A stretch of 64,000 bases of DNA from Trypanosoma brucei (GCA_000002445.1 CP000067.1:256001-320000); one strand, 5' to 3'. Shown: positions 1-64,000, counted from the stretch's first letter. Translations and numbers: made by a program. The notes: a model not told the origin generated them from the letters alone.

Positions 1-505
1 CATATGCATCCGAAACCAACACGCCAACTTGTCCACAGCGATGCGCTAGTGACCCACCTCCCACCCTGCAGAATATACACATGTGCATGCGAAAGTGACA
101 CAAGTCATGCCAACAGCCCGCATGGAACAAAACGAAGAAAACAAGCACTCGTTGTCTCAGTCGGTACGCAAATGCTCCACCACACGTATTAGAGTTACGT
201 TGAGCTCCATAAAGGGTGAGCACACCGTTTGACCCCGCCGCTGAAATGAGTAAACATACAGGACTTCCACAACGCCAGTGTTCTTTTGAGAGTGCATGCC
301 GTGGTCTGGAACACAGAAAGTGCATCTCCACTACTGTTTTCTATATTCTCTTCCCTCCCCCCCTTGGGCACATACACACACGCACACACATACATGGGCA
401 AAGGGTTTCTCCAAGGCACCACCGCCGTGTGGGAGGGATGGTGGAAGAGAAGAGTTTTGATTGGAATCACCTCACTTCGTTTCGGGTTAATGTGAATTTT
501 CGGTA

Positions 506-1201
506 TTAACTGTGTACTAAATCAGGACTCCGCGTCCCCTCGCCGGATATATCCTCCTCGTCCACAGAGCAGCAAAGCATGGCGAATGTACGCCAATCAC
601 ATTGACGTGCGTCTCCACCACCCGACAGCAAAAGCATGCGCACGCATTCCGGGTACTCCCGCATCGTACACTCGTGCCAAAACATTCCAGAAAATTCGGG
701 AATGAAGAGCCACTCCCGCCACCCCTTACAAACGTTCTCGGCGACACTTAATGTGAATTCAAGCGGAAGGTACGACAACACATGAAGTACGAGGGTAGAG
801 TGTTGGTGCCAGCGTAAGTCCACGCAATGGGAATTCAGGACTGAGGTTGGCTCCGCATCACTACTAATGTTTGGCGCACCTCCCTCAGAAAGGTACACTG
901 CTACCTCCTCAGCAAACCGCTTAATCATCATTTCCTCTGTCACATCAAGTTCGTTTTGTTCCTTGGGTGTTATACGTAGAGCGGTTGGGAGCCCATGTTC
1001 CCTCGTAACGTCATCAACGGCACAACACGCCTCCCTCGCCTGTCGCTGAGCATCCAGCAGTAGAGCATAAGCGCCATTAAGCTCCTCGACAACATCAGGT
1101 GTGAAAATGTCCGGATAGGCAGCAGCAGTGACCAATCGCTCCTCCGGTTGCCCCTTTATGTACTGTGCAAGCAAACATGCAATGTCCGCACTTGTACGCA
1201 T
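506..1201 (-). CDS. hypothetical conserved protein (about 231 aa from first in-frame ATG; ORF track start at 1240 is GTG)
   Basis: Long minus-strand ORF, in frame with the surrounding unidirectional gene array. ATG at 1201-1199 checked in sequence. No recognisable domain. Confidence 0.45.
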   Translation of the reverse strand: MRTSADIACLLAQYIKGQPEERLVTAAAYPDIFTPDVVEELNGAYALLLDAQRQAREACCAVDDVTREHGLPTALRITPKEQNELDVTEEMMIKRFAEEVAVYLSEGGAPNISSDAEPTSVLNSHCVDLRWHQHSTLVLHVLSYLPLEFTLSVAENVCKGWREWLFIPEFSGMFWHECTMREYPECVRMLLLSGGGDARQCDWRTFAMLCCSVDEEDISGEGTRSPDLVHS

Positions 1202-1665
1202 TTCCGCCTCCAGTTCGTATACAGACACACCCACACACACTGCGGTGCCCTAACAGTACTTCCTATGGGGGACCGCAGCTAATGTGATTAAACAAATGCG
1301 AAATGAAGACATACATGATGAATGGAGATGGGCAATAGAAAAGGGGGTAAGGAAGCAGTGAAGAAGAGTAGAGAAGAAGAGTGGACACATTGGTGAAGAC
1401 TGCAAGTAACACATTCACCTGGGGAATGTGTTGAGAGGAATAAAAGGAGCCCGGAAGTGAGCATGATGTCGCGGAGGGGAGGCAAAAACAAATGCGTGCA
1501 CATTCATGTGCTCCCATGCCCTTCTTTCGCTTTCCAATTAAGTCAGTCATAACTAACCAATCAAGCAGGCTTGACAAAGGGGGGAAAAAAATCATTAAAA
1601 GAAGAGGAAAATACAACGATAGAAATAAACGGGGTATGGCAGAACAAATGCTTAATTGATGAATG

Positions 1666-2442
1666 CTAATGGGGTGAAGCGCTGACGCTGGTTGCTTCCA
1701 TAAAACTGCCGATCAGTTCCTCGAGCGCCACCCTATACTCCAATCTATCTTTATTGACGCTATTGCTACAACCACTACTTTTGCGTGTGCTTGATGACGA
1801 CGTCGCCGTCTCCTCTGCTGAGATGTCATCCAACGCCATTTGCAGTTTTCTGTTCTCCTCACAAAGTTTCCGGTATTTGGTACGTACGCTATAAAGCTTT
1901 TGCTGTAGTCCAGCTTGCTCCTTCTCCCCGCACGTAGAGCACGCGGTTGCAACACGAACCGCTTCATCCGAAGGACCCACAGAAGGTGGCACTATTGGAA
2001 GAGCTTGCGAGCTGAGCTTTTCTGGCGATGCCCCCATCCCTACCCCACATGGTTGGGTACATCTACTCTTCAACTGCATGAGCGCCGTATCCGCCTCCTT
2101 CAGGGCCACCCGGAGTTGCTCCTGTCGCTTCCTTGCCGCAACATCCAGTCGCAACAGGCGCCTCTTACGACATTGTGCCTCCTCTATCTTGTGGTCAAGG
2201 GCCTGTAGTTCGCTCATCATCCTCGCTGTCTCCGTTGTCTGAACTCGCAGTCTGTTTTCCAAGGTCTTATGTAGCCGGGACTTTTCCTCCACTAGACGGC
2301 GGAGCTCTTTGACCCTTGACTTGACGCCCAAAATTAGCGGATCTCCGCCCACCTGAGCAGACGGCGGTCGCTTCGTCAACGATAAGTGACCGGAGCACTC
2401 AAGTGCAGAATGCCCCCCATGCTGTTGATCCACCTCTGACAT
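1666..2442 (-). CDS. coiled-coil protein (hypothetical), about 258 aa
   Basis: ORF 1666..2604 minus. The N-terminal 54 codons translate a polypyrimidine tract (FLCFLRSLLF), so the likely start is ATG 2442-2440. The rest is heptad-rich and charged (ELRRLVEEKSRLHKTLENRL..). Confidence 0.45.
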   Translation of the reverse strand: MSEVDQQHGGHSALECSGHLSLTKRPPSAQVGGDPLILGVKSRVKELRRLVEEKSRLHKTLENRLRVQTTETARMMSELQALDHKIEEAQCRKRRLLRLDVAARKRQEQLRVALKEADTALMQLKSRCTQPCGVGMGASPEKLSSQALPIVPPSVGPSDEAVRVATACSTCGEKEQAGLQQKLYSVRTKYRKLCEENRKLQMALDDISAEETATSSSSTRKSSGCSNSVNKDRLEYRVALEELIGSFMEATSVSASPH

Positions 2443-3312
2443 ATTTTCCTGTCGCGCTCGTGAGAGAGTGAGCCACTTTACTAACAAATTGCTTCCCGCC
2501 ACTGTGAACAAGAGCGATCGAAGAAAGCAAAGGAAGGGAGACGAAAGACAAGATGCGGGGCTGACCAAAAAGGGAGCGAGCATGCATCTGGAAAAATAGA
2601 GCAAAAACCAGAACGCAACAAAGTAAGCTAAGCCGAAATAAGTGTGATACGCTTACTGCCAACTAAACTTCGCCTGCGAATGCAGCACTTGGCACGCATG
2701 CAGGTCAGGGAACACGTAAAGTAGCCCTTCAACCCACAGGGTGAAACAACACAAAGTAGAAGTATATAAACAATTGGAACGAGGGTCACCCCAACTACTA
2801 TTTTACTTGCGCAGTGTCACCCTGTGGCCCACTACCAGTTATTTATCTTCCACCGACAGCACTTCCGAACTTAGACAAGAAACGGTCGTAACGGTTGTTA
2901 TACGAGTTCTACAACACACTCACTACCACCCCTCCTCCTCCCCACGCATTCTCCAACTACTGGCTTTTCAGTTTACCGTCATCCTCAAGTGGGGACCAAC
3001 TTTTTGACTATTAAATTGCGTAGAGTGGTGAGGGGATCAGGTGGAGAACAAGCAAGAACCCATCACCCACATCTGACGGCTATGTTTTATCGGTAAGCAA
3101 CAAAGTTGGAAATAGGGGGAAAATGAGGAAGGATGAGATAGTAAGCGCAGTGAAACAGCAATCGCTCAGAGATCCGCGCATTATTTGCTTTTAAGTATGC
3201 ATACAAATACTTTTTAGTCACAGCGAGGAGGATGTTGATTGGGTGCACTATCCTCACAGAAGAAGCAGGGTGATTGCAGCCAGACGCCGCGTGTCCTCGG
3301 CATAAACCAAAA

Positions 3313-4074
3313 TCACTGCTCAAAGCGTACAGAATAGCCGCCTGTGTTAGGGTCTTTGTCGAACTTGAAATTGTCTGTAGACAATCCAAAATAGTTTAAA
3401 AAACGGTTTCCCATATTTTTCAGTTCCCCGAGCATCTTCTGCATCTCTTCATCTACTTTCGCCTTTGCCTGCCTTTTGCGGTCCTGGCTGCCAGCATCCA
3501 GCGTGCCACCTAGCTTTTCGTATTCCTCATAATCCCCGTACGCATTGGACCACTTCCCCAACACATAATAGCACTCAGCACGTCGATAATACGCCTTACT
3601 GTACTGCTTATTGTGTCGAATCGCCTCGCTGAGGTGAGTGATAGCGTCTTCGGGCATCCCCTGCTTTGATAAACACAGGCCGGCATTGCAGTACACCTGT
3701 GATGTAAGTGTGTAATCAATACCATCATCGTCACCGTCCTGAGCCGCGTCATCGGCCCCCACTTTGGAGGACTTTTCGGTACCGGGTGCTGAACTTTTCT
3801 CTGACACCACACTGGACTCCCCAATGGAGTTCTGAGCTGTACCTTCTGAACCACACGGCGGTACCTCGTCCTGTCGGTGCTGCGTTGGCTTCTTCACCGG
3901 CTTCAATGGTGCGTGCTTAATTGCCTCGCGATACAACTCCAGCGCTTCAGCCACTCGGTCCGCAGCGAATAAATCGTTTCCCGCCTTCTTCAACCTTTCG
4001 CACTCCACCACATCAGGTATCCTCTCGGGCTGGTCCAGTTCGCCATTAGCAGGTAATTCGTCGCTTGTGGTCAT
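3313..4074 (-). CDS. tetratricopeptide-repeat protein, TTC1-like
   Basis: TPR helices (AEALELYREAIKHAP; YCNAGLCLSKQGMPEDAITHLSEAI; YSKAYYRRAECYYVLGKW). C-terminus FGLSTDNFKFDKDPNTGGYSVRFEQ matches the conserved TTC1 C-terminal motif. ORF-track start 4134 is TTG; first ATG at 4074. Confidence 0.6.
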   Translation of the reverse strand: MTTSDELPANGELDQPERIPDVVECERLKKAGNDLFAADRVAEALELYREAIKHAPLKPVKKPTQHRQDEVPPCGSEGTAQNSIGESSVVSEKSSAPGTEKSSKVGADDAAQDGDDDGIDYTLTSQVYCNAGLCLSKQGMPEDAITHLSEAIRHNKQYSKAYYRRAECYYVLGKWSNAYGDYEEYEKLGGTLDAGSQDRKRQAKAKVDEEMQKMLGELKNMGNRFLNYFGLSTDNFKFDKDPNTGGYSVRFEQ

Positions 4075-5002
4075 TGGTTTTGAAGTTTTCTCACGCCCGT
4101 TGTGTTGTAATGAGGAAGTCCGAAACACAAACAAATCAACCCTATGACAAAGTAAGCAACTAACGCAGCGAGAAGTAGAGATGTAAGAAGCGAAAAGTGA
4201 GAAAAGTTGAGCGCACTACAAGACTAAGAAAAAATAAACCATTTGATGACATGCGAGAAGGGTTATGGGGCCTACGTACGTGCACAGTACCCAAAAAAAA
4301 AAAAAAGTAAAACGCTTCATCAAAAACACTTTCAGCATCGAAGGTGTGGCGGGATGCCACTATACGCTACCAGATAGTACAGCGATGTCAGACAAAAAAA
4401 TTTGCGAGCACAACCGCCTTTAAGTGGTATTTATGATTCACGTGCCGCCCCGCACAATACATGACGCGGGTGCCTAATGGTACACGCTGATCGTTCATCA
4501 GAATGCACGTGTTCCTATCGAAATTTGTCCGAAGTCCGCTCATCCTCGTATTCGTCTGCCTGCGGGAAAGTAGACACACCCAATAGATATTTCCAGGTTT
4601 TACACGATGGCGACTTACTTCACCCCGCCCAGACTTGAAACGCTGAACTGACACGCGATGAGCTACCGCAGGGAAGACGCGGCAGTGGGCAAAGCGCTCC
4701 GCTGTTGCTTTCGATATAAGTCGCACATGTTTACAGTTTGTGTTGTCAACACAGTGGAGTTTCACCTGGTCACTAAACGGCACGCCTGTGCCATACCCCT
4801 CAGCACCGGTTCCCCATCGTGACCGGTATGATGCTTTTCGCCGGATTATTAAATTGTGCCGAAACCACGACTTGTTCGCAGGTTTTCCTGCTGGGAGCTT
4901 AGCCGCCGCATCAGCTGACGGTGCCGGCGCCAGGCGCAGCGAGAAGAAACGAAACATTAAATGCCTGGGTTGAAGCAGGCACCTTCTGATAAATATGTAT
5001 GT

Positions 5003-5022
5003 ATATATATATATATATATAT
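5003..5022. repeat. (TA)n microsatellite followed by a T10 run
   Basis: tatatatatatatatatata at 5003-5022, then tttttttttt at about 5041-5050. Confidence 0.9.
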
Positions 5023-5221
5023 AACAAATGATTAAGTACATTTTTTTTTTCGTTTTAAATGGCAGGGGCAAACAGTGGGCCGTAGAGAGTTCCAGCACAC
5101 AGTACAATTCCACTATAAGAGTAGATTAACTTTACAAAAGGGAAATCACCAAAGAATGTGAGGGAAAATTGACTCGCCGGGATTGGGGGGGGGGAAGAAA
5201 ACCAGACATCAGTTTGTAGTG

Positions 5222-5815
5222 CTATGTCATATCTGTCCCAATCTTTCGTTCCTGGTGAAACACAAGGTTCGACGGCTCCTCCGATACGGCGTGTCTCTGC
5301 CGCTTAAACTCCTTATGAAGCCCCTCACGAAGGGCCAAAAGTTTTGTCACGGAGTCATTTACGTCACCTCCAACCTCCTTGCGCAACTCCTCCTTCGCTC
5401 GCTGAAAGTTGAGGACTGCCTGGTGCTCCCACGACGCGCTAAGGGGAACTTCCTCTTCCGTCTGCGTAGCAGGGGCAACATTACCAAACACGTAATCCTT
5501 GTGCCTCATGTATGGGTAGGGATCAATACCCTTCTGCAGACACAACCGGACACGCTCCTCCTCCTTCATATACCGCGGATCATCCATCAGATAAGGCTTC
5601 AATACGGGATAGAACACGAGAGGGAAAACAGTGATACCAGAAGACACGAAGAGTACAACTACCCACGGAGACTCTTCCCCGATGCGGCGACCCAACCGGC
5701 GCACAGGGTCTGACATTCTTGCCATTGCTCTGTTGCAACCGTCACAGAAGGCTCGCATTATGTCGACTGAACGCGTCGTGAGGCGCATCTTCATTCGCGT
5801 CCAAGCAAAGGACAT
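5222..5815 (-). CDS. hypothetical single-pass membrane protein (about 197 aa)
   Basis: Minus ORF with one hydrophobic helix (WVVVLFVSSGITVFPLVFYPVL). ORF-track start 5854 is TTG; ATG at 5815-5813. Confidence 0.4.
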   Translation of the reverse strand: MSFAWTRMKMRLTTRSVDIMRAFCDGCNRAMARMSDPVRRLGRRIGEESPWVVVLFVSSGITVFPLVFYPVLKPYLMDDPRYMKEEERVRLCLQKGIDPYPYMRHKDYVFGNVAPATQTEEEVPLSASWEHQAVLNFQRAKEELRKEVGGDVNDSVTKLLALREGLHKEFKRQRHAVSEEPSNLVFHQERKIGTDMT

Positions 5816-6117
5816 AATATGTGCGCAACTAACTTGTATCCCCTCCTGTTCCAAAGGCCAGTCAGGCTGTTGTAACCACCTCTTTTATGTGGCCTCCTCT
5901 GTTTCACTGCACGTTGTTCCCCTTGACGGAAGTTAACTACAATGCGCTGGTGGCACAAAAAAAGAATATATGCACAGACATCCCCCCAGAATAGACCCAT
6001 TGAGGATAGCACACAAGCGAAGGTGAATTAATCGCCGCACTACCTTATGGCAACACGTTACGAACGCGTAACAAGTACAACTCATAGTTCTCTCGCTACA
6101 GCGTGTTTCGTTTACTC

Positions 6118-7092
6118 TCAAAAACGGTACCTCAGTAACCTCCCCAAAAGTAGATCATCTTCATGACTCAGGGCGCCTGTGACCCACGGTACCAACTCGT
6201 ACTCCATTATAACCTCCTCGGATGCTGTCAGGTCGCGTTCCAGCGCCACCAGGGCAAAAAAGTGCTCCTCCAGGAGTCGCCGGAGTGCCTCCTCTCCGTT
6301 AACGTGGCGCCGCTCTGACTCTTGCAGAAACTCGTCGCGGTACCAGCGCGGAAGCTCCTCAACCTCAAATGCAACCTCCACTCGTGCGTTTCGTCTCCGC
6401 TCACCGCCATCGTCACCGTTTACGAGATCAACAAAAGGTATTATGCCCAGTTCGACACTACTTCCCTCCCCGTTGGTCCAGCAAGCAGGAAGTCGATGAG
6501 ACCTTGTCAATATGACATCAACAGCCCAGCGAAAGTGGTTGGGGGACGGCATCAAGTTTTTTTCGGAAAGAACCTCGTATGCTGAGCAAATTTCCTCCTG
6601 CATGCTACCTTGTACCTCTATGAAGTAGGGAAGCAGTTGGACACGGTGAAGCCGACATTGTCGGCCGCTTTCGTCTTCCATCGTCCGGAAGTCCTGCATT
6701 CGGGGAAGAACGTTTAACCAGCCCCACCACGGCGACAAACTGCGCTGATGCTCAATGGCAAGCCGCCACGCCAAACTGATCCACTCCCCTGCTGTGCAGC
6801 CCAATAGCCGCGACAGCACACCGCGGTTCAGGATCTCCAACTGCGGTGATTGCATTAAGTCCTCCTGCCGCACCCTCGCGCCCAATTTCTGAACCGTTGA
6901 AAGAGAAAATGCATGCCGTGAGGGTACAACCAGCAAAGGTGTACCACTATCGCAGGCGTCCCGTACGTAAACACCATACCCAACGGACGCGTCGCGCTTC
7001 TCAATTAAAACAGTTTGGTGAAGTCCAATCCGCTTGAGAATGGCATATGTTGCGGTGTATTCCGCGAACTTACCGCTCCGTTGCCCCCGCAT
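6118..7092 (-). CDS. SET-domain protein (SETD6 / Rubisco-LSMT-like lysine methyltransferase family)
   Basis: Motifs VLIEKRDASVGYGVYV (SET N-region), IIPFVDLVNGDDGG (like the IP.ADmlNH region) and EEVIMEYE. ORF-track start 7137 is TTG; ATG at 7092. Confidence 0.55.
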   Translation of the reverse strand: MRGQRSGKFAEYTATYAILKRIGLHQTVLIEKRDASVGYGVYVRDACDSGTPLLVVPSRHAFSLSTVQKLGARVRQEDLMQSPQLEILNRGVLSRLLGCTAGEWISLAWRLAIEHQRSLSPWWGWLNVLPRMQDFRTMEDESGRQCRLHRVQLLPYFIEVQGSMQEEICSAYEVLSEKNLMPSPNHFRWAVDVILTRSHRLPACWTNGEGSSVELGIIPFVDLVNGDDGGERRRNARVEVAFEVEELPRWYRDEFLQESERRHVNGEEALRRLLEEHFFALVALERDLTASEEVIMEYELVPWVTGALSHEDDLLLGRLLRYRF

Positions 7093-7440
7093 GCCCCATG
7101 ACGCACTCCAGGCTCGAGGACAGGCGCACACACACAACTGTTAAGACGTCTACAGACTAAAAAGCGGAGGGACAAAAAAAGAAGTGCTGGGGCAGAAAAG
7201 ACAACAAGGCAAACAAGGGAGTAGTGAAAAGGTGTGCATCCTGATTCTTTTCGGCCATGAGGACCGGGCTTTTAAAAAGGAAGCAGCCGGACAAACGGTG
7301 GAGTTGATCGTAACGCCGTTAGTAGACGGCCACAGCAAAACAGAGGAGGGTATTAAAAAAAAGGGGAGAAGCAAATGAGAATAAGGGACGCAACATCCTC
7401 TCATTCTATACCTATTGAAAACAGAAACGGCTCCACCTAC

Positions 7441-10400
7441 TTAGGTGGAGGTGGAAGTTATCCCCCGGTTCCTGCCTTTCAAAGAGGTAACGTATTCCAA
7501 CACCGCTTTGGCAGAAACAACGTTCCCGACGGTGTTCAGCATGTTTGCGTAATCAACCAGGACGTTCAGTAATACTTCTCCCAGTGTTAAGGCATCAGAG
7601 GAGTCATCTTCCGCCACTGGAAGTACAATCGGTTCCTGCAAGGATTCTCGTGTGTTGAAGGAGGGATCCTCCAACAATACCATAGCCAGCAAACCGGCAA
7701 TGTCTTCAAACTGGGAAGACTCACTAAGCAAAACGAGCACCTGAAACGGAAGGGCCTGCGAAGCCAACATTACTGCCGCTTCCATTACCTGACCGTGCCT
7801 GACCAAGTGCGAACACCATCGGCAGATAAGATCTCGTTGCTGCTTGACTGGAAGGGGAGAAAGTTTTGCAAGCACAGCACCCTCACCCCACTTGCCCGAA
7901 AGCTGCAAAGCTTTCACTGCTTCATAGAAGTGGCCCGACAGCATGTACTTATCGACGGCACTGTCTAAGTCACCCCGAGCTCGCAGAAGAGAAGCCACCC
8001 GGCTTGTTGTAAGTGTCAAAAGCTCCGAAGCTGGTCCACTGAGGGCAGCAACCGATGCAGAGATAGCCACAGCAAAATCTGACAGGTGAGGAAACCGGTT
8101 GTCTTCATGACTGACGTCCATGAGGACATCTATAGCTTTTTGTGGCTGCTGAAGCTTCAACAACTCGCGCGCAGTGAGAAACCGTTGTGAAAACACGTCA
8201 ATCTCCTTCCCTTTAGACGCTTCAAGCGCCTCAGCACGGCGTTCGTTCATGTAGACATGGTTGTTGTAAACTACCTCGGATGCCGCGGAAACTTCAGAAA
8301 AGCGATCCGCGCAGTAATAAGGTACTGGGGGTCCAACTTCTGGACCTCCCTTCCATCGTTCAACAGACTTGGACTGCTGACCACCATCGCCACCAGCCTC
8401 AGCGCCGCTACAGTTAAGACCGCGCCTCAAGCAGAACTGCATCCACAGACGCTGTCTCTCCTGTTGACCAAAAAAACGAGCTACCCAAAGGGCAATCTCA
8501 TCAGTACGACTCTGTGTAAACGCATGTTGTATCCCCTCGTAAATATACCTCGGTACCATCGTCTTCCTGTAAAGATCCAGTTCACGTGTCAAAGAGGAAA
8601 TGGCGGCGGTGATCACCTGTCCAAAAGGACCGCGACACGGAAACCGCTCAGGATTAATGCCCCGAATTAGGCAACTTGGACAGATATCACTTGAGGGTCG
8701 AACTTCAGAGGGTACCGCTGAGCATGCGACTTGGGTCTCCAGCACTGTTTGAATGTACATCCGATGCTCCGGAACAAAAAAGGCACTGTTCTGGAGTGGC
8801 CGTCTCAATGCCTTACTGAACACACTACTATTGATACTGGTGAGTAACTTGTCAACCACTACAATGTTACCGGTTAGGGTTAGAAGGAGAAGTGCATCTC
8901 CCAACCACGTTGCCCCACGCGCCTTCAGGTTGATGTCTGTGTTCTTGGAATATCCCATGCGTTCTTGACTGGATATACTCCAGACGCCGAAGGAGCCATC
9001 CGAAAAAACGACCGCAAGATACTCCTCTGACCAATTTCCTGCGTCGGAGGGTTCCCCTTTGTTATCGGATCCACCTCCGCCCTTTGATACGGCCAATGCA
9101 ATTGCAGTCTTCGCCGCGGGGATATCCTTCAGTGATCGCACATGCAACCCAGACGTTCCCACGCCAACAACAGTCACCGCACCAGAGCCGTCAACAACGA
9201 CGGAAGCATCCCTTGTTGGAGTACATAACACCCGGGTAGACGACCCGTTGGGAAACCTCGGGACCGCGTCGCGGTTTGGAACCACTTGATCCCACGACAC
9301 TGTCCAGAAACTCATGGAACCATCTGAAAAAACAATCAAAAGGAGCTCTGGAGCCCCCTTCAAACCCGCTAGGACGGGTGTAAAGATTTGGGGAGCCCAG
9401 GAGGCACTCGCCACCCCTGTCCCTTCATAGGAGTAAATGATGCGGCTTTCTGTAATGTTCCAAACCTCGAACGTGCCGCCAAAGAAAGTTAAAAGCAGGA
9501 ACGTCCCAGTCGCGTCTTGCGTGATATTCTTCATGCGTGTAGCATCAGAGTACTTGGGCTCACGCAGCACTTGGAGCACCACACCGCTGTGACAGTCAAA
9601 CAATGTCACCTGGTGATGTTGTTTAGACTGCTCAGCCTTATTCGTCACCACCCACACACATTCCTTAGAACTGTGCGGCGCGAGAAGTATGATATGAGTG
9701 TTGCTTGTATTAACAAAATTTATTCGTCTCAGGGCGTTGCTGTGTGCCACATCAACCAGGGCCAAGTAACCTGCCTCCAGGGCACAGCACAGCGTGTTGT
9801 CGCCAAGTACGCAAAACCCGGTGGGCTTCTTTAGAGCGGCGGAAAAATAACTGTCGATCACCCACCGTCGGCAATCCACCCTGTACCGCCACCGTGCCAC
9901 AGATCCATCAGAAAATATGACGGCAAAAACATTTGGTGCTGACAGAGACTGGATAACATTTGTTGCCACCTTTGACGCAATACGCGCACCCCTGACATCA
10001 GTAGACACACTCGTTGCCTTGCCCACACGTAGCAGGTACCACGCAGTGAGTCGCTGGTTTGATCCATACGAATACAAAAGTGGAAGCTGCTGCGTATCTT
10101 CAGTCAGTGTGCTCGGTGCAGAAGAGAAAATGCGTCTGAATTCACCATCACCCGCGCTGTATCGTAACACGTTCTCATCGAGAAGCAAGTTTGCCCTGCA
10201 GTCATAGACGCCCACTGAGTTTCTCGTAGCAAAGTACAGGAGCCCCTCCTGAGACTCGCTAAACACAGCGTCCACGACAGTTTCAAAACCGTCCGTGCTT
10301 TCGAATACCAAATTCTTCACACATGCACGGGGGCTTTTCCCATTCCGGTCCTGATCCTGAGAGTAAATCATACCAATTCGGTCACCAAGAACAACACAGG

Positions 10401-10977
10401 AGGTCCAAAATTCACTAAGTTTCGATGTGCGCACGCAAAGTGGGATGAACTTCTCGTTAGTTCCGAGTGCAAAAGTTAGTTGAGGGTCATCGCATGGGTC
10501 ATTGCTCGAAAGATGCGAGTCGTATACAAAACAGGAAGAGTCTTGCGTCACCACAAGGATACGCTTCTTCGTCACAAGGGATATTGCGCAAATGGGACGG
10601 TTGCTAGGAAGCTGGACACTGTTGACAGTCGTACCTTCCGTGACGTTCCATACCTTCAAAACACCCGTTCGGTCGCCCGTAAAAAGTAACAACCCCTGAT
10701 GTGAGCACGAAGGCGACGTCGGATTCCACTGAACAGATGTTACCGGTGAAGCATGGCCATGTAATGTTTGCACCAACTGCATGCTGTTTATATCAATTAT
10801 AATCACTTCGCCAGAGCCCTCGCAATAGGAGCTCGTTGCCAACAAATCATGGCAACTTATCTGAGCTGCTTGATACGGCCATTTCTTTATGTCCTCAATA
10901 AGAGCGGCGGAAGCGCCACCCGAAGCCAACTTTCCAGGAATTAGTCTGGGACACAAAATGGCAGTCAACTGGCTCAT
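7441..10977 (-). CDS. large WD40 beta-propeller plus alpha-helical solenoid protein (about 1178 aa; coat/IFT/nucleoporin-like architecture)
   Basis: N-terminal half has repeated WD-like blades (LHGHASPVTSVQWNP; LLFTGDRTGVLKVWNV; VVFSDGSFGVWSI). C-terminal 450 aa are helical. ORF-track start 11007 is TTG; ATG at 10977. Confidence 0.7.
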   Translation of the reverse strand: MSQLTAILCPRLIPGKLASGGASAALIEDIKKWPYQAAQISCHDLLATSSYCEGSGEVIIIDINSMQLVQTLHGHASPVTSVQWNPTSPSCSHQGLLLFTGDRTGVLKVWNVTEGTTVNSVQLPSNRPICAISLVTKKRILVVTQDSSCFVYDSHLSSNDPCDDPQLTFALGTNEKFIPLCVRTSKLSEFWTSCVVLGDRIGMIYSQDQDRNGKSPRACVKNLVFESTDGFETVVDAVFSESQEGLLYFATRNSVGVYDCRANLLLDENVLRYSAGDGEFRRIFSSAPSTLTEDTQQLPLLYSYGSNQRLTAWYLLRVGKATSVSTDVRGARIASKVATNVIQSLSAPNVFAVIFSDGSVARWRYRVDCRRWVIDSYFSAALKKPTGFCVLGDNTLCCALEAGYLALVDVAHSNALRRINFVNTSNTHIILLAPHSSKECVWVVTNKAEQSKQHHQVTLFDCHSGVVLQVLREPKYSDATRMKNITQDATGTFLLLTFFGGTFEVWNITESRIIYSYEGTGVASASWAPQIFTPVLAGLKGAPELLLIVFSDGSMSFWTVSWDQVVPNRDAVPRFPNGSSTRVLCTPTRDASVVVDGSGAVTVVGVGTSGLHVRSLKDIPAAKTAIALAVSKGGGGSDNKGEPSDAGNWSEEYLAVVFSDGSFGVWSISSQERMGYSKNTDINLKARGATWLGDALLLLTLTGNIVVVDKLLTSINSSVFSKALRRPLQNSAFFVPEHRMYIQTVLETQVACSAVPSEVRPSSDICPSCLIRGINPERFPCRGPFGQVITAAISSLTRELDLYRKTMVPRYIYEGIQHAFTQSRTDEIALWVARFFGQQERQRLWMQFCLRRGLNCSGAEAGGDGGQQSKSVERWKGGPEVGPPVPYYCADRFSEVSAASEVVYNNHVYMNERRAEALEASKGKEIDVFSQRFLTARELLKLQQPQKAIDVLMDVSHEDNRFPHLSDFAVAISASVAALSGPASELLTLTTSRVASLLRARGDLDSAVDKYMLSGHFYEAVKALQLSGKWGEGAVLAKLSPLPVKQQRDLICRWCSHLVRHGQVMEAAVMLASQALPFQVLVLLSESSQFEDIAGLLAMVLLEDPSFNTRESLQEPIVLPVAEDDSSDALTLGEVLLNVLVDYANMLNTVGNVVSAKAVLEYVTSLKGRNRGITSTST

Positions 10978-11243
10978 ATTTTGCTCTGCTTTCGGTGAGT
11001 TATACAAAAATGTGTGTACAGGGGTGTATTACACGGGGGACCAGCCTTCTCTACCCTATACAACATTAAGTGAATTAGCGGATTGCAAAAAAAAGGACCA
11101 AAACCAAAAACCGAGGACAGAGAAAAAAAGTTAGCGGGACAACTAAGGAAAGGTAAGAAGCAAAATAAAATGGCAGTGGAACACCTCCAGTTATTGGTAT
11201 TCAACCAGATCGCCAAATAACGCGTGTTACCTTTACTCGCTTA

Positions 11244-11912
11244 TTAGAGGGGATTTAGTCCTCGAATCCGGTCCAGTAGCACGGCTGCAGAATGAGCACC
11301 TTCCGATAGCGTCACTACGCCGCAAAGGGCCGTCGCTGCGGCCATGCACACCTCCTCTGGGGGCTCCCCTCGCTCCTTCCAACCGGCTCCCTCAAACATC
11401 GTCCCATCGAACAAAACCAAATCGATCACACCAAGTTTTCGAGGAACGTTTGCAATCTCTTCTGACCCCAAATAACCCTTCAAGTTGTGTGCATCAGCCA
11501 CCTGCTTTAGTAAGCGAAGTGTGGATGAGCCAGTTAAGGTGAGTTCAATAGGCATGGCCACGGCAGCACGCACCGAACGTGAACGGACGTAACTGGGATG
11601 TATAAGTGCACAGCGGAAAAGGTCGTTTTCAACTATTTTCTCCCTTGGAACAACCCCCTCCAGTGACTTTTGCAGGCTCGTCGTTGAACTTTCGACCCAC
11701 CCCTCGGGAAGGCTCAAGTTGGCCTCAAGGAATTTGGCCCTTGGAGTGGCAAGCAACTTACTTCCCTCTTCCACCCTCGTAACGGTTGCACCCTCGGACG
11801 TGGACATCCGCGCCTGGGGAAGCTCCCGCGCGCAATCCCTAAGAAGTTTCAAATAGTGCTGCCGATTCCTCGTAGCACCCGCTGCCACGTTGACGACACG
11901 GCGGCTTGTCAT
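11244..11912 (-). CDS. hypothetical protein (223 aa from ATG 11912; alternative ATG 11807)
   Basis: ORF 11244..12203 minus. Its first 97 codons read through a polypyrimidine tract (FFFFVRLRH), so the start is set at the ATG at 11912 (checked); a further in-frame ATG lies at 11807. Confidence 0.4.
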   Translation of the reverse strand: MTSRRVVNVAAGATRNRQHYLKLLRDCARELPQARMSTSEGATVTRVEEGSKLLATPRAKFLEANLSLPEGWVESSTTSLQKSLEGVVPREKIVENDLFRCALIHPSYVRSRSVRAAVAMPIELTLTGSSTLRLLKQVADAHNLKGYLGSEEIANVPRKLGVIDLVLFDGTMFEGAGWKERGEPPEEVCMAAATALCGVVTLSEGAHSAAVLLDRIRGLNPL

Positions 11913-12583
11913 AAATAGCCACGCGTAGGGCAGCGCCCCCGTACTCCCTCGTGGTCGAAATGAAAGAGGAGGCGCAGTGCCTCTCGGGTGACGCAGGCGA
12001 ACGAAAAAGAAAAACAAGACGGAAGAGTGACGAAAGGAGCGTACATAAACACATATTTCCCGAGAGGGAAAAGGCCAAATGAAGCAACACCACATATGGG
12101 TATGTGATGAAAGAGCGACAAGACATATGGCGGAGTGCGGTATGCTGCCACACAAAGGAACGTGGAAAAGGAAAACGATGAAAAAAAAAATCCCACGAAG
12201 CATTCAAATCAGCTCAGTAGAGAGGGGGGCACCACCAATGCAGAAGGAGTGAAAGAAAAAACAACGACCCCACCCACATATATGCATCCCCGTATTTCCC
12301 ACAGCATATACACCTGCAATGCCACTCCCTCTCTTCAACCCTGAGATATGGAAATAAACAAAACCCCGTGACGCAGCAGCGACGTACCCGCGCAGCGTCA
12401 GGGCCCAGAAAGAGGAGAGAGTAGTGGCACGCCTTTATATCGAGAAACGATGGGACTAAAACAGAGAATTAAAGTATGAAGAGAAAACGTTAGGTGCCGG
12501 CTACACGGTGGAGAAATTGAGGACAAAAAAATGTCTGAGTAGCGGGAAAAAAAAAAAACGTACCAGAACCACCAACGCCGCCA

Positions 12584-13702
12584 TCAGTAAAATAACTTGC
12601 GGTACAACACCGAATCTCCCTCCTCCTCCATATCGGCACGTGTAATCCAAAGGGATGCAAAGGAGGAGCTATCTGTCGCCAAAGATGCGCCCACCCAGGC
12701 TCCGTCTACGGCACGAGACAAGTGGAAACCGCCCTCTTTTTCGTAACGAAAGTAACACGAATCCCTTTGCTGAACCTCTGTTAGCAACCGCTCACGGAAA
12801 CCGGGGGCCTGCGCCGTTCCACCACAAAGTGTGTGCGAAACGAACTGCAGTTGCCACTCGGGATCTAAACGCTGCTTGCAGCCCACAACAAGGTCCCCCA
12901 GTGAGCTCCCGAAACCACCAACCGAACGAAACAAAACCTCATATGCCTCCACTCGCGCCCGTCCTTCAACGGTAATGGCGCTCCCATCCGGGGCTCGTAA
13001 CACTAATGACCCTTCTTCCTTGTTACTTTCAGAAGCATCGGTACGAACGGTACATGCCAGTCGTTTAATGTCCCCAACCAAATCATCCATTGCTAATGCC
13101 CGCACGGTAGGAGTCTTGAATCGCGCCACACCTTCTAGTGCTTGTAACTGCTCACTGTCCAACATACCCTTGAGCACCTCCGTGACAACTTTGCCGGCAA
13201 CATCACTCGAAGCCACCGTTCCCCGCAGGGCGTAGCCGTCCAACACCGCAGCGGCGGTGGCGTGACTGTGCCCGACGTCCAACACGACGGTGGAACACTT
13301 CCCCGAGCTCAGTGCCCATGCAACACTTGGTCGTAGGCAATACAGAGCCGTTGCCACACCTGACTCCAATACGGAATGAAATAGCGCCCGCATCACGTCG
13401 AACCGCTCGTGCCACACCTCCGGGACCACGAGGGTGAGGGTTTCCTCCTTTAGGCAATGCAGCTCATCCCCAATAATGCGTGACAGGTAATCCATATTAG
13501 AGTCCCGCTGAGCATCCAAAGACTGTAATGTCCACATGGATGACACGCTCTCTGATCCTGCCCCATCCGCTGCCATTAGCACAGAGGGAAAACTTGTTTC
13601 AGCAGGCGGTTCCAACAAGTGAAGAGACGGAAACTGGCGCGCGCATCTTGTGTCACCAACATAACCAGCCCGCACATTCCATCCAATCTCCACTACTGCC
13701 AT
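12584..13702 (-). CDS. actin-related protein (actin/Hsp70 ATPase fold)
   Basis: AVVEIGWNVRAGYVGDTRCARQFPS resembles the actin N-terminus (lVcDNGSGm.KAGFAGDDAPRAVFPS). VVLDVGHSHATAAAVLDGYAL resembles actin vLDSGDGVtH.VPIYEGYAL. LCGGTAQAPGFRERLLTEV resembles LsGGtTMfPGiadRmqkEl. The ORF-track N-terminus (VCVCVFVC) is (CA)n translation with a GTG start; true ATG about 13702. Confidence 0.55.
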   Translation of the reverse strand: MAVVEIGWNVRAGYVGDTRCARQFPSLHLLEPPAETSFPSVLMAADGAGSESVSSMWTLQSLDAQRDSNMDYLSRIIGDELHCLKEETLTLVVPEVWHERFDVMRALFHSVLESGVATALYCLRPSVAWALSSGKCSTVVLDVGHSHATAAAVLDGYALRGTVASSDVAGKVVTEVLKGMLDSEQLQALEGVARFKTPTVRALAMDDLVGDIKRLACTVRTDASESNKEEGSLVLRAPDGSAITVEGRARVEAYEVLFRSVGGFGSSLGDLVVGCKQRLDPEWQLQFVSHTLCGGTAQAPGFRERLLTEVQQRDSCYFRYEKEGGFHLSRAVDGAWVGASLATDSSSFASLWITRADMEEEGDSVLYRKLFY

Positions 13703-14245
13703 ACCAACACTGCACACAAACACACACACACACACACGAACAGACGTGACTGACGCCCCTGCCACTAACTCTTACTTTAGTATCTGTTATTATCCCCTTT
13801 AGATTATTAACCACCACCCCCACCCCCCCCCACCAGCTGCTTTGAGTAATATTTCTCGTGAATTCGTATGGCACGGTGACTCGTCACCGTGGAGTTGCTG
13901 CTTTCGTGTTTCACAACATTTCCAGTGTTAGTAAACGGCGTCAGTAAGTGGGACAACACCACAAAGGTCGTGTGAAGTTTTGATGCGAACAAGCAGCGAC
14001 AAAAAAAAAAAGAAAAATGAAAAACAGTGAGAAGAACGGTTATAAGCATCCAAAGAAAGAAAACGATCCATAACTAACAGAACGAAGTACCGTGTCAAAC
14101 GTGAGCGGTAACAAAGCTACCGCCATAATTAAAAAAAACACCAAAAATTGTGCGGGACTTCCATGTGAGGCACCTTAGGAAAACCACCGACAGCGCGTCA
14201 TTCCCCCTTTTCTCACCTCGCACCGCCCAGAAATAAACGTTGCGG

Positions 14246-15298
14246 TCAAACAAACGATTTTCGAACGGCTGCGCACAACCCGGCGTCTCTTCCTCTCCGT
14301 GCCAACTCCTCTGCTGCCAGTCTCGTTGGCATTCGGAAAGTTAATTGCTTTACTGTGTCCGGCACGTATGTCTCCTTCACGAAAAGTGTGGTGGCGAGGG
14401 CGCGGGCCCGCACCTCCTCCTCTGCGTTTTTAGCTGCCACACAAACCTCCCACACATCACTAGGCAGCAGCTGCGTTGTAATCGACTGCTCCCGACCAAC
14501 AGAAACACCACAGGAACCCGTAGAGTCCATTTGTATAGAAGAGGACACACAACCGCTAGTAGATGTAGGGGACTTGTGGAGTACTGATGGCGATACACGG
14601 GTACGTTTCACTTGGCAACGATGTAACATGCCGTCAGTATCGTGCATGAATAACTTACACTGCACACACTGCATGCAGGGAACGTGATAGCGTTCGTCTT
14701 GGTACACTTCACTTGCGCAGTGTGCGCAAAGATCCATACCGCATTCGCTACAGTTATAAAGGTAAGTTTCATCCACCGGTTCCGCCTCCGCAGGCAGAAG
14801 GCCCTCCGGGGGGAGTTTCTTTAACCTATGAGGCTTGGCGCGCACCTCCTTGTTTTTACACCAATGGGTCACCCCACAGAAATCGCACGTCACCTCCTCT
14901 GCACCACTGTAATCAGAGATTCTCTTGATGCATAATTCATGGCCATTCCAACAACGCCACAACTTCTCCACTGGATCATACAGTGGACTACCGCTCTGCA
15001 AGAGGTACGCCATAGTCGCCACGGTATTTGTTGTCATTTCCATCTTAACGGATGAATTCATGTCCTTCCCGATGCTTTCAGTTCGCTTCCGTTTTGCGGG
15101 TGCGCGTCGCAGTGGAGACTTCACATCCGAAATATCCCATACTGCGGAATGATCCTGCAATGCCATCGCCACGAAGGGCGAAATATCACTCGGAGCGAAG
15201 GGACATTTTCTTCCCAGGGTGGTTTCCGCCATATCTCCATCATTCTTATTTGCTTGACTCTTTTCCCTCATTGCGTACATTTCAGCAGCGGTGTCCAT
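14246..15298 (-). CDS. cysteine-rich zinc-finger protein (ZZ-type-like Cys cluster)
   Basis: ATG at 15298 checked. Cys/His clusters CDFCGVTHWCKNK and YNCSECGMDLCAHCAS...CMQCVQC fit a ZZ / B-box-like pattern. Confidence 0.5.
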   Translation of the reverse strand: MDTAAEMYAMREKSQANKNDGDMAETTLGRKCPFAPSDISPFVAMALQDHSAVWDISDVKSPLRRAPAKRKRTESIGKDMNSSVKMEMTTNTVATMAYLLQSGSPLYDPVEKLWRCWNGHELCIKRISDYSGAEEVTCDFCGVTHWCKNKEVRAKPHRLKKLPPEGLLPAEAEPVDETYLYNCSECGMDLCAHCASEVYQDERYHVPCMQCVQCKLFMHDTDGMLHRCQVKRTRVSPSVLHKSPTSTSGCVSSSIQMDSTGSCGVSVGREQSITTQLLPSDVWEVCVAAKNAEEEVRARALATTLFVKETYVPDTVKQLTFRMPTRLAAEELARRGRDAGLCAAVRKSFV

Positions 15299-18200
15299 CC
15301 CCTTAAATATTCAAGTGCCCCTTTTCCTCGCCTCGCGTCCACCACGCCTCAGGGAGCACTTAAAGAGAAAATTAAAACGAAAGAAAAAAAAAAAGGGAAA
15401 ACGGTGCGCCAATATAATTGGTACTCAAAAAAAAAAAGAAATGTGGTGTACAGACATATGTTTATATACACACATACATGCATTTATTTTGAAATAAAAA
15501 GAATGAAAAGATTAGAAAGGATTAGAAAAGAGAAAGGAGTAAGGTAAAGAAAAATAAAAATAAAAATAGAGAAGAGAAGACAGAAAAGACAGAAAAAAAC
15601 CCTGTGACTTATAACAAAGTACGTTCGTTAACCTCAGTAATGCACTAGGGTTCCATTTCTAGTAGTTTTTTTTTCCTTTTTTTTTTTGCTTTCCTCCTAA
15701 TTTCATTTTACTCTGACATGTAGTCGTTTCACTGTCCTCCCCCCTCCCCTCCCACATACCTTTTCCTTTCTTTCTTTTTTTTTTCCTCCCTCCCCCCTTT
15801 CCCTTCAGTTGCTCAGCGCATCTAAACAATACCACACACAGACACATAGCTTTAGTTTCTCCACACATTTACACAATTGTTTGCGCCATTGAAGGCTCTT
15901 TCATGCATCTGCATTAATGTTGCGAACACCCCCACAACGTGGGAACAAAATAACGGATGGAAGTGGTAATAATAATAATTATTATTATTATTATTATTAT
16001 TTAAAAAGAAAAGAAAGCAGTGAGGGAAGTGACAGCCGAGTGAGTGGCAATGGCGTGGCCGGTAGGCAAAACAATTTTGAGTTTCGGAATCTCCACCACT
16101 CGATTGTGTTGTCACCATTTCCTTCCAAAGTAAAAATTAAACAAAAAAGTGTTGTTGTTTTTTTTTTCTTCCATCATTCCGCCATTTCGATAGGGGGAGT
16201 CACAGACACACAAGAGCCGGCAATATGGCATTTGTTTTGTGGTGGTTATTGTGGTTGTTGTTTACTGCCTCCACATGTGTGGCAGTAAAGGAAAAAAAAG
16301 GGAAAAAGAAGAAGAAAGAAGAAGGAAGAAGGAATAAGGAATAAGGAAGGAAAAGAAAAAAGAAAAAAGAAAAAAAAACATCCTCACTTTTCCTCCACAC
16401 GAAAGCAAAACTGGCAATCCACGAGAAAACATGAGCCTCACATCTGAAAGATGTGAGTTCAAATAAAACAATTGCGCTTGCAACAAAACCCCGAACCAGC
16501 GGGGTTTCGTTACAAATGCGCATTGAAAAGGTATGGCAAAACGAAAAAAGAAAAGAAAAGAAAAGAAAAGAAAAGAGAAAAGATATGGACTGAAATGAGT
16601 TGACACACGGATGACTAGGGATGATAAATAAACAACTGCAACGGTTTTGATAAAACGACACGTGTTCTTTATGGACTTTTTTTTCTTTTCTTGCTTTTTT
16701 TGAAAGTTTGCCACTTATCGTTGGTTGTTGTTTCTTCATTTATTTATTCTTTTTTTTTTCCTCTCTTGGTTGTCCCGTCTTTCCGCACATCACATCTTGT
16801 TGTTCATTCCGCCACATCTCCACACACTCCTTTTGTTTTCCCTGAGTTATTGTTGTTGCTGTTGTTGTTGCTATATTATTATTGTTGTTATTACTATTAT
16901 TTCACATTTTTTTTCTTTTTAAACTACTTCCGTTTTCTTACGATTTCTTGGCTTTTTATTTTATTACATTTTATTTCATTTCATTTTTACCTCTTTTGTA
17001 CACTCTACCACACCTTTTCTTTTCTTTCCTTTTGTACTCTCACAATATCACCTCTACTTATTCCTTTCTTCAAACCACGGCAGAGGAAAACATGACACGA
17101 CAAATAATGAAATAAAATTAAGTTAACGATATAATTATATGAAGAAAAAAAAAAGAAAAAAAATGACGAGTTGACGCTGTGAAAAATCTACGAGGGAATG
17201 TCAAACAGCCGCTAAACTCAGTCCTCTCATTTGCCTGACGGGGAAACAAAAATGTGACGTGCATGAAAAAAAAAAAACAAAAAAAAAAGAAAATGAAAAT
17301 GAAAATGAAAAAGTGAAAACAAATGTTGGTAAAATAAATCATCGGACCCCGTCTTCATTTTAATTATCTTTATTATTATTATTGTTTTTTTTTACCGCTG
17401 CTGTTATTGTTATCAATAAGAAAAAGCACGCCGTGGTGATAAAAAAGAAAAAAAAGTGAGAGTAGAAGTAGAAAAAAAAAAAAATAAAACAACAACAACG
17501 TCAACAACAACAACAAAAAGAGGGAGAGGAGGTTTGATCAGCTGGCGGAAGAAAAAGTTGGGATCAAATTAAGATAACTTTCAAAAAAGAAAAAAAAAGA
17601 GAGAGGGGGAAAGGAAGGAAGGGAAATAAATAAATAAATGAGGGAGAGAAAGGGGGAAAAAAAAAAGAGAGAAAAGAGAAAAGGGAAGGAGAAGGAGAAG
17701 GGAAGGAAAAAGAAAAGAAAAGAAACTCCCATTCCCATTTACTTCACTTCATCACTGGCTTACTCACTTTACATGTGCGGTAATGTAAATATAAATACAT
17801 GTATAGACACATAAAGGAGTGCGGATACCCATACGGATATTCATACAGAAATAATATAAAGATAAACAAGATCGGTACATTGGTCTCATTCATCCACTTA
17901 CTCAATTTATTTATTTATTTGACTTTTGGTGACAACTGCGCGTTCATGGAGAAGAGGAAATCATGCAGTTTGAAGTGATGGAATTTTTTAAAAAAAAAAG
18001 CGGAGGTGCGTCCCATTTGACAAAAACATAACTCCTCACATTTTTTTTTTAAAAATGCTATTATTCTGTGGAGTTTTCTCCACCGAGGCCGAAGGATTAT
18101 TGATCATGGAAGAATTTGAAGAAATGGTGCACAATAATAATAATAAGTGATGGAAATGATGAAAAGGTGGGAAAACTTTAGAAAGAGGGCAGACAAATCC

Positions 18201-18999
18201 ACCACAAAGTGCAGCACCCTTCCGTAAACAATTTTTTTAAAAAGAAAACGTTCATGATTTCTCCTCCACTCGATCACTCACTCTTTCCTTCATTCTTTCA
18301 TTCATTCATTAACTGACAGAAGGGGAAAAGAAGAAAGAAGGTTAATAAATAAATAAATAAAAAGATGAATGGCCCGAGAGAAACACGCACATACGCGCGT
18401 CACGCAATCCACTGCGCAAACACATTCTGTTTTATATTAGCCAGGAGGAGATAAACAAAGGGGGAAAAGGGAGGGGCAAACAAACAAATAAAAACATAAA
18501 ATAGCATTAAAAGGGAAAAGCCGCAAAAAAAAAAAAAGCAAACGAAAACAAGGAGAAAAGAAAAAAGCCAGTTGCTTGAAGCATATCAAGAAAAACAGAG
18601 GCACGGGGAAGAAAAATAAGTGAATTTTGAAAAGTAATTATTTTTTTTTTGAAGGGAAATTTGCCTCACTGAAGTGCGGCAACAAACGCAGGCACGACAT
18701 GCGCATGTAAATATATATATTAAAATATGCGCCCCCGTGCCTGTTAAGGGGAGAGGAGGAAACACTCAAGGGAAAAAAGAGAAAGGGAAAATATGTGCCG
18801 CACTGACGTATATACTTCTGAAACATCACATACACAGGGACACATACACAGACACAAACACACACAAAAAAAAAAAAAACTGCCTCAAGGTTAATAAAAC
18901 TGGCTGAAAGGGAAAGAGAAGGGGAGGGGAAAAAAAAAAAATGGCGGCGGCCGCGGTTACGGCAAGGGGGAAAAAAATAGTAAATAAAAATGGGGTGCC
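15299..18999. repeat. 3.7-kb gene-free low-complexity region: alternating homopurine and homopyrimidine blocks, with (AAT/ATT)n, (GTT)n, (AAAG)n, (GAAAAT)n and (AAAT)n microsatellites
   Basis: No ORF over 180 aa, and only low-complexity translations. Visible runs: aataataataattattattatt (15958-15992), aaaagaaaagaaaag (16540-16580), ttgttgttgctgttgttgttg (16846-16870), gaaaatgaaaatgaaaatg (17291-17312). Confidence 0.85.
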
Positions 19000-19665
19000 C
19001 TACAGCTCCTGAGATCTTTCAGATGATTTTTTCAGCGACCTCACGGGCGGAAGAAACCCCTCGTCATCGCAAACAGCCCCACGGCGAGCTTCCAGCGGTG
19101 GTCGGACACCACTTCGCAGGCTCGCGTTGGATAACCGCTTCCCCGGCAGATCCACCAGAGACGAGGACATTTGCAGAGACTCGCAGCTTTCCTTTGATGA
19201 GTGGTATGTGCAATCGGAGCCGATGGATGAGCTCCGTGGGGATGGCGAAGACGCTTGATCCTGCCGCATGGCTTCGAATATGTAATTGAAATGTGGATGC
19301 GCATGACCCATCAACTGTTTCGTGGAATCCCCCTGTGGTGTTACAGGCGAATGGGGTTGCTCAGTAGGAGAAGGTATATGCTTCAATTTGTATTGACGAA
19401 ATGACAATTCCCCAAGTCGCATGAACACCAAGTGATTAAGCGCTCCCTCCTTCACAGCAGACTCATGAACCCGAAGCCGCTTATCCTTATACCCTTCCAG
19501 CGGGGCAAAAAACCAATTAACATAACCCTCAGGCTGCAACTCACCCACAAAACAATACCTTCTGTAGGAAAATGTACCCCCGAAATCCAACATGGGTGAG
19601 TAGCTGACCTTCGACAGAACCATGGGGACGCCGTCAACATTCATTTCCATAGGGAGCTCCATCAT
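19000..19665 (-). CDS. hypothetical protein (about 221 aa)
   Basis: ORF-track start 19689 is GTG; ATG at 19665 (MMELPMEMNV). N-terminal beta-rich region, Ser-rich tail. No confident family. Confidence 0.45.
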   Translation of the reverse strand: MMELPMEMNVDGVPMVLSKVSYSPMLDFGGTFSYRRYCFVGELQPEGYVNWFFAPLEGYKDKRLRVHESAVKEGALNHLVFMRLGELSFRQYKLKHIPSPTEQPHSPVTPQGDSTKQLMGHAHPHFNYIFEAMRQDQASSPSPRSSSIGSDCTYHSSKESCESLQMSSSLVDLPGKRLSNASLRSGVRPPLEARRGAVCDDEGFLPPVRSLKKSSERSQEL

Positions 19666-20639
19666 GACCGGACTGATGCGTAAAAGCACTACGCAACACC
19701 TGTGGTTATGATGTTAATTTTACCAACGAATGGAAGGTACAAAAGGGAATGCCAAAAACGACGGCAAGGGAAAAGATATAAATAGGTAAACGGGTATATA
19801 TAAAAAAGAATGATCAGAAATATATAAACCTTACCTTAGCCTATCCGATTGTTGTGAACAGCGAACAGACTTTGCCGAAATGAAACAGATGGTGCGCGCA
19901 CTGATGCAAAGGTAAAAACTTCGCGGGCGCAACACGTTAAAAATTTTTTTTTGGTTAAAATGTTTTCAAGAAGAAGGAAAAGAGAAGAGATGTCAAGATA
20001 TTGAGGGTCGAAACGACATGGGAAAGGCAAGGAGCAGAAACAAACAGCAGCAGCACGTAGCAATAAGGGAAAGGAGGAAACAAAATTATAAAAAGTAGTT
20101 GTGGGGGGGGGGTCGACAACATGTGAACTTGTTCGCATGTTGAAGGAGGAAGTACTGGAAACTGGCACACGGTTTCAGGAATGTGGAAAAGAAAAAAACT
20201 TTTAAGGTAGAAAAGATCGGATGAGCGCATACGCCTCGGCAGCAATATCCCACACGCACAAAAACATATGCCCAAAGCGACATTCACTTCGCTGCAAACC
20301 TCCAGCGCATCCTCGCGGTAACCCCACCATCTGTTCGCATTTCCTCTCACTGTCCCCCTTCTCCTTTTCCACCCGACCGTCACATACGCTTCATACTCTT
20401 GTCGGTTACTCCCAGACGCGTTAACACTTGGTAGAGATTTTCAAAATGCCATCCGTCCCTTGCAATCCCCCTTCGCCACACGCACGCACACATATATATA
20501 TATATATCTACGCAGAGGCATGATGGGCCCCTCGTCACTGCAAGTAATAGTAAATAAGATAAAACAAAATAAACCAAATCCACTGAGCAATTTGTGATGT
20601 CCACAAATGTTTCTCCGATTTGATCGAGACGTCCATGGC

Positions 20640-22112
20640 TCAAACAAAAACACTCTTCACCGCTTCAGTGATAACTTTAGCGGCCCGCAGCAACTCATCC
20701 TCTGTGGCTGTTCCCTTTACAAGAATGCGCAGCGCCGAAAAGTTGCTGCATGCCTCCTCCTTAGAGAAGAGATGGCGAGTAAGAAGAACACCTTTTCGCC
20801 TTGCCGCTTCCACGACCTGCTGTAACTCCTCCTCTACCTTTTGATGGTGGCACTTCACATAAGCGTCGGTTGGGCGCAGGATCACAATTGGGGACACATC
20901 ACCAGCGCACTCCACCAAAGTAATCTTTTCGGGATTCATTCCAGCGCTCCGGATGGCACCACGAAAGAGACCAGCATTTCTTTGAAGTTTTTCGGGGAAT
21001 GAATGGTCCTCATCCAGAAGTTTCAACACGGCCGAAACACCGGCTGTAATGTAAGGGGCAAGAGAAGCAGAAAAGACGTAAGCGGCAGCTGTAAGTCGCT
21101 GGTATTCGATAATAGCGTGCTCTCCAGCACAGAAACCGCCGACTCCACCCATGGCCTGACTTAAGCTTCCAACATATAAATCAATCCGCGTGGTGGGAAT
21201 ACCATAGTGTTCATGCGTACCGCGCCCCGTGGGGCCCATGCAACCGAAACCACAACTGTCATCGAGAATAATACGAAATTTGTACTTCTCACAGAGCTCC
21301 AAAACCTGTGGGAGTTTGCACACATCGCCCAGGTTCTTGAAGACGCCCTCGGTCACCACAAACCTTCTTGAGAGCTTTTTCTCCTTCATTTCTTTTATCT
21401 GCACCTCTCGCAGAATCTCCTCAAGATGCGCCATGTCATTGTGTCGGTACTTGAGCAGGTTCGCACGGGACAACGTGCAGCCTTCGTGTACGGGAAGACT
21501 AACACCATCATCAACGATTAGATAGTCCCCCCTCGATGCGTGACATGGAATAAGCGTTGAAATCGTAGCAAAGGAGAAACTAAAGATGAGGGAATCTTCA
21601 ACACCAAGAAACTTGGCAATGTCTTCCTCCAGCACCATGTGGGGCTTAATCGTACCATAAAACCCACGGGGGCCACAGCTGCCAACGCCGTACGCCACCA
21701 CAATCTTCTTGGCCACATCCACCACCGTGGGATGCGTTGAAAAGGAGTGAAAATCCTCCGTCACGAGGTCAAGGTACTCTCTGCTGCTTGAATCCGATTC
21801 GTCCCGCAGCGTGATGTAGCAGCTATTACGTGCCTCCACCTCTGACATTCCGGTGCGGTTGGGCAGTTGTGTGTTGGCGTTTGGTTTCGCGTCGGCTCTA
21901 AACATCTGCGACCGGAACGCGGCAATTCGGCGCTGTTGCTCCTCCAGCGGTGGCAATTCCGGCTCAACTATTTTTGAAGTGTTGCGCCTACGGATGAAAT
22001 GCAGGGCCAATGCAACTGCGAGGGCCGCCGCCAGAAGGGCCTCGAGTAATAGATGAGAAAACTCTGAGAACGCCAGCGGTGCAGTGGATGAAAGAGTCTT
22101 AAATCCCACCAT
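20640..22112 (-). CDS. SPT1: serine palmitoyltransferase subunit 1 (LCB1-type alpha-oxoamine synthase lacking the PLP lysine)
   Basis: N-terminal TM helix, then an aminotransferase class I/II fold. YVGSLSQAMGGVGGFCAGEHAIIEYQRLTAAAYVFSASLAPY matches the SPTLC1 region GSLeKAlGasGGFCcG...QRLsgqGYcFSASLPP, with no catalytic Lys. ATG at 22112 checked. Confidence 0.75.
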   Translation of the reverse strand: MVGFKTLSSTAPLAFSEFSHLLLEALLAAALAVALALHFIRRRNTSKIVEPELPPLEEQQRRIAAFRSQMFRADAKPNANTQLPNRTGMSEVEARNSCYITLRDESDSSSREYLDLVTEDFHSFSTHPTVVDVAKKIVVAYGVGSCGPRGFYGTIKPHMVLEEDIAKFLGVEDSLIFSFSFATISTLIPCHASRGDYLIVDDGVSLPVHEGCTLSRANLLKYRHNDMAHLEEILREVQIKEMKEKKLSRRFVVTEGVFKNLGDVCKLPQVLELCEKYKFRIILDDSCGFGCMGPTGRGTHEHYGIPTTRIDLYVGSLSQAMGGVGGFCAGEHAIIEYQRLTAAAYVFSASLAPYITAGVSAVLKLLDEDHSFPEKLQRNAGLFRGAIRSAGMNPEKITLVECAGDVSPIVILRPTDAYVKCHHQKVEEELQQVVEAARRKGVLLTRHLFSKEEACSNFSALRILVKGTATEDELLRAAKVITEAVKSVFV

Positions 22113-22751
22113 TGTTTTCTTTTTTCCTTCTTGTTCCGATATGCCCGAATGCGTTATTCTTCCTTTTTACACTTATTATACCCTACCCACCTGTGTCTCG
22201 GTGTTGTTGCTGCTGAAAAGAATCAAGAACTGTCAAGATAACTTCTTGATCACACCACCAAGAAAAAAAAAATTCCACACAGTGAGTAATGCTAAACAAA
22301 GAAAATAAGCCCAAAAGAGACCGGCAAAGTGCGACGATGCTCGGAACTAATACAACACTCGTGTGTAGGGATAGTTAAAACAAACTCATGATCCTGAGAA
22401 AGCAGAGGGAAATTCGCACAGAATGCATCCAACGAAACGCAACCACATCTGCAGACATGCGGCTCCGCAACTGTAGCCCGCACTAAACATAAGCGGCAAC
22501 AACCCCGCAACCCAACCTGCCGGCCGCGCTGTGGAATTGCCTCAGCGCCCATCGCCGACTTGAGAGGACTCTTCAACACACAACACAACACAACACAACA
22601 CACTTCACTCCAGTCCAATCCCAAACTTCTCCCGCCTACGACAGGGTACACAATTCCACCACTTCACGCAGGGAAACCTCTTTTTTCCTCCCTACACTCT
22701 TGGCAACACAACCTATGGAGTGTGTCGAAGAAACGTGATCCATCACGAACC

Positions 22752-23579
22752 TCAGTTAATCCGATGCTTCTTCCGCGACCTCGGCGGTCGGCCATCGAGA
22801 AAAGTCAGCACCTCACACGCCGAAGAGCAGAGTTTGTCAGCGTCGTGTACACTCCGCAAATCACTACGGTCACCCCTTATGTCATCCGTTAGCCGCTGCT
22901 TCACAAATTCCACTAACAAAGAAACTTCATCCAGTGCCAGACTCTCAGCAGCAAAACTGTTCTCTCCGCCACACACCTCTGCAGTCGAACAGTCACCAGA
23001 GCTCCCTTTCTCCGAGCTAAGGGGCGCTGAGGCATTTTTAATTGTCTTCACCTTCTCTGCAAGCAGTAATATATAGTGAATCACAGCATCTCCAATCGGG
23101 TTGGAAGCGCCACACAACGATTGCGCCACAAGGGCATGCAGACACTTGAGGTCCGTCGCATGGCTCACCGCCGCATTGCCATATTTTCGACCCCCCGCTG
23201 ACTCTGCGGCGCCAGTGACGAAATGCGCATCGAAGAAGGCCCATCGCTCAGAACTTAGAAGCTCCTTCGCCCGTTCTTCATAACGTGCGTGCGAGGCCAC
23301 ATGAGCCTCTGACACCTTCCGGTCGTTATCAAGAAGCCTCTGTAGAGCGCTGATGGCACTATGGCGCTCAAAGCGTGCAACTATAGTGTTCAAGTACGGA
23401 CAAGTTAACCAAAAAAGGGTTGCGCCCACAGCCGCAGTGCGGCCGTTGCGTCCAACCTTCCCTGCAGTCGCACACAACACAGCAGCCCCACCATGTTTAG
23501 TGCATGTTGCGAGTTGTGCGTCGGGAACCCGGTAGTTTGATTGGTCAGCCGCCGCCACGAACGCACTCGGGCTCTGCAT
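22752..23579 (-). CDS. hypothetical protein (275 aa)
   Basis: ATG-initiated minus ORF in the array; no recognisable domain. Confidence 0.45.
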   Translation of the reverse strand: MQSPSAFVAAADQSNYRVPDAQLATCTKHGGAAVLCATAGKVGRNGRTAAVGATLFWLTCPYLNTIVARFERHSAISALQRLLDNDRKVSEAHVASHARYEERAKELLSSERWAFFDAHFVTGAAESAGGRKYGNAAVSHATDLKCLHALVAQSLCGASNPIGDAVIHYILLLAEKVKTIKNASAPLSSEKGSSGDCSTAEVCGGENSFAAESLALDEVSLLVEFVKQRLTDDIRGDRSDLRSVHDADKLCSSACEVLTFLDGRPPRSRKKHRIN

Positions 23580-24220
23580 TGTGGCTTCCGCCCAACAAGT
23601 TGGAGGTTTTACACTGATAAGATTAACTTACTATACAAAAGCCTCCACTGTGAGCCCCTGCTAGCCATTTTATATGGTGTGTATTAGCATCAATGAATGG
23701 AAGGGATTGAAGAGACGGTAGTAAAATCGTTTGGCCAAAAAAACACAATGGGAAAAACAAGTGTAGACACAGAAATACATATAGTCACACATACGAAGGT
23801 GTACATGGGTGACAACGCAACAAAGAAACAAGCATCATCAGGGGTGGAAGAATGAAAAAAAAAAGAAAGAAGGATTGCTCACAAGGAGTAAAATTCATCT
23901 ACAAAGAGGAGAATTATTTATACAGAAAGGGACACAGGAATCGAGCGGGTGAGTGACTACCGAAAGCAGGAAAAGGAAACATTAATATGTACAAAAAAAA
24001 AGAGGTGAAGAAAAAGAAGCCCCCTTGTACCCGATAGTTCTCCTCGCCCCTTCCCTCCCTCCACACGGCGTAACAACAACATTCCGCAGGTGGACCATCC
24101 ACACCATATACATAGGAGCATCAAAGCACCTATTATTCCTAAGAAGATTACGCACTGGGGTATACACATGCGCATATATATATATATATATGCGTGCGTT
24201 GCCGCCCGCTGCCATTGCCA

Positions 24221-24721
24221 TTAGACAAGGTCGTATACCTTGTTCACTTCCTCGATTGTAAACTCTTTCTTTTTAGGCACTGCAAGACGTCCCACGTATT
24301 CCTGTATCTCCTTTGCGTTTTTCTTCACCATGTCAGGTCCCGCATAGAGGTATCGTTTTCTGCTCTCCTCCATATTGGCTTTTTTGCGTGCGAGCGTTTC
24401 TGTATAAAGCCTCTCCACACTACTCTCGACATCGGCGGAGGATATTTTTTTGGATAAAGTTTTCCTTTCCTCTTGAATCTCCAAATTTTCACGAGCTGCA
24501 CGTCGTCTGTTCATTTCATGATCGACCTGCCGCACGACGCTACTCTCAATTGCTTCTTTTGGTAGCCGTTTTGGTGGGGCTGTTGGATAAAAACGGGCGT
24601 CCAGTTGTCGAAGGGTCTCCGCTTTGTGTTCAACCGATTTGTCATGAAGGCGTGTGACAAGCGCCTCGAACTGCCCCTCCGTCAACATGAGTCCAATCCT
24701 GGGATGTGAATCTTGTTCCAT
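24221..24721 (-). CDS. hypothetical charged/coiled protein (166 aa)
   Basis: ATG at 24721 checked; Lys/Glu-rich, helical. Confidence 0.4.
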   Translation of the reverse strand: MEQDSHPRIGLMLTEGQFEALVTRLHDKSVEHKAETLRQLDARFYPTAPPKRLPKEAIESSVVRQVDHEMNRRRAARENLEIQEERKTLSKKISSADVESSVERLYTETLARKKANMEESRKRYLYAGPDMVKKNAKEIQEYVGRLAVPKKKEFTIEEVNKVYDLV

Positions 24722-25013
24722 ATCTAGTTTATGTTGTTTTAATCGTTAGCACTTTCCTCACACACCAGAAAAATTCTAAGAAGTGAGCAAGGATTCAAAA
24801 TGGCACCCCTTTACAGGGGAACGGCACATAGTAAAGATCGTAAAATTTAAAGGAAATGGGGTGGAAAAAGAGCAGTGAAGCAAACACTGTTTTGCTCCCC
24901 ATGTACACACCGGGTACAAGCACACGGATACACACAAACAAACAAACGAACGTTTACGCAACTTCGTCTCACATGGACTAAACCTAAAGAGGTGATCACA
25001 CCCCCACAAAAAG

Positions 25014-26399
25014 CTAACAATGAAACTCAGGTGCGCTTACAACTTTATAATCCTCCCACGCTGCGAGGACTTCACGGTCAAGCTCAAAATAGCGGCTCAG
25101 GGGTTTGTGCCACTTCGCGTCCAAATCCACAACGCCAACACGACATATGGCTGCTTGAGGATGCTCCAAGTTAATCGTCACACCATTAGGTGTATCTCCG
25201 CATTCGATGAACCTGACACGCGGGTTGCTACATAAATTTGCTGACTTTTCCTCAGCTGCCGAACCATCCATGCCCAACTTTGGTGGTGACGACAGTGATG
25301 GTGGCAACTCCACCTTCTCTGATATCGTTAAAGCAACAAGCACGGACACATCCTTCGCTGTGACGGAAGCGTAGAAACGCTCAACGCATTCCTCAAAACC
25401 CATTGGAGGGGCAATAAAATGTGTCAAATGAATACCGCTACATGTCTCCATGCATAACGAAAGGGGAAGCTCACTCTGACAAGCACAGCTTTCAGCCGCA
25501 AACTGTCCCTCGCAAGTGCTGCAAACAATCCAACGAACGCTTGACATGTTTCGTGCCTCACTCCACCGAAAAAGCAACTCAATGTCGAGCACAGGCCACT
25601 CACAACTGGAACTGCTGCCAAAGAGTTGCAGATTTGCTAATATGGAGAGGATCCCCGATCGCCGCAGAACAGAGGAAACAATGTCAATAGAGTTCTCATT
25701 CAGCCCTTGACCTGCATCTGTTGCATGAAGAATCGCAAGGTTATTTCCGGGGTGTTCGCTGAGGTGTTGCAGTGCGTCTACGATAGAAGACCCATCACCC
25801 AGCAACAGCTGATTTGGGCAATAGGTGCAGCGACGCTCCATGGACACCGGGGTGCTATGGTTGTGCCTTTTGCGTTTCAGCAGTTGCATGAGCGAGAATC
25901 GGCACTGACGCAGCTTGATTGGATGCAAATAATATTCTACACCGTCCACGACCACACCCACAACAGCGGGCCGCCTCCATACACCCTTTGGCTTGATTTC
26001 CATGGCCAAAGTTGAGTAATGTGGCCAACTGTCTGTCATAGCTTCTGTCCCTACACCGTCAGAAGTGCTTCTCCCGCCATGGAGCTGAATATGTCGTGGG
26101 TCAGCTGCGAAGTTGGAGACAAGCTCAGCGTAAAGAGCTTCTTGGCAACGAGCCGCAAATAGCGGATAGGCAGCGGCGCATCGCTCCCTCAACTTATCGT
26201 CCAACCCGATACCTAATCTGAAACCAATAAAGTCGTTCAGTGCATCACAGCAGGTGGGGCATCTAAGCAGCTTCCGCGCGCTCAGTCGCAATGCAAGTTG
26301 CCACAGCAGATGAGACGGCAGCAGATGGCCCCATTCACGTGCCTCCTCTTCCGACAATGCAAAAACGATGCTACACGCTCCTGCACCGAGGAAGCGCAT
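25014..26399 (-). CDS. inositol-1,3,4,5,6-pentakisphosphate 2-kinase (IPK1 family)
   Basis: Family motifs are present in the right order. N-terminal GAGACSIVF matches the GEGGANLVL box, AMEIKPKGVW matches EIKPKCGF, RFSLMQLLK matches RFxMHQxLK, and VDLDAKWHKPL matches IDLSLKPL. ATG at 26399. Confidence 0.6.
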   Translation of the reverse strand: MRFLGAGACSIVFALSEEEAREWGHLLPSHLLWQLALRLSARKLLRCPTCCDALNDFIGFRLGIGLDDKLRERCAAAYPLFAARCQEALYAELVSNFAADPRHIQLHGGRSTSDGVGTEAMTDSWPHYSTLAMEIKPKGVWRRPAVVGVVVDGVEYYLHPIKLRQCRFSLMQLLKRKRHNHSTPVSMERRCTYCPNQLLLGDGSSIVDALQHLSEHPGNNLAILHATDAGQGLNENSIDIVSSVLRRSGILSILANLQLFGSSSSCEWPVLDIELLFRWSEARNMSSVRWIVCSTCEGQFAAESCACQSELPLSLCMETCSGIHLTHFIAPPMGFEECVERFYASVTAKDVSVLVALTISEKVELPPSLSSPPKLGMDGSAAEEKSANLCSNPRVRFIECGDTPNGVTINLEHPQAAICRVGVVDLDAKWHKPLSRYFELDREVLAAWEDYKVVSAPEFHC

Positions 26400-26674
26400 C
26401 GTCGCTAACCGGGAGTGGGGAGGAGGAATCCCCCGCTATGCATATCGGTCGAGGAGAAGGTTAACACAAAGGAAAACAGGTGCACATCAGAAGGCGGAAT
26501 GGAAAAAAAAAACGGACGGGCAAAAGCAGCTGGTACCATTAAAACGAAAGCAGTGATGGTCCACAGAGACTTCCGAATGTGTGGCAACAAAAAAGTATCA
26601 CGACACGATATAAGGGAAAGAGCGGTGGAACATAGCGTTGTGTGTGAATACGTTTCCCCGGACCACTAAATTCA

Positions 26675-29600
26675 TTATTCTCCTTCACCGTTGGTAGGGA
26701 TGGGACTAATGACGACGTTTGCTGCACCTCCCAGATGACACTCACGCACCAGTTCAGCATACATCTTAGCTTCCGGAGAGGTCCCCATAATTCGCCGCAA
26801 CAATTCCATGACTCGCAGTGCTTCCGCCCATGTCCAACCTCGGCAAAGATTCAGCAGTTTCCCCCGAGGTGGTGGAGACTGTGACAGTAATTCGATAGAT
26901 AACAACCACCTGTCACTGCCGCGCCTCGAGTCACTCCACAAAAGCGCTTGTTCCGGTCTGTCGTGTACAAAGCGCCCCGCTCTCAGTAACAACGTCATGG
27001 CATCATCAACATCGCGCAGCGCAAAGACAAGAAGCGACCGCTCGTAAATGTTCGGATGCTTTAAACTCTTGAAAAAGTAGAGTGCAGCATTGTAGTCATT
27101 TGTTCCGTATGCGGCACTCCGTAACAGATGCGAGGTGATGTTCGCCGGTATTGGCATTTGCATCACCCGGCTCAGGTGATGGTAGAGAAGTCCAATAATC
27201 AGCAGCGCATGGAGAGGTTTATCCTCGCGGAGTGCAACAGGAACACCCCGCCGGCCCTCCCTCCCCAACTGTGTCATTCCGAAACCTTCCACGATATGGT
27301 TGAACAGCCGGCGCACCAACGGCCACACCGTGGTATCACTCCACCTTTCGCCGTCATAATGGAGTAATAGACCCTTCAGTAACGTCACAAGGGGTCGGAG
27401 GTATGTTGCATCCGCCCTGTATTCCTTCATCACCAACATTTGGTACCGATAGACGGCCTTGACTGCAGTGACAAGAGATTTCTCCTCCACTGCCTGGTAG
27501 TAAACGCGCACGGTATTCAGCAGGAAAGAGTAAGGAAATAATGATACCCCTTTACTTACAGCGTCAAACGGGATATGTGGCTTCATGCAAGCGATAAGCA
27601 ACCAGTGCTCATCGATCACCTCATTATTTTCACTCAAATCGCCGATTGCTGTTAGTGCTTGTTCCCATGATAAAACACGAAGTAGTCGCTGAAGCCCATG
27701 TTCGTCCACGTCCAGCGCGCAAAGAGTAGAAAGTTTAGCTGTCTGCATGACATCGTGCATTGATTGCGAAGACTGAAGCAAAGCGCAGCATGCCCCAAGT
27801 ACACGCCTCCTCCACTGCACATCCTTCCTTCCATTGCTGAACTTCGTCCGAAAGGCAGAAATCACAAGCTCATCCGTCGCAAATCTGGTATCGCCATGAA
27901 GCAGATCCTGCAGAACAAGAGTCCAACGGTCCTGCGGATTGCCCCTCCAGAGCAATTTGACAACATTTAAGGCTAAATGGCGAGGCGCCACATAAGCCAG
28001 AGCGGCAGACGACTCCGGATAGGGAGGTTTCGTTCGCTGCATAATTACAATAGCACGCTCCCACTGCCCGGTAAGAGCTAAGGCACTCATACAACTCTCC
28101 AAAGCTACCGCATGCGCAGTAAGATAATGTAGAGGGGTGGTTAATGCAATGCGGGACGACAGGGTAGCATCTAAACGGCCAAAATGAGGAGTTGCGCGAA
28201 GTACCGCTAATGAAAACTCGTGACGAAGACCGGCGGTAAGTTGAACTTTCCCGCTTGCAAGGCAGCGCGAAACCTCCCGCAGGAATGCCTCGCCGGACAA
28301 CTTATTGGTGAGACGGAGATGTTCCACCACGATGGCACAGAGAGCATTGCATCCCTCACCATCTGTGACAATTTCATTACCCGATAGAAACTTGGCATAT
28401 CGGTCGGGAGACACTGGTTTCAGCCCACCCCTTCTCCGCAAGCCAAAATGATGTTTGCGCAGCTCCTGAGGGATAACCTGCACAAAATATTGCTGGACTT
28501 TGCTGCTGGCGGAAAGGCACACAAGTCTAGAAAGTTCCTCGCTCTGGAACGTGAAGCACTGTATCTCACTACTTTCCTCCAATATCGGGGACTTCGGTGA
28601 AAGTTTCGGCTCACTTCGTGCCAGCATCAATGACTTGAGCCTAGCATTATCATGAACATTTTTTAGTTGTCTCCAGTCCCCATGCAGAGCAACGGCTAAC
28701 TGCTCCTCAAAGGAAACAGGCGCTTGCAGCCCACCGGGAAGATTCACACGGCACAGAGCCCCTTCGTAGGCAAGCAGTTCATGGGGCAAAGCAGCGCCTC
28801 TTGATGCATACGGTGCGAGGGGGAGTGCTACGTCATAGTAACGACACCCACAAAGCAAACCAATGGCCTCAGCCCATTCGCCCCTCTGGGCCAGCTTAAA
28901 AGCCCTACGTGACAATGTTCCGGCGTACATGGACTCCCCCGTCGCTCGAGTGGCGTCCGTTAGTATTTGCATTCGTTGCGGGTGGTCGCCAGGTACCATA
29001 CTGAGGATGGGACGCAATATGCCATATGAGTCGACGCCGTTCTGACTACAAAAATGGAGAGAAGCCTCCCATCCCACAGCGGAAATGCAGTCCTTTCGAA
29101 TAAGTAGCGCTTGAGCTGCGTCACGCGACCTCCACCGCTCGTATGTTCTCAATGCACACAGCCAGTTCGGGGCGTATTCGATAGACGAAGCAACAAAGGA
29201 GGGCTCTACAGGGTGAAGACACTCTATAGCTTTAATCCATTGAACCATACGCGAAGTGTGTAACCAAAGAAGCCGTTTGGCCGAAGGCCGGACTTCGTGC
29301 GCGGCATTGACAACGGACAGAGCGACGCTCCACTGGCCTTGGGTTGCATATAACATGGCATATCTAAAAGCCAATACCTCTCTTTCTGACCTTGGCAATT
29401 TCTCAGCCCCAACCAGCGCCAGGAGACGGCAACAACTCAGTGCCGTGTCCGGTTGTTTCCCTCCCAGCTCATAGCAGTGCAGTAGTACACAAGACACAAC
29501 TGGAAGCACACCTCCCAGCTGAGGGCGTTCTCGAATCGCTGCCAGCACTATGGACGCAAATTGAACAATTGTTTCTGAAGCCAGAAGACGGTTGAAAACG

Positions 29601-29980
29601 GCAAGCATGTCATCTTCAGTTTGCCAGGCGCCCACGATAACATGTGGTAGTTGCATCCACAGCCTGGACGTAGGTCCCAGTCTGCTGCACACAAATTCCC
29701 TCCGAGAAGGCGAAAATGCAGCCAACTGGGCGTCCATCAATGTCAAAGAGTTCCTCCAAGTAATGTTATGTCGGGCGAGGGCCTTCCAAACGGTTGTCGA
29801 GTTGCCTTTTGAGGCTAAGAACGACAAACGTTGCTGTTGCTCCGCACGCTGTGTCTCATTCAGCGTCCTCCGCATGAGCCTGAAAGCATCCCCCTTTGTC
29901 AAGGGTTGACCCTCAGTAAGGTGTTTCTTCCATTGCCGTAAAAGGGTGTCATCGCAAAAAATGCGCGCGGAACACCGCAT
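26675..29980 (-). CDS. large alpha-helical repeat protein (1101 aa; possible PPR/TPR-like), hypothetical
   Basis: ATG at 29980; uninterrupted 3.3-kb ORF; helix-rich with repeated amphipathic Leu/Ala-rich about 35-aa units. Confidence 0.6.
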   Translation of the reverse strand: MRCSARIFCDDTLLRQWKKHLTEGQPLTKGDAFRLMRRTLNETQRAEQQQRLSFLASKGNSTTVWKALARHNITWRNSLTLMDAQLAAFSPSRREFVCSRLGPTSRLWMQLPHVIVGAWQTEDDMLAVFNRLLASETIVQFASIVLAAIRERPQLGGVLPVVSCVLLHCYELGGKQPDTALSCCRLLALVGAEKLPRSEREVLAFRYAMLYATQGQWSVALSVVNAAHEVRPSAKRLLWLHTSRMVQWIKAIECLHPVEPSFVASSIEYAPNWLCALRTYERWRSRDAAQALLIRKDCISAVGWEASLHFCSQNGVDSYGILRPILSMVPGDHPQRMQILTDATRATGESMYAGTLSRRAFKLAQRGEWAEAIGLLCGCRYYDVALPLAPYASRGAALPHELLAYEGALCRVNLPGGLQAPVSFEEQLAVALHGDWRQLKNVHDNARLKSLMLARSEPKLSPKSPILEESSEIQCFTFQSEELSRLVCLSASSKVQQYFVQVIPQELRKHHFGLRRRGGLKPVSPDRYAKFLSGNEIVTDGEGCNALCAIVVEHLRLTNKLSGEAFLREVSRCLASGKVQLTAGLRHEFSLAVLRATPHFGRLDATLSSRIALTTPLHYLTAHAVALESCMSALALTGQWERAIVIMQRTKPPYPESSAALAYVAPRHLALNVVKLLWRGNPQDRWTLVLQDLLHGDTRFATDELVISAFRTKFSNGRKDVQWRRRVLGACCALLQSSQSMHDVMQTAKLSTLCALDVDEHGLQRLLRVLSWEQALTAIGDLSENNEVIDEHWLLIACMKPHIPFDAVSKGVSLFPYSFLLNTVRVYYQAVEEKSLVTAVKAVYRYQMLVMKEYRADATYLRPLVTLLKGLLLHYDGERWSDTTVWPLVRRLFNHIVEGFGMTQLGREGRRGVPVALREDKPLHALLIIGLLYHHLSRVMQMPIPANITSHLLRSAAYGTNDYNAALYFFKSLKHPNIYERSLLVFALRDVDDAMTLLLRAGRFVHDRPEQALLWSDSRRGSDRWLLSIELLSQSPPPRGKLLNLCRGWTWAEALRVMELLRRIMGTSPEAKMYAELVRECHLGGAANVVISPIPTNGEGE

Positions 29981-30379
29981 CCCGCATTTCTACGGGGTAT
30001 AAGTAACCCGCACAAATCTGCTACCGCTAGCACACTACACACACAAACACACGGCCATACAATGTTAACGAAGCGAAAAGAAAAAAAGAAAGAAAGGAAA
30101 GAAAGAAAGAAACACCATTACGCTTTATCAACGAAGATCGAAACACAAAATGTGAGTGAACAAAGCAGCAAAGGGACAGACGAAGATGTTGGTCGGAAAA
30201 CGTAAACAGGACTGTTCAAGAAGAATGAATGCTACATCTCCCTAAGAGAGTCCTAGGTGAATAGCATGTACCCCAATCACTCCCAAACACGCGGCGTACA
30301 GCCCCCCAAAAAAAAAAAAGAAAAAATAATGATAATAGAAAAGACGCACCATCATCAGCACTGCCTGAATCACGATACT

Positions 30380-30988
30380 TCAATGCATAAACTCGTTAGG
30401 CTTCCACCGGCGGATAAACTGCGGATCCCTATACTTCCACCCCTTCACCTCGGGATCAGTCCAGCAGAGTGGACGTGGATTCTTGTCTGCATGCGGGTGA
30501 ATACTATCCTCATACAACCAGGCCTTTTCCAACGGGGCAATGCGCGTCTTTAGTTTACGGACAAAGTGGCGGTTAACTTCATCCTTCAAAAACCACCACA
30601 TGAGCATGCAAGGATCACGCTCATACATATCCGTAAGCCTAATACGGTACTTCCCACCCGGGTATGCCGTCTGCCACGTGATGGGCACACGAATCCATTG
30701 ATCACCAACCATCACAACATCTTTAATATTGACAATAACAACATGATCACCCGTTATCATCCCTGGCGTAAAATCAGGTCGATGCTGTCCAGTAATGTAT
30801 TGAGCCGCTACGGCTGCCACACGCGGCAGCTGCTCACCGCGGGCATCGAGTAACCACCACCTCTCCCCCTCGCGGCAGAGCCATTGCTTCGACATATCAT
30901 TATACAGCGGCAGTCCCTCTGGATGGTGCTTGTGGCGCCGTAACACACTCTTGAAGGGAGCCATAACTATCCTGGTTGATCGCTGCAT
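30380..30988 (-). CDS. mitochondrial ribosomal protein uL13m (bacterial-type L13)
   Basis: WWLLDARGEQLPRVAAVAAQYITGQHRPDFTPGMITGDHVVIVNIKDVVMVG aligns to bacterial L13 (WyvvDA.Gk.LGRLAs.iA..LrGKHKp.yTPhvdtGDyvIViNaekVavtG). Cytosolic uL13 (L13a) lacks this pattern. Confidence 0.7.
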   Translation of the reverse strand: MQRSTRIVMAPFKSVLRRHKHHPEGLPLYNDMSKQWLCREGERWWLLDARGEQLPRVAAVAAQYITGQHRPDFTPGMITGDHVVIVNIKDVVMVGDQWIRVPITWQTAYPGGKYRIRLTDMYERDPCMLMWWFLKDEVNRHFVRKLKTRIAPLEKAWLYEDSIHPHADKNPRPLCWTDPEVKGWKYRDPQFIRRWKPNEFMH

Positions 30989-32134
30989 CAGTAAATAGCT
31001 ACGCCAGTAACAAAAATATTACGTCAAGAATATTATATATATTTATATATATATTTATATATATATACTTCCTCCTTCCTACCGTTTATAGCACCCGCCT
31101 TGTCGGTTGGGACCGCAGTGCCTCGCAGGAAGGGAGTTTTACCTTCCGCGTTTTCGTTAACTTTAGGCGATTTCATTGCGCACGATAATAATAAAAAGTG
31201 GAAACAAGCAAGAAGTTTGTAGTACGAACCCCTGTGTGTGAAGGGGGGGGAAGCATTCATTTAGAAAAACTTACGAGTGGTGTGGAGAGGAAATTGCTGG
31301 CGCATGTAAAAAAAAACAAAAAACAGATGGGACGCACATTCAACACAAAGCTGTATACAGCGCTCTCGAGGGTTCTCACACAACCTAAGTTTAGAAAACA
31401 AGCAAGCATTTCTCCCCTCCTCCCTCCAATTCGCGTTCCCCCGATTGTTTATTCGACAGCACCTGACGCCTTGCCCTCAAGTGTTCTCCTCTTCAACTCA
31501 TCTCCCCCAACCATTCACCTCCTTCACAGTTATAAGTAAAATGTGTAGGGGAAAAAGTAAAAACCATACAAGTAGTTACCTTCCATTACCTTTAGCTATC
31601 CCTAGTACGTAGCAATTCTCTTTCGTTGTCTCCTTCCTGTTCCCTTCGCTTGTGACCTTCAGCAGACCCTTGGGTTCCCACAAAACAGTCACAAAGGTTG
31701 AAGGTGGAAAGCAAGTGTAAACATCAACATGACAACTCACGCCAAATAAATAAAAAAAACATTTTCCCTCTCTCTTCCCTTCACGTGCGGACCCCCTGAA
31801 AATCAGTCCCCTTCCACACGGCTACTGTGAGAAGCAAACCTCACCGCATATGCCCTCCCCCATTCAAACACATAACTCGGGGGGAAAGGGATATAAGCAG
31901 AAAAGAAAAAAAGAAAAAGGAAGAAATACTCGCGTTAAGGGAAATTTTTGGGGGAAAAAAAAAAGAATAGCAAGGCAACGCCCTCTTCCCTCCTTTTGCC
32001 TTCCCTCCCTCGTGCTCTCCCTCCCATTTCCTTACAGATCGAAGAACTACTGTGCCCAGCAATGAACAAAAAGAGAAAAAAGACTTTTTCAGACTACACT
32101 CCTTTTTCCCAACTCCGGTTGAGTTTCAGTAGCA

Positions 32135-33967
32135 CTACTGCACGAGGGAAGCGAATGCGGTCATGATCTCCTCGTGTTGCTTCTTGTAGTACTTAACGTT
32201 GGCTTCTTCTCCTTCCTGAGGGTCTCGGAACTTCATTTCCGTGAGACCAGTGTAGACATGAGGGATCTTTTCGCGAATGTAATTCCACGTGATCTTGTGC
32301 TCGCCCGCAGACTCCGCTACAACTCGCTGACCCTCCTCGTAGAAGGTGACAATGTTGCGCAACATCCAGCATGTCTTATACGGTGGGCAGTACTTGTCAT
32401 ACGGAGTGAAGGCATTCTGCTGAAGAAATTCCTCACGGATAACTTTCGCAGTCTCTAGAATTATCTTGTCAGACTCAGAAAGGGAGTCTTTGCCGACGAG
32501 CTGAACAATTTCCTGCAGCTCCTCTTCGCGCTGCAAAATCTCAGCGGCAACTGAGCGCAGCCGCATGTAGTCGGGGTCGAGAGAATTGAAGAAGGGCTCC
32601 AAAGCCTTGAGGTACTTGGAGTAAGAAATGAGCCAGTTCACGGACGGGAAGTGTTTGCGTTGAGCGAGTCGCTTCTCGAGTCCCCAGAAAACTTGCACGA
32701 TACCAAGGGTGGCGGACGTTACGGGATCGGAGAAATCACCACCCGGTGGGGAAACGGCACCAACAATTGTTACAGACCCTTCACGCTTGGGCCCACCGAT
32801 GCATGTCACACGGCCAGCACGCTCGTAGAAGGAGGCCAAACGGGCGCTGAGGTACGCGGGATAACCTCCATCTGCAGGCATTTCAGCAAGACGACCGGAA
32901 ATCTCACGCAAAGCCTCAGCCCAGCGGGAGGTTGAATCGGCCATCATGGCGATGTGTTTTCCCATATCCCGATAATACTCAGCTAAGGTGATACCAGTGT
33001 AAATAGATGCCTCACGAGCAGCAACAGGCATATTGGAAGTATTTGCCACCAGGCATGTGCGCTTCATGATAGACTCCTCACGTCCATCAATAATGGTGGT
33101 GAGAGTGGGAAAGTCCATGAGCACCTCCGCCATCTCATTGCCACGCTCACCACAACCCACGTAAATAACAGCGTCACTGTTCGAGTACTTCGAGAGTGCC
33201 TGACTGATAACTGTCTTGCCACAGCCAAACGCACCGGGGATGGCACAGGTTCCGCCCTGCACGGATGGAAACAGGGCATCAAGCACGCGCTGACCAGTAA
33301 GAAGTGGGTGGTTTCCAGACTCCTTTGAAGCCACAGGCCTGGGGGTCCGCACCGGCCACCGGTGCATGAGCTTGAGCGACTTGACCTTCCCATTGTACTC
33401 CAACTCCACAATATCGTCCTCCAGTGTGTAGTTTCCAGAAGCCACAATGGAAGTGACCCTCCCTCGGATGTTTGGCGGGACCATTATACTGTGGTTGTAC
33501 ATCAGTGAGTTCTCCACGACCGAACCAATAATATCGCCACCGGAAATGAGGTCCCCAACCTTCAAGCATGGTTTAAAATCCCATTGTTTCTGGTCGTTGA
33601 GGGACTTCACCTGGACGCCCCTAGGAATGAAGACGTTCTCCACCATGCGGTAGATGGTATCGAGGGGGCGCTGAATCCCATCAAATATTTCTGACATGAT
33701 ACCCGGCCCAAGTTCAAGGGAGAGAGGCTTACCTGTACAGTAGACTGGATCTCCAACGGTTAGCCCGCCAGTTTCCTCGTACACTTGAATAGTGGCCGTA
33801 TCACCCTCTAGTCGAATGATTTCACCCACCAACCGAAATGAGCCCACCTGCACAAGTTCGTACATCGCGCTGCCGCCCATGTTCTCCGCAATAACGACAG
33901 GTCCGGAAACAGCCTTGACGGAACCCATCCGCTGCTCTGTTTTGTATGGGTTGCGGTCGCTCGACAT
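32135..33967 (-). CDS. V-type proton ATPase catalytic subunit A
   Basis: 610 aa. Walker [13 protein letters not shown]; [20 protein letters not shown]; [11 protein letters not shown]; the whole length is typical of V-ATPase A. ATG at 33967. Confidence 0.95.
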
Positions 33968-34686
33968 CGTGTCTTCTCAACCTTACCGTGCACGAAGAAT
34001 TTGAATTTAAAAAAAAAGCAATTGGTGAAGGGGTGGCTCCACCTCAATTATGCCTTCAGTTGGCCTCTTCCCTTATTTTTCCTTCTGTTCCGTTTTGCTC
34101 GCCTTTCTCTGTTCTATTCTCAAACTGTATGAATAACTACCTGCTTTGAGTACCCGAAGGGTGCGAACTTAAATCCCTGAAAAGGTGCACCAACGTTGTC
34201 ACAAAGCGGGGCGTGACGACCGAGACAGGTCGTCAAAAAAAAAAAAAGAAGGGGAAAGAAAGTGAAAATAGGTGTAAAGAAGAGAAGCGAAGGAAAATAA
34301 AAGTTAGAAACATAAAATGGATAGCACCACCGCGTGTGGGCTCCAAAGTAATAAACACGAAAACAAGGTTGGGGATAGGCAAAATACAAAACACCACTTC
34401 ACGCAGCACCTACATCCGTGGAAGAAAGGGGGATAGGGAGTCTAGAAAACTTGTAAATATGCGCATACGCAAACAACAGTATCTCCGAGTCCTTAAGTAG
34501 GAAAAAAAAGGAAAAAAAGACTCTCCTCTCCCTTTTTACTTCAGAACTCAATCGGAACCGCAGTGCCAGAGCAACTTTAATAACTTTCTTGCGAGCGTGC
34601 ACAGTGGCCTCACAGAAGGGGGGGGGTTAATGGAAGTAAGAACTACACCCAACTATTCACTGCATTTTTATCGTTGCGCATGTTTC

Positions 34687-36591
34687 TTAGTCAGCTTTTA
34701 TGGAGTTGTAAATAGTTCTCACAAACACAGCCGATGCGACAAACCCCATCGTGCCCAAGAAAACGGCAATGAACACCGAAACCTCAAAGGTGTACACCAA
34801 AAAAAGGATCACAGAAAGTGGCTGACGAATTTCCAGCGCTCCGTAGAGATACACAACACTATAAAGAAAAAAGTACACGCCGCAGCTTCCGGATGTACAA
34901 AAGCTTCCCCACCACCACTCATAATCTTCCTCAGAAAGCATGGCATACGTCACCACAACCGCAACCTCCGCACAAACAGCGGAAATGATAAAGGACACAC
35001 CAAAAAGATAGCCAACATAGAGGAAGGGTTGACCCTTCCAGAAGGAACCCAAGACGCAAATGACCTCCATAAACGCTGCAGTGAAGGAAACAATACCGCC
35101 ACCCAAGATGAACATGTAGCGCCTCCTCACGCTTTGTTGGGAAATCGCACGCGGAATACTGCCCACTTTGGTCGGCAACACAAATGCAGACGCCCTAAAC
35201 CCAGCTGATAGGCCAATAAGCGATAATGGTACGGGGACCGCAACCCAGAGAAAGAAGAGAGTAAGAAGAACCGGCAGAGAGACAGCAGTGCTCCCGTGCT
35301 TTGACCAACTGATCATGTTCCCGGCAAGGTACCCCAACAACAGGGATAATGGAACCATAGTCACAGCGGCAATGCCGTTCTTCCATGTCCTGATTTGGAA
35401 AAACACCAGCATTTTCCCCGCCACATATCCGGAGACGCAGCTTGAACAACAGAAGAATATTATCAGATTTGTCAGCAGGTTACCGCTGTGCCAGGGTTGA
35501 TACTTTCTAACGGTCGATGAAATCACCGTCAGGACCACCACAGCCACCATCTGACATCCCGAAGAAACAAGCCCCGTCAGGACGAGGGGCCTCGACGGTG
35601 CTCTAAAGACATCGCCGCGTACAAGCTTCCATCCAGACTCTTCCTGAACGTCACCACTCACAAGCATATCGTTCTGCATAAGAAGGTCTCTACGAACAAT
35701 ACGCAACAAAACGATCATAACGAGCACACCCAGGAACCCGAGGAGAAGCATAGAATTGAACAGTGCTGTCAAGTGGGCTTTCTTCCGCTGGGCCCCTCCC
35801 AGACGCCAGTAGACGTCCCACCGTGTCACAAACACACCTTCACTACTATCCTGCTCCCATGTTACTGAATACGAATACGCCACGTTGGTGGCCCCTGTAG
35901 ATGCAGGATCGGGCCACTCGTCTACGGAGGCACCGTCCGGGGGGCACCCCGTGGGGCTGTTTAGTGTTTTTGGTTTCGCGTAGAATCCCGTCAACATATA
36001 TTCCCCGTTGGGAAGGACGGCGTAAGTTATGGTAAAATGGATATGGTTGTTTATCAAACACTTGTCACCGGCAGCCCCTTCCTCCTTCAACTTTTCGTCA
36101 CCCTTTACATGTACGCCAAGCCGGTACCCGAGTCGTAACTTCTCGGTCGTTCCTTTTTCAATCCTTTCCACAAGTGGTAGGCCAGCAAGAAACATATGAC
36201 CGCGGTAACTCTGAGTAATGAGATTATCAAGGTCCTTCTTGTCACCTTCGGTGTAACTGACAATACACAGAGGCTGGCAAGTTACGTTCCTCAGGACGTT
36301 AACGGAGTACAGCGAAGGCAAAACGTGGTTCCCGAGAAGAAGCTCCCCTAAGTTCTCCTTTCCGGATCCTTCCTTCAGAACATGTGCTGCAGGTTTGCAT
36401 GCTTTCATCTTATAGAAATCGTATGGCACCACACCTTTACTGGAGGTTAGAGAGTTCACCAAAACAGGGACCTCATCGCCCTCTTTGTACCCGATGGGTG
36501 CCGTAATCTTAAAAAACGAGCTTGAAGCCTCGTTCACAGAGAACACAAACAACACCAACACAAGCCGGTAAAAGTGAAACTTGTAGCCCAT
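34687..36591 (-). CDS. transmembrane 9 superfamily protein (TM9SF / nonaspanin / EMP70)
   Basis: Signal peptide, about 280-aa lumenal domain and 9 C-terminal TM helices; the TM9SF hallmark WKLVRGDVFRAPS is present. Confidence 0.85.
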   Translation of the reverse strand: MGYKFHFYRLVLVLFVFSVNEASSSFFKITAPIGYKEGDEVPVLVNSLTSSKGVVPYDFYKMKACKPAAHVLKEGSGKENLGELLLGNHVLPSLYSVNVLRNVTCQPLCIVSYTEGDKKDLDNLITQSYRGHMFLAGLPLVERIEKGTTEKLRLGYRLGVHVKGDEKLKEEGAAGDKCLINNHIHFTITYAVLPNGEYMLTGFYAKPKTLNSPTGCPPDGASVDEWPDPASTGATNVAYSYSVTWEQDSSEGVFVTRWDVYWRLGGAQRKKAHLTALFNSMLLLGFLGVLVMIVLLRIVRRDLLMQNDMLVSGDVQEESGWKLVRGDVFRAPSRPLVLTGLVSSGCQMVAVVVLTVISSTVRKYQPWHSGNLLTNLIIFFCCSSCVSGYVAGKMLVFFQIRTWKNGIAAVTMVPLSLLLGYLAGNMISWSKHGSTAVSLPVLLTLFFLWVAVPVPLSLIGLSAGFRASAFVLPTKVGSIPRAISQQSVRRRYMFILGGGIVSFTAAFMEVICVLGSFWKGQPFLYVGYLFGVSFIISAVCAEVAVVVTYAMLSEEDYEWWWGSFCTSGSCGVYFFLYSVVYLYGALEIRQPLSVILFLVYTFEVSVFIAVFLGTMGFVASAVFVRTIYNSIKAD

Positions 36592-37015
36592 TTCAACAAA
36601 CGGTTCTGTTGGTACTCTCCTCGGCTATGACGTATATATATATATATATTTATTTATATCTTTTACTTTGTTACGCTCCCCGCCTCTACGCTGCGTGGAT
36701 GAATTAGCCTCAGACCGTTTCTATCAACTGCTATTAAAAGGGAAAACTAGATAACCCTCGCTACTCAAAGGTCTTCATTGAAAGTGCCAACGCATACACA
36801 AAGAGCCGGAGAATATTGCAGAGGGCAAACGCGATTAAATCATGCAACTTCAGTAGGTCTGACAACATACAAGCCTTCAACCGCAACGGTGGCAGTCGTC
36901 CCCTCATCAGAGTAGTGAATCAAAAAAATTAATAAAAACCAAATAAAGTTAGAAATGAGCAAAACCGATGTACAGCAGCTTCAGCACATTGCGGGACAGC
37001 TCCCATGCCACAGAC

Positions 37016-37495
37016 TCAATATGGAATCATTGCCTCGTAGTCTGCCGTGCGGCGCGCCAGCACCTCTACTTTCTTGGGGCAAACAAATCCGCCGTTGCGG
37101 TTGCTCACCTTTTTGGGTGGAAGTGGGGTTCCCGCCTTCTTAGCAGCCCGAAATGCTTCAAGGTCCTTTAGCTTCTGCTTGAATGCCTCCTGGCAGCGAG
37201 ACTTACGCACGTGCTCAAAACGCACACAGATGCGCTTGCGAACTGTACGGTTCCTCACCGGTTTGTTGATAATGACACCAACACCACGCGGTGTCACATT
37301 CCATACAATGCCGGTTCGGCCGTGGTAATACTTGTGAGGCATTCCAGCACGTACAGCAGCGTCCGCTACGACGTCAACGTAGTCACCGACCTTGAAATTG
37401 GTCAGTATCGTACTGACAGAAGGAACCCCGTGCTTGCGAAACTTCTTAGCGAAGAGGTGGCGGGTGCCACATTTGTACCCGTGGGAGTGAACCAT
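37016..37495 (-). CDS. RPL21: 60S ribosomal protein eL21
   Basis: MVHSHGYKCGTRHLFAKKFRKHG...YYHGRTGIVWNVTPRGVGVIINKPVRNRTVRKRICVRFEHVRKSRC is a canonical eL21 sequence. Confidence 0.9.
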   Translation of the reverse strand: MVHSHGYKCGTRHLFAKKFRKHGVPSVSTILTNFKVGDYVDVVADAAVRAGMPHKYYHGRTGIVWNVTPRGVGVIINKPVRNRTVRKRICVRFEHVRKSRCQEAFKQKLKDLEAFRAAKKAGTPLPPKKVSNRNGGFVCPKKVEVLARRTADYEAMIPY

Positions 37496-38224
37496 CGCCT
37501 GCTAAACCTAGAGCGGCACATAAACAGAAGCGTGAAGCGAAGAGGTAATTAAAGTGAAAAATGGAAATATGTAAAAACAGCGGGCACGCGGTAAAGCGCA
37601 GCCCGAATAGCCAACATTACCCCTTGCAACGAGGGCCGGAATGGCATGCACCAAGAGGATTAGTCCACCACGACAACGCAATACATCGTGCACAAAATGA
37701 CCCAAGTTTTTGTTCTTCGCCACAGATTTCAACCCCTTTCCCTCTATCTCTCCCCTTCATAACCCACACTGTCCCCTCTTGTCCCCACACACACACACCC
37801 GACGTATTTGCTACAAGTTAAGCAAACTCTCAAACACGGTATATGGGTGGAGAAGAGAAAAAGGGACGGGAAACTGTTTAGCTGCAGCGACTTCGCCACG
37901 ATGAGGTGACTCTGCAGTAGTCCAGCAATAGGGAACAAACATGGTCACTTTCTCTGCTACGGCGGACACCTAGAAAAAAATCAACTGAGTTATCGTTCAC
38001 CAACTATGAAAAACCTTTTCAATTTATTTTGTCCTGCGCCCAACATCTTTGACAATGCAATATAGCAACAGCGAGTATACACCTCTTCACGTTTTGAACT
38101 ATCCGAGACACACTCGTGAGTAGTGTTTTACCCTCATCCCTCTCTTCTGTTGATTTCGACGGCAAAGAGAGGAGAAGGGGGTCAGTGTGCCCACCAAAGA
38201 ACAGTATCGACAGTACCCCGCGTA

Positions 38225-39604
38225 CTACGAGGCTGAGGAGCATGCAAGCAAGAACAATGAATAATACGCGAAAAGCGGCATTGCAGCTACGGCAGGCAAT
38301 TTCTCTGTTGCCGAATCTGCTTTCCCCCCGCGCGACCCCTCCGTGCACGACTTTATGTCCTCCCACTTTACCCTTGTCATGGTACACGATATAAGATTCC
38401 GGCACCACGTGTTGCAGGTACCCTTGGGAAACAGTTTACCACTTGCCTTGCCGCCGCCGCTCCGTAACCGGATCCAGCGCCTCCATAGGAAGCTGTTGAC
38501 TCGAAATTTTGTAGCGAACGCGGTGAGCGCCTCTGTACTAGATAAATTCCCGACGGTTGACTCTACGTCCGGCGCCCTCCTCCACGTCGTTTTATCCAAG
38601 TAGTGATGGCGAAGGCTCTTCAGCTTCATAGTCACGTCATCAAGCTCTGCAATGAAGTAAGATGGAACATTCCCATACAAAGGCGTCAGTGACGGGATTG
38701 TAAAAGACATTATGTCAGGTCCAGCCACCTGGTATAAAAAGTGGTGAATGTGTCCGAAAATTTGCGACACCACGACACTCGCATGTTTCGCCACCAGTGC
38801 GTGGTAGCGCTCCTGAAACGAGGGTTTCCAATACATATCCTTTTCAACGGAACCGAAGGCCCCCCTGCTGAGCACGCCCCAAACGTCGATGTATGGTGGC
38901 ACGTGACTTATGATTATTACCTTCGCATTCTCCTTTTTCGCGTCTTCCAAGCTGGACTCAAGGAACTTCATCTGGTGGCATGGATCAACAACAGTGTCCG
39001 GAATAGGAACTTTGTTACAAAAACACCAGAGGACAGTGTTGAGCACAATGATCCGTAGGCGAGGTGAAACAACACGCTGATAGTACCCACATTCCCGGAA
39101 ACTTTTCCTTTGGCCCTCAGCCAAAAGGCCATTTTCCACCAATATTTCTTCCTGTTTCAGGGTGAAACTCTCCTGCTTAAATGCATCAAAGTGGTAGTTT
39201 GGCACCATATCGTTGTTTCCGAGGGAGACCGCCACACCCAGTCCGAACTCCCCTGTCTCGCCCGATTGTACAGTTTTAACCGCGGCCCGCACAATAAAGC
39301 CGAACGTGTCATTAATAGAAAACCCGCTTTTGCTGAATTTGTGTCGCTGAGCATCACCGTTGACAATAACAACATGAGGTGCTTGAGCCTCCATGTCCTG
39401 TTGAAATGATGTAATGAGTGCTTTTGGGGCATCGCAGCCCATCCGACCGTACTTGGGTGCGGGTTTGTGGCAAGAGTCGTATGCCTTAGACGTACCGTAC
39501 CCAGGGTCGTAGTGCGGATCTGATACCAACCCCACTCTCAAGGCACTACCGCCGCAAAGCGAAACAGCGGCGAAGACTAGAAGTAGTGGAAGGGCATCCA
39601 GCAT
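38225..39604 (-). CDS. calcineurin-like metallophosphoesterase, acid-sphingomyelinase-like (SMPDL3-like), with signal peptide and GPI-signal-like C-terminus
   Basis: Metallophosphoesterase motifs in order: GLVSDPHYD, VVIVNGDAQRH, VSLGNNDM, IIVLNTVLW, VIIISHVPP. N-terminal signal peptide. C-terminus ends in a hydrophobic stretch with no tail (KADSATEKLPAVAAMPLFAYYSLFLLACSSAS). Confidence 0.65.
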   Translation of the reverse strand: MLDALPLLLVFAAVSLCGGSALRVGLVSDPHYDPGYGTSKAYDSCHKPAPKYGRMGCDAPKALITSFQQDMEAQAPHVVIVNGDAQRHKFSKSGFSINDTFGFIVRAAVKTVQSGETGEFGLGVAVSLGNNDMVPNYHFDAFKQESFTLKQEEILVENGLLAEGQRKSFRECGYYQRVVSPRLRIIVLNTVLWCFCNKVPIPDTVVDPCHQMKFLESSLEDAKKENAKVIIISHVPPYIDVWGVLSRGAFGSVEKDMYWKPSFQERYHALVAKHASVVVSQIFGHIHHFLYQVAGPDIMSFTIPSLTPLYGNVPSYFIAELDDVTMKLKSLRHHYLDKTTWRRAPDVESTVGNLSSTEALTAFATKFRVNSFLWRRWIRLRSGGGKASGKLFPKGTCNTWCRNLISCTMTRVKWEDIKSCTEGSRGGKADSATEKLPAVAAMPLFAYYSLFLLACSSAS

Positions 39605-40343
39605 TTACTTTCTCACGTTACCTCGTCTTTTGATATGGTCTCTACGTATTTACCCTCTCTGATGATGTGGTTGAAACGTTCCAATCGCTATGCTCCAACG
39701 AAACGGAATGGAAAGAAGTGAGAAAAGATACGGAAGGCAAATGTTAAAGGGAACAAACATCAGGATAAAACTGACGACGAGCATATACACAAGACAGCCG
39801 CCAGTAACAGGCTCCGAAAGCATGCAGACCGTTGGTACGCACGCCACAGTTATTCTATATCACCTCCGCACGTTAAAAGTTCGCTCGACATCCACAGAAA
39901 CAAAGTAAGAGAAAAATAAAGAGAAGCGAGGATGGGAAAAAAATCAAAAAAAAAACTAAAGAGCCATGTACAAATGTCGCACCATGCTTCGATGCGGTAG
40001 TGACAAGTGGTACCCTGCTCTTTTGCACCCCCATTGTCGTTGCTGACTTTTGTTCCAACATCCGCCAGGTCTGCATCGGGCCTTCGGCAAAAATATCATG
40101 AGCTTCCGCACGAAACCCAGAATCAGCGTGTCTTTTGGCAAGGCAACTGCGGTCCCAAAGTAACTGTAGTGACATATCAAGACGAATAAACTACGTCAGA
40201 GAGTCAGAAAAGATGGCAAAAATGGGGTTGGAGATCGTCGAGTAAATATTCCGGGACTGATCTCCTTGTGTACGTCAAAGGACCGTCTCGGAGCGCAAAC
40301 TATCCAACACGAGGGGATACCTCCCCATTCTTTTTTCCTCAAC

Positions 40344-41870
40344 TCAATTGTAAACCTTTTGTGCGCGGGTTGAAAACAGCCGTTGCGTAACCTCACGTTC
40401 TGCCCCCGGAGGAGGGGAAAAAATAATCCGCCTGCTTCCAAAACCGTACGTCAGGGCCGCAACTAACGCCAAGCCGCCACTGCATGCGGAAATTATTGAC
40501 AGCCAAACCCCGAGGCTTCGAGACGGCAATACAGACGTAGTGCAGTAGTCAATGTCCGTCTTCTCGTAATATACCGAAGCACATATAATAAGGTGGCGGC
40601 ACCAAAAACCACAATGCTCCTTTTCAGTTAGATAGCGACCACCAGCCCGCATCCTTGAAAAAGGTTCCCAATGTGCCTCACTTTGCGCAATGGTTAGATA
40701 ATCCTCCACAGAGTATTCATTCATCCCCCTGAGCGAAACGTGGAGAATGTCTTCCAATTTGTCTCCATAAACCCATGAACCGTTCTCTACCAGATATCGC
40801 TGCTGCAACGAAACCACCCGCCCAGTGTTACTGTCGAGCGTAGCCCGTATGTAGGATGGATTGCTTCCCGCAACCGGGGAAACCGATGGAATTATGTACA
40901 TCGGAGGACCCAGCTTAGATGATGCTACAAATCCCAGTGTACCAGTATGAAAAAACTGCGCTGCGACGGTGAAGCGGTTACTGCCAATGATGCGAAGATA
41001 GGCCTCCCGAAAGTCGTTGCGCCAATAGTAGGTTGCATCTCCAACACTTTTCATACGTACCGCCTCCTCAACATTGAGTATGGGAGGTTCGTTACCCAAT
41101 ATTATAACACTGCGGTCCCGCTGCTTTGCCCATTCAATGGATGCCTGAAGGAATGGAAATTGCCCACACGGATCAACATCCCCAACGCTAAGAGGTGGTC
41201 TCAATGAGTTTGACCACAGTAATGTGTTGAGGACAATTACTCGAATCTTTGTTCCGGCTACATCACGATAGTAAAAGCCACAGTAAGACATGTGTGAATG
41301 TTCCTCTCTTGTAAGCAGACCTTCGCTTAACATAAGACGCAACAGTTGTACGTACTGGGGTTGGGCACTAATGGGGCTGAAACTGTTAGCAGGGGAAAGG
41401 TCATTACCTCCCAGTGCCAAAACTGTTGGTTGTGATGCAGCATCCTGCGTGCCGTTTACCCCTGATGCAGAGGCAATCACACCTATCACCTCCTTCATTG
41501 TGTACTCCATTTCCGCGGGGGTAACCGTTTCCATGCTGTGGCGCATAAGACCACCAGAAAAGAGAGTGAAAGTCCCCTCCCATTTTGCTACGTCATCCAT
41601 AACGGACTGAACGAGCTTCAGTGGAGATTCACAGCCCGGGGTGACGAGTGACGCCTGCCCTTGGTTGCAAGGTCCGTACCCACCGGGTCGGCCATAGAGT
41701 ATATCGTAATTAAAGTCACCAAGTAAGGAAACAGTCAACTTCGGCAGCGTATCACGACCCAACACGCTGGTAGCGGAGGCTCTGAGCACTAATTGATGTA
41801 GTAAATCGGGCGCAATGGTCAGCGCACATACACTAAGGAAAATAACAAAGAGCGTGCAACACCTCTCCAT
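40344..41870 (-). CDS. calcineurin-like metallophosphoesterase, paralog of 38225..39604, with signal peptide and C-terminal TM helix plus cytoplasmic tail
   Basis: Collinear motifs with the neighbour: LLGDFNYD, VIVLNTLLW, VDPCGQFPFLQASIEWAKQ (against VDPCHQMKFLESSLEDAKK) and VIILGNEPP. C-terminal TM helix plus about 30-aa tail. ORF-track start 41876 is GTG; ATG at 41870. Confidence 0.65.
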   Translation of the reverse strand: MERCCTLFVIFLSVCALTIAPDLLHQLVLRASATSVLGRDTLPKLTVSLLGDFNYDILYGRPGGYGPCNQGQASLVTPGCESPLKLVQSVMDDVAKWEGTFTLFSGGLMRHSMETVTPAEMEYTMKEVIGVIASASGVNGTQDAASQPTVLALGGNDLSPANSFSPISAQPQYVQLLRLMLSEGLLTREEHSHMSYCGFYYRDVAGTKIRVIVLNTLLWSNSLRPPLSVGDVDPCGQFPFLQASIEWAKQRDRSVIILGNEPPILNVEEAVRMKSVGDATYYWRNDFREAYLRIIGSNRFTVAAQFFHTGTLGFVASSKLGPPMYIIPSVSPVAGSNPSYIRATLDSNTGRVVSLQQRYLVENGSWVYGDKLEDILHVSLRGMNEYSVEDYLTIAQSEAHWEPFSRMRAGGRYLTEKEHCGFWCRHLIICASVYYEKTDIDYCTTSVLPSRSLGVWLSIISACSGGLALVAALTYGFGSRRIIFSPPPGAEREVTQRLFSTRAQKVYN

Positions 41871-42828
41871 GGTCACCTACAACACGATACCTGACCTTTT
41901 CTTTACGTACTTTCCTACCACTGTCCACCACCAAAGGGCAGCACCGAGAGGACGGCGAAACTCAAGAAAAAGAAGAGCATTGGGAGGTACACAAAAACAG
42001 CGGCATGGGAAGGAACTCAACTGTTATGAGAGCAAAGCTAAAGAGTCGGGAGTACTGCCACCCACATTTGGGAACCGCGCCAGTACTCCACACCAACTGC
42101 CACGAGTGTGCAACGAATTCAAAACGACGAATAAAAAGTGGCTTTGTCTACGAGGCAAAAGAGTCGTTACGAAAATGACTCCAAACGTACCAAAGTCCCA
42201 CTCAGCAGCAGTACTACATAGGGGGGAGTGCGTGGAAGTAACTCAAAAAGCTGCAACCTTCCACTCACGCGAGCCAAGCTACAAAATGAGCACTTCCGAT
42301 TTTACACTGGGTCGCACAAAAGACCTAAAATGGTGCCCCAAAGTCATCGAGATAATCGGCTACAGCGTGAACAAGCACGCATCCCGAAGTGCGCCGATAT
42401 CCGGCACATGCCCTCGTCTACCCAGATCCTTCGCTTTTGCCACGTCGATGTGCAGTGGCATGCCACCAACAGTTCCCACACGAATGTGCACCGACCAAGA
42501 CTGCACCAATCAGGTCGCACCCTGGGTAAATAACCGACGCTAGGCCCACACGAAAACACACGCATACACGTGTAACAGCAAAGAACGTTAGGTAAGCATA
42601 CACTGTGGCGGGAAGAGAAATAGGGAAAGGCAGGCACGCGCTACCGTTGCATAAGCCGGATAATAAGCTTATCTCCTTTTCAGTGAATATAAGTGGCAAA
42701 AAAGCTTGTTACAACATGTGACTAAAAAGAGCAATTAAACAGCGATAAAAACAATGCGCAACGCGGTGGTGAAATGTAAGCGTACATGAATCCGGGGATC
42801 GCAGAAGCACCGAAGGTGGTCCCCAAAA

Positions 42829-43326
42829 TCATTTACTAAAGTCCTCAGCGTCAGCCCCCATCTCACCCTCCAACAACTCGTTGGAGTTGTCCACGCCGCC
42901 CATCACGCCGTAGTTCGCGCTTCCCTCTGAAATCCTCCCAGTCCGTGGGTTCACTGGATGGTCATACATAGAATCGAGGTCCGCCGCGTAGGGCACGCCA
43001 CTTTCCTGCAAGGATCCCTGCATTTTGTGAACGGGTCGGGGGTATGGAATGCGATAATGCACTCCAAGCTCGTAGCGCATTTCCGCCTCACGCAGCTTCC
43101 GCTGTATCATTTCCACGTCGGTAAGTCGAGCATTTTGACGAAACAGCCGCCTTGACTCCTCCATCACATACAACGCATCGTCGTCCGTCTCCCATGGTAC
43201 CGTGAAAGCCGCTTTAAGAAACTTTCGGTACCAGGAAAGAGCCTGTGAGCGATACGGGTTGTTGCACAGTACGGCCCCTGCAGCCTCATACGGCATCCCT
43301 AAAACACACGGTGTCTTGCTATACAT
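42829..43326 (-). CDS. LYR-motif protein (Complex1_LYR family; NDUFB9/NDUFA6-like)
   Basis: LYR/LYK signature ALSWYRKFLKAAF near the N-terminus, then a helical segment and HYRIPYPRP, as in complex I LYR subunits. Confidence 0.5.
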   Translation of the reverse strand: MYSKTPCVLGMPYEAAGAVLCNNPYRSQALSWYRKFLKAAFTVPWETDDDALYVMEESRRLFRQNARLTDVEMIQRKLREAEMRYELGVHYRIPYPRPVHKMQGSLQESGVPYAADLDSMYDHPVNPRTGRISEGSANYGVMGGVDNSNELLEGEMGADAEDFSK

Positions 43327-44025
43327 CCACTTCCCCCCCCTCCTCTATGTGTACGGTCACCGCCCCAATCAAAATGAGCGGGGAAACCCCGTTAAATTTA
43401 GGAGCAAAGGAAAGTCGCAGAGGGAGTGGACCAACAAGTTACCAGATTAATAATAAAGAGGAGGTGGGTGCTCATTCCTACCGCAATAGAAAAGATCCAA
43501 AGTGGTGGACTCGGGGATGATTAGCAAAGAAGTAGGGATCCATTGGATTGAAAACGCTCGGTTAGTTCACTCCGTACACGCACACCTCAGCTACTTCATT
43601 CAGCACACGTGCGCTTGTTCGTAACAGCAGCATGACAAATGCACGGACAAACGTCGACAGCGGAGAAACACAATCTTATCTTCTCTTGATTCTCCGTTTA
43701 AAAGGCGGGGAAGCTCACCATTTTCTGTGTTGCCTCTTTACCCTCGGAGTGTCATAATGTATTTCAAATGATTGTCACGCAACAACGGGCGTCTCCCCCG
43801 TTATTCTGCTACCTCTTCCCACCAAAGAGAATTGGGTTGGGATCGCTAAACACAACAACAGCCTCGTACCAAACTAACTCTGGAGGCCAATCAGAGATGA
43901 CGACTGCTCTAACGAGGGGTAACGTTGCGATCGACACAACGGTAGATTAAACGATCAATGCGCACGAGAGTCAGCCCTTTGACTAGCTCGCACCACATGT
44001 CGTGGTGCCCACCCACGTAGTAAAC

Positions 44026-44026
44026 A

Positions 44027-44061
<35 letters not shown>
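44026..44061. repeat. (CA)n microsatellite, about 18 units
   Basis: Run of acacac... at 44026-44061 in an intergenic spacer. Confidence 0.9.
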
Positions 44062-44063
<2 letters not shown>

Positions 44064-44196
44064 GCACCTACTAACCAAATGTACGGAGCGTCACGATTGT
44101 GGTACGGGCGGGGAAAACGAAACATGAATCGAACGGGAAAAGAGGATAACAGACCTCCGGAACACGGAAGTTTTGCATTCACCACATCCCTTAAAC

Positions 44197-45942
44197 CTAG
44201 AGTATACCATTCTGGAGAGTTTGGAACTGATCGTACCGCCTCGTCCTCCAGTTGTCCACACTACCGACAATGAGTTCCTTAATATAAAGTGCAAAATCTC
44301 CCTCGTCCTCTAGATCCAAACGAAAGCGGGACCGCAGTTGCTGGATGGCAACTTCAGGAGAGGCCCCGAAACAAGGCAAAGTGTTGTAAGGCGTCATTAG
44401 CGAGACAAGTGCTACGATATCATCAGCTTTCTCGCGTATGGCTCTCATCCCCAAGAAGAACAATAGCTTAAAGTAATTAAATGGTGAACTTCCAACACCT
44501 CCCATTACTTCAAGGAGCTCTTGTGACAGTTTGAAAGGGGCTGATTCGAAGTTGACACCACCGGGAGATGTGACGAGCATAAAACCAAAGTCTATGTGCA
44601 CCAAACGGCCGTCTGCCCTTATCAAAATGTTCCCGTTGTGTCTATCTTTCACCTGAAGGATATAGGTAAAGATACTGTAACCAGCCATTGTCTCCACGAA
44701 ATTTCGCTGAGCCTCCCTATATCTTTGGGAACCCTTGCCACCAAAGGCCTCATTGAAGAACTGGGGAAGGTACGCCATCTGACATGACTTCTTGATTCCA
44801 TCAATGGAACAGGCACCCTCTACACACTCAATAATTCCAGAATCCACACCGACGGCAAGTGCCCTATAGGGGACAAGAGAGCATGTAAGTCCGGCATTCT
44901 TCCATATATTGTTGAAGAGGTCAACAAGTTGTAACGCCAACTCCTCTTGCCGCAAATTATCTCCACCTTTGACCACAAATGTGGCTGTACCCCAATTAGG
45001 ATGCCTCCCAAAGAATGACTTCTCGCGCAGACGAGCAGCTCGTTCCTCCGGAAGCTCTCCAAAGACCTTCCGAAACAACTTCATGTCAGGGGAAGCGGAC
45101 TTGATCGCAGTTACCTCCCCTCCTACATCTTCCCCCCTTCGGTCCAGCGACTGCTCCTCCATCAATTCATCTGATTCCGCCGAAATTTTAAACTTTCCAT
45201 TGGGAAGTCGTAACTTAGATGTAGTTGGGTCATTGACAGTTGCAGTGGAATCAACAATGACTTCGCATCGAAGGAGAAACGGCGCTCTCTCACGAGAAAA
45301 GAATACGACACTATCTTCAACAACGATGTTTACAATCCACTTTACCGGATCGTCATTACAACCCAAAGGGCATATGAGTGACTGCGACCTCAGTGATTTG
45401 TTGATTTCATCCAGCTCCTTCTTTAGCTCATGTTGTCGCCGATCTCTCTTGGTGAACGAAATTAAATGTTTACTCAAGTTGGTGATAAGATTGAGGAATG
45501 CTCTCTCATCGTTGAAAAGCTTAAGTCGCAGTTCCTTGCGCCTAATCTCTTCCTCTACCCCGTCAGTGTTGTTGGTTCGATCTGCTACACCCTTGCGGTT
45601 GATGGCAAAACTCTCGATCTTGTCGTGCACTTCCTTCACGCGCCCTCCAAGCCCAACGGCCGAAAACACGTCGCGTACCGAGTCCACTGTCCATGAGAGC
45701 CGCAACGCCAAGGTAAAAGATCGCCCCGCCAGCCAATGCATAAAACGTCGCAGGCGGTTACTTACCTCCGGACCCTTGTGCGTGATACAAGCATGAGATA
45801 TTTGAAGGAAGACCCTTTCAATGGTTGCAAGGGGGAACTCATGCAGATTTTGAACAAGAGCCATTTGCTCATCCTGAGAACCCCTCGGTAGGTACAGCAG
45901 TACCTCCAGAAGCCTGTGAAGACAAAACAAAGCATTCGACAT
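44197..45942 (-). CDS. phosphatidylinositol 4-kinase (type III beta-like PI3/4-kinase catalytic domain)
   Basis: C-terminal catalytic core: GGDNLRQEELALQLVDLFNNIW, IFTYILQVKDRHNGNILI, LVHIDFGFML. ORF-track start 45963 is TTG; ATG at 45942. Confidence 0.75.
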   Translation of the reverse strand: MSNALFCLHRLLEVLLYLPRGSQDEQMALVQNLHEFPLATIERVFLQISHACITHKGPEVSNRLRRFMHWLAGRSFTLALRLSWTVDSVRDVFSAVGLGGRVKEVHDKIESFAINRKGVADRTNNTDGVEEEIRRKELRLKLFNDERAFLNLITNLSKHLISFTKRDRRQHELKKELDEINKSLRSQSLICPLGCNDDPVKWIVNIVVEDSVVFFSRERAPFLLRCEVIVDSTATVNDPTTSKLRLPNGKFKISAESDELMEEQSLDRRGEDVGGEVTAIKSASPDMKLFRKVFGELPEERAARLREKSFFGRHPNWGTATFVVKGGDNLRQEELALQLVDLFNNIWKNAGLTCSLVPYRALAVGVDSGIIECVEGACSIDGIKKSCQMAYLPQFFNEAFGGKGSQRYREAQRNFVETMAGYSIFTYILQVKDRHNGNILIRADGRLVHIDFGFMLVTSPGGVNFESAPFKLSQELLEVMGGVGSSPFNYFKLLFFLGMRAIREKADDIVALVSLMTPYNTLPCFGASPEVAIQQLRSRFRLDLEDEGDFALYIKELIVGSVDNWRTRRYDQFQTLQNGIL

Positions 45943-46413
45943 TGCGTGGGAAAAAGGAAACAAAGATACTCCCCTAAGGTCCCCCCACCACAGGAATCAC
46001 TCGGGCACGCAGTTACTGTCCGCGTCCACTCGGCTTTTCGTGTCGCGGGCATGGGCGGCATTGCGCCATTGTGACATTAAAAAAAAAAGCAAAGAAAGAA
46101 ATTAAATAGGAGGCAAACCAAACAGAAGACTTTAAAAAAAGGACAAAACTCAGAGGCAAAAAACTAACTGTAGGTCACATAAAGATGTAGGTTTTACATC
46201 ACCACGACGGAGGAAAGAAGAAAAATAACCTGTTCGGCCCAGCGTCTTCCCCACCGGGAAGCATCGTAGTTCGCGCCATTCAATGTACAACATTAGAAAG
46301 AATGAAAGAGTTCCGTGAGCAGTGATACAAGCTCCACCCATAACGACTTGTTAACGCTGTGAATTCATAAAACAAGGGGAAGCTACCAACGGCCAACGCG
46401 AAGTAACGGTTAG

Positions 46414-48639
46414 TTACTCCAACGTCCATCCCTTCCTGGAAACAACCATTTCTTCTTTCAAAAAACTCTCCTGTAGCGATGATGACGTCTTCGCCACCTT
46501 GTCAAATAGGCCCTTTTCATCGTCGTCGTATTGGGACACGACGTCAACAGTTTTTACCTCGACCGGAAATGCCGGGAGAGGTCGCAACATGTGATGATCC
46601 TTCCCCAAACTTTTCAGCAACCCCTCCGTGCCTGAATATCGTCTTAAGAAAGATGACTTCTTACGCAGGGCATTGTCGTACGGTACATCGATCCGGGCGT
46701 TGTGCGGCTGCGTTAACTTCAACGGGAGCCACTGCGCTGGGTTGCCACTGTTCTCACCCTTCCACTCAGCCAGTGGAGGAAGGCTCTTTTTCATCCTCGA
46801 AGAGCCAACAGCGAGAAGGTAAGGAATGTCAGGAAGAGTGTTCCTTGCTTCATGCCGTCTTAACAGCACCGTTGCCAAGGCCGAAACAAACTCTGAAAAT
46901 GAGATACCTTGGGCGCTCTCTAATGTTTCTGCGCCTTTCAATGGGATTCTTTCCTCCGACCCCTCTAATTTCGATTTTGCGAATAAAAAACAATGGTCCT
47001 TTGTACCGGAGGTAATAATACACAATTCAGCACAAGCATCATCAAACCTTTCTACAGGCAGCAAATCGTTCGCCGCGTGATGTGAAAATGCCGTCCTCAA
47101 CACCTCCATTTGGGGAGGCAAAATTACTTGCTCAAAGGGAGACTCCAGGAGAGGGACACTTTTAGTTTCGAATGTTGTGCTACCCTTTACGTCGCGTATG
47201 GATATTGTTACATCTTTGTTTGGTCTCAGCAGAAGCTTCCCCTCATCCCCATACGTGACAAATTCTACCTTTGTTCCGTCAATGGAAATATTCCACATGC
47301 TTTTTGGAATAACAACCTCTACGATGTTGGGAGCACGCTGAAATGCATTGGCGCGTTGCTCATCAACGTACACCGTACAGCGCTGAACGCCGTAAATTGG
47401 TAGGCTGTACTCCGCTGGAGTGGGACGAATGAGCTCCTCTTCAAAAAGCTTAGCAGCCATACCGGTGGTAGATGTGGGTGCTTTTGCAGCGCTTTCCTGC
47501 TTGTCCATTAAAGGAATATCGTCAAACCCATCCTCCGGAAATTTTAGTATGCGAGGAGGGTATCCCTTCCCCGGATCGGGTGTGTCACATGGCCAGTCAT
47601 CCACCGTTAAGTTCCATCCTGAAATAAGAAAAGACGACAACTTGTTCAGAGGTACCTCTGCAGGAAACACCAGATTAGCCGAAGGAGTAATGGAGGCGAA
47701 TTTGTTGTCTTTAATGGGATCTGATACCATCGGAACACCGAGGAACTTGCAATAGTAATCCTCAAACGCGGCCCACACTTTGGCCGTAAAGGGGCGGTGG
47801 TGTTTGTGCTGCGACTCGTTAGAAAAAGCAACTATCGCCAACATTAAAAGGGCCTCTGCGAACGAGTGCAACTCCAGAGCTGCTCGAGTTTCTTTATCGA
47901 CATCTGGATGAACATACTTCATTAACTTGTGTATACCAGTGAATCCATCATACGTGAACACAGAAAGCGCCGCATTCCTTTGAGAAGGAGAGAAATGTGG
48001 AAAGATATCGTCAACCATCCCCTCAAAAGATGGACGATATATCCTGCCGCACTCGGCGTAGCGATCAAACAGAGGAAAAACTATCGAATCAGCTGAAGCT
48101 GCCAGTATATGCGTAATCAAGCGGTTGGCGTACGGTGTCCAGCTATTCTTCCTAGAGTCCAACGATACAACCATTCTTTTCAATACGATGGACCTGCTGA
48201 TGAATGGCTTGAAGAAGCGGCGCATGGTGTATGTTACGCTCGAGTGGATTTTTCCCTGTTCCTCTGCACACAAAGTTACGGCTTCGGAAATTGGATGATC
48301 GTCCTCTAACATTTCAGAGAAGCGCTGTGCCTGGTAACATCGTATACATACCACATTCATAATGGTAATAAACCCGTCGATATCCATGGTAAGATCAAGG
48401 GCGTTTTTCGTTTCACCACCTTTTCCACCCTCGTTGCAACTCCGTTGCAAGCCATGATGCTGCCACAGTGCCCCAAGCAATACCTGGTAGATACCAGTGA
48501 CAGGGCCGACGACGCCAGCAGAGCGTAGAAGCGTCATGAATCCGACATACGTCAAGCGCTGCCTCCGCAAAGACTCGCCGTGACTAAGAGCAATGTCAAA
48601 CAAGAGCCCCCAGTTAGTTTCCTCACTCCTACATGTCAT
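46414..48639 (-). CDS. hypothetical protein (about 741 aa)
   Basis: Uninterrupted 2.2-kb minus ORF. ORF-track start 48654 is TTG; ATG at 48639. No confident domain. Confidence 0.6.
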   Translation of the reverse strand: MTCRSEETNWGLLFDIALSHGESLRRQRLTYVGFMTLLRSAGVVGPVTGIYQVLLGALWQHHGLQRSCNEGGKGGETKNALDLTMDIDGFITIMNVVCIRCYQAQRFSEMLEDDHPISEAVTLCAEEQGKIHSSVTYTMRRFFKPFISRSIVLKRMVVSLDSRKNSWTPYANRLITHILAASADSIVFPLFDRYAECGRIYRPSFEGMVDDIFPHFSPSQRNAALSVFTYDGFTGIHKLMKYVHPDVDKETRAALELHSFAEALLMLAIVAFSNESQHKHHRPFTAKVWAAFEDYYCKFLGVPMVSDPIKDNKFASITPSANLVFPAEVPLNKLSSFLISGWNLTVDDWPCDTPDPGKGYPPRILKFPEDGFDDIPLMDKQESAAKAPTSTTGMAAKLFEEELIRPTPAEYSLPIYGVQRCTVYVDEQRANAFQRAPNIVEVVIPKSMWNISIDGTKVEFVTYGDEGKLLLRPNKDVTISIRDVKGSTTFETKSVPLLESPFEQVILPPQMEVLRTAFSHHAANDLLPVERFDDACAELCIITSGTKDHCFLFAKSKLEGSEERIPLKGAETLESAQGISFSEFVSALATVLLRRHEARNTLPDIPYLLAVGSSRMKKSLPPLAEWKGENSGNPAQWLPLKLTQPHNARIDVPYDNALRKKSSFLRRYSGTEGLLKSLGKDHHMLRPLPAFPVEVKTVDVVSQYDDDEKGLFDKVAKTSSSLQESFLKEEMVVSRKGWTLE

Positions 48640-50803
48640 CGCAACGAGAGGCAAGCACCTTATACAAATTATTCGGGCTTGAAGAGCAGTGTTTTAAAAA
48701 AGTCAAAAGAAGAAGGGACATGTAACGAAGCAGCAAATATAATAATCAGTGGAGAAGAAAGCCGGGAATAGACATAGCAGGAGTTAATGAGACGCTGCCG
48801 GAACACAGCCAATAAATGTTGGCCAGTGGAGCTCCTCTAGTGACACGCAACCTTAATCTCTTTCCAGATATGAAACTCCCATTCCAACGCACTTTAGCTC
48901 ATAGCGCACCACCACCACCACTAGCTCACGCCACAGCGCGGGTACGACGGTACTGCTGGGATTGCGTTTGAACTTTTGCCCTCTGTAGTGGCGTTGAGAC
49001 CGAAGTAACTAGTGTGTCAGGTAAACTCAACAGCAAACAGAGATATGATAACGACTACGCGCCAACTCCTGCGTCCACAAGTACTTCGCCACATTCCAAG
49101 CTCACAACTGAAACTTAAATGATAGCCAAAGAGTCTAATCCAACACCTCTACACGTTGAGTCAGCTGCAGCCCATCCTGGTCACTCGTCAACGGAAAACA
49201 CAAGTGCACACCACTGAGAGCTGCTGGGAAGTCAAAACTGTAAGTAGACTGCATACCTCAATCCTCAGTCCTTTGTGTGTGTTCAACCTCCAGACACGTA
49301 GCATATACACAACTTTGCGCGCACAGATTGTTCCAGCCCCACCCATACACCACCAAAAACGTCAAGAATGTTCCCTCCCCCGCTCTGCCGTCTGTCACAC
49401 CTAATCTTCATCCCTCAACACCACAGCCACCTCTCCGCACACTGCTGCAGCAGTTGATGGCTGTGGTCAATCAGACCAACCTCCAACCGACACTGTTAAC
49501 ACCGCACCACTCTCGAATTAGTGAAAAGATGACATGCGTCGTCCAGTCGGTCGAACAACAAATATTGCAGGTCTACACCATCACGCAGGCAAACCAGCAG
49601 AATCCCACAACTTACCCAACAATAAGTGAAGCAATGCTCATCAGCGGTGTCAGGACTTTCTCTCCCGTAGCAAAAAGCCAACTATGATGTGTCACGGAGC
49701 CCCCTAGTACTCTTCCTAAACCCCACAGCAACCGTGCGTGGAGCGGGCCCAACACAATTTGAAGCTCTCTAGGCGCTTCAACAAACTGTGAAGTGCCTTC
49801 GTTTCTTCCTTCGCATGCATTTGCAAACAGAGCACAGCACCCGACTCGTTGCTGTCAACCTCAAACTGATATCTCGGCAGTTCTCCCCTTATGAAAGTAC
49901 CGGCCTTCCGATGGGAAAAGGTATATCAGCGAGAGGACATTGCGAAATATATCCGAACGACACAGCCTGAAATCAGTGCAAAACGTCGTACCGCTCCTCT
50001 CCATCCGTCTACCGCAAATAACTGGCGAGCAGATGTTTTGCGTGACCTGCAGGTTGCATCGAAATGTTGAGAGAATGAACAACATGTAACCAAGGTAATA
50101 CCAGCCCCCGTTCACACCTGTGAAACGATATCCATGTACGTACTGTTCAAAAGCAGACTTACCAAGCCATATAGCAGGGGTGAGGATCCGTTGCAAAGCG
50201 AAGGGGACAGACGACGTATAAAGGGTAAAAGCGAAAGGCACAACAAGGGATATTTCACCGCAGTAGCACCATAGCTACGCCTAAGCCCAGTACGAGCCCA
50301 TATAGCAACAGAGCCGTTGACCATCGCGCAAAAAACGAGTTTAATCGCGCATGAGTTGAGAGTCTACGTCCAGCAACTGACCGAAGGGTGCGACGTAGGG
50401 TTGAAACAAAAACCAAGTGGTGGTCACCTACGACAATACAGCGCCTTAATGTGCGGCAAAGATCGTCCAATTAGAGCCTAGGTAATCCCCGAACTCACAC
50501 ACGTGGTGTACATGAAGCTATGTAGTACAAACATCGAACGCCTATGAACATATCAACCATTTAAATGTACCATCTCGACCGAATGTCGCGAATTTGTGCG
50601 CGCAAGACCGACCAAACAACACAAAACTGAGCTAGTGATAGAACCAAGGCCACTGAACTGGGTACGGTTAAGGGGCGTTTTGTGATACTCTACACCGTCC
50701 CGACACCTCAAGTGCGTGAATTAAGCAATAAAAAATGCTGCGAGGTTAACCACCGAAACAGCAACCCTGCGGATCGGTACCCGCACCGGACGTCGATACT
50801 CTA

Positions 50804-53530
50804 TCACGACCATTTTTTAAGGAAAGGGTTGACGAGCACGTCCGGGTCGTCTGAAGAATCCCTCTTCCCCTCGACGACAGGAGGTATATCGCCACCCCAA
50901 ACGTGTCTCGTGGGCTGCGGAGAACCAGCTTGGTGACGCTGCGTGAAGTTCAGTGGCGCTGCGGGATACCCCGCGCTTGCTGCCGTTGGTGGTTTTGGAT
51001 GTGCTAACGAAGTCTTACTGGGCCCCATGCTTAGCTGTTTCACGGCAGAAGTTGGAACGGGCGCAAGATTCACCACAGGGGGCAGTGGGGCCGACACGCC
51101 TGCTGCAGCACCCGGAAATAGTTCCGCGGGACCACTCTGTGGTCCACCTTTAATAGGGTGGACTTCAGCCGCCTGATCTCCATGATGCTGCAGGTTCGTT
51201 GAAACCCTTCCAGCACATTGGAATTGCACTTCATTCGCTGATACCCTTTCCGTTTTAAAGTGTCTCCTTTGCTTCCAGCATTGTTGCAAAAATCCAGACG
51301 CGCTGACAGCAACAATACTAATAACTGTGAAAAAAAGTGTGCTCATATTTATCGAAGACGTTTCGCCTCCGTAAGTTCCCACATCACCACCAGCGAACGG
51401 GTTAGCATCGAGGGTTTGAGACTGCCCTGGAGCAGGTGTATTGCCGTGACTATCACCTACAGTGGTATTATCACTGGCGGTACAGCGGCAACCACCAACC
51501 GAAAAATCAGACTTATCTCGACCCCCTTGAACTGCTTCGTCGGTTAATCCAACAGTGTCCACGATTTTCGCCACAACCTGCCTAAGCTTCATAACACCTT
51601 CACGGCACTCGGGCACCAATTGATTCTGAACAACGCAGCGCCCCCTCATATTATACACATCGTCACCAATCAGGCTGGCGAGTGCGCTCGCGTCGTCAGC
51701 CAACTGCTTCAAAAGCACAACAAAATCCGTTCCATCCTCTCTGGTCTCTTCTAAAGAGACCTTGCCATCCCTCTCATAACGTTTCTGCAACTCAGTTTCA
51801 TCATCATCAGGTTGCTGTGGCTCAGCTTCATTATCATCAGGTTGCTGTGGCTCAGCTTCATTATCATCAGGTTGCTGTGGCTCAGTTTCATTATCATCAG
51901 GTTGCTGTGGCTCAGTTTCCTTATCATCAGGTTGCTGTGGCTCAGCTTCATTATCATCAGGTTGCTGTGCCTCAGTTTCCTTATCATCAGGTTGCTGTGC
52001 CTCAGTTTCATTATCATCAGGTTGCTGTGGTTCAGTTTCCTTATCATCAGGTTGCTGTGCCTCAGTTTCCTTATCATCAGGTTGCTGTGCCTCAGTTTCC
52101 TTGTCATCAGGTTGCTGTGCCTCAGTTTCCTTATCATCAGGTTGCTGTGGTTCAGTTTCCTTATCATCAGGTTGCTGTGCCTCAGTTTCCTTATCATCAG
52201 GTTGCTGTGCCTCAGTTTCCTTGTCATCAGGTTGCTGTGCCTCAGTTTCCTTATCATCAGGTTGCTGTGCCTCAGTTTCATTATCATCAGGTTGCTGTGG
52301 TTCAGTTTCCTTATCATCAGGTTGCTGTGCCTCAGTTTCCTTATCATCAGGTTGCTGTGCCTCAGTTTCCTTGTCATCAGGTTGCTGTGCCTCAGTTTCC
52401 TTATCATCAGGTTGCTGTGCCTCAGTTTCATTATCATCAGGTTGCTGTGCCTCAGTTTCATTATCATCAGGTTGCTGTGGCTCAGTTTCCTTATCATCAG
52501 GTTGCTGTGCCTCAGTTTCATTATCATCAGGTTGCTGTGCCTCAGTTTCATTATCATCAGGTTGCTGTGCCTCAGTTTCATTATCATCAGGTTGCTGTGC
52601 CTCAGTTTCCTTATCATCAGGTTGCTGTGCCTCAGTTTCCTTATCATCAGGTTGCTGTGGCTCAGTTTCCTTGTCATCAGGTTGCTGTGCCTCAGTTTCA
52701 TTATCATCAGGTTGCTGTGCCTCAGTTTCATTATCATCAGGTTGCTGTGCCTCAGTTTCCTTATCATCAGGTTGCTGTGCCTCAGTTTCCTTGTCATCAG
52801 GTTGCTGTGCCTCAGTTTCCTTGTCATCAGGTTGCTGTGCCTCAGTTTCATTGTCATCAGGTTGCTGTGGTTCACTTTCATTATCATCAGGTTGCTGTGC
52901 CTCAGTTTCCTTATCATCAGGTTGCTGTGCCTCAGTTTCCTTATCATCAGGTTGCTGTGGTTCACTTTCATTATCATCAGGTTGCTGTGCCTCAGTTTCC
53001 TTGTCATCAGGTTGCTGTGCCTCAGTTTCATTGTCATCAGGTTGCTGTGGTTCACTTTCATTATCATCAGGTTGCTGTGCCTCAGTTTCCTTATCATCAG
53101 GTTGCTGTGCCTCAGTTTCCTTATCATCAGGTTGCTGTGGTTCACTTTCATTATCATCAGGTTGCTGTGCCTCAGTTTCCTTGTCATCTGGCGGCTTTAC
53201 ACGAGCTGATCCATTGGTGGTGTGTGCTGCATCCCTCTCCTCTTCGTTGTGGTTTTTGGCTCTCATCACTTGGCTGCCGCGGCCCACGTTGTTCTCGTCC
53301 GCCTCCTGACGTCCTTGGGCGCCAGTCTTGAGCTGAGTATCGGTTCTGTGGAGGCCGCCATCGCCTTCGACAGGAAACCGAGGTGCTCTGTTGCTTCTGC
53401 GCACTGCTTTCAATGTCCGTGCCTCGCCCACTTTACCTGTGTTAGCGTGTGCTATACAAGTAGAACACCAGCCTGCAACGCATGACACAACGGTTAACAG
53501 AAGTATCTTTGCGGTGTGGAGATGACGCAT
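50804..53530 (-). CDS. repetitive acidic type I membrane (surface) protein: signal peptide, about 47 copies of a QQPDD(K/N)E(T/S)E(A/P) decapeptide, an about 150-aa domain, TM helix, and a Pro-rich cytoplasmic tail
   Basis: ATG at 53530. N-terminal signal peptide MRHLHTAKILLLTVVSCVAGWCSTCIAHA. TM helix LFFTVISIVAVSASGFLQQCW at about residue 735. It is the only one of six open frames across the repeat with a signal peptide, a TM helix and the strand of the gene array. Confidence 0.75.
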   Translation of the reverse strand: MRHLHTAKILLLTVVSCVAGWCSTCIAHANTGKVGEARTLKAVRRSNRAPRFPVEGDGGLHRTDTQLKTGAQGRQEADENNVGRGSQVMRAKNHNEEERDAAHTTNGSARVKPPDDKETEAQQPDDNESEPQQPDDKETEAQQPDDKETEAQQPDDNESEPQQPDDNETEAQQPDDKETEAQQPDDNESEPQQPDDKETEAQQPDDKETEAQQPDDNESEPQQPDDNETEAQQPDDKETEAQQPDDKETEAQQPDDKETEAQQPDDNETEAQQPDDNETEAQQPDDKETEPQQPDDKETEAQQPDDKETEAQQPDDNETEAQQPDDNETEAQQPDDNETEAQQPDDKETEPQQPDDNETEAQQPDDNETEAQQPDDKETEAQQPDDKETEAQQPDDKETEAQQPDDKETEPQQPDDNETEAQQPDDKETEAQQPDDKETEAQQPDDKETEAQQPDDKETEPQQPDDKETEAQQPDDKETEAQQPDDKETEAQQPDDKETEPQQPDDNETEAQQPDDKETEAQQPDDNEAEPQQPDDKETEPQQPDDNETEPQQPDDNEAEPQQPDDNEAEPQQPDDDETELQKRYERDGKVSLEETREDGTDFVVLLKQLADDASALASLIGDDVYNMRGRCVVQNQLVPECREGVMKLRQVVAKIVDTVGLTDEAVQGGRDKSDFSVGGCRCTASDNTTVGDSHGNTPAPGQSQTLDANPFAGGDVGTYGGETSSINMSTLFFTVISIVAVSASGFLQQCWKQRRHFKTERVSANEVQFQCAGRVSTNLQHHGDQAAEVHPIKGGPQSGPAELFPGAAAGVSAPLPPVVNLAPVPTSAVKQLSMGPSKTSLAHPKPPTAASAGYPAAPLNFTQRHQAGSPQPTRHVWGGDIPPVVEGKRDSSDDPDVLVNPFLKKWS
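51791..53190. repeat. tandem array of about 47 near-identical 30-bp units (consensus plus strand ttatcatcaggttgctgtgcctcagtttcc)
   Basis: Directly visible in the sequence. Units differ at 3-4 positions only (c/a, g/c, a/g), which gives the K/N, T/S and A/P alternations. All six frames are open across it. Confidence 0.95.
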
Positions 53531-53800
53531 CGTTAGGCCACCTTGGGAGTAGCTGATATTGAAGAAAGCACACCCCTTCAGATGATGAACTAAACAACAG
53601 GCTCAACTGTATGAGGTAGGTATTGAAATCCTGGGAAAATGTTGGGCGGGACCCCAACCACCTTACAAAGTGAAGGAGGTAGGAAAAGAAAATAACATGA
53701 TGACTCGGCAAACCACAAAATCTCTGACGCAGCAGTTAAATCAAGCAATAAAAAAGTGTTTCAACCATTGGTACCAAAAACCGGGTCCCTTACACAAATA

Positions 53801-54820
53801 TTAATCCCTACGTAGAGAAAATTCCATGGTGTCACCGGGAACAGTATCTATCCTAACCGGCTCCACACCCATGGTATCTATACTGGTACCAATCCGCATC
53901 ATTGTTCCACCGATGCGTTGCGGCTTCACGGGCGGGAGGTTTCTCAAAGATGGAGGTACCACTGGTGGCGCGTCGTATCCCACTTCTTCGAGTGACAAGC
54001 AAGGCCCCCTGGACCCAGCGCCACCAAGGAGGTCTCGCACGTCGCCTCTGGGATGAGGTACTACTATTTCAATAATATCAAGAGGCTTCATCTCCTTCTT
54101 CACTTCCTTTGCCATAACTTCATGCTTTATTTTCCACACACCTGACCCCTCCAGTGCCGCCTCGTCACGAATTTCCTCCGTGGTTTTTAGAGGTGCTGGG
54201 ATCGACCGAAGAATGTCGTCAGCAGCGGCTTTGGCTATATTAAGATCCTTCGCCTCGCTTTTAAGAAGAATAACCACGTGCTTCATGTTCCTTTCGGATG
54301 CAATATAGAGAGGACTTTTCCCATCTATGTCACAAACTTCAGTCTTCGCGTCCGCCCGAAGCAGGCGGTACACGACCTCGTGAAATCCCGCTTTAGCTGC
54401 AACGAACAGTGGAGTTTCTTTCCTACTGTTACGGGCATTAATATCACCTCCTTTTGCTAATATGATCTCAATGAGAGCAGCGTCACCGATGCGGGAAGCC
54501 AAATGCAGGACAGTCTCTCCGCCGCCGCCATTTACCACATTAGGATTCGCACCCCTTTCCAGCAGCAGCTGCGCAACATCCCTCTTTCCGTTAAAGCACG
54601 CTATGTACAGCGGGGTTTCAAGATCTGAACCCTTTAAATCTGTTTGCGCCCCCAGCTGCAGAATCTCCTTGACGGTGCTAACACCTACCCCCTTCTTCAT
54701 GCATGCGTAGTAGAGTGGCGTGTATCCGTCGGAGTTCGTAGTATTTACGTTGCCACACGACAAGGTGCGACGCAGTGTACCATGGTCCTGGCGGTCAATT
54801 GCATCAAAGGCGGCTTCCAT
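53801..54820 (-). CDS. ankyrin-repeat protein
   Basis: At least 5 ANK repeats (GYTPLYYACMKKG; ETPLYIACFNGKRDVAQLLLERGANPN; ETVLHLASRIGDAALIEIILAKGGDINA; ETPLFVAAKAGFHEVVYRLLRADAK; KSPLYIASE). ATG at 54820. Confidence 0.8.
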   Translation of the reverse strand: MEAAFDAIDRQDHGTLRRTLSCGNVNTTNSDGYTPLYYACMKKGVGVSTVKEILQLGAQTDLKGSDLETPLYIACFNGKRDVAQLLLERGANPNVVNGGGGETVLHLASRIGDAALIEIILAKGGDINARNSRKETPLFVAAKAGFHEVVYRLLRADAKTEVCDIDGKSPLYIASERNMKHVVILLKSEAKDLNIAKAAADDILRSIPAPLKTTEEIRDEAALEGSGVWKIKHEVMAKEVKKEMKPLDIIEIVVPHPRGDVRDLLGGAGSRGPCLSLEEVGYDAPPVVPPSLRNLPPVKPQRIGGTMMRIGTSIDTMGVEPVRIDTVPGDTMEFSLRRD

Positions 54821-55026
54821 CTATAAGTTTAGTCGCGTTTTTACCTAACAACAGACGGGAAAGGTATAGACATGCGTGTCAGTGCGCTTGCCACACTGTA
54901 CGAATAAACGGAGCCAGAAACTCTCGGGCAGCTGGAAGCTAACAGGTGGCGCAAAAACATATTTATTCGCAACTCAATTAACAGCACATTCAACACGAAA
55001 GGCCCTCATACCCAAGAGTAAAATTG

Positions 55027-56034
55027 CTACACTTCGTCCTCAACGACACAGTGCTCCAGTGAGTAGGGTTGTACATTGCAGTTTCCACCGCACGTGTATA
55101 CCAACACGCTCCCAAAATGAAGAGAATGATCCTTCTCCTCTTTTCCCTTAGTCAAAAAATAAATGATTGGGGACGTGAGCTGTAGTTCGTACCGTCTTTC
55201 ATTCGAGCAACGGGGGCATCTCGGGATAACTATCGGAGCTGGGGAAGAGCGCAGCGGCTTTTGGCCGGGCCCCCATCGGACACACTGAGAAGGAACCCTA
55301 CCTATTCGGTCCACATACTTCCTCAGAAGTTTTTCCGCCAAAGGTTCATCTTCATCCTCGACCACGGTTGTTTCCACAGCATCTTCGCCGTACGTCTGTT
55401 GCGCCTTGAGCAACTGATCTGGGACAGTGCCGTAGCATAGCTTCGGTTTGGGTGGTTCTTCAAATATATTGAGCACGAAACACGGATAGCAAAAACCCTC
55501 AACAGGAACTTTTGTCCCGTGGGGCACAAGAACCGAAGAGACATCAGTGGATTGAGTTGGCGAGCCCACCTTACATTCATCCGCCATCGTCGTACAGGTT
55601 AGGTTTGTAATGCATACTTCATTGGGACCCTCGTCCACGTATTTAGGATCATCATCACCCCAGTCACCATCTTCTACAAATGTAATGCCCTCATCTTCCC
55701 CACCGCCAACAACAGGGGCAGGTGAAGACTGGACATAAGATGGGTTGAAGTTCTGTGAACGGACTGCAAAGCAGAAACTACCTTTTCCTTCGCTGCAGGA
55801 AGAGCAAATAAGCACGTACACTATACGGTCGTACACATCCAGGGGTGCATATATTTGTGTCAGCAGTGATACCCACCGGGAACTCCTACATTTAGGACAG
55901 TTGAAAATGCTATAGGTTGGTGCCTCTCGAAACAAAACAGCTGAACCACCAATCCTTGACGTGAACGGTGAGGAAAGTTCACTTCCATCCGCCTCTGTTG
56001 GTGTACCAAGCCAGACAACTTCCTTCTTTGCCAT
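55027..56034 (-). CDS. programmed cell death protein 2 (PDCD2/TSR4)-like
   Basis: N-terminus MAKKEVVWLG...SRIGGSAVLF...CPKCRSSRWVSLLTQIYAPLD matches the PDCD2 N-terminus (kvGG.PaWL...C..C...l.fLLQvYAPl). C-terminal CPRCSNERRYELQL...YTCGGNC matches the PDCD2_C region. ORF-track start 56118 is TTG; ATG at 56034 checked. Confidence 0.6.
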   Translation of the reverse strand: MAKKEVVWLGTPTEADGSELSSPFTSRIGGSAVLFREAPTYSIFNCPKCRSSRWVSLLTQIYAPLDVYDRIVYVLICSSCSEGKGSFCFAVRSQNFNPSYVQSSPAPVVGGGEDEGITFVEDGDWGDDDPKYVDEGPNEVCITNLTCTTMADECKVGSPTQSTDVSSVLVPHGTKVPVEGFCYPCFVLNIFEEPPKPKLCYGTVPDQLLKAQQTYGEDAVETTVVEDEDEPLAEKLLRKYVDRIGRVPSQCVRWGPGQKPLRSSPAPIVIPRCPRCSNERRYELQLTSPIIYFLTKGKEEKDHSLHFGSVLVYTCGGNCNVQPYSLEHCVVEDEV

Positions 56035-56214
56035 CCTAACTTTCGTTGCGCGTACGTACAATCGTTCCAACAAGTGTAAAACAAAAACAACCCGCGTGGA
56101 CTCAAGCAGAGAAAACAAAAGTTTAGTTGAGCTAGCAAATTAAAAATGGTTTTGTTCACTAAAAGAATAACCGCGTGATATAGCTTTAACAACATAAGCA
56201 CTAATATTTCCTCC

Positions 56215-56826
56215 CTAAAAAAATTCGAGCAGCGATGCTGTCAGCCACCCGCTGCCGTATGCTTCTCTCAGGTAATACGACGAATTATAGGGGCACTGGG
56301 CAACTACATCACCAATTGTGCATGTCCTAAGAGGAAACAACTCCCTTTGCGGAGAAGCGCCATCACCGGTGGTTACTATGCCATTGCTAATCGACGTTTC
56401 ATGAAACTCAGCGCAAATCCTTTCTGTACATTTCCTAAACACAAGAAGTGGATTCCTGACCCCCCGTCGACGATCCGACCTAGCACCAAAGCACTTCGAA
56501 TCCAATTCGTTCATGAGTAGTTGAAGTTTTTCGGTATGATTCGCCTGAACGAACCCGATATCTAGATCAGCGTCCCATAGTAGCAGCCTCCCCAGACGCG
56601 CGGACCCGAGGAGCGTACCATTCTGCAACCAGCAGTCTACGCTATTTGACCTGAACACTTGTAGTGAGCAGTTAAGGACGTTCTGAAACGCTGCCTCTCT
56701 GTCATAGTAAACATTGTAGCAAAAATCTACGGTCACACTTATTACATATACTAACAACACGAACACAATTGCACGTACCCATGATACTCCAATTCCTCCC
56801 CCTTCCTTTCGATGAACATCCACCAT
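56215..56826 (-). CDS. LicD / fukutin-family protein (putative phosphotransferase), type II membrane topology
   Basis: N-terminal signal-anchor VRAIVFVLLVYVISV. WLQNGTLLGSARLGRLLLWDADLDIGF matches the LicD/fukutin core (GTLLGsvReg.fIPWDDDvDi). ATG at 56826. Confidence 0.5.
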   Translation of the reverse strand: MVDVHRKEGGGIGVSWVRAIVFVLLVYVISVTVDFCYNVYYDREAAFQNVLNCSLQVFRSNSVDCWLQNGTLLGSARLGRLLLWDADLDIGFVQANHTEKLQLLMNELDSKCFGARSDRRRGVRNPLLVFRKCTERICAEFHETSISNGIVTTGDGASPQRELFPLRTCTIGDVVAQCPYNSSYYLREAYGSGWLTASLLEFF

Positions 56827-58057
56827 TTGATTTGGTGGCGAGTGATATCAGATCTTGACGTCGAGCTAATGAGACTCAGTACGAAAAAAGTGCACGCAAC
56901 CTTTGTTTTCGTGGCAATGACAAAAGGTTCAAGTACCTTTAATGTGCGTAAAGAAGTTTTTTATAAAAAACTAAATTCATTTTTTGAAGCCCCACCAATC
57001 GGAACCCATCCACTCCTTCAATACTAACCACAGTGAAGTACTGGGATGTTATCGTGCAAAATAAAAAGGGTTGTGCATACGTGCTTATGCAACATAATTG
57101 ATTTCGTTCCACCCCCGTGTCAGATTTTCCTGGTTAGCACCTCCAACGTTTTGCTGGTACCTTTAAACGACAAATCTGTTTAGACAACATAGGAAAAGGC
57201 AAAGGAGTGAAAAGAAAACGTTAAAGGTGCCGCTGAAGGTTTGCACCACCTCAAAAAAACAAATAAATAAATAAAACGACGGTGGGGTAGAGAAGCGACT
57301 GCTGGTGGCGTAAACGGTGGATGCTGCAACCTCCGAAAAATGGCATATCTCTCTCAGGTCGTGGAGAGCAAACCATTCAACTAGAATGGCGAAAAGGAAG
57401 CACGGCAGACAAGTGCGCTTCTTCAAATCGCACGCACGCACGCACCATCACAGTGAAAAGGGGTATATGACACCTTTAGTTGGCTTCATGAACCAATGTA
57501 CAAATATTAGTAATACCATGTCCGAAAAATACAAGTCGCATTGCGCAATCAAACCGACGACGGGTTTGAGAAAGATGTGCCTTCAAGTAGTTGGTAAAAG
57601 GAGGGAAAGTTCGTACACACAAGCGAATGTGAGAGAGCCGCAATAATGGTTTCCCCGCTCTTCTGTTATTACACCGCCTGAATGAGACATTGTCCCTTCC
57701 CATCACCCTCAACAAGTTGATTACACCCATGGCACCAAATCTCCGCGTTGTGGAAACACGCGGCACGCCCATAATAAGCAGGCAAACTCACTACCACCCC
57801 ACACACATTTACGTCATTGGGAAGTTCTTGGCGCTCAACTTGGCTTGGGTGACAGATACAGCATTTTTTCTCTAGTTTCAGCGGCATAAAAATGGTTAGC
57901 TGCGGTTGAGCAGGACGTCAACAATCGTTAAATTCGGTGAATGGATCCTCCCCACCACCCCACCACCAAAAGGGAAAAAATGCAATCACGCGCAAACACG
58001 GCAAATCATAAAAACGCACTGAGGGGCCGCTTGATCATTAGGTAACCACACATTTGC

Positions 58058-58060
<3 letters not shown>

Positions 58061-58088
<28 letters not shown>
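58061..58088. repeat. (AC)n microsatellite
   Basis: acacac... x14 at 58061-58088. Confidence 0.9.
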
Positions 58089-61000
58089 CAAAATGGCACC
58101 ATCCTTAAAGTGAGGCGGAAGGGTAAGGGACATTTTCACCTTCCCATCAATCACTTAAAGCGACATAAGTGGCAGTAAGTGTGGCAACTTCAAGGGAAAA
58201 GGCAGTCCAAGTTGACAAGAGAAGGCAACATTATCCCAGCGGATATTCAACAAAATGTGAGATGCTGGGTTCTATCTAGTAAGCAGAACGGCATCTTACC
58301 CCTTCCTTTGAAGGGTGAACCCACATAATTAAACAAAGAGAAAAAGAAAATATCTGAACAAAAAACCAACGTACTCACTTATAAGTGTATATTGTAGCTT
58401 GAATGAAGACAGTGAGGCGCAGCACTCGATAAAGAATAAAATTTTGTTGTCAACCGTTCGCCGCAGTGAAAGATCACATAAAGGAAATACAGTGCGGGAA
58501 TCACCGCAAAACTTTCCAGAGTCCGTCTTCATCCTTCAAATCAACCTCCATAAAGACGACGAGTTGGAACAGCAAATTCCGAGCCGCTACAACCTCCAGC
58601 CGACGTAGTGCAAAACTGTGAAGCTCTCACATATTTAGCCGACGATCCAATCCTGTTTTTTTCTCTTTTCACACACTGCTGCATTCAAAAGTAGAAAGCG
58701 AGCAGAACAATTTGAACTTAAAAAACGGGGAAGCTAGGCTGTGACATATATCCCACAGCTGTGATCACCCAACTCCCAGCGCTGGGGATAAAACTGGAAA
58801 GTTAATCAGGGAAACAAACGAATGCATCAGACGCTCCTACAGGAAAAAAAAAGATCTGACTCATTCTAATTGACCCAGAAGCGCAAAAGGTTATAGTATC
58901 GCTGCTGTGAAGAGTAGCTTCATCACCACAACCGTCGCGTGGCATCAGCAACCCCTAACACCACATTACAGCAACTGTTACACGGTTTTTTAAAAAAAAA
59001 TCGTACCGTTAAGGGTACCAGCCTAAACAAAGACGTAAAAGCGTCCCTAATAGCATCGATTATTGAAAATGCTGAGTGAAAAATGTGCCTCACGTACCAA
59101 AGCAGTGCGTAAGCTCTTCTTATGCACAACTCAACCCAAGCCTTTCGGGGTCAAGGAAGTTTTTTTCTTGGATGGCCGTATGTACAGCCCAGCACTCGAG
59201 GGAAGCGCAGTCCGCGCAAAGGTAGTAAGGCATTGGGGTGGTGAACCCTCAAAAATGAAATTCCAGCGCATCACTACGAACGCATAGTCAAGCGTTCGGA
59301 ACCCTTGTACAAAACCAAACATCAAAAAGAGTTGCTGATGCAAATGGCGTACAAGTGAGGGCGCTCACAGAAGTTGTTAGCGCCTGCACCACTGTCACCC
59401 CCTCCCCTTCCCATCTCTCCATATGTCGGGTCAGTTATGTGCTTACCGATGGGCAAAACGGTTGAATAATAAGCAACAAACCGTAGTAACCTTCATTTTG
59501 ACTTCAACACAAAAACATTCTTGGCTTTCGCAGATATCCCCGCTCCAAGAGGATTGAAAGGACCGCACATACAACTGAACCTCCAAACAGCCAAAAGGGG
59601 GAAAGTCACCGGCACAACCTAACATCCACCACGCAAGAAGGATACAGAAGTGCCACGTCACAAAAATCAGTACATTCACTACACTAATACCTTCGCTTCG
59701 GACTGGTTACAACCAGTTCGCCGCGAGATAGGGCGCTACTGGATGAAGCTCGCAACCCCTTCACACCTCGCCCACAAAAGTCCAGGATACTTTACAGCAC
59801 ATTGTATGGTCCCCTTCAACGGCGACGACCACGACTGCATTGCACAATTTTGACGGATGGTTTTAAAAAAACAAGCGGAAGAAACAGGGGAATGTGCACA
59901 TACGATCCAACAAAGAACGTAGTAGCAGAATCAGGCTCACGAATTTCATCCTTGCAGCATCTTGCCGCTCCGGAAACCATATAAACAGTAACTTGAAAAC
60001 ACATTTCCACTACTACGCATACACAGAAAATAATGTGTGGTGCGCCGCGGAAGAACGTGCACGCCGACACATAGCAGATGCATCAATAAAGCAAACTAAG
60101 ACCAAATAACACAGGTTCAAACGGTTACATTGGTCGCATCACAAAGTAGCACTGGTAGCCGGTACAAATGCTAACAATGCCCAAACTTCTCAACGAATCA
60201 ACAAGTTATGTCCCTTCGTTGTTGAAAGAATCACATGATCATAAACACACAAGTACGTTTCCACAACCTACCTTCTCCCAGTCCACAAGACAAATAACGG
60301 ACTGAACAGTCCACTATGATGTCCCTTATTACTTTTTTTTCTTTAAAAAAATGACAAAGAACAGTTCTTCTGTCATAGTGTTGCTCCCAGAAAGTCCCAT
60401 TGAACACATGGGGTGGTAGAACACACGTAACCTCATTACCACTCGTGGTGTGGTACCTACATTGTACCCAATATGCAGATCGGTTATCAGAATCAGTTAA
60501 TCACACCAACACTGCAATTCTTTCCGCGAGTACCGACACATGTTATTCGAAGTGACGGCGTGATGTCAGCGACACGTGGCGACGGCGGTGCCGTAACCCC
60601 AGCGCCTGCTTCATGGCCAACATAAATAAGTTCCTGGTAATAGCTGGTTAAGACCTATTGCACCAACTATGTCGAATTACCGCCCAAGACTTAAAAACCG
60701 CGGCAGCTGAAGGAGGGAATGACACAGAATGGGTCAGGAAGCGGGAGAGAAATGATGATATTCACCTCCCCTACTTCTATTTGCAAAGCTTTAAAAAAAA
60801 CTCTACTATTCTCCATCCACCTCATAGCTGAGGTTGAGACCCTCAAATGAATTTCCACAGAAACACACACACACACCCGAAACCTTCTGTAACCCACCGC
60901 ACCAAACCATCATTGGGATCTCCGCTTCCGACTCTTTGCATGGATCAAGTGCAGGAAGATACATTACCAAGGAAAGAACACAAACGTAACTAGCACTACA

Positions 61001-61905
61001 AAAAAAAAAACTAACCTAATGAGGAGGGGCACAATGGAAGAAAATGCCCTGAAAGGACCGTGACACTTCGCCAGCACCATGGAAATCAAGCACGATTCTT
61101 CCAATCGCTTATAAAGGCACGAGTTTGACCACTCGCGTTTAACCTGGAATAGCAGAAGCCAGCAATCACTGTGTTCCAGATGGGGACCGTTATCCAGGCA
61201 TCGCAAGGCGGACCCGCTGCAACAGATACTTCTGTAAGACTAGGAAATATTCAAACAGAGAAATAGGTGAGGAAAACTGTATTTGTTCGAGGTGAAAAAA
61301 AACTCCCAGGAGCATCTGCCAACAAACACACGGGTGTGGAGTTCGGTGTAATCGCCCCCTGATGGTGGCGGGGGCGGCGTACCCTTAGAGGGGCTAAGTT
61401 CACGCGCAAGATGGGAACGCAGCCAAATATGCTTAAAAGCAGGTACAGTCACTCGCTTCAATGGGGGTGATAGCCTCGGACGGCGCGGTAGAACCCGAGT
61501 GGACACACTTCTGAGGCCACACCATCCTCACCACGTTACATCCGAATGCGGTGCTGGAACTTGCTTCGCCCGCGAATTTTATTGAAGGCACAGTGTCTTT
61601 CCAACGGGGAAAGAGGTTACCTCTGATGAGAGGATGTGTGAAATCACCGCCACACTCTATCTCCAAACGGCATTGGGGAAAAATTGGAAAGGTGGCGGAA
61701 ATAACTGCAGGGCCCTCTCCCGAAAAGGAAGAAAAAAGTCGCCATTAGCGCTTCCTACGACAAAATGTGAAAGCTTTGTACATCTTTATGAAGGATTGGA
61801 AAGAAAAACGAGGGGAAGTATTTTAGAACACACTCCGTCACTGACGAAAGCGGAAACCCCAGGGCGAGGCCGACACCTCGTCACTCACCCTTCCCACTAG
61901 ATGCG

Positions 61906-61910
61906 GAAAA
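61906..61910 (-). terminator. Pol III terminator T-run (T5) downstream of the tRNA-Pro
   Basis: Minus-strand GC then TTTTT follows the discriminator base (plus strand aaaaa at 61906-61910). Confidence 0.5.
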
Positions 61911-61912
61911 AG

Positions 61913-61984
61913 CGGGCCGTTGCGGGAATCGAACCCGCGGCCTCCTGTACCCGAAACAGGAATCATGCCACTAGACCAAACGGC
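61913..61984 (-). tRNA. tRNA-Pro (anticodon CGG)
   Basis: Minus-strand read GGCCGTTTGGTCTAGTGGCATGATTCCTGTTTCGGGTACAGGAGGCCGCGGGTTCGATTCCCGCAACGGCCC. 7-bp acceptor stem GGCCGTT/AACGGCC. A box TGGTCTAGTGG. Anticodon stem CCTGT/ACAGG with loop TTCGGGT (anticodon CGG, G37). B box GGTTCGATTCC. Nearly identical to canonical eukaryotic tRNA-Pro. Confidence 0.85.
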
Positions 61985-62059
61985 CACCGCGTCAGGGGCG
62001 ATAATTAATATACTTCTGGGTGCCACCTAAATTTCCACGTTCAGTCGTTGTTGACATTT

Positions 62060-62236
62060 GTTCAGGTGAGGCGATGCCGGCCACCTCAACGTGGTGCCAT
62101 GGTCCAGTACCCCGTATCATCGGGGGAAGCCAAGAGCCAGCAGCATTCCTTTCATGGGGAACAATGCTTTGCTTTTGCAACGGCACCGAGCAGCACTGAG
62201 ATGAGCCGCGCCGTGATGGAGAACATTTTTTTTTTG
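62060..62236 (+). ncRNA. candidate Pol III small RNA, divergent from the tRNA-Pro and ending in a T9 run (speculative)
   Basis: The stretch lies about 80-250 nt upstream of the tRNA 5' end on the opposite strand. GC-rich with hairpins (ccacctcaacgtgg; ccccgtatcatcgggg) and ends ...gagaacattttttttttg (T9 at 62227-62236). In T. brucei, Pol III snRNA-type genes pair with a divergent upstream tRNA whose A/B boxes act as the promoter. No match to a small RNA I can recall. Confidence 0.15.
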
Positions 62237-63467
62237 TAGAGCCCTGGGCACGTGTTCTCGTGCTATCGGCAGTTTGTTCTATGAATCACTGATTTGTTTC
62301 CGTTGGACTGATAAGTGTTCATGAGGCAATTTTCACCTTGCAGTGGCAGCTGTAGTCTCTCGACTGAGTGAAAGATGTGTGTGAGTTTGTCGTCCGAAGC
62401 GAAAAGGTGATGTAGTTGGCGGCGCTTAATGAAATAGCTGCGGTGCTGTTGACTGTTCCTCATGCGTGGAACGGGCGTAAAGCGGCATTTAAGAGGGTGC
62501 TGCATGTTTGATGTGTTTTCACTTCCGGAATAATTCGGTGGTGGCGTAGACGTACTACTATGTTTGTTGCAGCGGCCGTAGCGCTGAGTTATTGCACCGG
62601 TCAAGAAGTAGAACTAGAGCACGGGGAAAATGAAAAACCAGTAGTTTTGTGCTCAGGCGTATACCCAAAGTGTTCCGTATGTGTTGAGTAGGATAAACGG
62701 AGAAAAAAATGGATGAGAGCGTGGCGTTCACCAGAGTGGGTGCAATTAGAGGGTCCCCGAACTAACGGTTAAAAAATATATCACTTTTCCAGGTTGTCAC
62801 AGGAGTTTTGTCACATGAGCCCGCTATGTGCAGCCCCTAAGCATCAAGGGAAGAATCTTTGTAAGTATAGGAACACCGATCGTAATAAATGGGCGCAGAG
62901 ACTGCCGGTGTTGTTGAGTTCTAGATTAAGGTAAACACAAGTTTTTAATTCCGAGCACGAAGTGTGTTGTAATTGAAGGGTATGTATCATTTATAGTGTG
63001 TGCTACTGGGTGTTTCTCACGCACAAGAAATACTTTGTTGATACCACAAAATCAAGAATACTGTAGTCTTTTTCCTCACGGAATGTAGAAAAATCGAAGG
63101 TGAATGCAAGGTCGTCACTTTAGCGTATACAATGGTTTCATCTCATTTTTTATCTTTCTTTTACTGACCTGGAAATAACGCTTTTGTTACCCCGGAGTCA
63201 GATGATAGGTGGGCCTTTCAGGGAGACGGGGAACAAATACAATGCAAGTGGAGATGACAAGGGTGTGGTAGATGAATGATTCGCAATATGGGGGGAACTT
63301 GCGGTAAATTTACTATCTCTTGTACAGGTGTTGGTTGTATGATCGTACTTAGTATTGTGGAAGTGTTTTTTTTTCACCATTGTTTTGTACGTGTTGTATC
63401 TGTTGTTGTTGGGTGGTAAAGTGTTTATATTTTGTTTTTTGTGTGTTTGGGTAGGGAATTGTAGGTA

Positions 63468-64000
63468 ATGAAAGTCAAGATTATAGAATGGTTGGTCTTC
63501 CTATCTTTTGTTATTTATACCGAAGGGGCCGAAGACGAAGGTCGCTGCAGACTGGTAGATGATCATTCTTTTAAAAATTTACATGAATCCGTATGCTATC
63601 TCAGCTGCCTTTCGGATGCACTAAACAAATTATACACCAATGGAGAGAGGAAGTTGCTTGTGAATGAGGAAGTATATGCGAACGCATCTCGTATATTGGA
63701 TGATATGGAAGGGAGAGCAGGTGAAAGTGTCAAATATTTGAGTGTTATTAGTGATGCAATGGGAGGGAAACATGATAAATTGGAAAAACTTATATCTTAT
63801 GGAAATACAATGGGAGACCTGGTGGCTAAGGTAGGTGGATTATTTGCTGATGTTAATGAAAGTGTGAGGGTGGTGAGAGAGCTGTTGCCCACTGCCCTCA
63901 TGGAAGCAAATAGATACTATACGGCCAGTGCAGAAATTACAAGGACTGTGTGGGATGATGTTAAGGCGGTAGAGGGCAGCGACGAGGAAGCTGCAAAGTG
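63468..64000 (+). CDS. N-terminal part of a secreted/surface-type protein (signal peptide plus helical ectodomain), running past the window end
   Basis: ATG at 63468, preceded by a T/G-rich tract and AG (..gtagggaattgtaggtaATG). Predicted signal peptide MKVKIIEWLVFLSFVIYTEGAED. 177 codons with no stop. AT-rich third codon positions, unlike the upstream genes. The helical, Cys-poor sequence resembles ectodomains of trypanosome surface protein families. Confidence 0.5.
   Translation, partial: MKVKIIEWLVFLSFVIYTEGAEDEGRCRLVDDHSFKNLHESVCYLSCLSDALNKLYTNGERKLLVNEEVYANASRILDDMEGRAGESVKYLSVISDAMGGKHDKLEKLISYGNTMGDLVAKVGGLFADVNESVRVVRELLPTALMEANRYYTASAEITRTVWDDVKAVEGSDEEAAK

Follow-up and report, generated by a model that had tools for sequence, protein, structure and literature searches.

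What kind of boundary separates the minus-strand gene array from the plus-strand gene near the right end of this stretch of Trypanosoma brucei DNA? The window analysed here, 64,000 nt long, is TREU927 chromosome 4 positions 256001-320000, and its interval 56827-63467 holds no ORF at the threshold used for the ORF map (at least 120 aa). A sequence-only reading took this interval for a 6.5-kb divergent strand-switch region, in which G/T-rich sequence running outward from a central tRNA-Pro gene marks a bidirectional Pol II start zone. The locus is an already mapped Pol II boundary, real, ordinary and already known. As a whole, we explain it, with a probability of about 85%, as a Pol III-organised Pol II boundary that has been enlarged in the T. 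brucei lineage.

Published coordinates carry over to the window once 256000 is subtracted: AG precedes 12 of the 12 published major spliced-leader (SL) sites tested, and the tRNA-Pro gene, placed at 317914..317985 on the complement (Padilla-Mejia 2009 Table S1), also maps exactly. The features are collected in Table 1. The anatomy described by the sequence-only reading is borne out. The last minus-strand ORF puts the start of the array at ~56.8 kb, an ATG at 63468 opens the plus-strand gene with its Pfam ESAG1 match, the tRNA-Pro gene is the sole tRNA in the window, and (AC)14 (58060-58087) and ccccaccaccccaccacc (57950-57967) are both present.

Table 1. Features of the boundary, in window coordinates
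Feature	Position	Strand	Basis
LicD-family gene Tb927.4.1190	56215..56826	-	ORF 203 aa, Pfam LicD
Tb4.NT.8, 2856 nt, trans-spliced and polyadenylated	56978..59834	-	Kolev 2010 Table S7
Tb4.NT.9, 1244 nt, trans-spliced and polyadenylated	59995..61239	-	Kolev 2010 Table S7
Candidate interval for minus-strand Pol II initiation	61240..61913	-	Deduced from SL site 61239 and tRNA 3' end 61914
tRNA-Pro(CGG), Tb927.4.1195	61914..61985	-	ARAGORN; Rfam 58.5 bits
ingi/RIME-type non-LTR retroposon 5' fragment, 208 nt	62066..62273	+	Pr77 consensus match
G/T-rich leader region upstream of Tb927.4.1200 SL site	62274..63454	+	Composition, plus-strand G+T 0.588
ESAG1-family ORF Tb927.4.1200, runs off window	63468..64000	+	Pfam ESAG1 (PF03238), E = 2.5e-42

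The 5'-triphosphate RNA-seq of Kolev et al. 2010 (PMC2936537) is condensed in their Table S14, which lists units without start coordinates. In this table, the minus-strand unit from Tb927.4.1190 to Tb927.4.300 and the plus-strand unit Tb927.4.1200 are both given as putative Pol II units of the type 'next to tRNA'. In the same study, unit starts close to tRNA genes showed an enrichment of 5'-triphosphate reads, and tRNA genes were described as strong Pol II stops (Kolev 2010, PMC2936537). The tRNA gene at this locus, the single tRNA-Pro(CGG) gene in T. brucei (Padilla-Mejia 2009 Table S1), has a box A (61968-61978), a box B (61925-61935) and a T5 terminator (61907-61911), all read from the sequence. 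A polycistronic unit begins here according to the ORF map and the SL sites verified in the sequence, with a first ORF and a first SL site and no same-strand gene upstream. Pol II very probably starts on either side of the tRNA-Pro gene, which presumably acts as a barrier to it. The locus resembles the tRNA-associated Pol II transcription start sites of T. brucei that Siegel et al. reportedly described in 2009, in that a Pol III gene heads a long polycistronic unit and units start on both sides. Nothing essential differs, except that here the plus unit has a single ORF and that, in the minus unit, 4.3 kb of SL-capped, apparently non-coding transcripts come before the first ORF.

On the left, the long minus-strand Pol II unit has the LicD-family gene as its first annotated ORF. 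T. b. gambiense and T. equiperdum encode an identical LicD-family protein. The SL site of the gene, given as 312865 (Kolev 2010 Table S12, PMC2936537), falls at 56865 and is preceded by AG on the minus strand. Upstream of it lie two published minus-strand transcripts, Tb4.NT.8 (315834 to 312978) and Tb4.NT.9 (317239 to 315995; both Kolev 2010 Table S7, PMC2936537). AG precedes the start of the former at 59834, and a polypyrimidine tract and AG are found upstream of the start of the latter at 61239. Tb4.NT.8 is missing from the tables of conserved or peptide-supported ORFs (Kolev 2010, PMC2936537); it lacks a conserved ORF, and both RNAs are apparently non-coding. Divergence between brucei and gambiense is about 6-fold faster in the left arm than in the adjacent coding DNA, and in T. 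congolense the 3.8 kb compared upstream of LicD shows no similarity to this arm. To judge from its sequence, the left arm appears to be unconstrained.

Because SL-capped minus-strand transcripts extend over 56978-61239, the minus-strand start would be confined to about 61240-61913, provided that there is no Pol II read-through of the tRNA gene. Pol II would thus start in the ~670 nt just downstream of tRNA-Pro and then transcribe Tb4.NT.9 and Tb4.NT.8 before LicD, and the tRNA-Pro gene, itself on the minus strand, would still head the long unit from Tb927.4.1190 to Tb927.4.300. The bidirectional start zone survives in part: in the published Table S14 a unit does begin on each side of the tRNA-Pro gene, but most of 57.0-61.2 kb, covered by trans-spliced, polyadenylated minus-strand transcripts, does not belong to the zone of initiation. 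Neither strand gives an SL-capped transcript that spans the interval from end to end. In T. brucei, H2A.Z domains span several kb; such a domain may extend over much of 57-62 kb, and in that chromatin sense the word 'zone' may be right.

The strand-mirrored G/T-richness, with its flip near the tRNA, is also real. Minus-strand G+T is 0.575 over 57000-61913 and plus-strand G+T is 0.590 over 62260-63467, both far from 0.5. In the skew scan, the cumulative (GT-AC) curve reaches its lowest point at 61988, three bases from the tRNA 5' end, and the best-fitting two-segment break lies at 62038. Such a pattern could mean that a single dispersed bidirectional Pol II promoter takes up all 6.5 kb and that, on both sides of the tRNA, its strand-mirrored GT-rich elements direct initiation and H2A.Z deposition outward; we consider this unlikely. 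It is consistent with the published start next to the tRNA for both units (Kolev Table S14) and with the report that coding-strand G/T-rich 10-mers from start regions are able to bring about directional transcription and the deposition of H2A.Z (Wedel 2017, PMC5579346). Moreover, in both arms such 10-mers exceed the at least 6-fold excess on the coding strand used by Wedel 2017, with 297 on the transcribed strand vs 42 on the other in the left arm (7:1) and 87 vs 8 in the right arm (11:1). However, the left arm does not stand out from the rest of its own unit. In 250-nt tiles compared by Mann-Whitney test, its mean G/T (0.575) is above that of coding DNA (0.528, p = 5e-5) but equals that of the inter-ORF DNA of the same minus-strand unit (0.571, p = 0.96), and G/T-rich 10-mers occur at 60.5 per kb, compared with 66.2 per kb in internal intergenic DNA. 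Thus, neither density nor fraction showed a start-region-specific G/T enrichment over the rest of the unit. The presumed initiation stretch, 61240-61913, upstream of the first SL site, is in fact the least G/T-rich part of the left arm (minus-strand G+T 0.537, G+C 0.51). Against a dispersed promoter also speak the processing of 56978-61239 into SL-capped RNAs and the SPARC study, which found no common motif under T. brucei promoters. G/T-richness here is ordinary transcribed-strand composition, no special signal, and fails as the mark of a start zone. At a Pol III-organised boundary, the mirrored skew would be the usual strand asymmetry of transcribed non-coding trypanosome DNA, and its flip at the tRNA would follow from the change in transcription direction at that point.

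The term divergent strand-switch region, in its classical sense of two multi-gene units diverging from one point, does not apply either. The plus unit is a single ORF, the ESAG1 gene Tb927.4.1200, and the next long unit rightward, Tb927.4.2080 to Tb927.4.1220, is again on the minus strand (both Kolev 2010 Table S14, PMC2936537). The locus shares with the GT-rich divergent strand-switch regions of Wedel et al. 2017 the local divergence of genes and the G/T-richness of each transcribed strand. In contrast to those regions, both long flanking units are here on the minus strand, G/T is no higher than in internal intergenic DNA, and a Pol III gene and a retroposon fragment stand at the switch point. 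The SL site of Tb927.4.1200, published as 319455, is window position 63455 with AG before it, and the PF03238 match spans residues 98-174 of the partial ORF. T. b. brucei and T. equiperdum have the leader region 62274-63454, and T. b. gambiense lacks it; colinearity with gambiense stops at 62270, L002 remains colinear, and the ESAG1 ORF has no tblastn match in gambiense L001. U6, tRNA-Thr and tRNA-Tyr are located 7.8 kb to the right of tRNA-Pro, at 325.8-326.2 kb.

Comparison with other trypanosomes may provide some clues regarding the history of the locus. In T. cruzi, T. grayi and T. melophagium, U6 is followed after ~50 nt by tRNA-Pro, then by a 2066-aa ORF and then by LicD, and tRNA-Pro is separated from U6 by 3.4 kb in gambiense and by 7.8 kb in TREU927. 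The ancestral order would have been tRNA-Asn/Tyr/Thr (one strand), U6 snRNA, tRNA-Pro, the 2066-aa gene, LicD and so on (other strand). In the order of events that we infer, this boundary around Pol III genes would have been enlarged in the T. brucei lineage by gene loss and insertions. Tb4.NT.9 and Tb4.NT.8 would occupy the place of the stercorarian 2066-aa gene, which would be why the ORF-free stretch is so long. A lineage-specific 7.8 kb would have been inserted between tRNA-Pro and U6, opening 80 bp from the tRNA with the 208-nt ingi/RIME 5' fragment and carrying the single ESAG1 gene as a one-gene plus-strand Pol II unit.

Alternatively, the left arm, with its 4.9 kb free of ORFs, might be a gene that has decayed, or else a degenerate ingi-related element (DIRE, about 5 kb). 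Its length is near that of an ingi element, retroposons build up at such boundaries (PMC4748587; PMC9566855), and T. cruzi and T. grayi carry a 6.2-kb gene at this position. Still, this origin is highly improbable. The 2066-aa proteins gave no tblastn match to the left arm better than E = 0.097, and a word-seeded search with 8000 candidates scored, which a very divergent T. brucei homologue elsewhere could escape, returned homologues of them from stercorarian trypanosomes, T. theileri and Bodo saltans only. No reverse transcriptase, endonuclease or other Pfam domain was detected in any of the six frames of the left arm, the window has no second Pr77, and the composition of the arm is that of ordinary intergenic DNA.

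The length of the interval had also suggested room for unannotated small RNA genes. None was found, and the structured element beside the tRNA is, on the evidence of its sequence, the 5' fragment of a retroposon and not a small RNA gene. Its Pr77 hallmark (62066-62144) is identical to the published T. brucei ingi consensus at 73/79 positions (PMC4748587 Additional file 1), the 29-nt Pr77 core matches with one mismatch (0 such matches expected by chance), the CGTG downstream promoter element is at 62090-62093, or +25 to +28 with +1 at 62066, and an internal T10 run lies at 62226-62235. A T. cruzi relative is found at L009 16429-16641 (E about 1e-14), and similarity across brucei, gambiense and cruzi stops at 62270-62273. 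The hallmark, the CGTG element and the location at a unit boundary are shared with ingi/RIME of the L1Tc/ingi clade. Unlike a complete retroposon, the element here retains only ~208 nt of the 5' end: the forward frames of 62066-63467 are stop-rich with no ORF, no long A-run follows as a poly(A) tail, and a search for a flanking direct repeat (target-site duplication) found none. Pr77 positions 1-4 are GTGA, not CCCT, and 3/7 pairs between positions 1-7 and 31-37 are Watson-Crick; with the helix as we assign it, the replacement of CCCT would disrupt the first helix of the ribozyme on its 5' strand.

It is extremely improbable that 62.07-62.24 kb is a Pol III small-RNA gene of the snRNA, 7SL or vault RNA type using the divergent tRNA promoter: the tRNA-Pro 5' end does lie ~100 nt from 62085, the spacing of tRNA-Thr to U6 in L001 (1230 to 1330), box A, which in such genes is 104-106 bp upstream (PMC4950102), predicts a +1 at about 62083-62088, the T10 run could end Pol III transcription and the stretch is predicted to fold as a long helix, but no Rfam family matches even at E <= 10, the folding z-scores (-1.0 and -1.7) do not stand out, the window contains none of the published vault RNA primers of T. 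brucei and vault RNA lies elsewhere in the genome, the sequence is that of the ingi Pr77 hallmark, the T. cruzi relative sits elsewhere without a T-run, and U6, in opposite orientation, takes this position in T. cruzi and T. grayi.

The Pr77 fragment lies 80 bp from tRNA-Pro, where the strand skew flips. In T. cruzi, Pr77 is a Pol II-dependent internal promoter, and for this reason the fragment could have been co-opted to drive the one-gene ESAG1 unit as a focused Pol II promoter; it could also have been co-opted as a Pol III template. Co-option of either kind is improbable. If Pol III, directed by the A and B boxes of the tRNA at the canonical ~100-nt spacing, read the fragment as far as the T10 run, the product would be a retroposon-derived small RNA of ~145 nt.

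The central claim of the sequence-only reading, that Pol II starts on both sides of the tRNA-Pro gene, agrees with published maps of the exact locus. Published chromosome 4 coordinates of strain TREU927 convert to window coordinates by an offset of exactly 256000, and AG precedes 12 of the 12 published major spliced-leader sites tested in the window, on the correct strand. The anatomy described from the sequence is all present, with the tRNA-Pro gene (Tb927.4.1195, 317914..317985 complement in Table S1 of Padilla-Mejia 2009) lying between the minus-strand gene array and a plus-strand ESAG1-family ORF (Tb927.4.1200), and with the (AC)14 run and the C/A-rich motif in place. At the edge of the array stands LicD (Tb927.4.1190, 56215-56826, minus), whose 203-aa protein is identical across T. 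b. gambiense, T. equiperdum and TREU927 (AAZ10710).

Features of the strand-switch locus and its relatives (window positions unless a locus is named)
Feature	Position	Strand	Source
ORF array	window start to 56826	minus	ORF map
Tb4.NT.8	59834->56978	minus	Kolev et al. 2010, Table S7
C/A-rich motif	57950-57967		
(AC)14	58060-58087		
Tb4.NT.9	61239->59995	minus	Kolev et al. 2010, Table S7
tRNA-Pro(CGG)	61914-61985	minus	ARAGORN and Rfam; same coordinates in Padilla-Mejia 2009
ESAG1-family ORF	starts 63468	plus	
2066-aa gene, function unassigned, between tRNA-Pro and LicD	L009 3061-9261 (T. cruzi); L011 1671-7874 (T. grayi)		

Table S14 of Kolev et al. 2010 (PMC2936537) lists a putative minus-strand Pol II unit running from Tb927.4.1190 to Tb927.4.300 and a plus-strand unit consisting of the single ORF Tb927.4.1200, both of the type 'next to tRNA', as well as a putative minus-strand unit from Tb927.4.2080 to Tb927.4.1220. 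According to the same study, unit starts near tRNA genes are enriched in 5'-triphosphate reads, start sites in such positions are intrinsically bidirectional, and tRNA genes act as strong stops for the polymerase. Since these maps already show Pol II starts beside this tRNA, the finding was already known. The locus, the two Pol II units, the tRNA gene and the transcripts over the ORF-free arm were all published in 2009-2010, and their discovery value is little.

The whole of 57000-63467 had been taken as a likely start zone, which does not hold for most of its left arm (57.0-61.9 kb, between LicD and tRNA-Pro). Two novel minus-strand transcripts, both trans-spliced and polyadenylated, are reported there by Kolev et al. 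2010 (Table S7): Tb4.NT.8 (315834->312978 on the chromosome) and Tb4.NT.9 (317239->315995). In the window, the splice sites of both show a polypyrimidine tract and AG, and neither transcript appears in the tables of conserved or peptide-supported ORFs of that study. The left arm is thus mostly transcribed into two SL-capped, apparently non-coding RNAs, so that most of the supposed start zone yields ordinary transcribed and processed RNA. From the same map we infer that Pol II, if it does not read through the tRNA gene, would have to initiate on the minus strand within about 61240-61913.

Strand-mirrored G/T-richness around tRNA-Pro was confirmed: the G+T content is 0.575 on the minus strand over 57000-61913 and 0.590 on the plus strand over 62260-63467, and the turning point of the cumulative skew, at 61988, is only three bases off the 5' end of the tRNA gene. 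As a mark of initiation, however, this richness fails. Tiled at 250 nt, the left arm (0.575) is indistinguishable from inter-ORF DNA within its own minus-strand unit (0.571, p = 0.96), while coding DNA (0.528) differs from both. Likewise, the density of G/T-rich 10-mers, the feature employed by Wedel et al. 2017 (PMC5579346), is 60.5 per kb in the left arm versus 66.2 per kb in internal intergenic DNA. The inferred start interval, 61240-61913 (G+C 0.51), is the part of the arm poorest in G/T, at 0.537. G/T skew shows which way transcription runs rather than where it begins. Scans of trypanosome genomes that rely on sequence alone should heed this, given that the putative start interval is here the least skewed. 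In the SPARC paper, no common promoter motif could be identified.

The description of the region as a divergent switch stands only in part: units do start on either side of the tRNA gene, but on the plus strand the 'unit' amounts to a single ESAG1 gene, and the flanking units are both minus. A Pol III cluster stands between these two minus-strand units, and the ESAG1 gene belongs to a lineage-specific insertion in that cluster. In orthologous loci retrieved via LicD orthologues from T. cruzi, T. grayi and T. melophagium, one strand carries tRNA-Asn, (Tyr/Leu) and tRNA-Thr and the opposite one U6, tRNA-Pro, a 2066-aa ORF and LicD, with about 50 nt between the end of U6 and tRNA-Pro; the Asn-Tyr-Thr / Pro cluster is retained in L. 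major. The U6-tRNA-Pro gap is 3.4 kb in T. b. gambiense, where an ingi fragment abuts the tRNA and ESAG1 is absent, and 7.8 kb in TREU927, where it contains the ingi fragment, ESAG1 and more. Colinearity of brucei and gambiense stops at 62270, within the retroposon fragment; past this point the gambiense sequence continues with 3.1 kb of unrelated DNA that lacks ESAG1 (L001 1426-4540), and T. equiperdum has the brucei-type arrangement. The T. brucei group is thus structurally polymorphic here, at the site of a retroposon. Among the retrieved loci, the right arm (62274-64000) and the gambiense 3.1-kb insert showed no similarity apart from the T. equiperdum locus (L002). That locus, on a contig with N runs, carries a second copy of the ESAG1 start region (L002 957-1377 versus window 63342-63762, 85% identical), representing a local duplication or else an artefact of the assembly.

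The comparison illustrates how such a Pol II boundary may grow: on one side the 2066-aa gene would have been lost, while the other side would have gained a retroposon fragment and ESAG1, inserted between two Pol III genes ancestrally about 50 nt apart. A word-seeded search that scored 8000 candidates detected homologues of the 2066-aa protein in no organisms other than stercorarian trypanosomes, T. theileri and Bodo saltans. The corresponding site in T. brucei is 4.9 kb of ORF-free DNA (within 56827-61913). Neither a relic of that gene nor a DIRE is recognizable in this arm: tblastn with the 2066-aa proteins and six-frame Pfam scans detected no protein similarity or domain in it. It diverges from gambiense by about 2%, versus about 0.3% for adjacent genes. 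In T. congolense the 3.8 kb compared upstream of LicD is also ORF-free, and it shares no conserved non-coding blocks with T. brucei.

The small-RNA candidate of this region proved to be part of a retroposon. A G+C-rich stretch between tRNA-Pro and a T10 run (62226-62235) first resembled a Pol III small-RNA gene, and its spacing from tRNA-Pro fits both the trypanosome rule placing box A 104-106 bp upstream of a small-RNA gene (PMC4950102) and the tRNA-Thr/U6 pair of the gambiense locus. The stretch has no Rfam match and an unremarkable folding energy, and it is not the vault RNA TBsRNA-10, whose primers (PMC12547018, Table S1) are unmatched within 3 mismatches. Over 56.8-63.5 kb the only Rfam family is tRNA; weak suhB and mir-204 matches fall on T- and A-runs and are due to chance. 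Literature searches with sequence fragments of the candidate returned nothing, and the aligned tRNA-Thr/tRNA-Pro gaps of other trypanosomes contain an oppositely oriented U6 snRNA, not a conserved small RNA.

A T. cruzi relative found by sensitive blastn (L009 16429-16641) led through the retroposon literature to the identification of Pr77, the 5' hallmark of ingi/RIME elements. Positions 62066-62144 agree with the 79-nt Pr77 published for T. brucei ingi (PMC4748587) in 73 of 79 bases, and the CGTG element occupies +25 to +28. The brucei, gambiense and T. cruzi copies cease to resemble one another at 62270-62273, and no ORF, A-tail or flanking duplication follows, so the element is a 5' fragment of 208 nt. 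It departs from the consensus in its first four bases, which, judging from the sequence, would weaken helix 1 of the predicted HDV-like ribozyme. The fragment could conceivably now act as a promoter, for Pol II or Pol III, a mildly interesting possibility. The syntenic neighbourhood in T. cruzi holds two Pr77-like retroposon 5' ends, L009 16429-16641 and L008 107-174 (both minus), one between genes of the same unit and the other past the tRNA cluster. A 17-nt inverted repeat (60993-61009 / 62226-62242, GCACTACAAAAAAAAAA / TTTTTTTTTTGTAGAGC) reads outward on either strand as a T-run then GTAG, at distances of about 0.9 kb and 0.25 kb from tRNA-Pro; this combination probably arose by chance.

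Elsewhere in the window, a 908-aa minus-strand ORF (50804-53530) includes a stretch with the usual skew reversed, the plus strand being 40% T there, especially over 52000-53000. Long overlapping ORFs occupy other frames and the opposite strand, and the sequence is strongly diverged from gambiense, with 25 differences per 500 nt; the stretch looks like a low-complexity or repeat-coding region. The G+C content is unusually low over 15000-19000 (0.33-0.40), and a 2.26-kb ORF gap lies at 16740-18999, inside the minus-strand unit.
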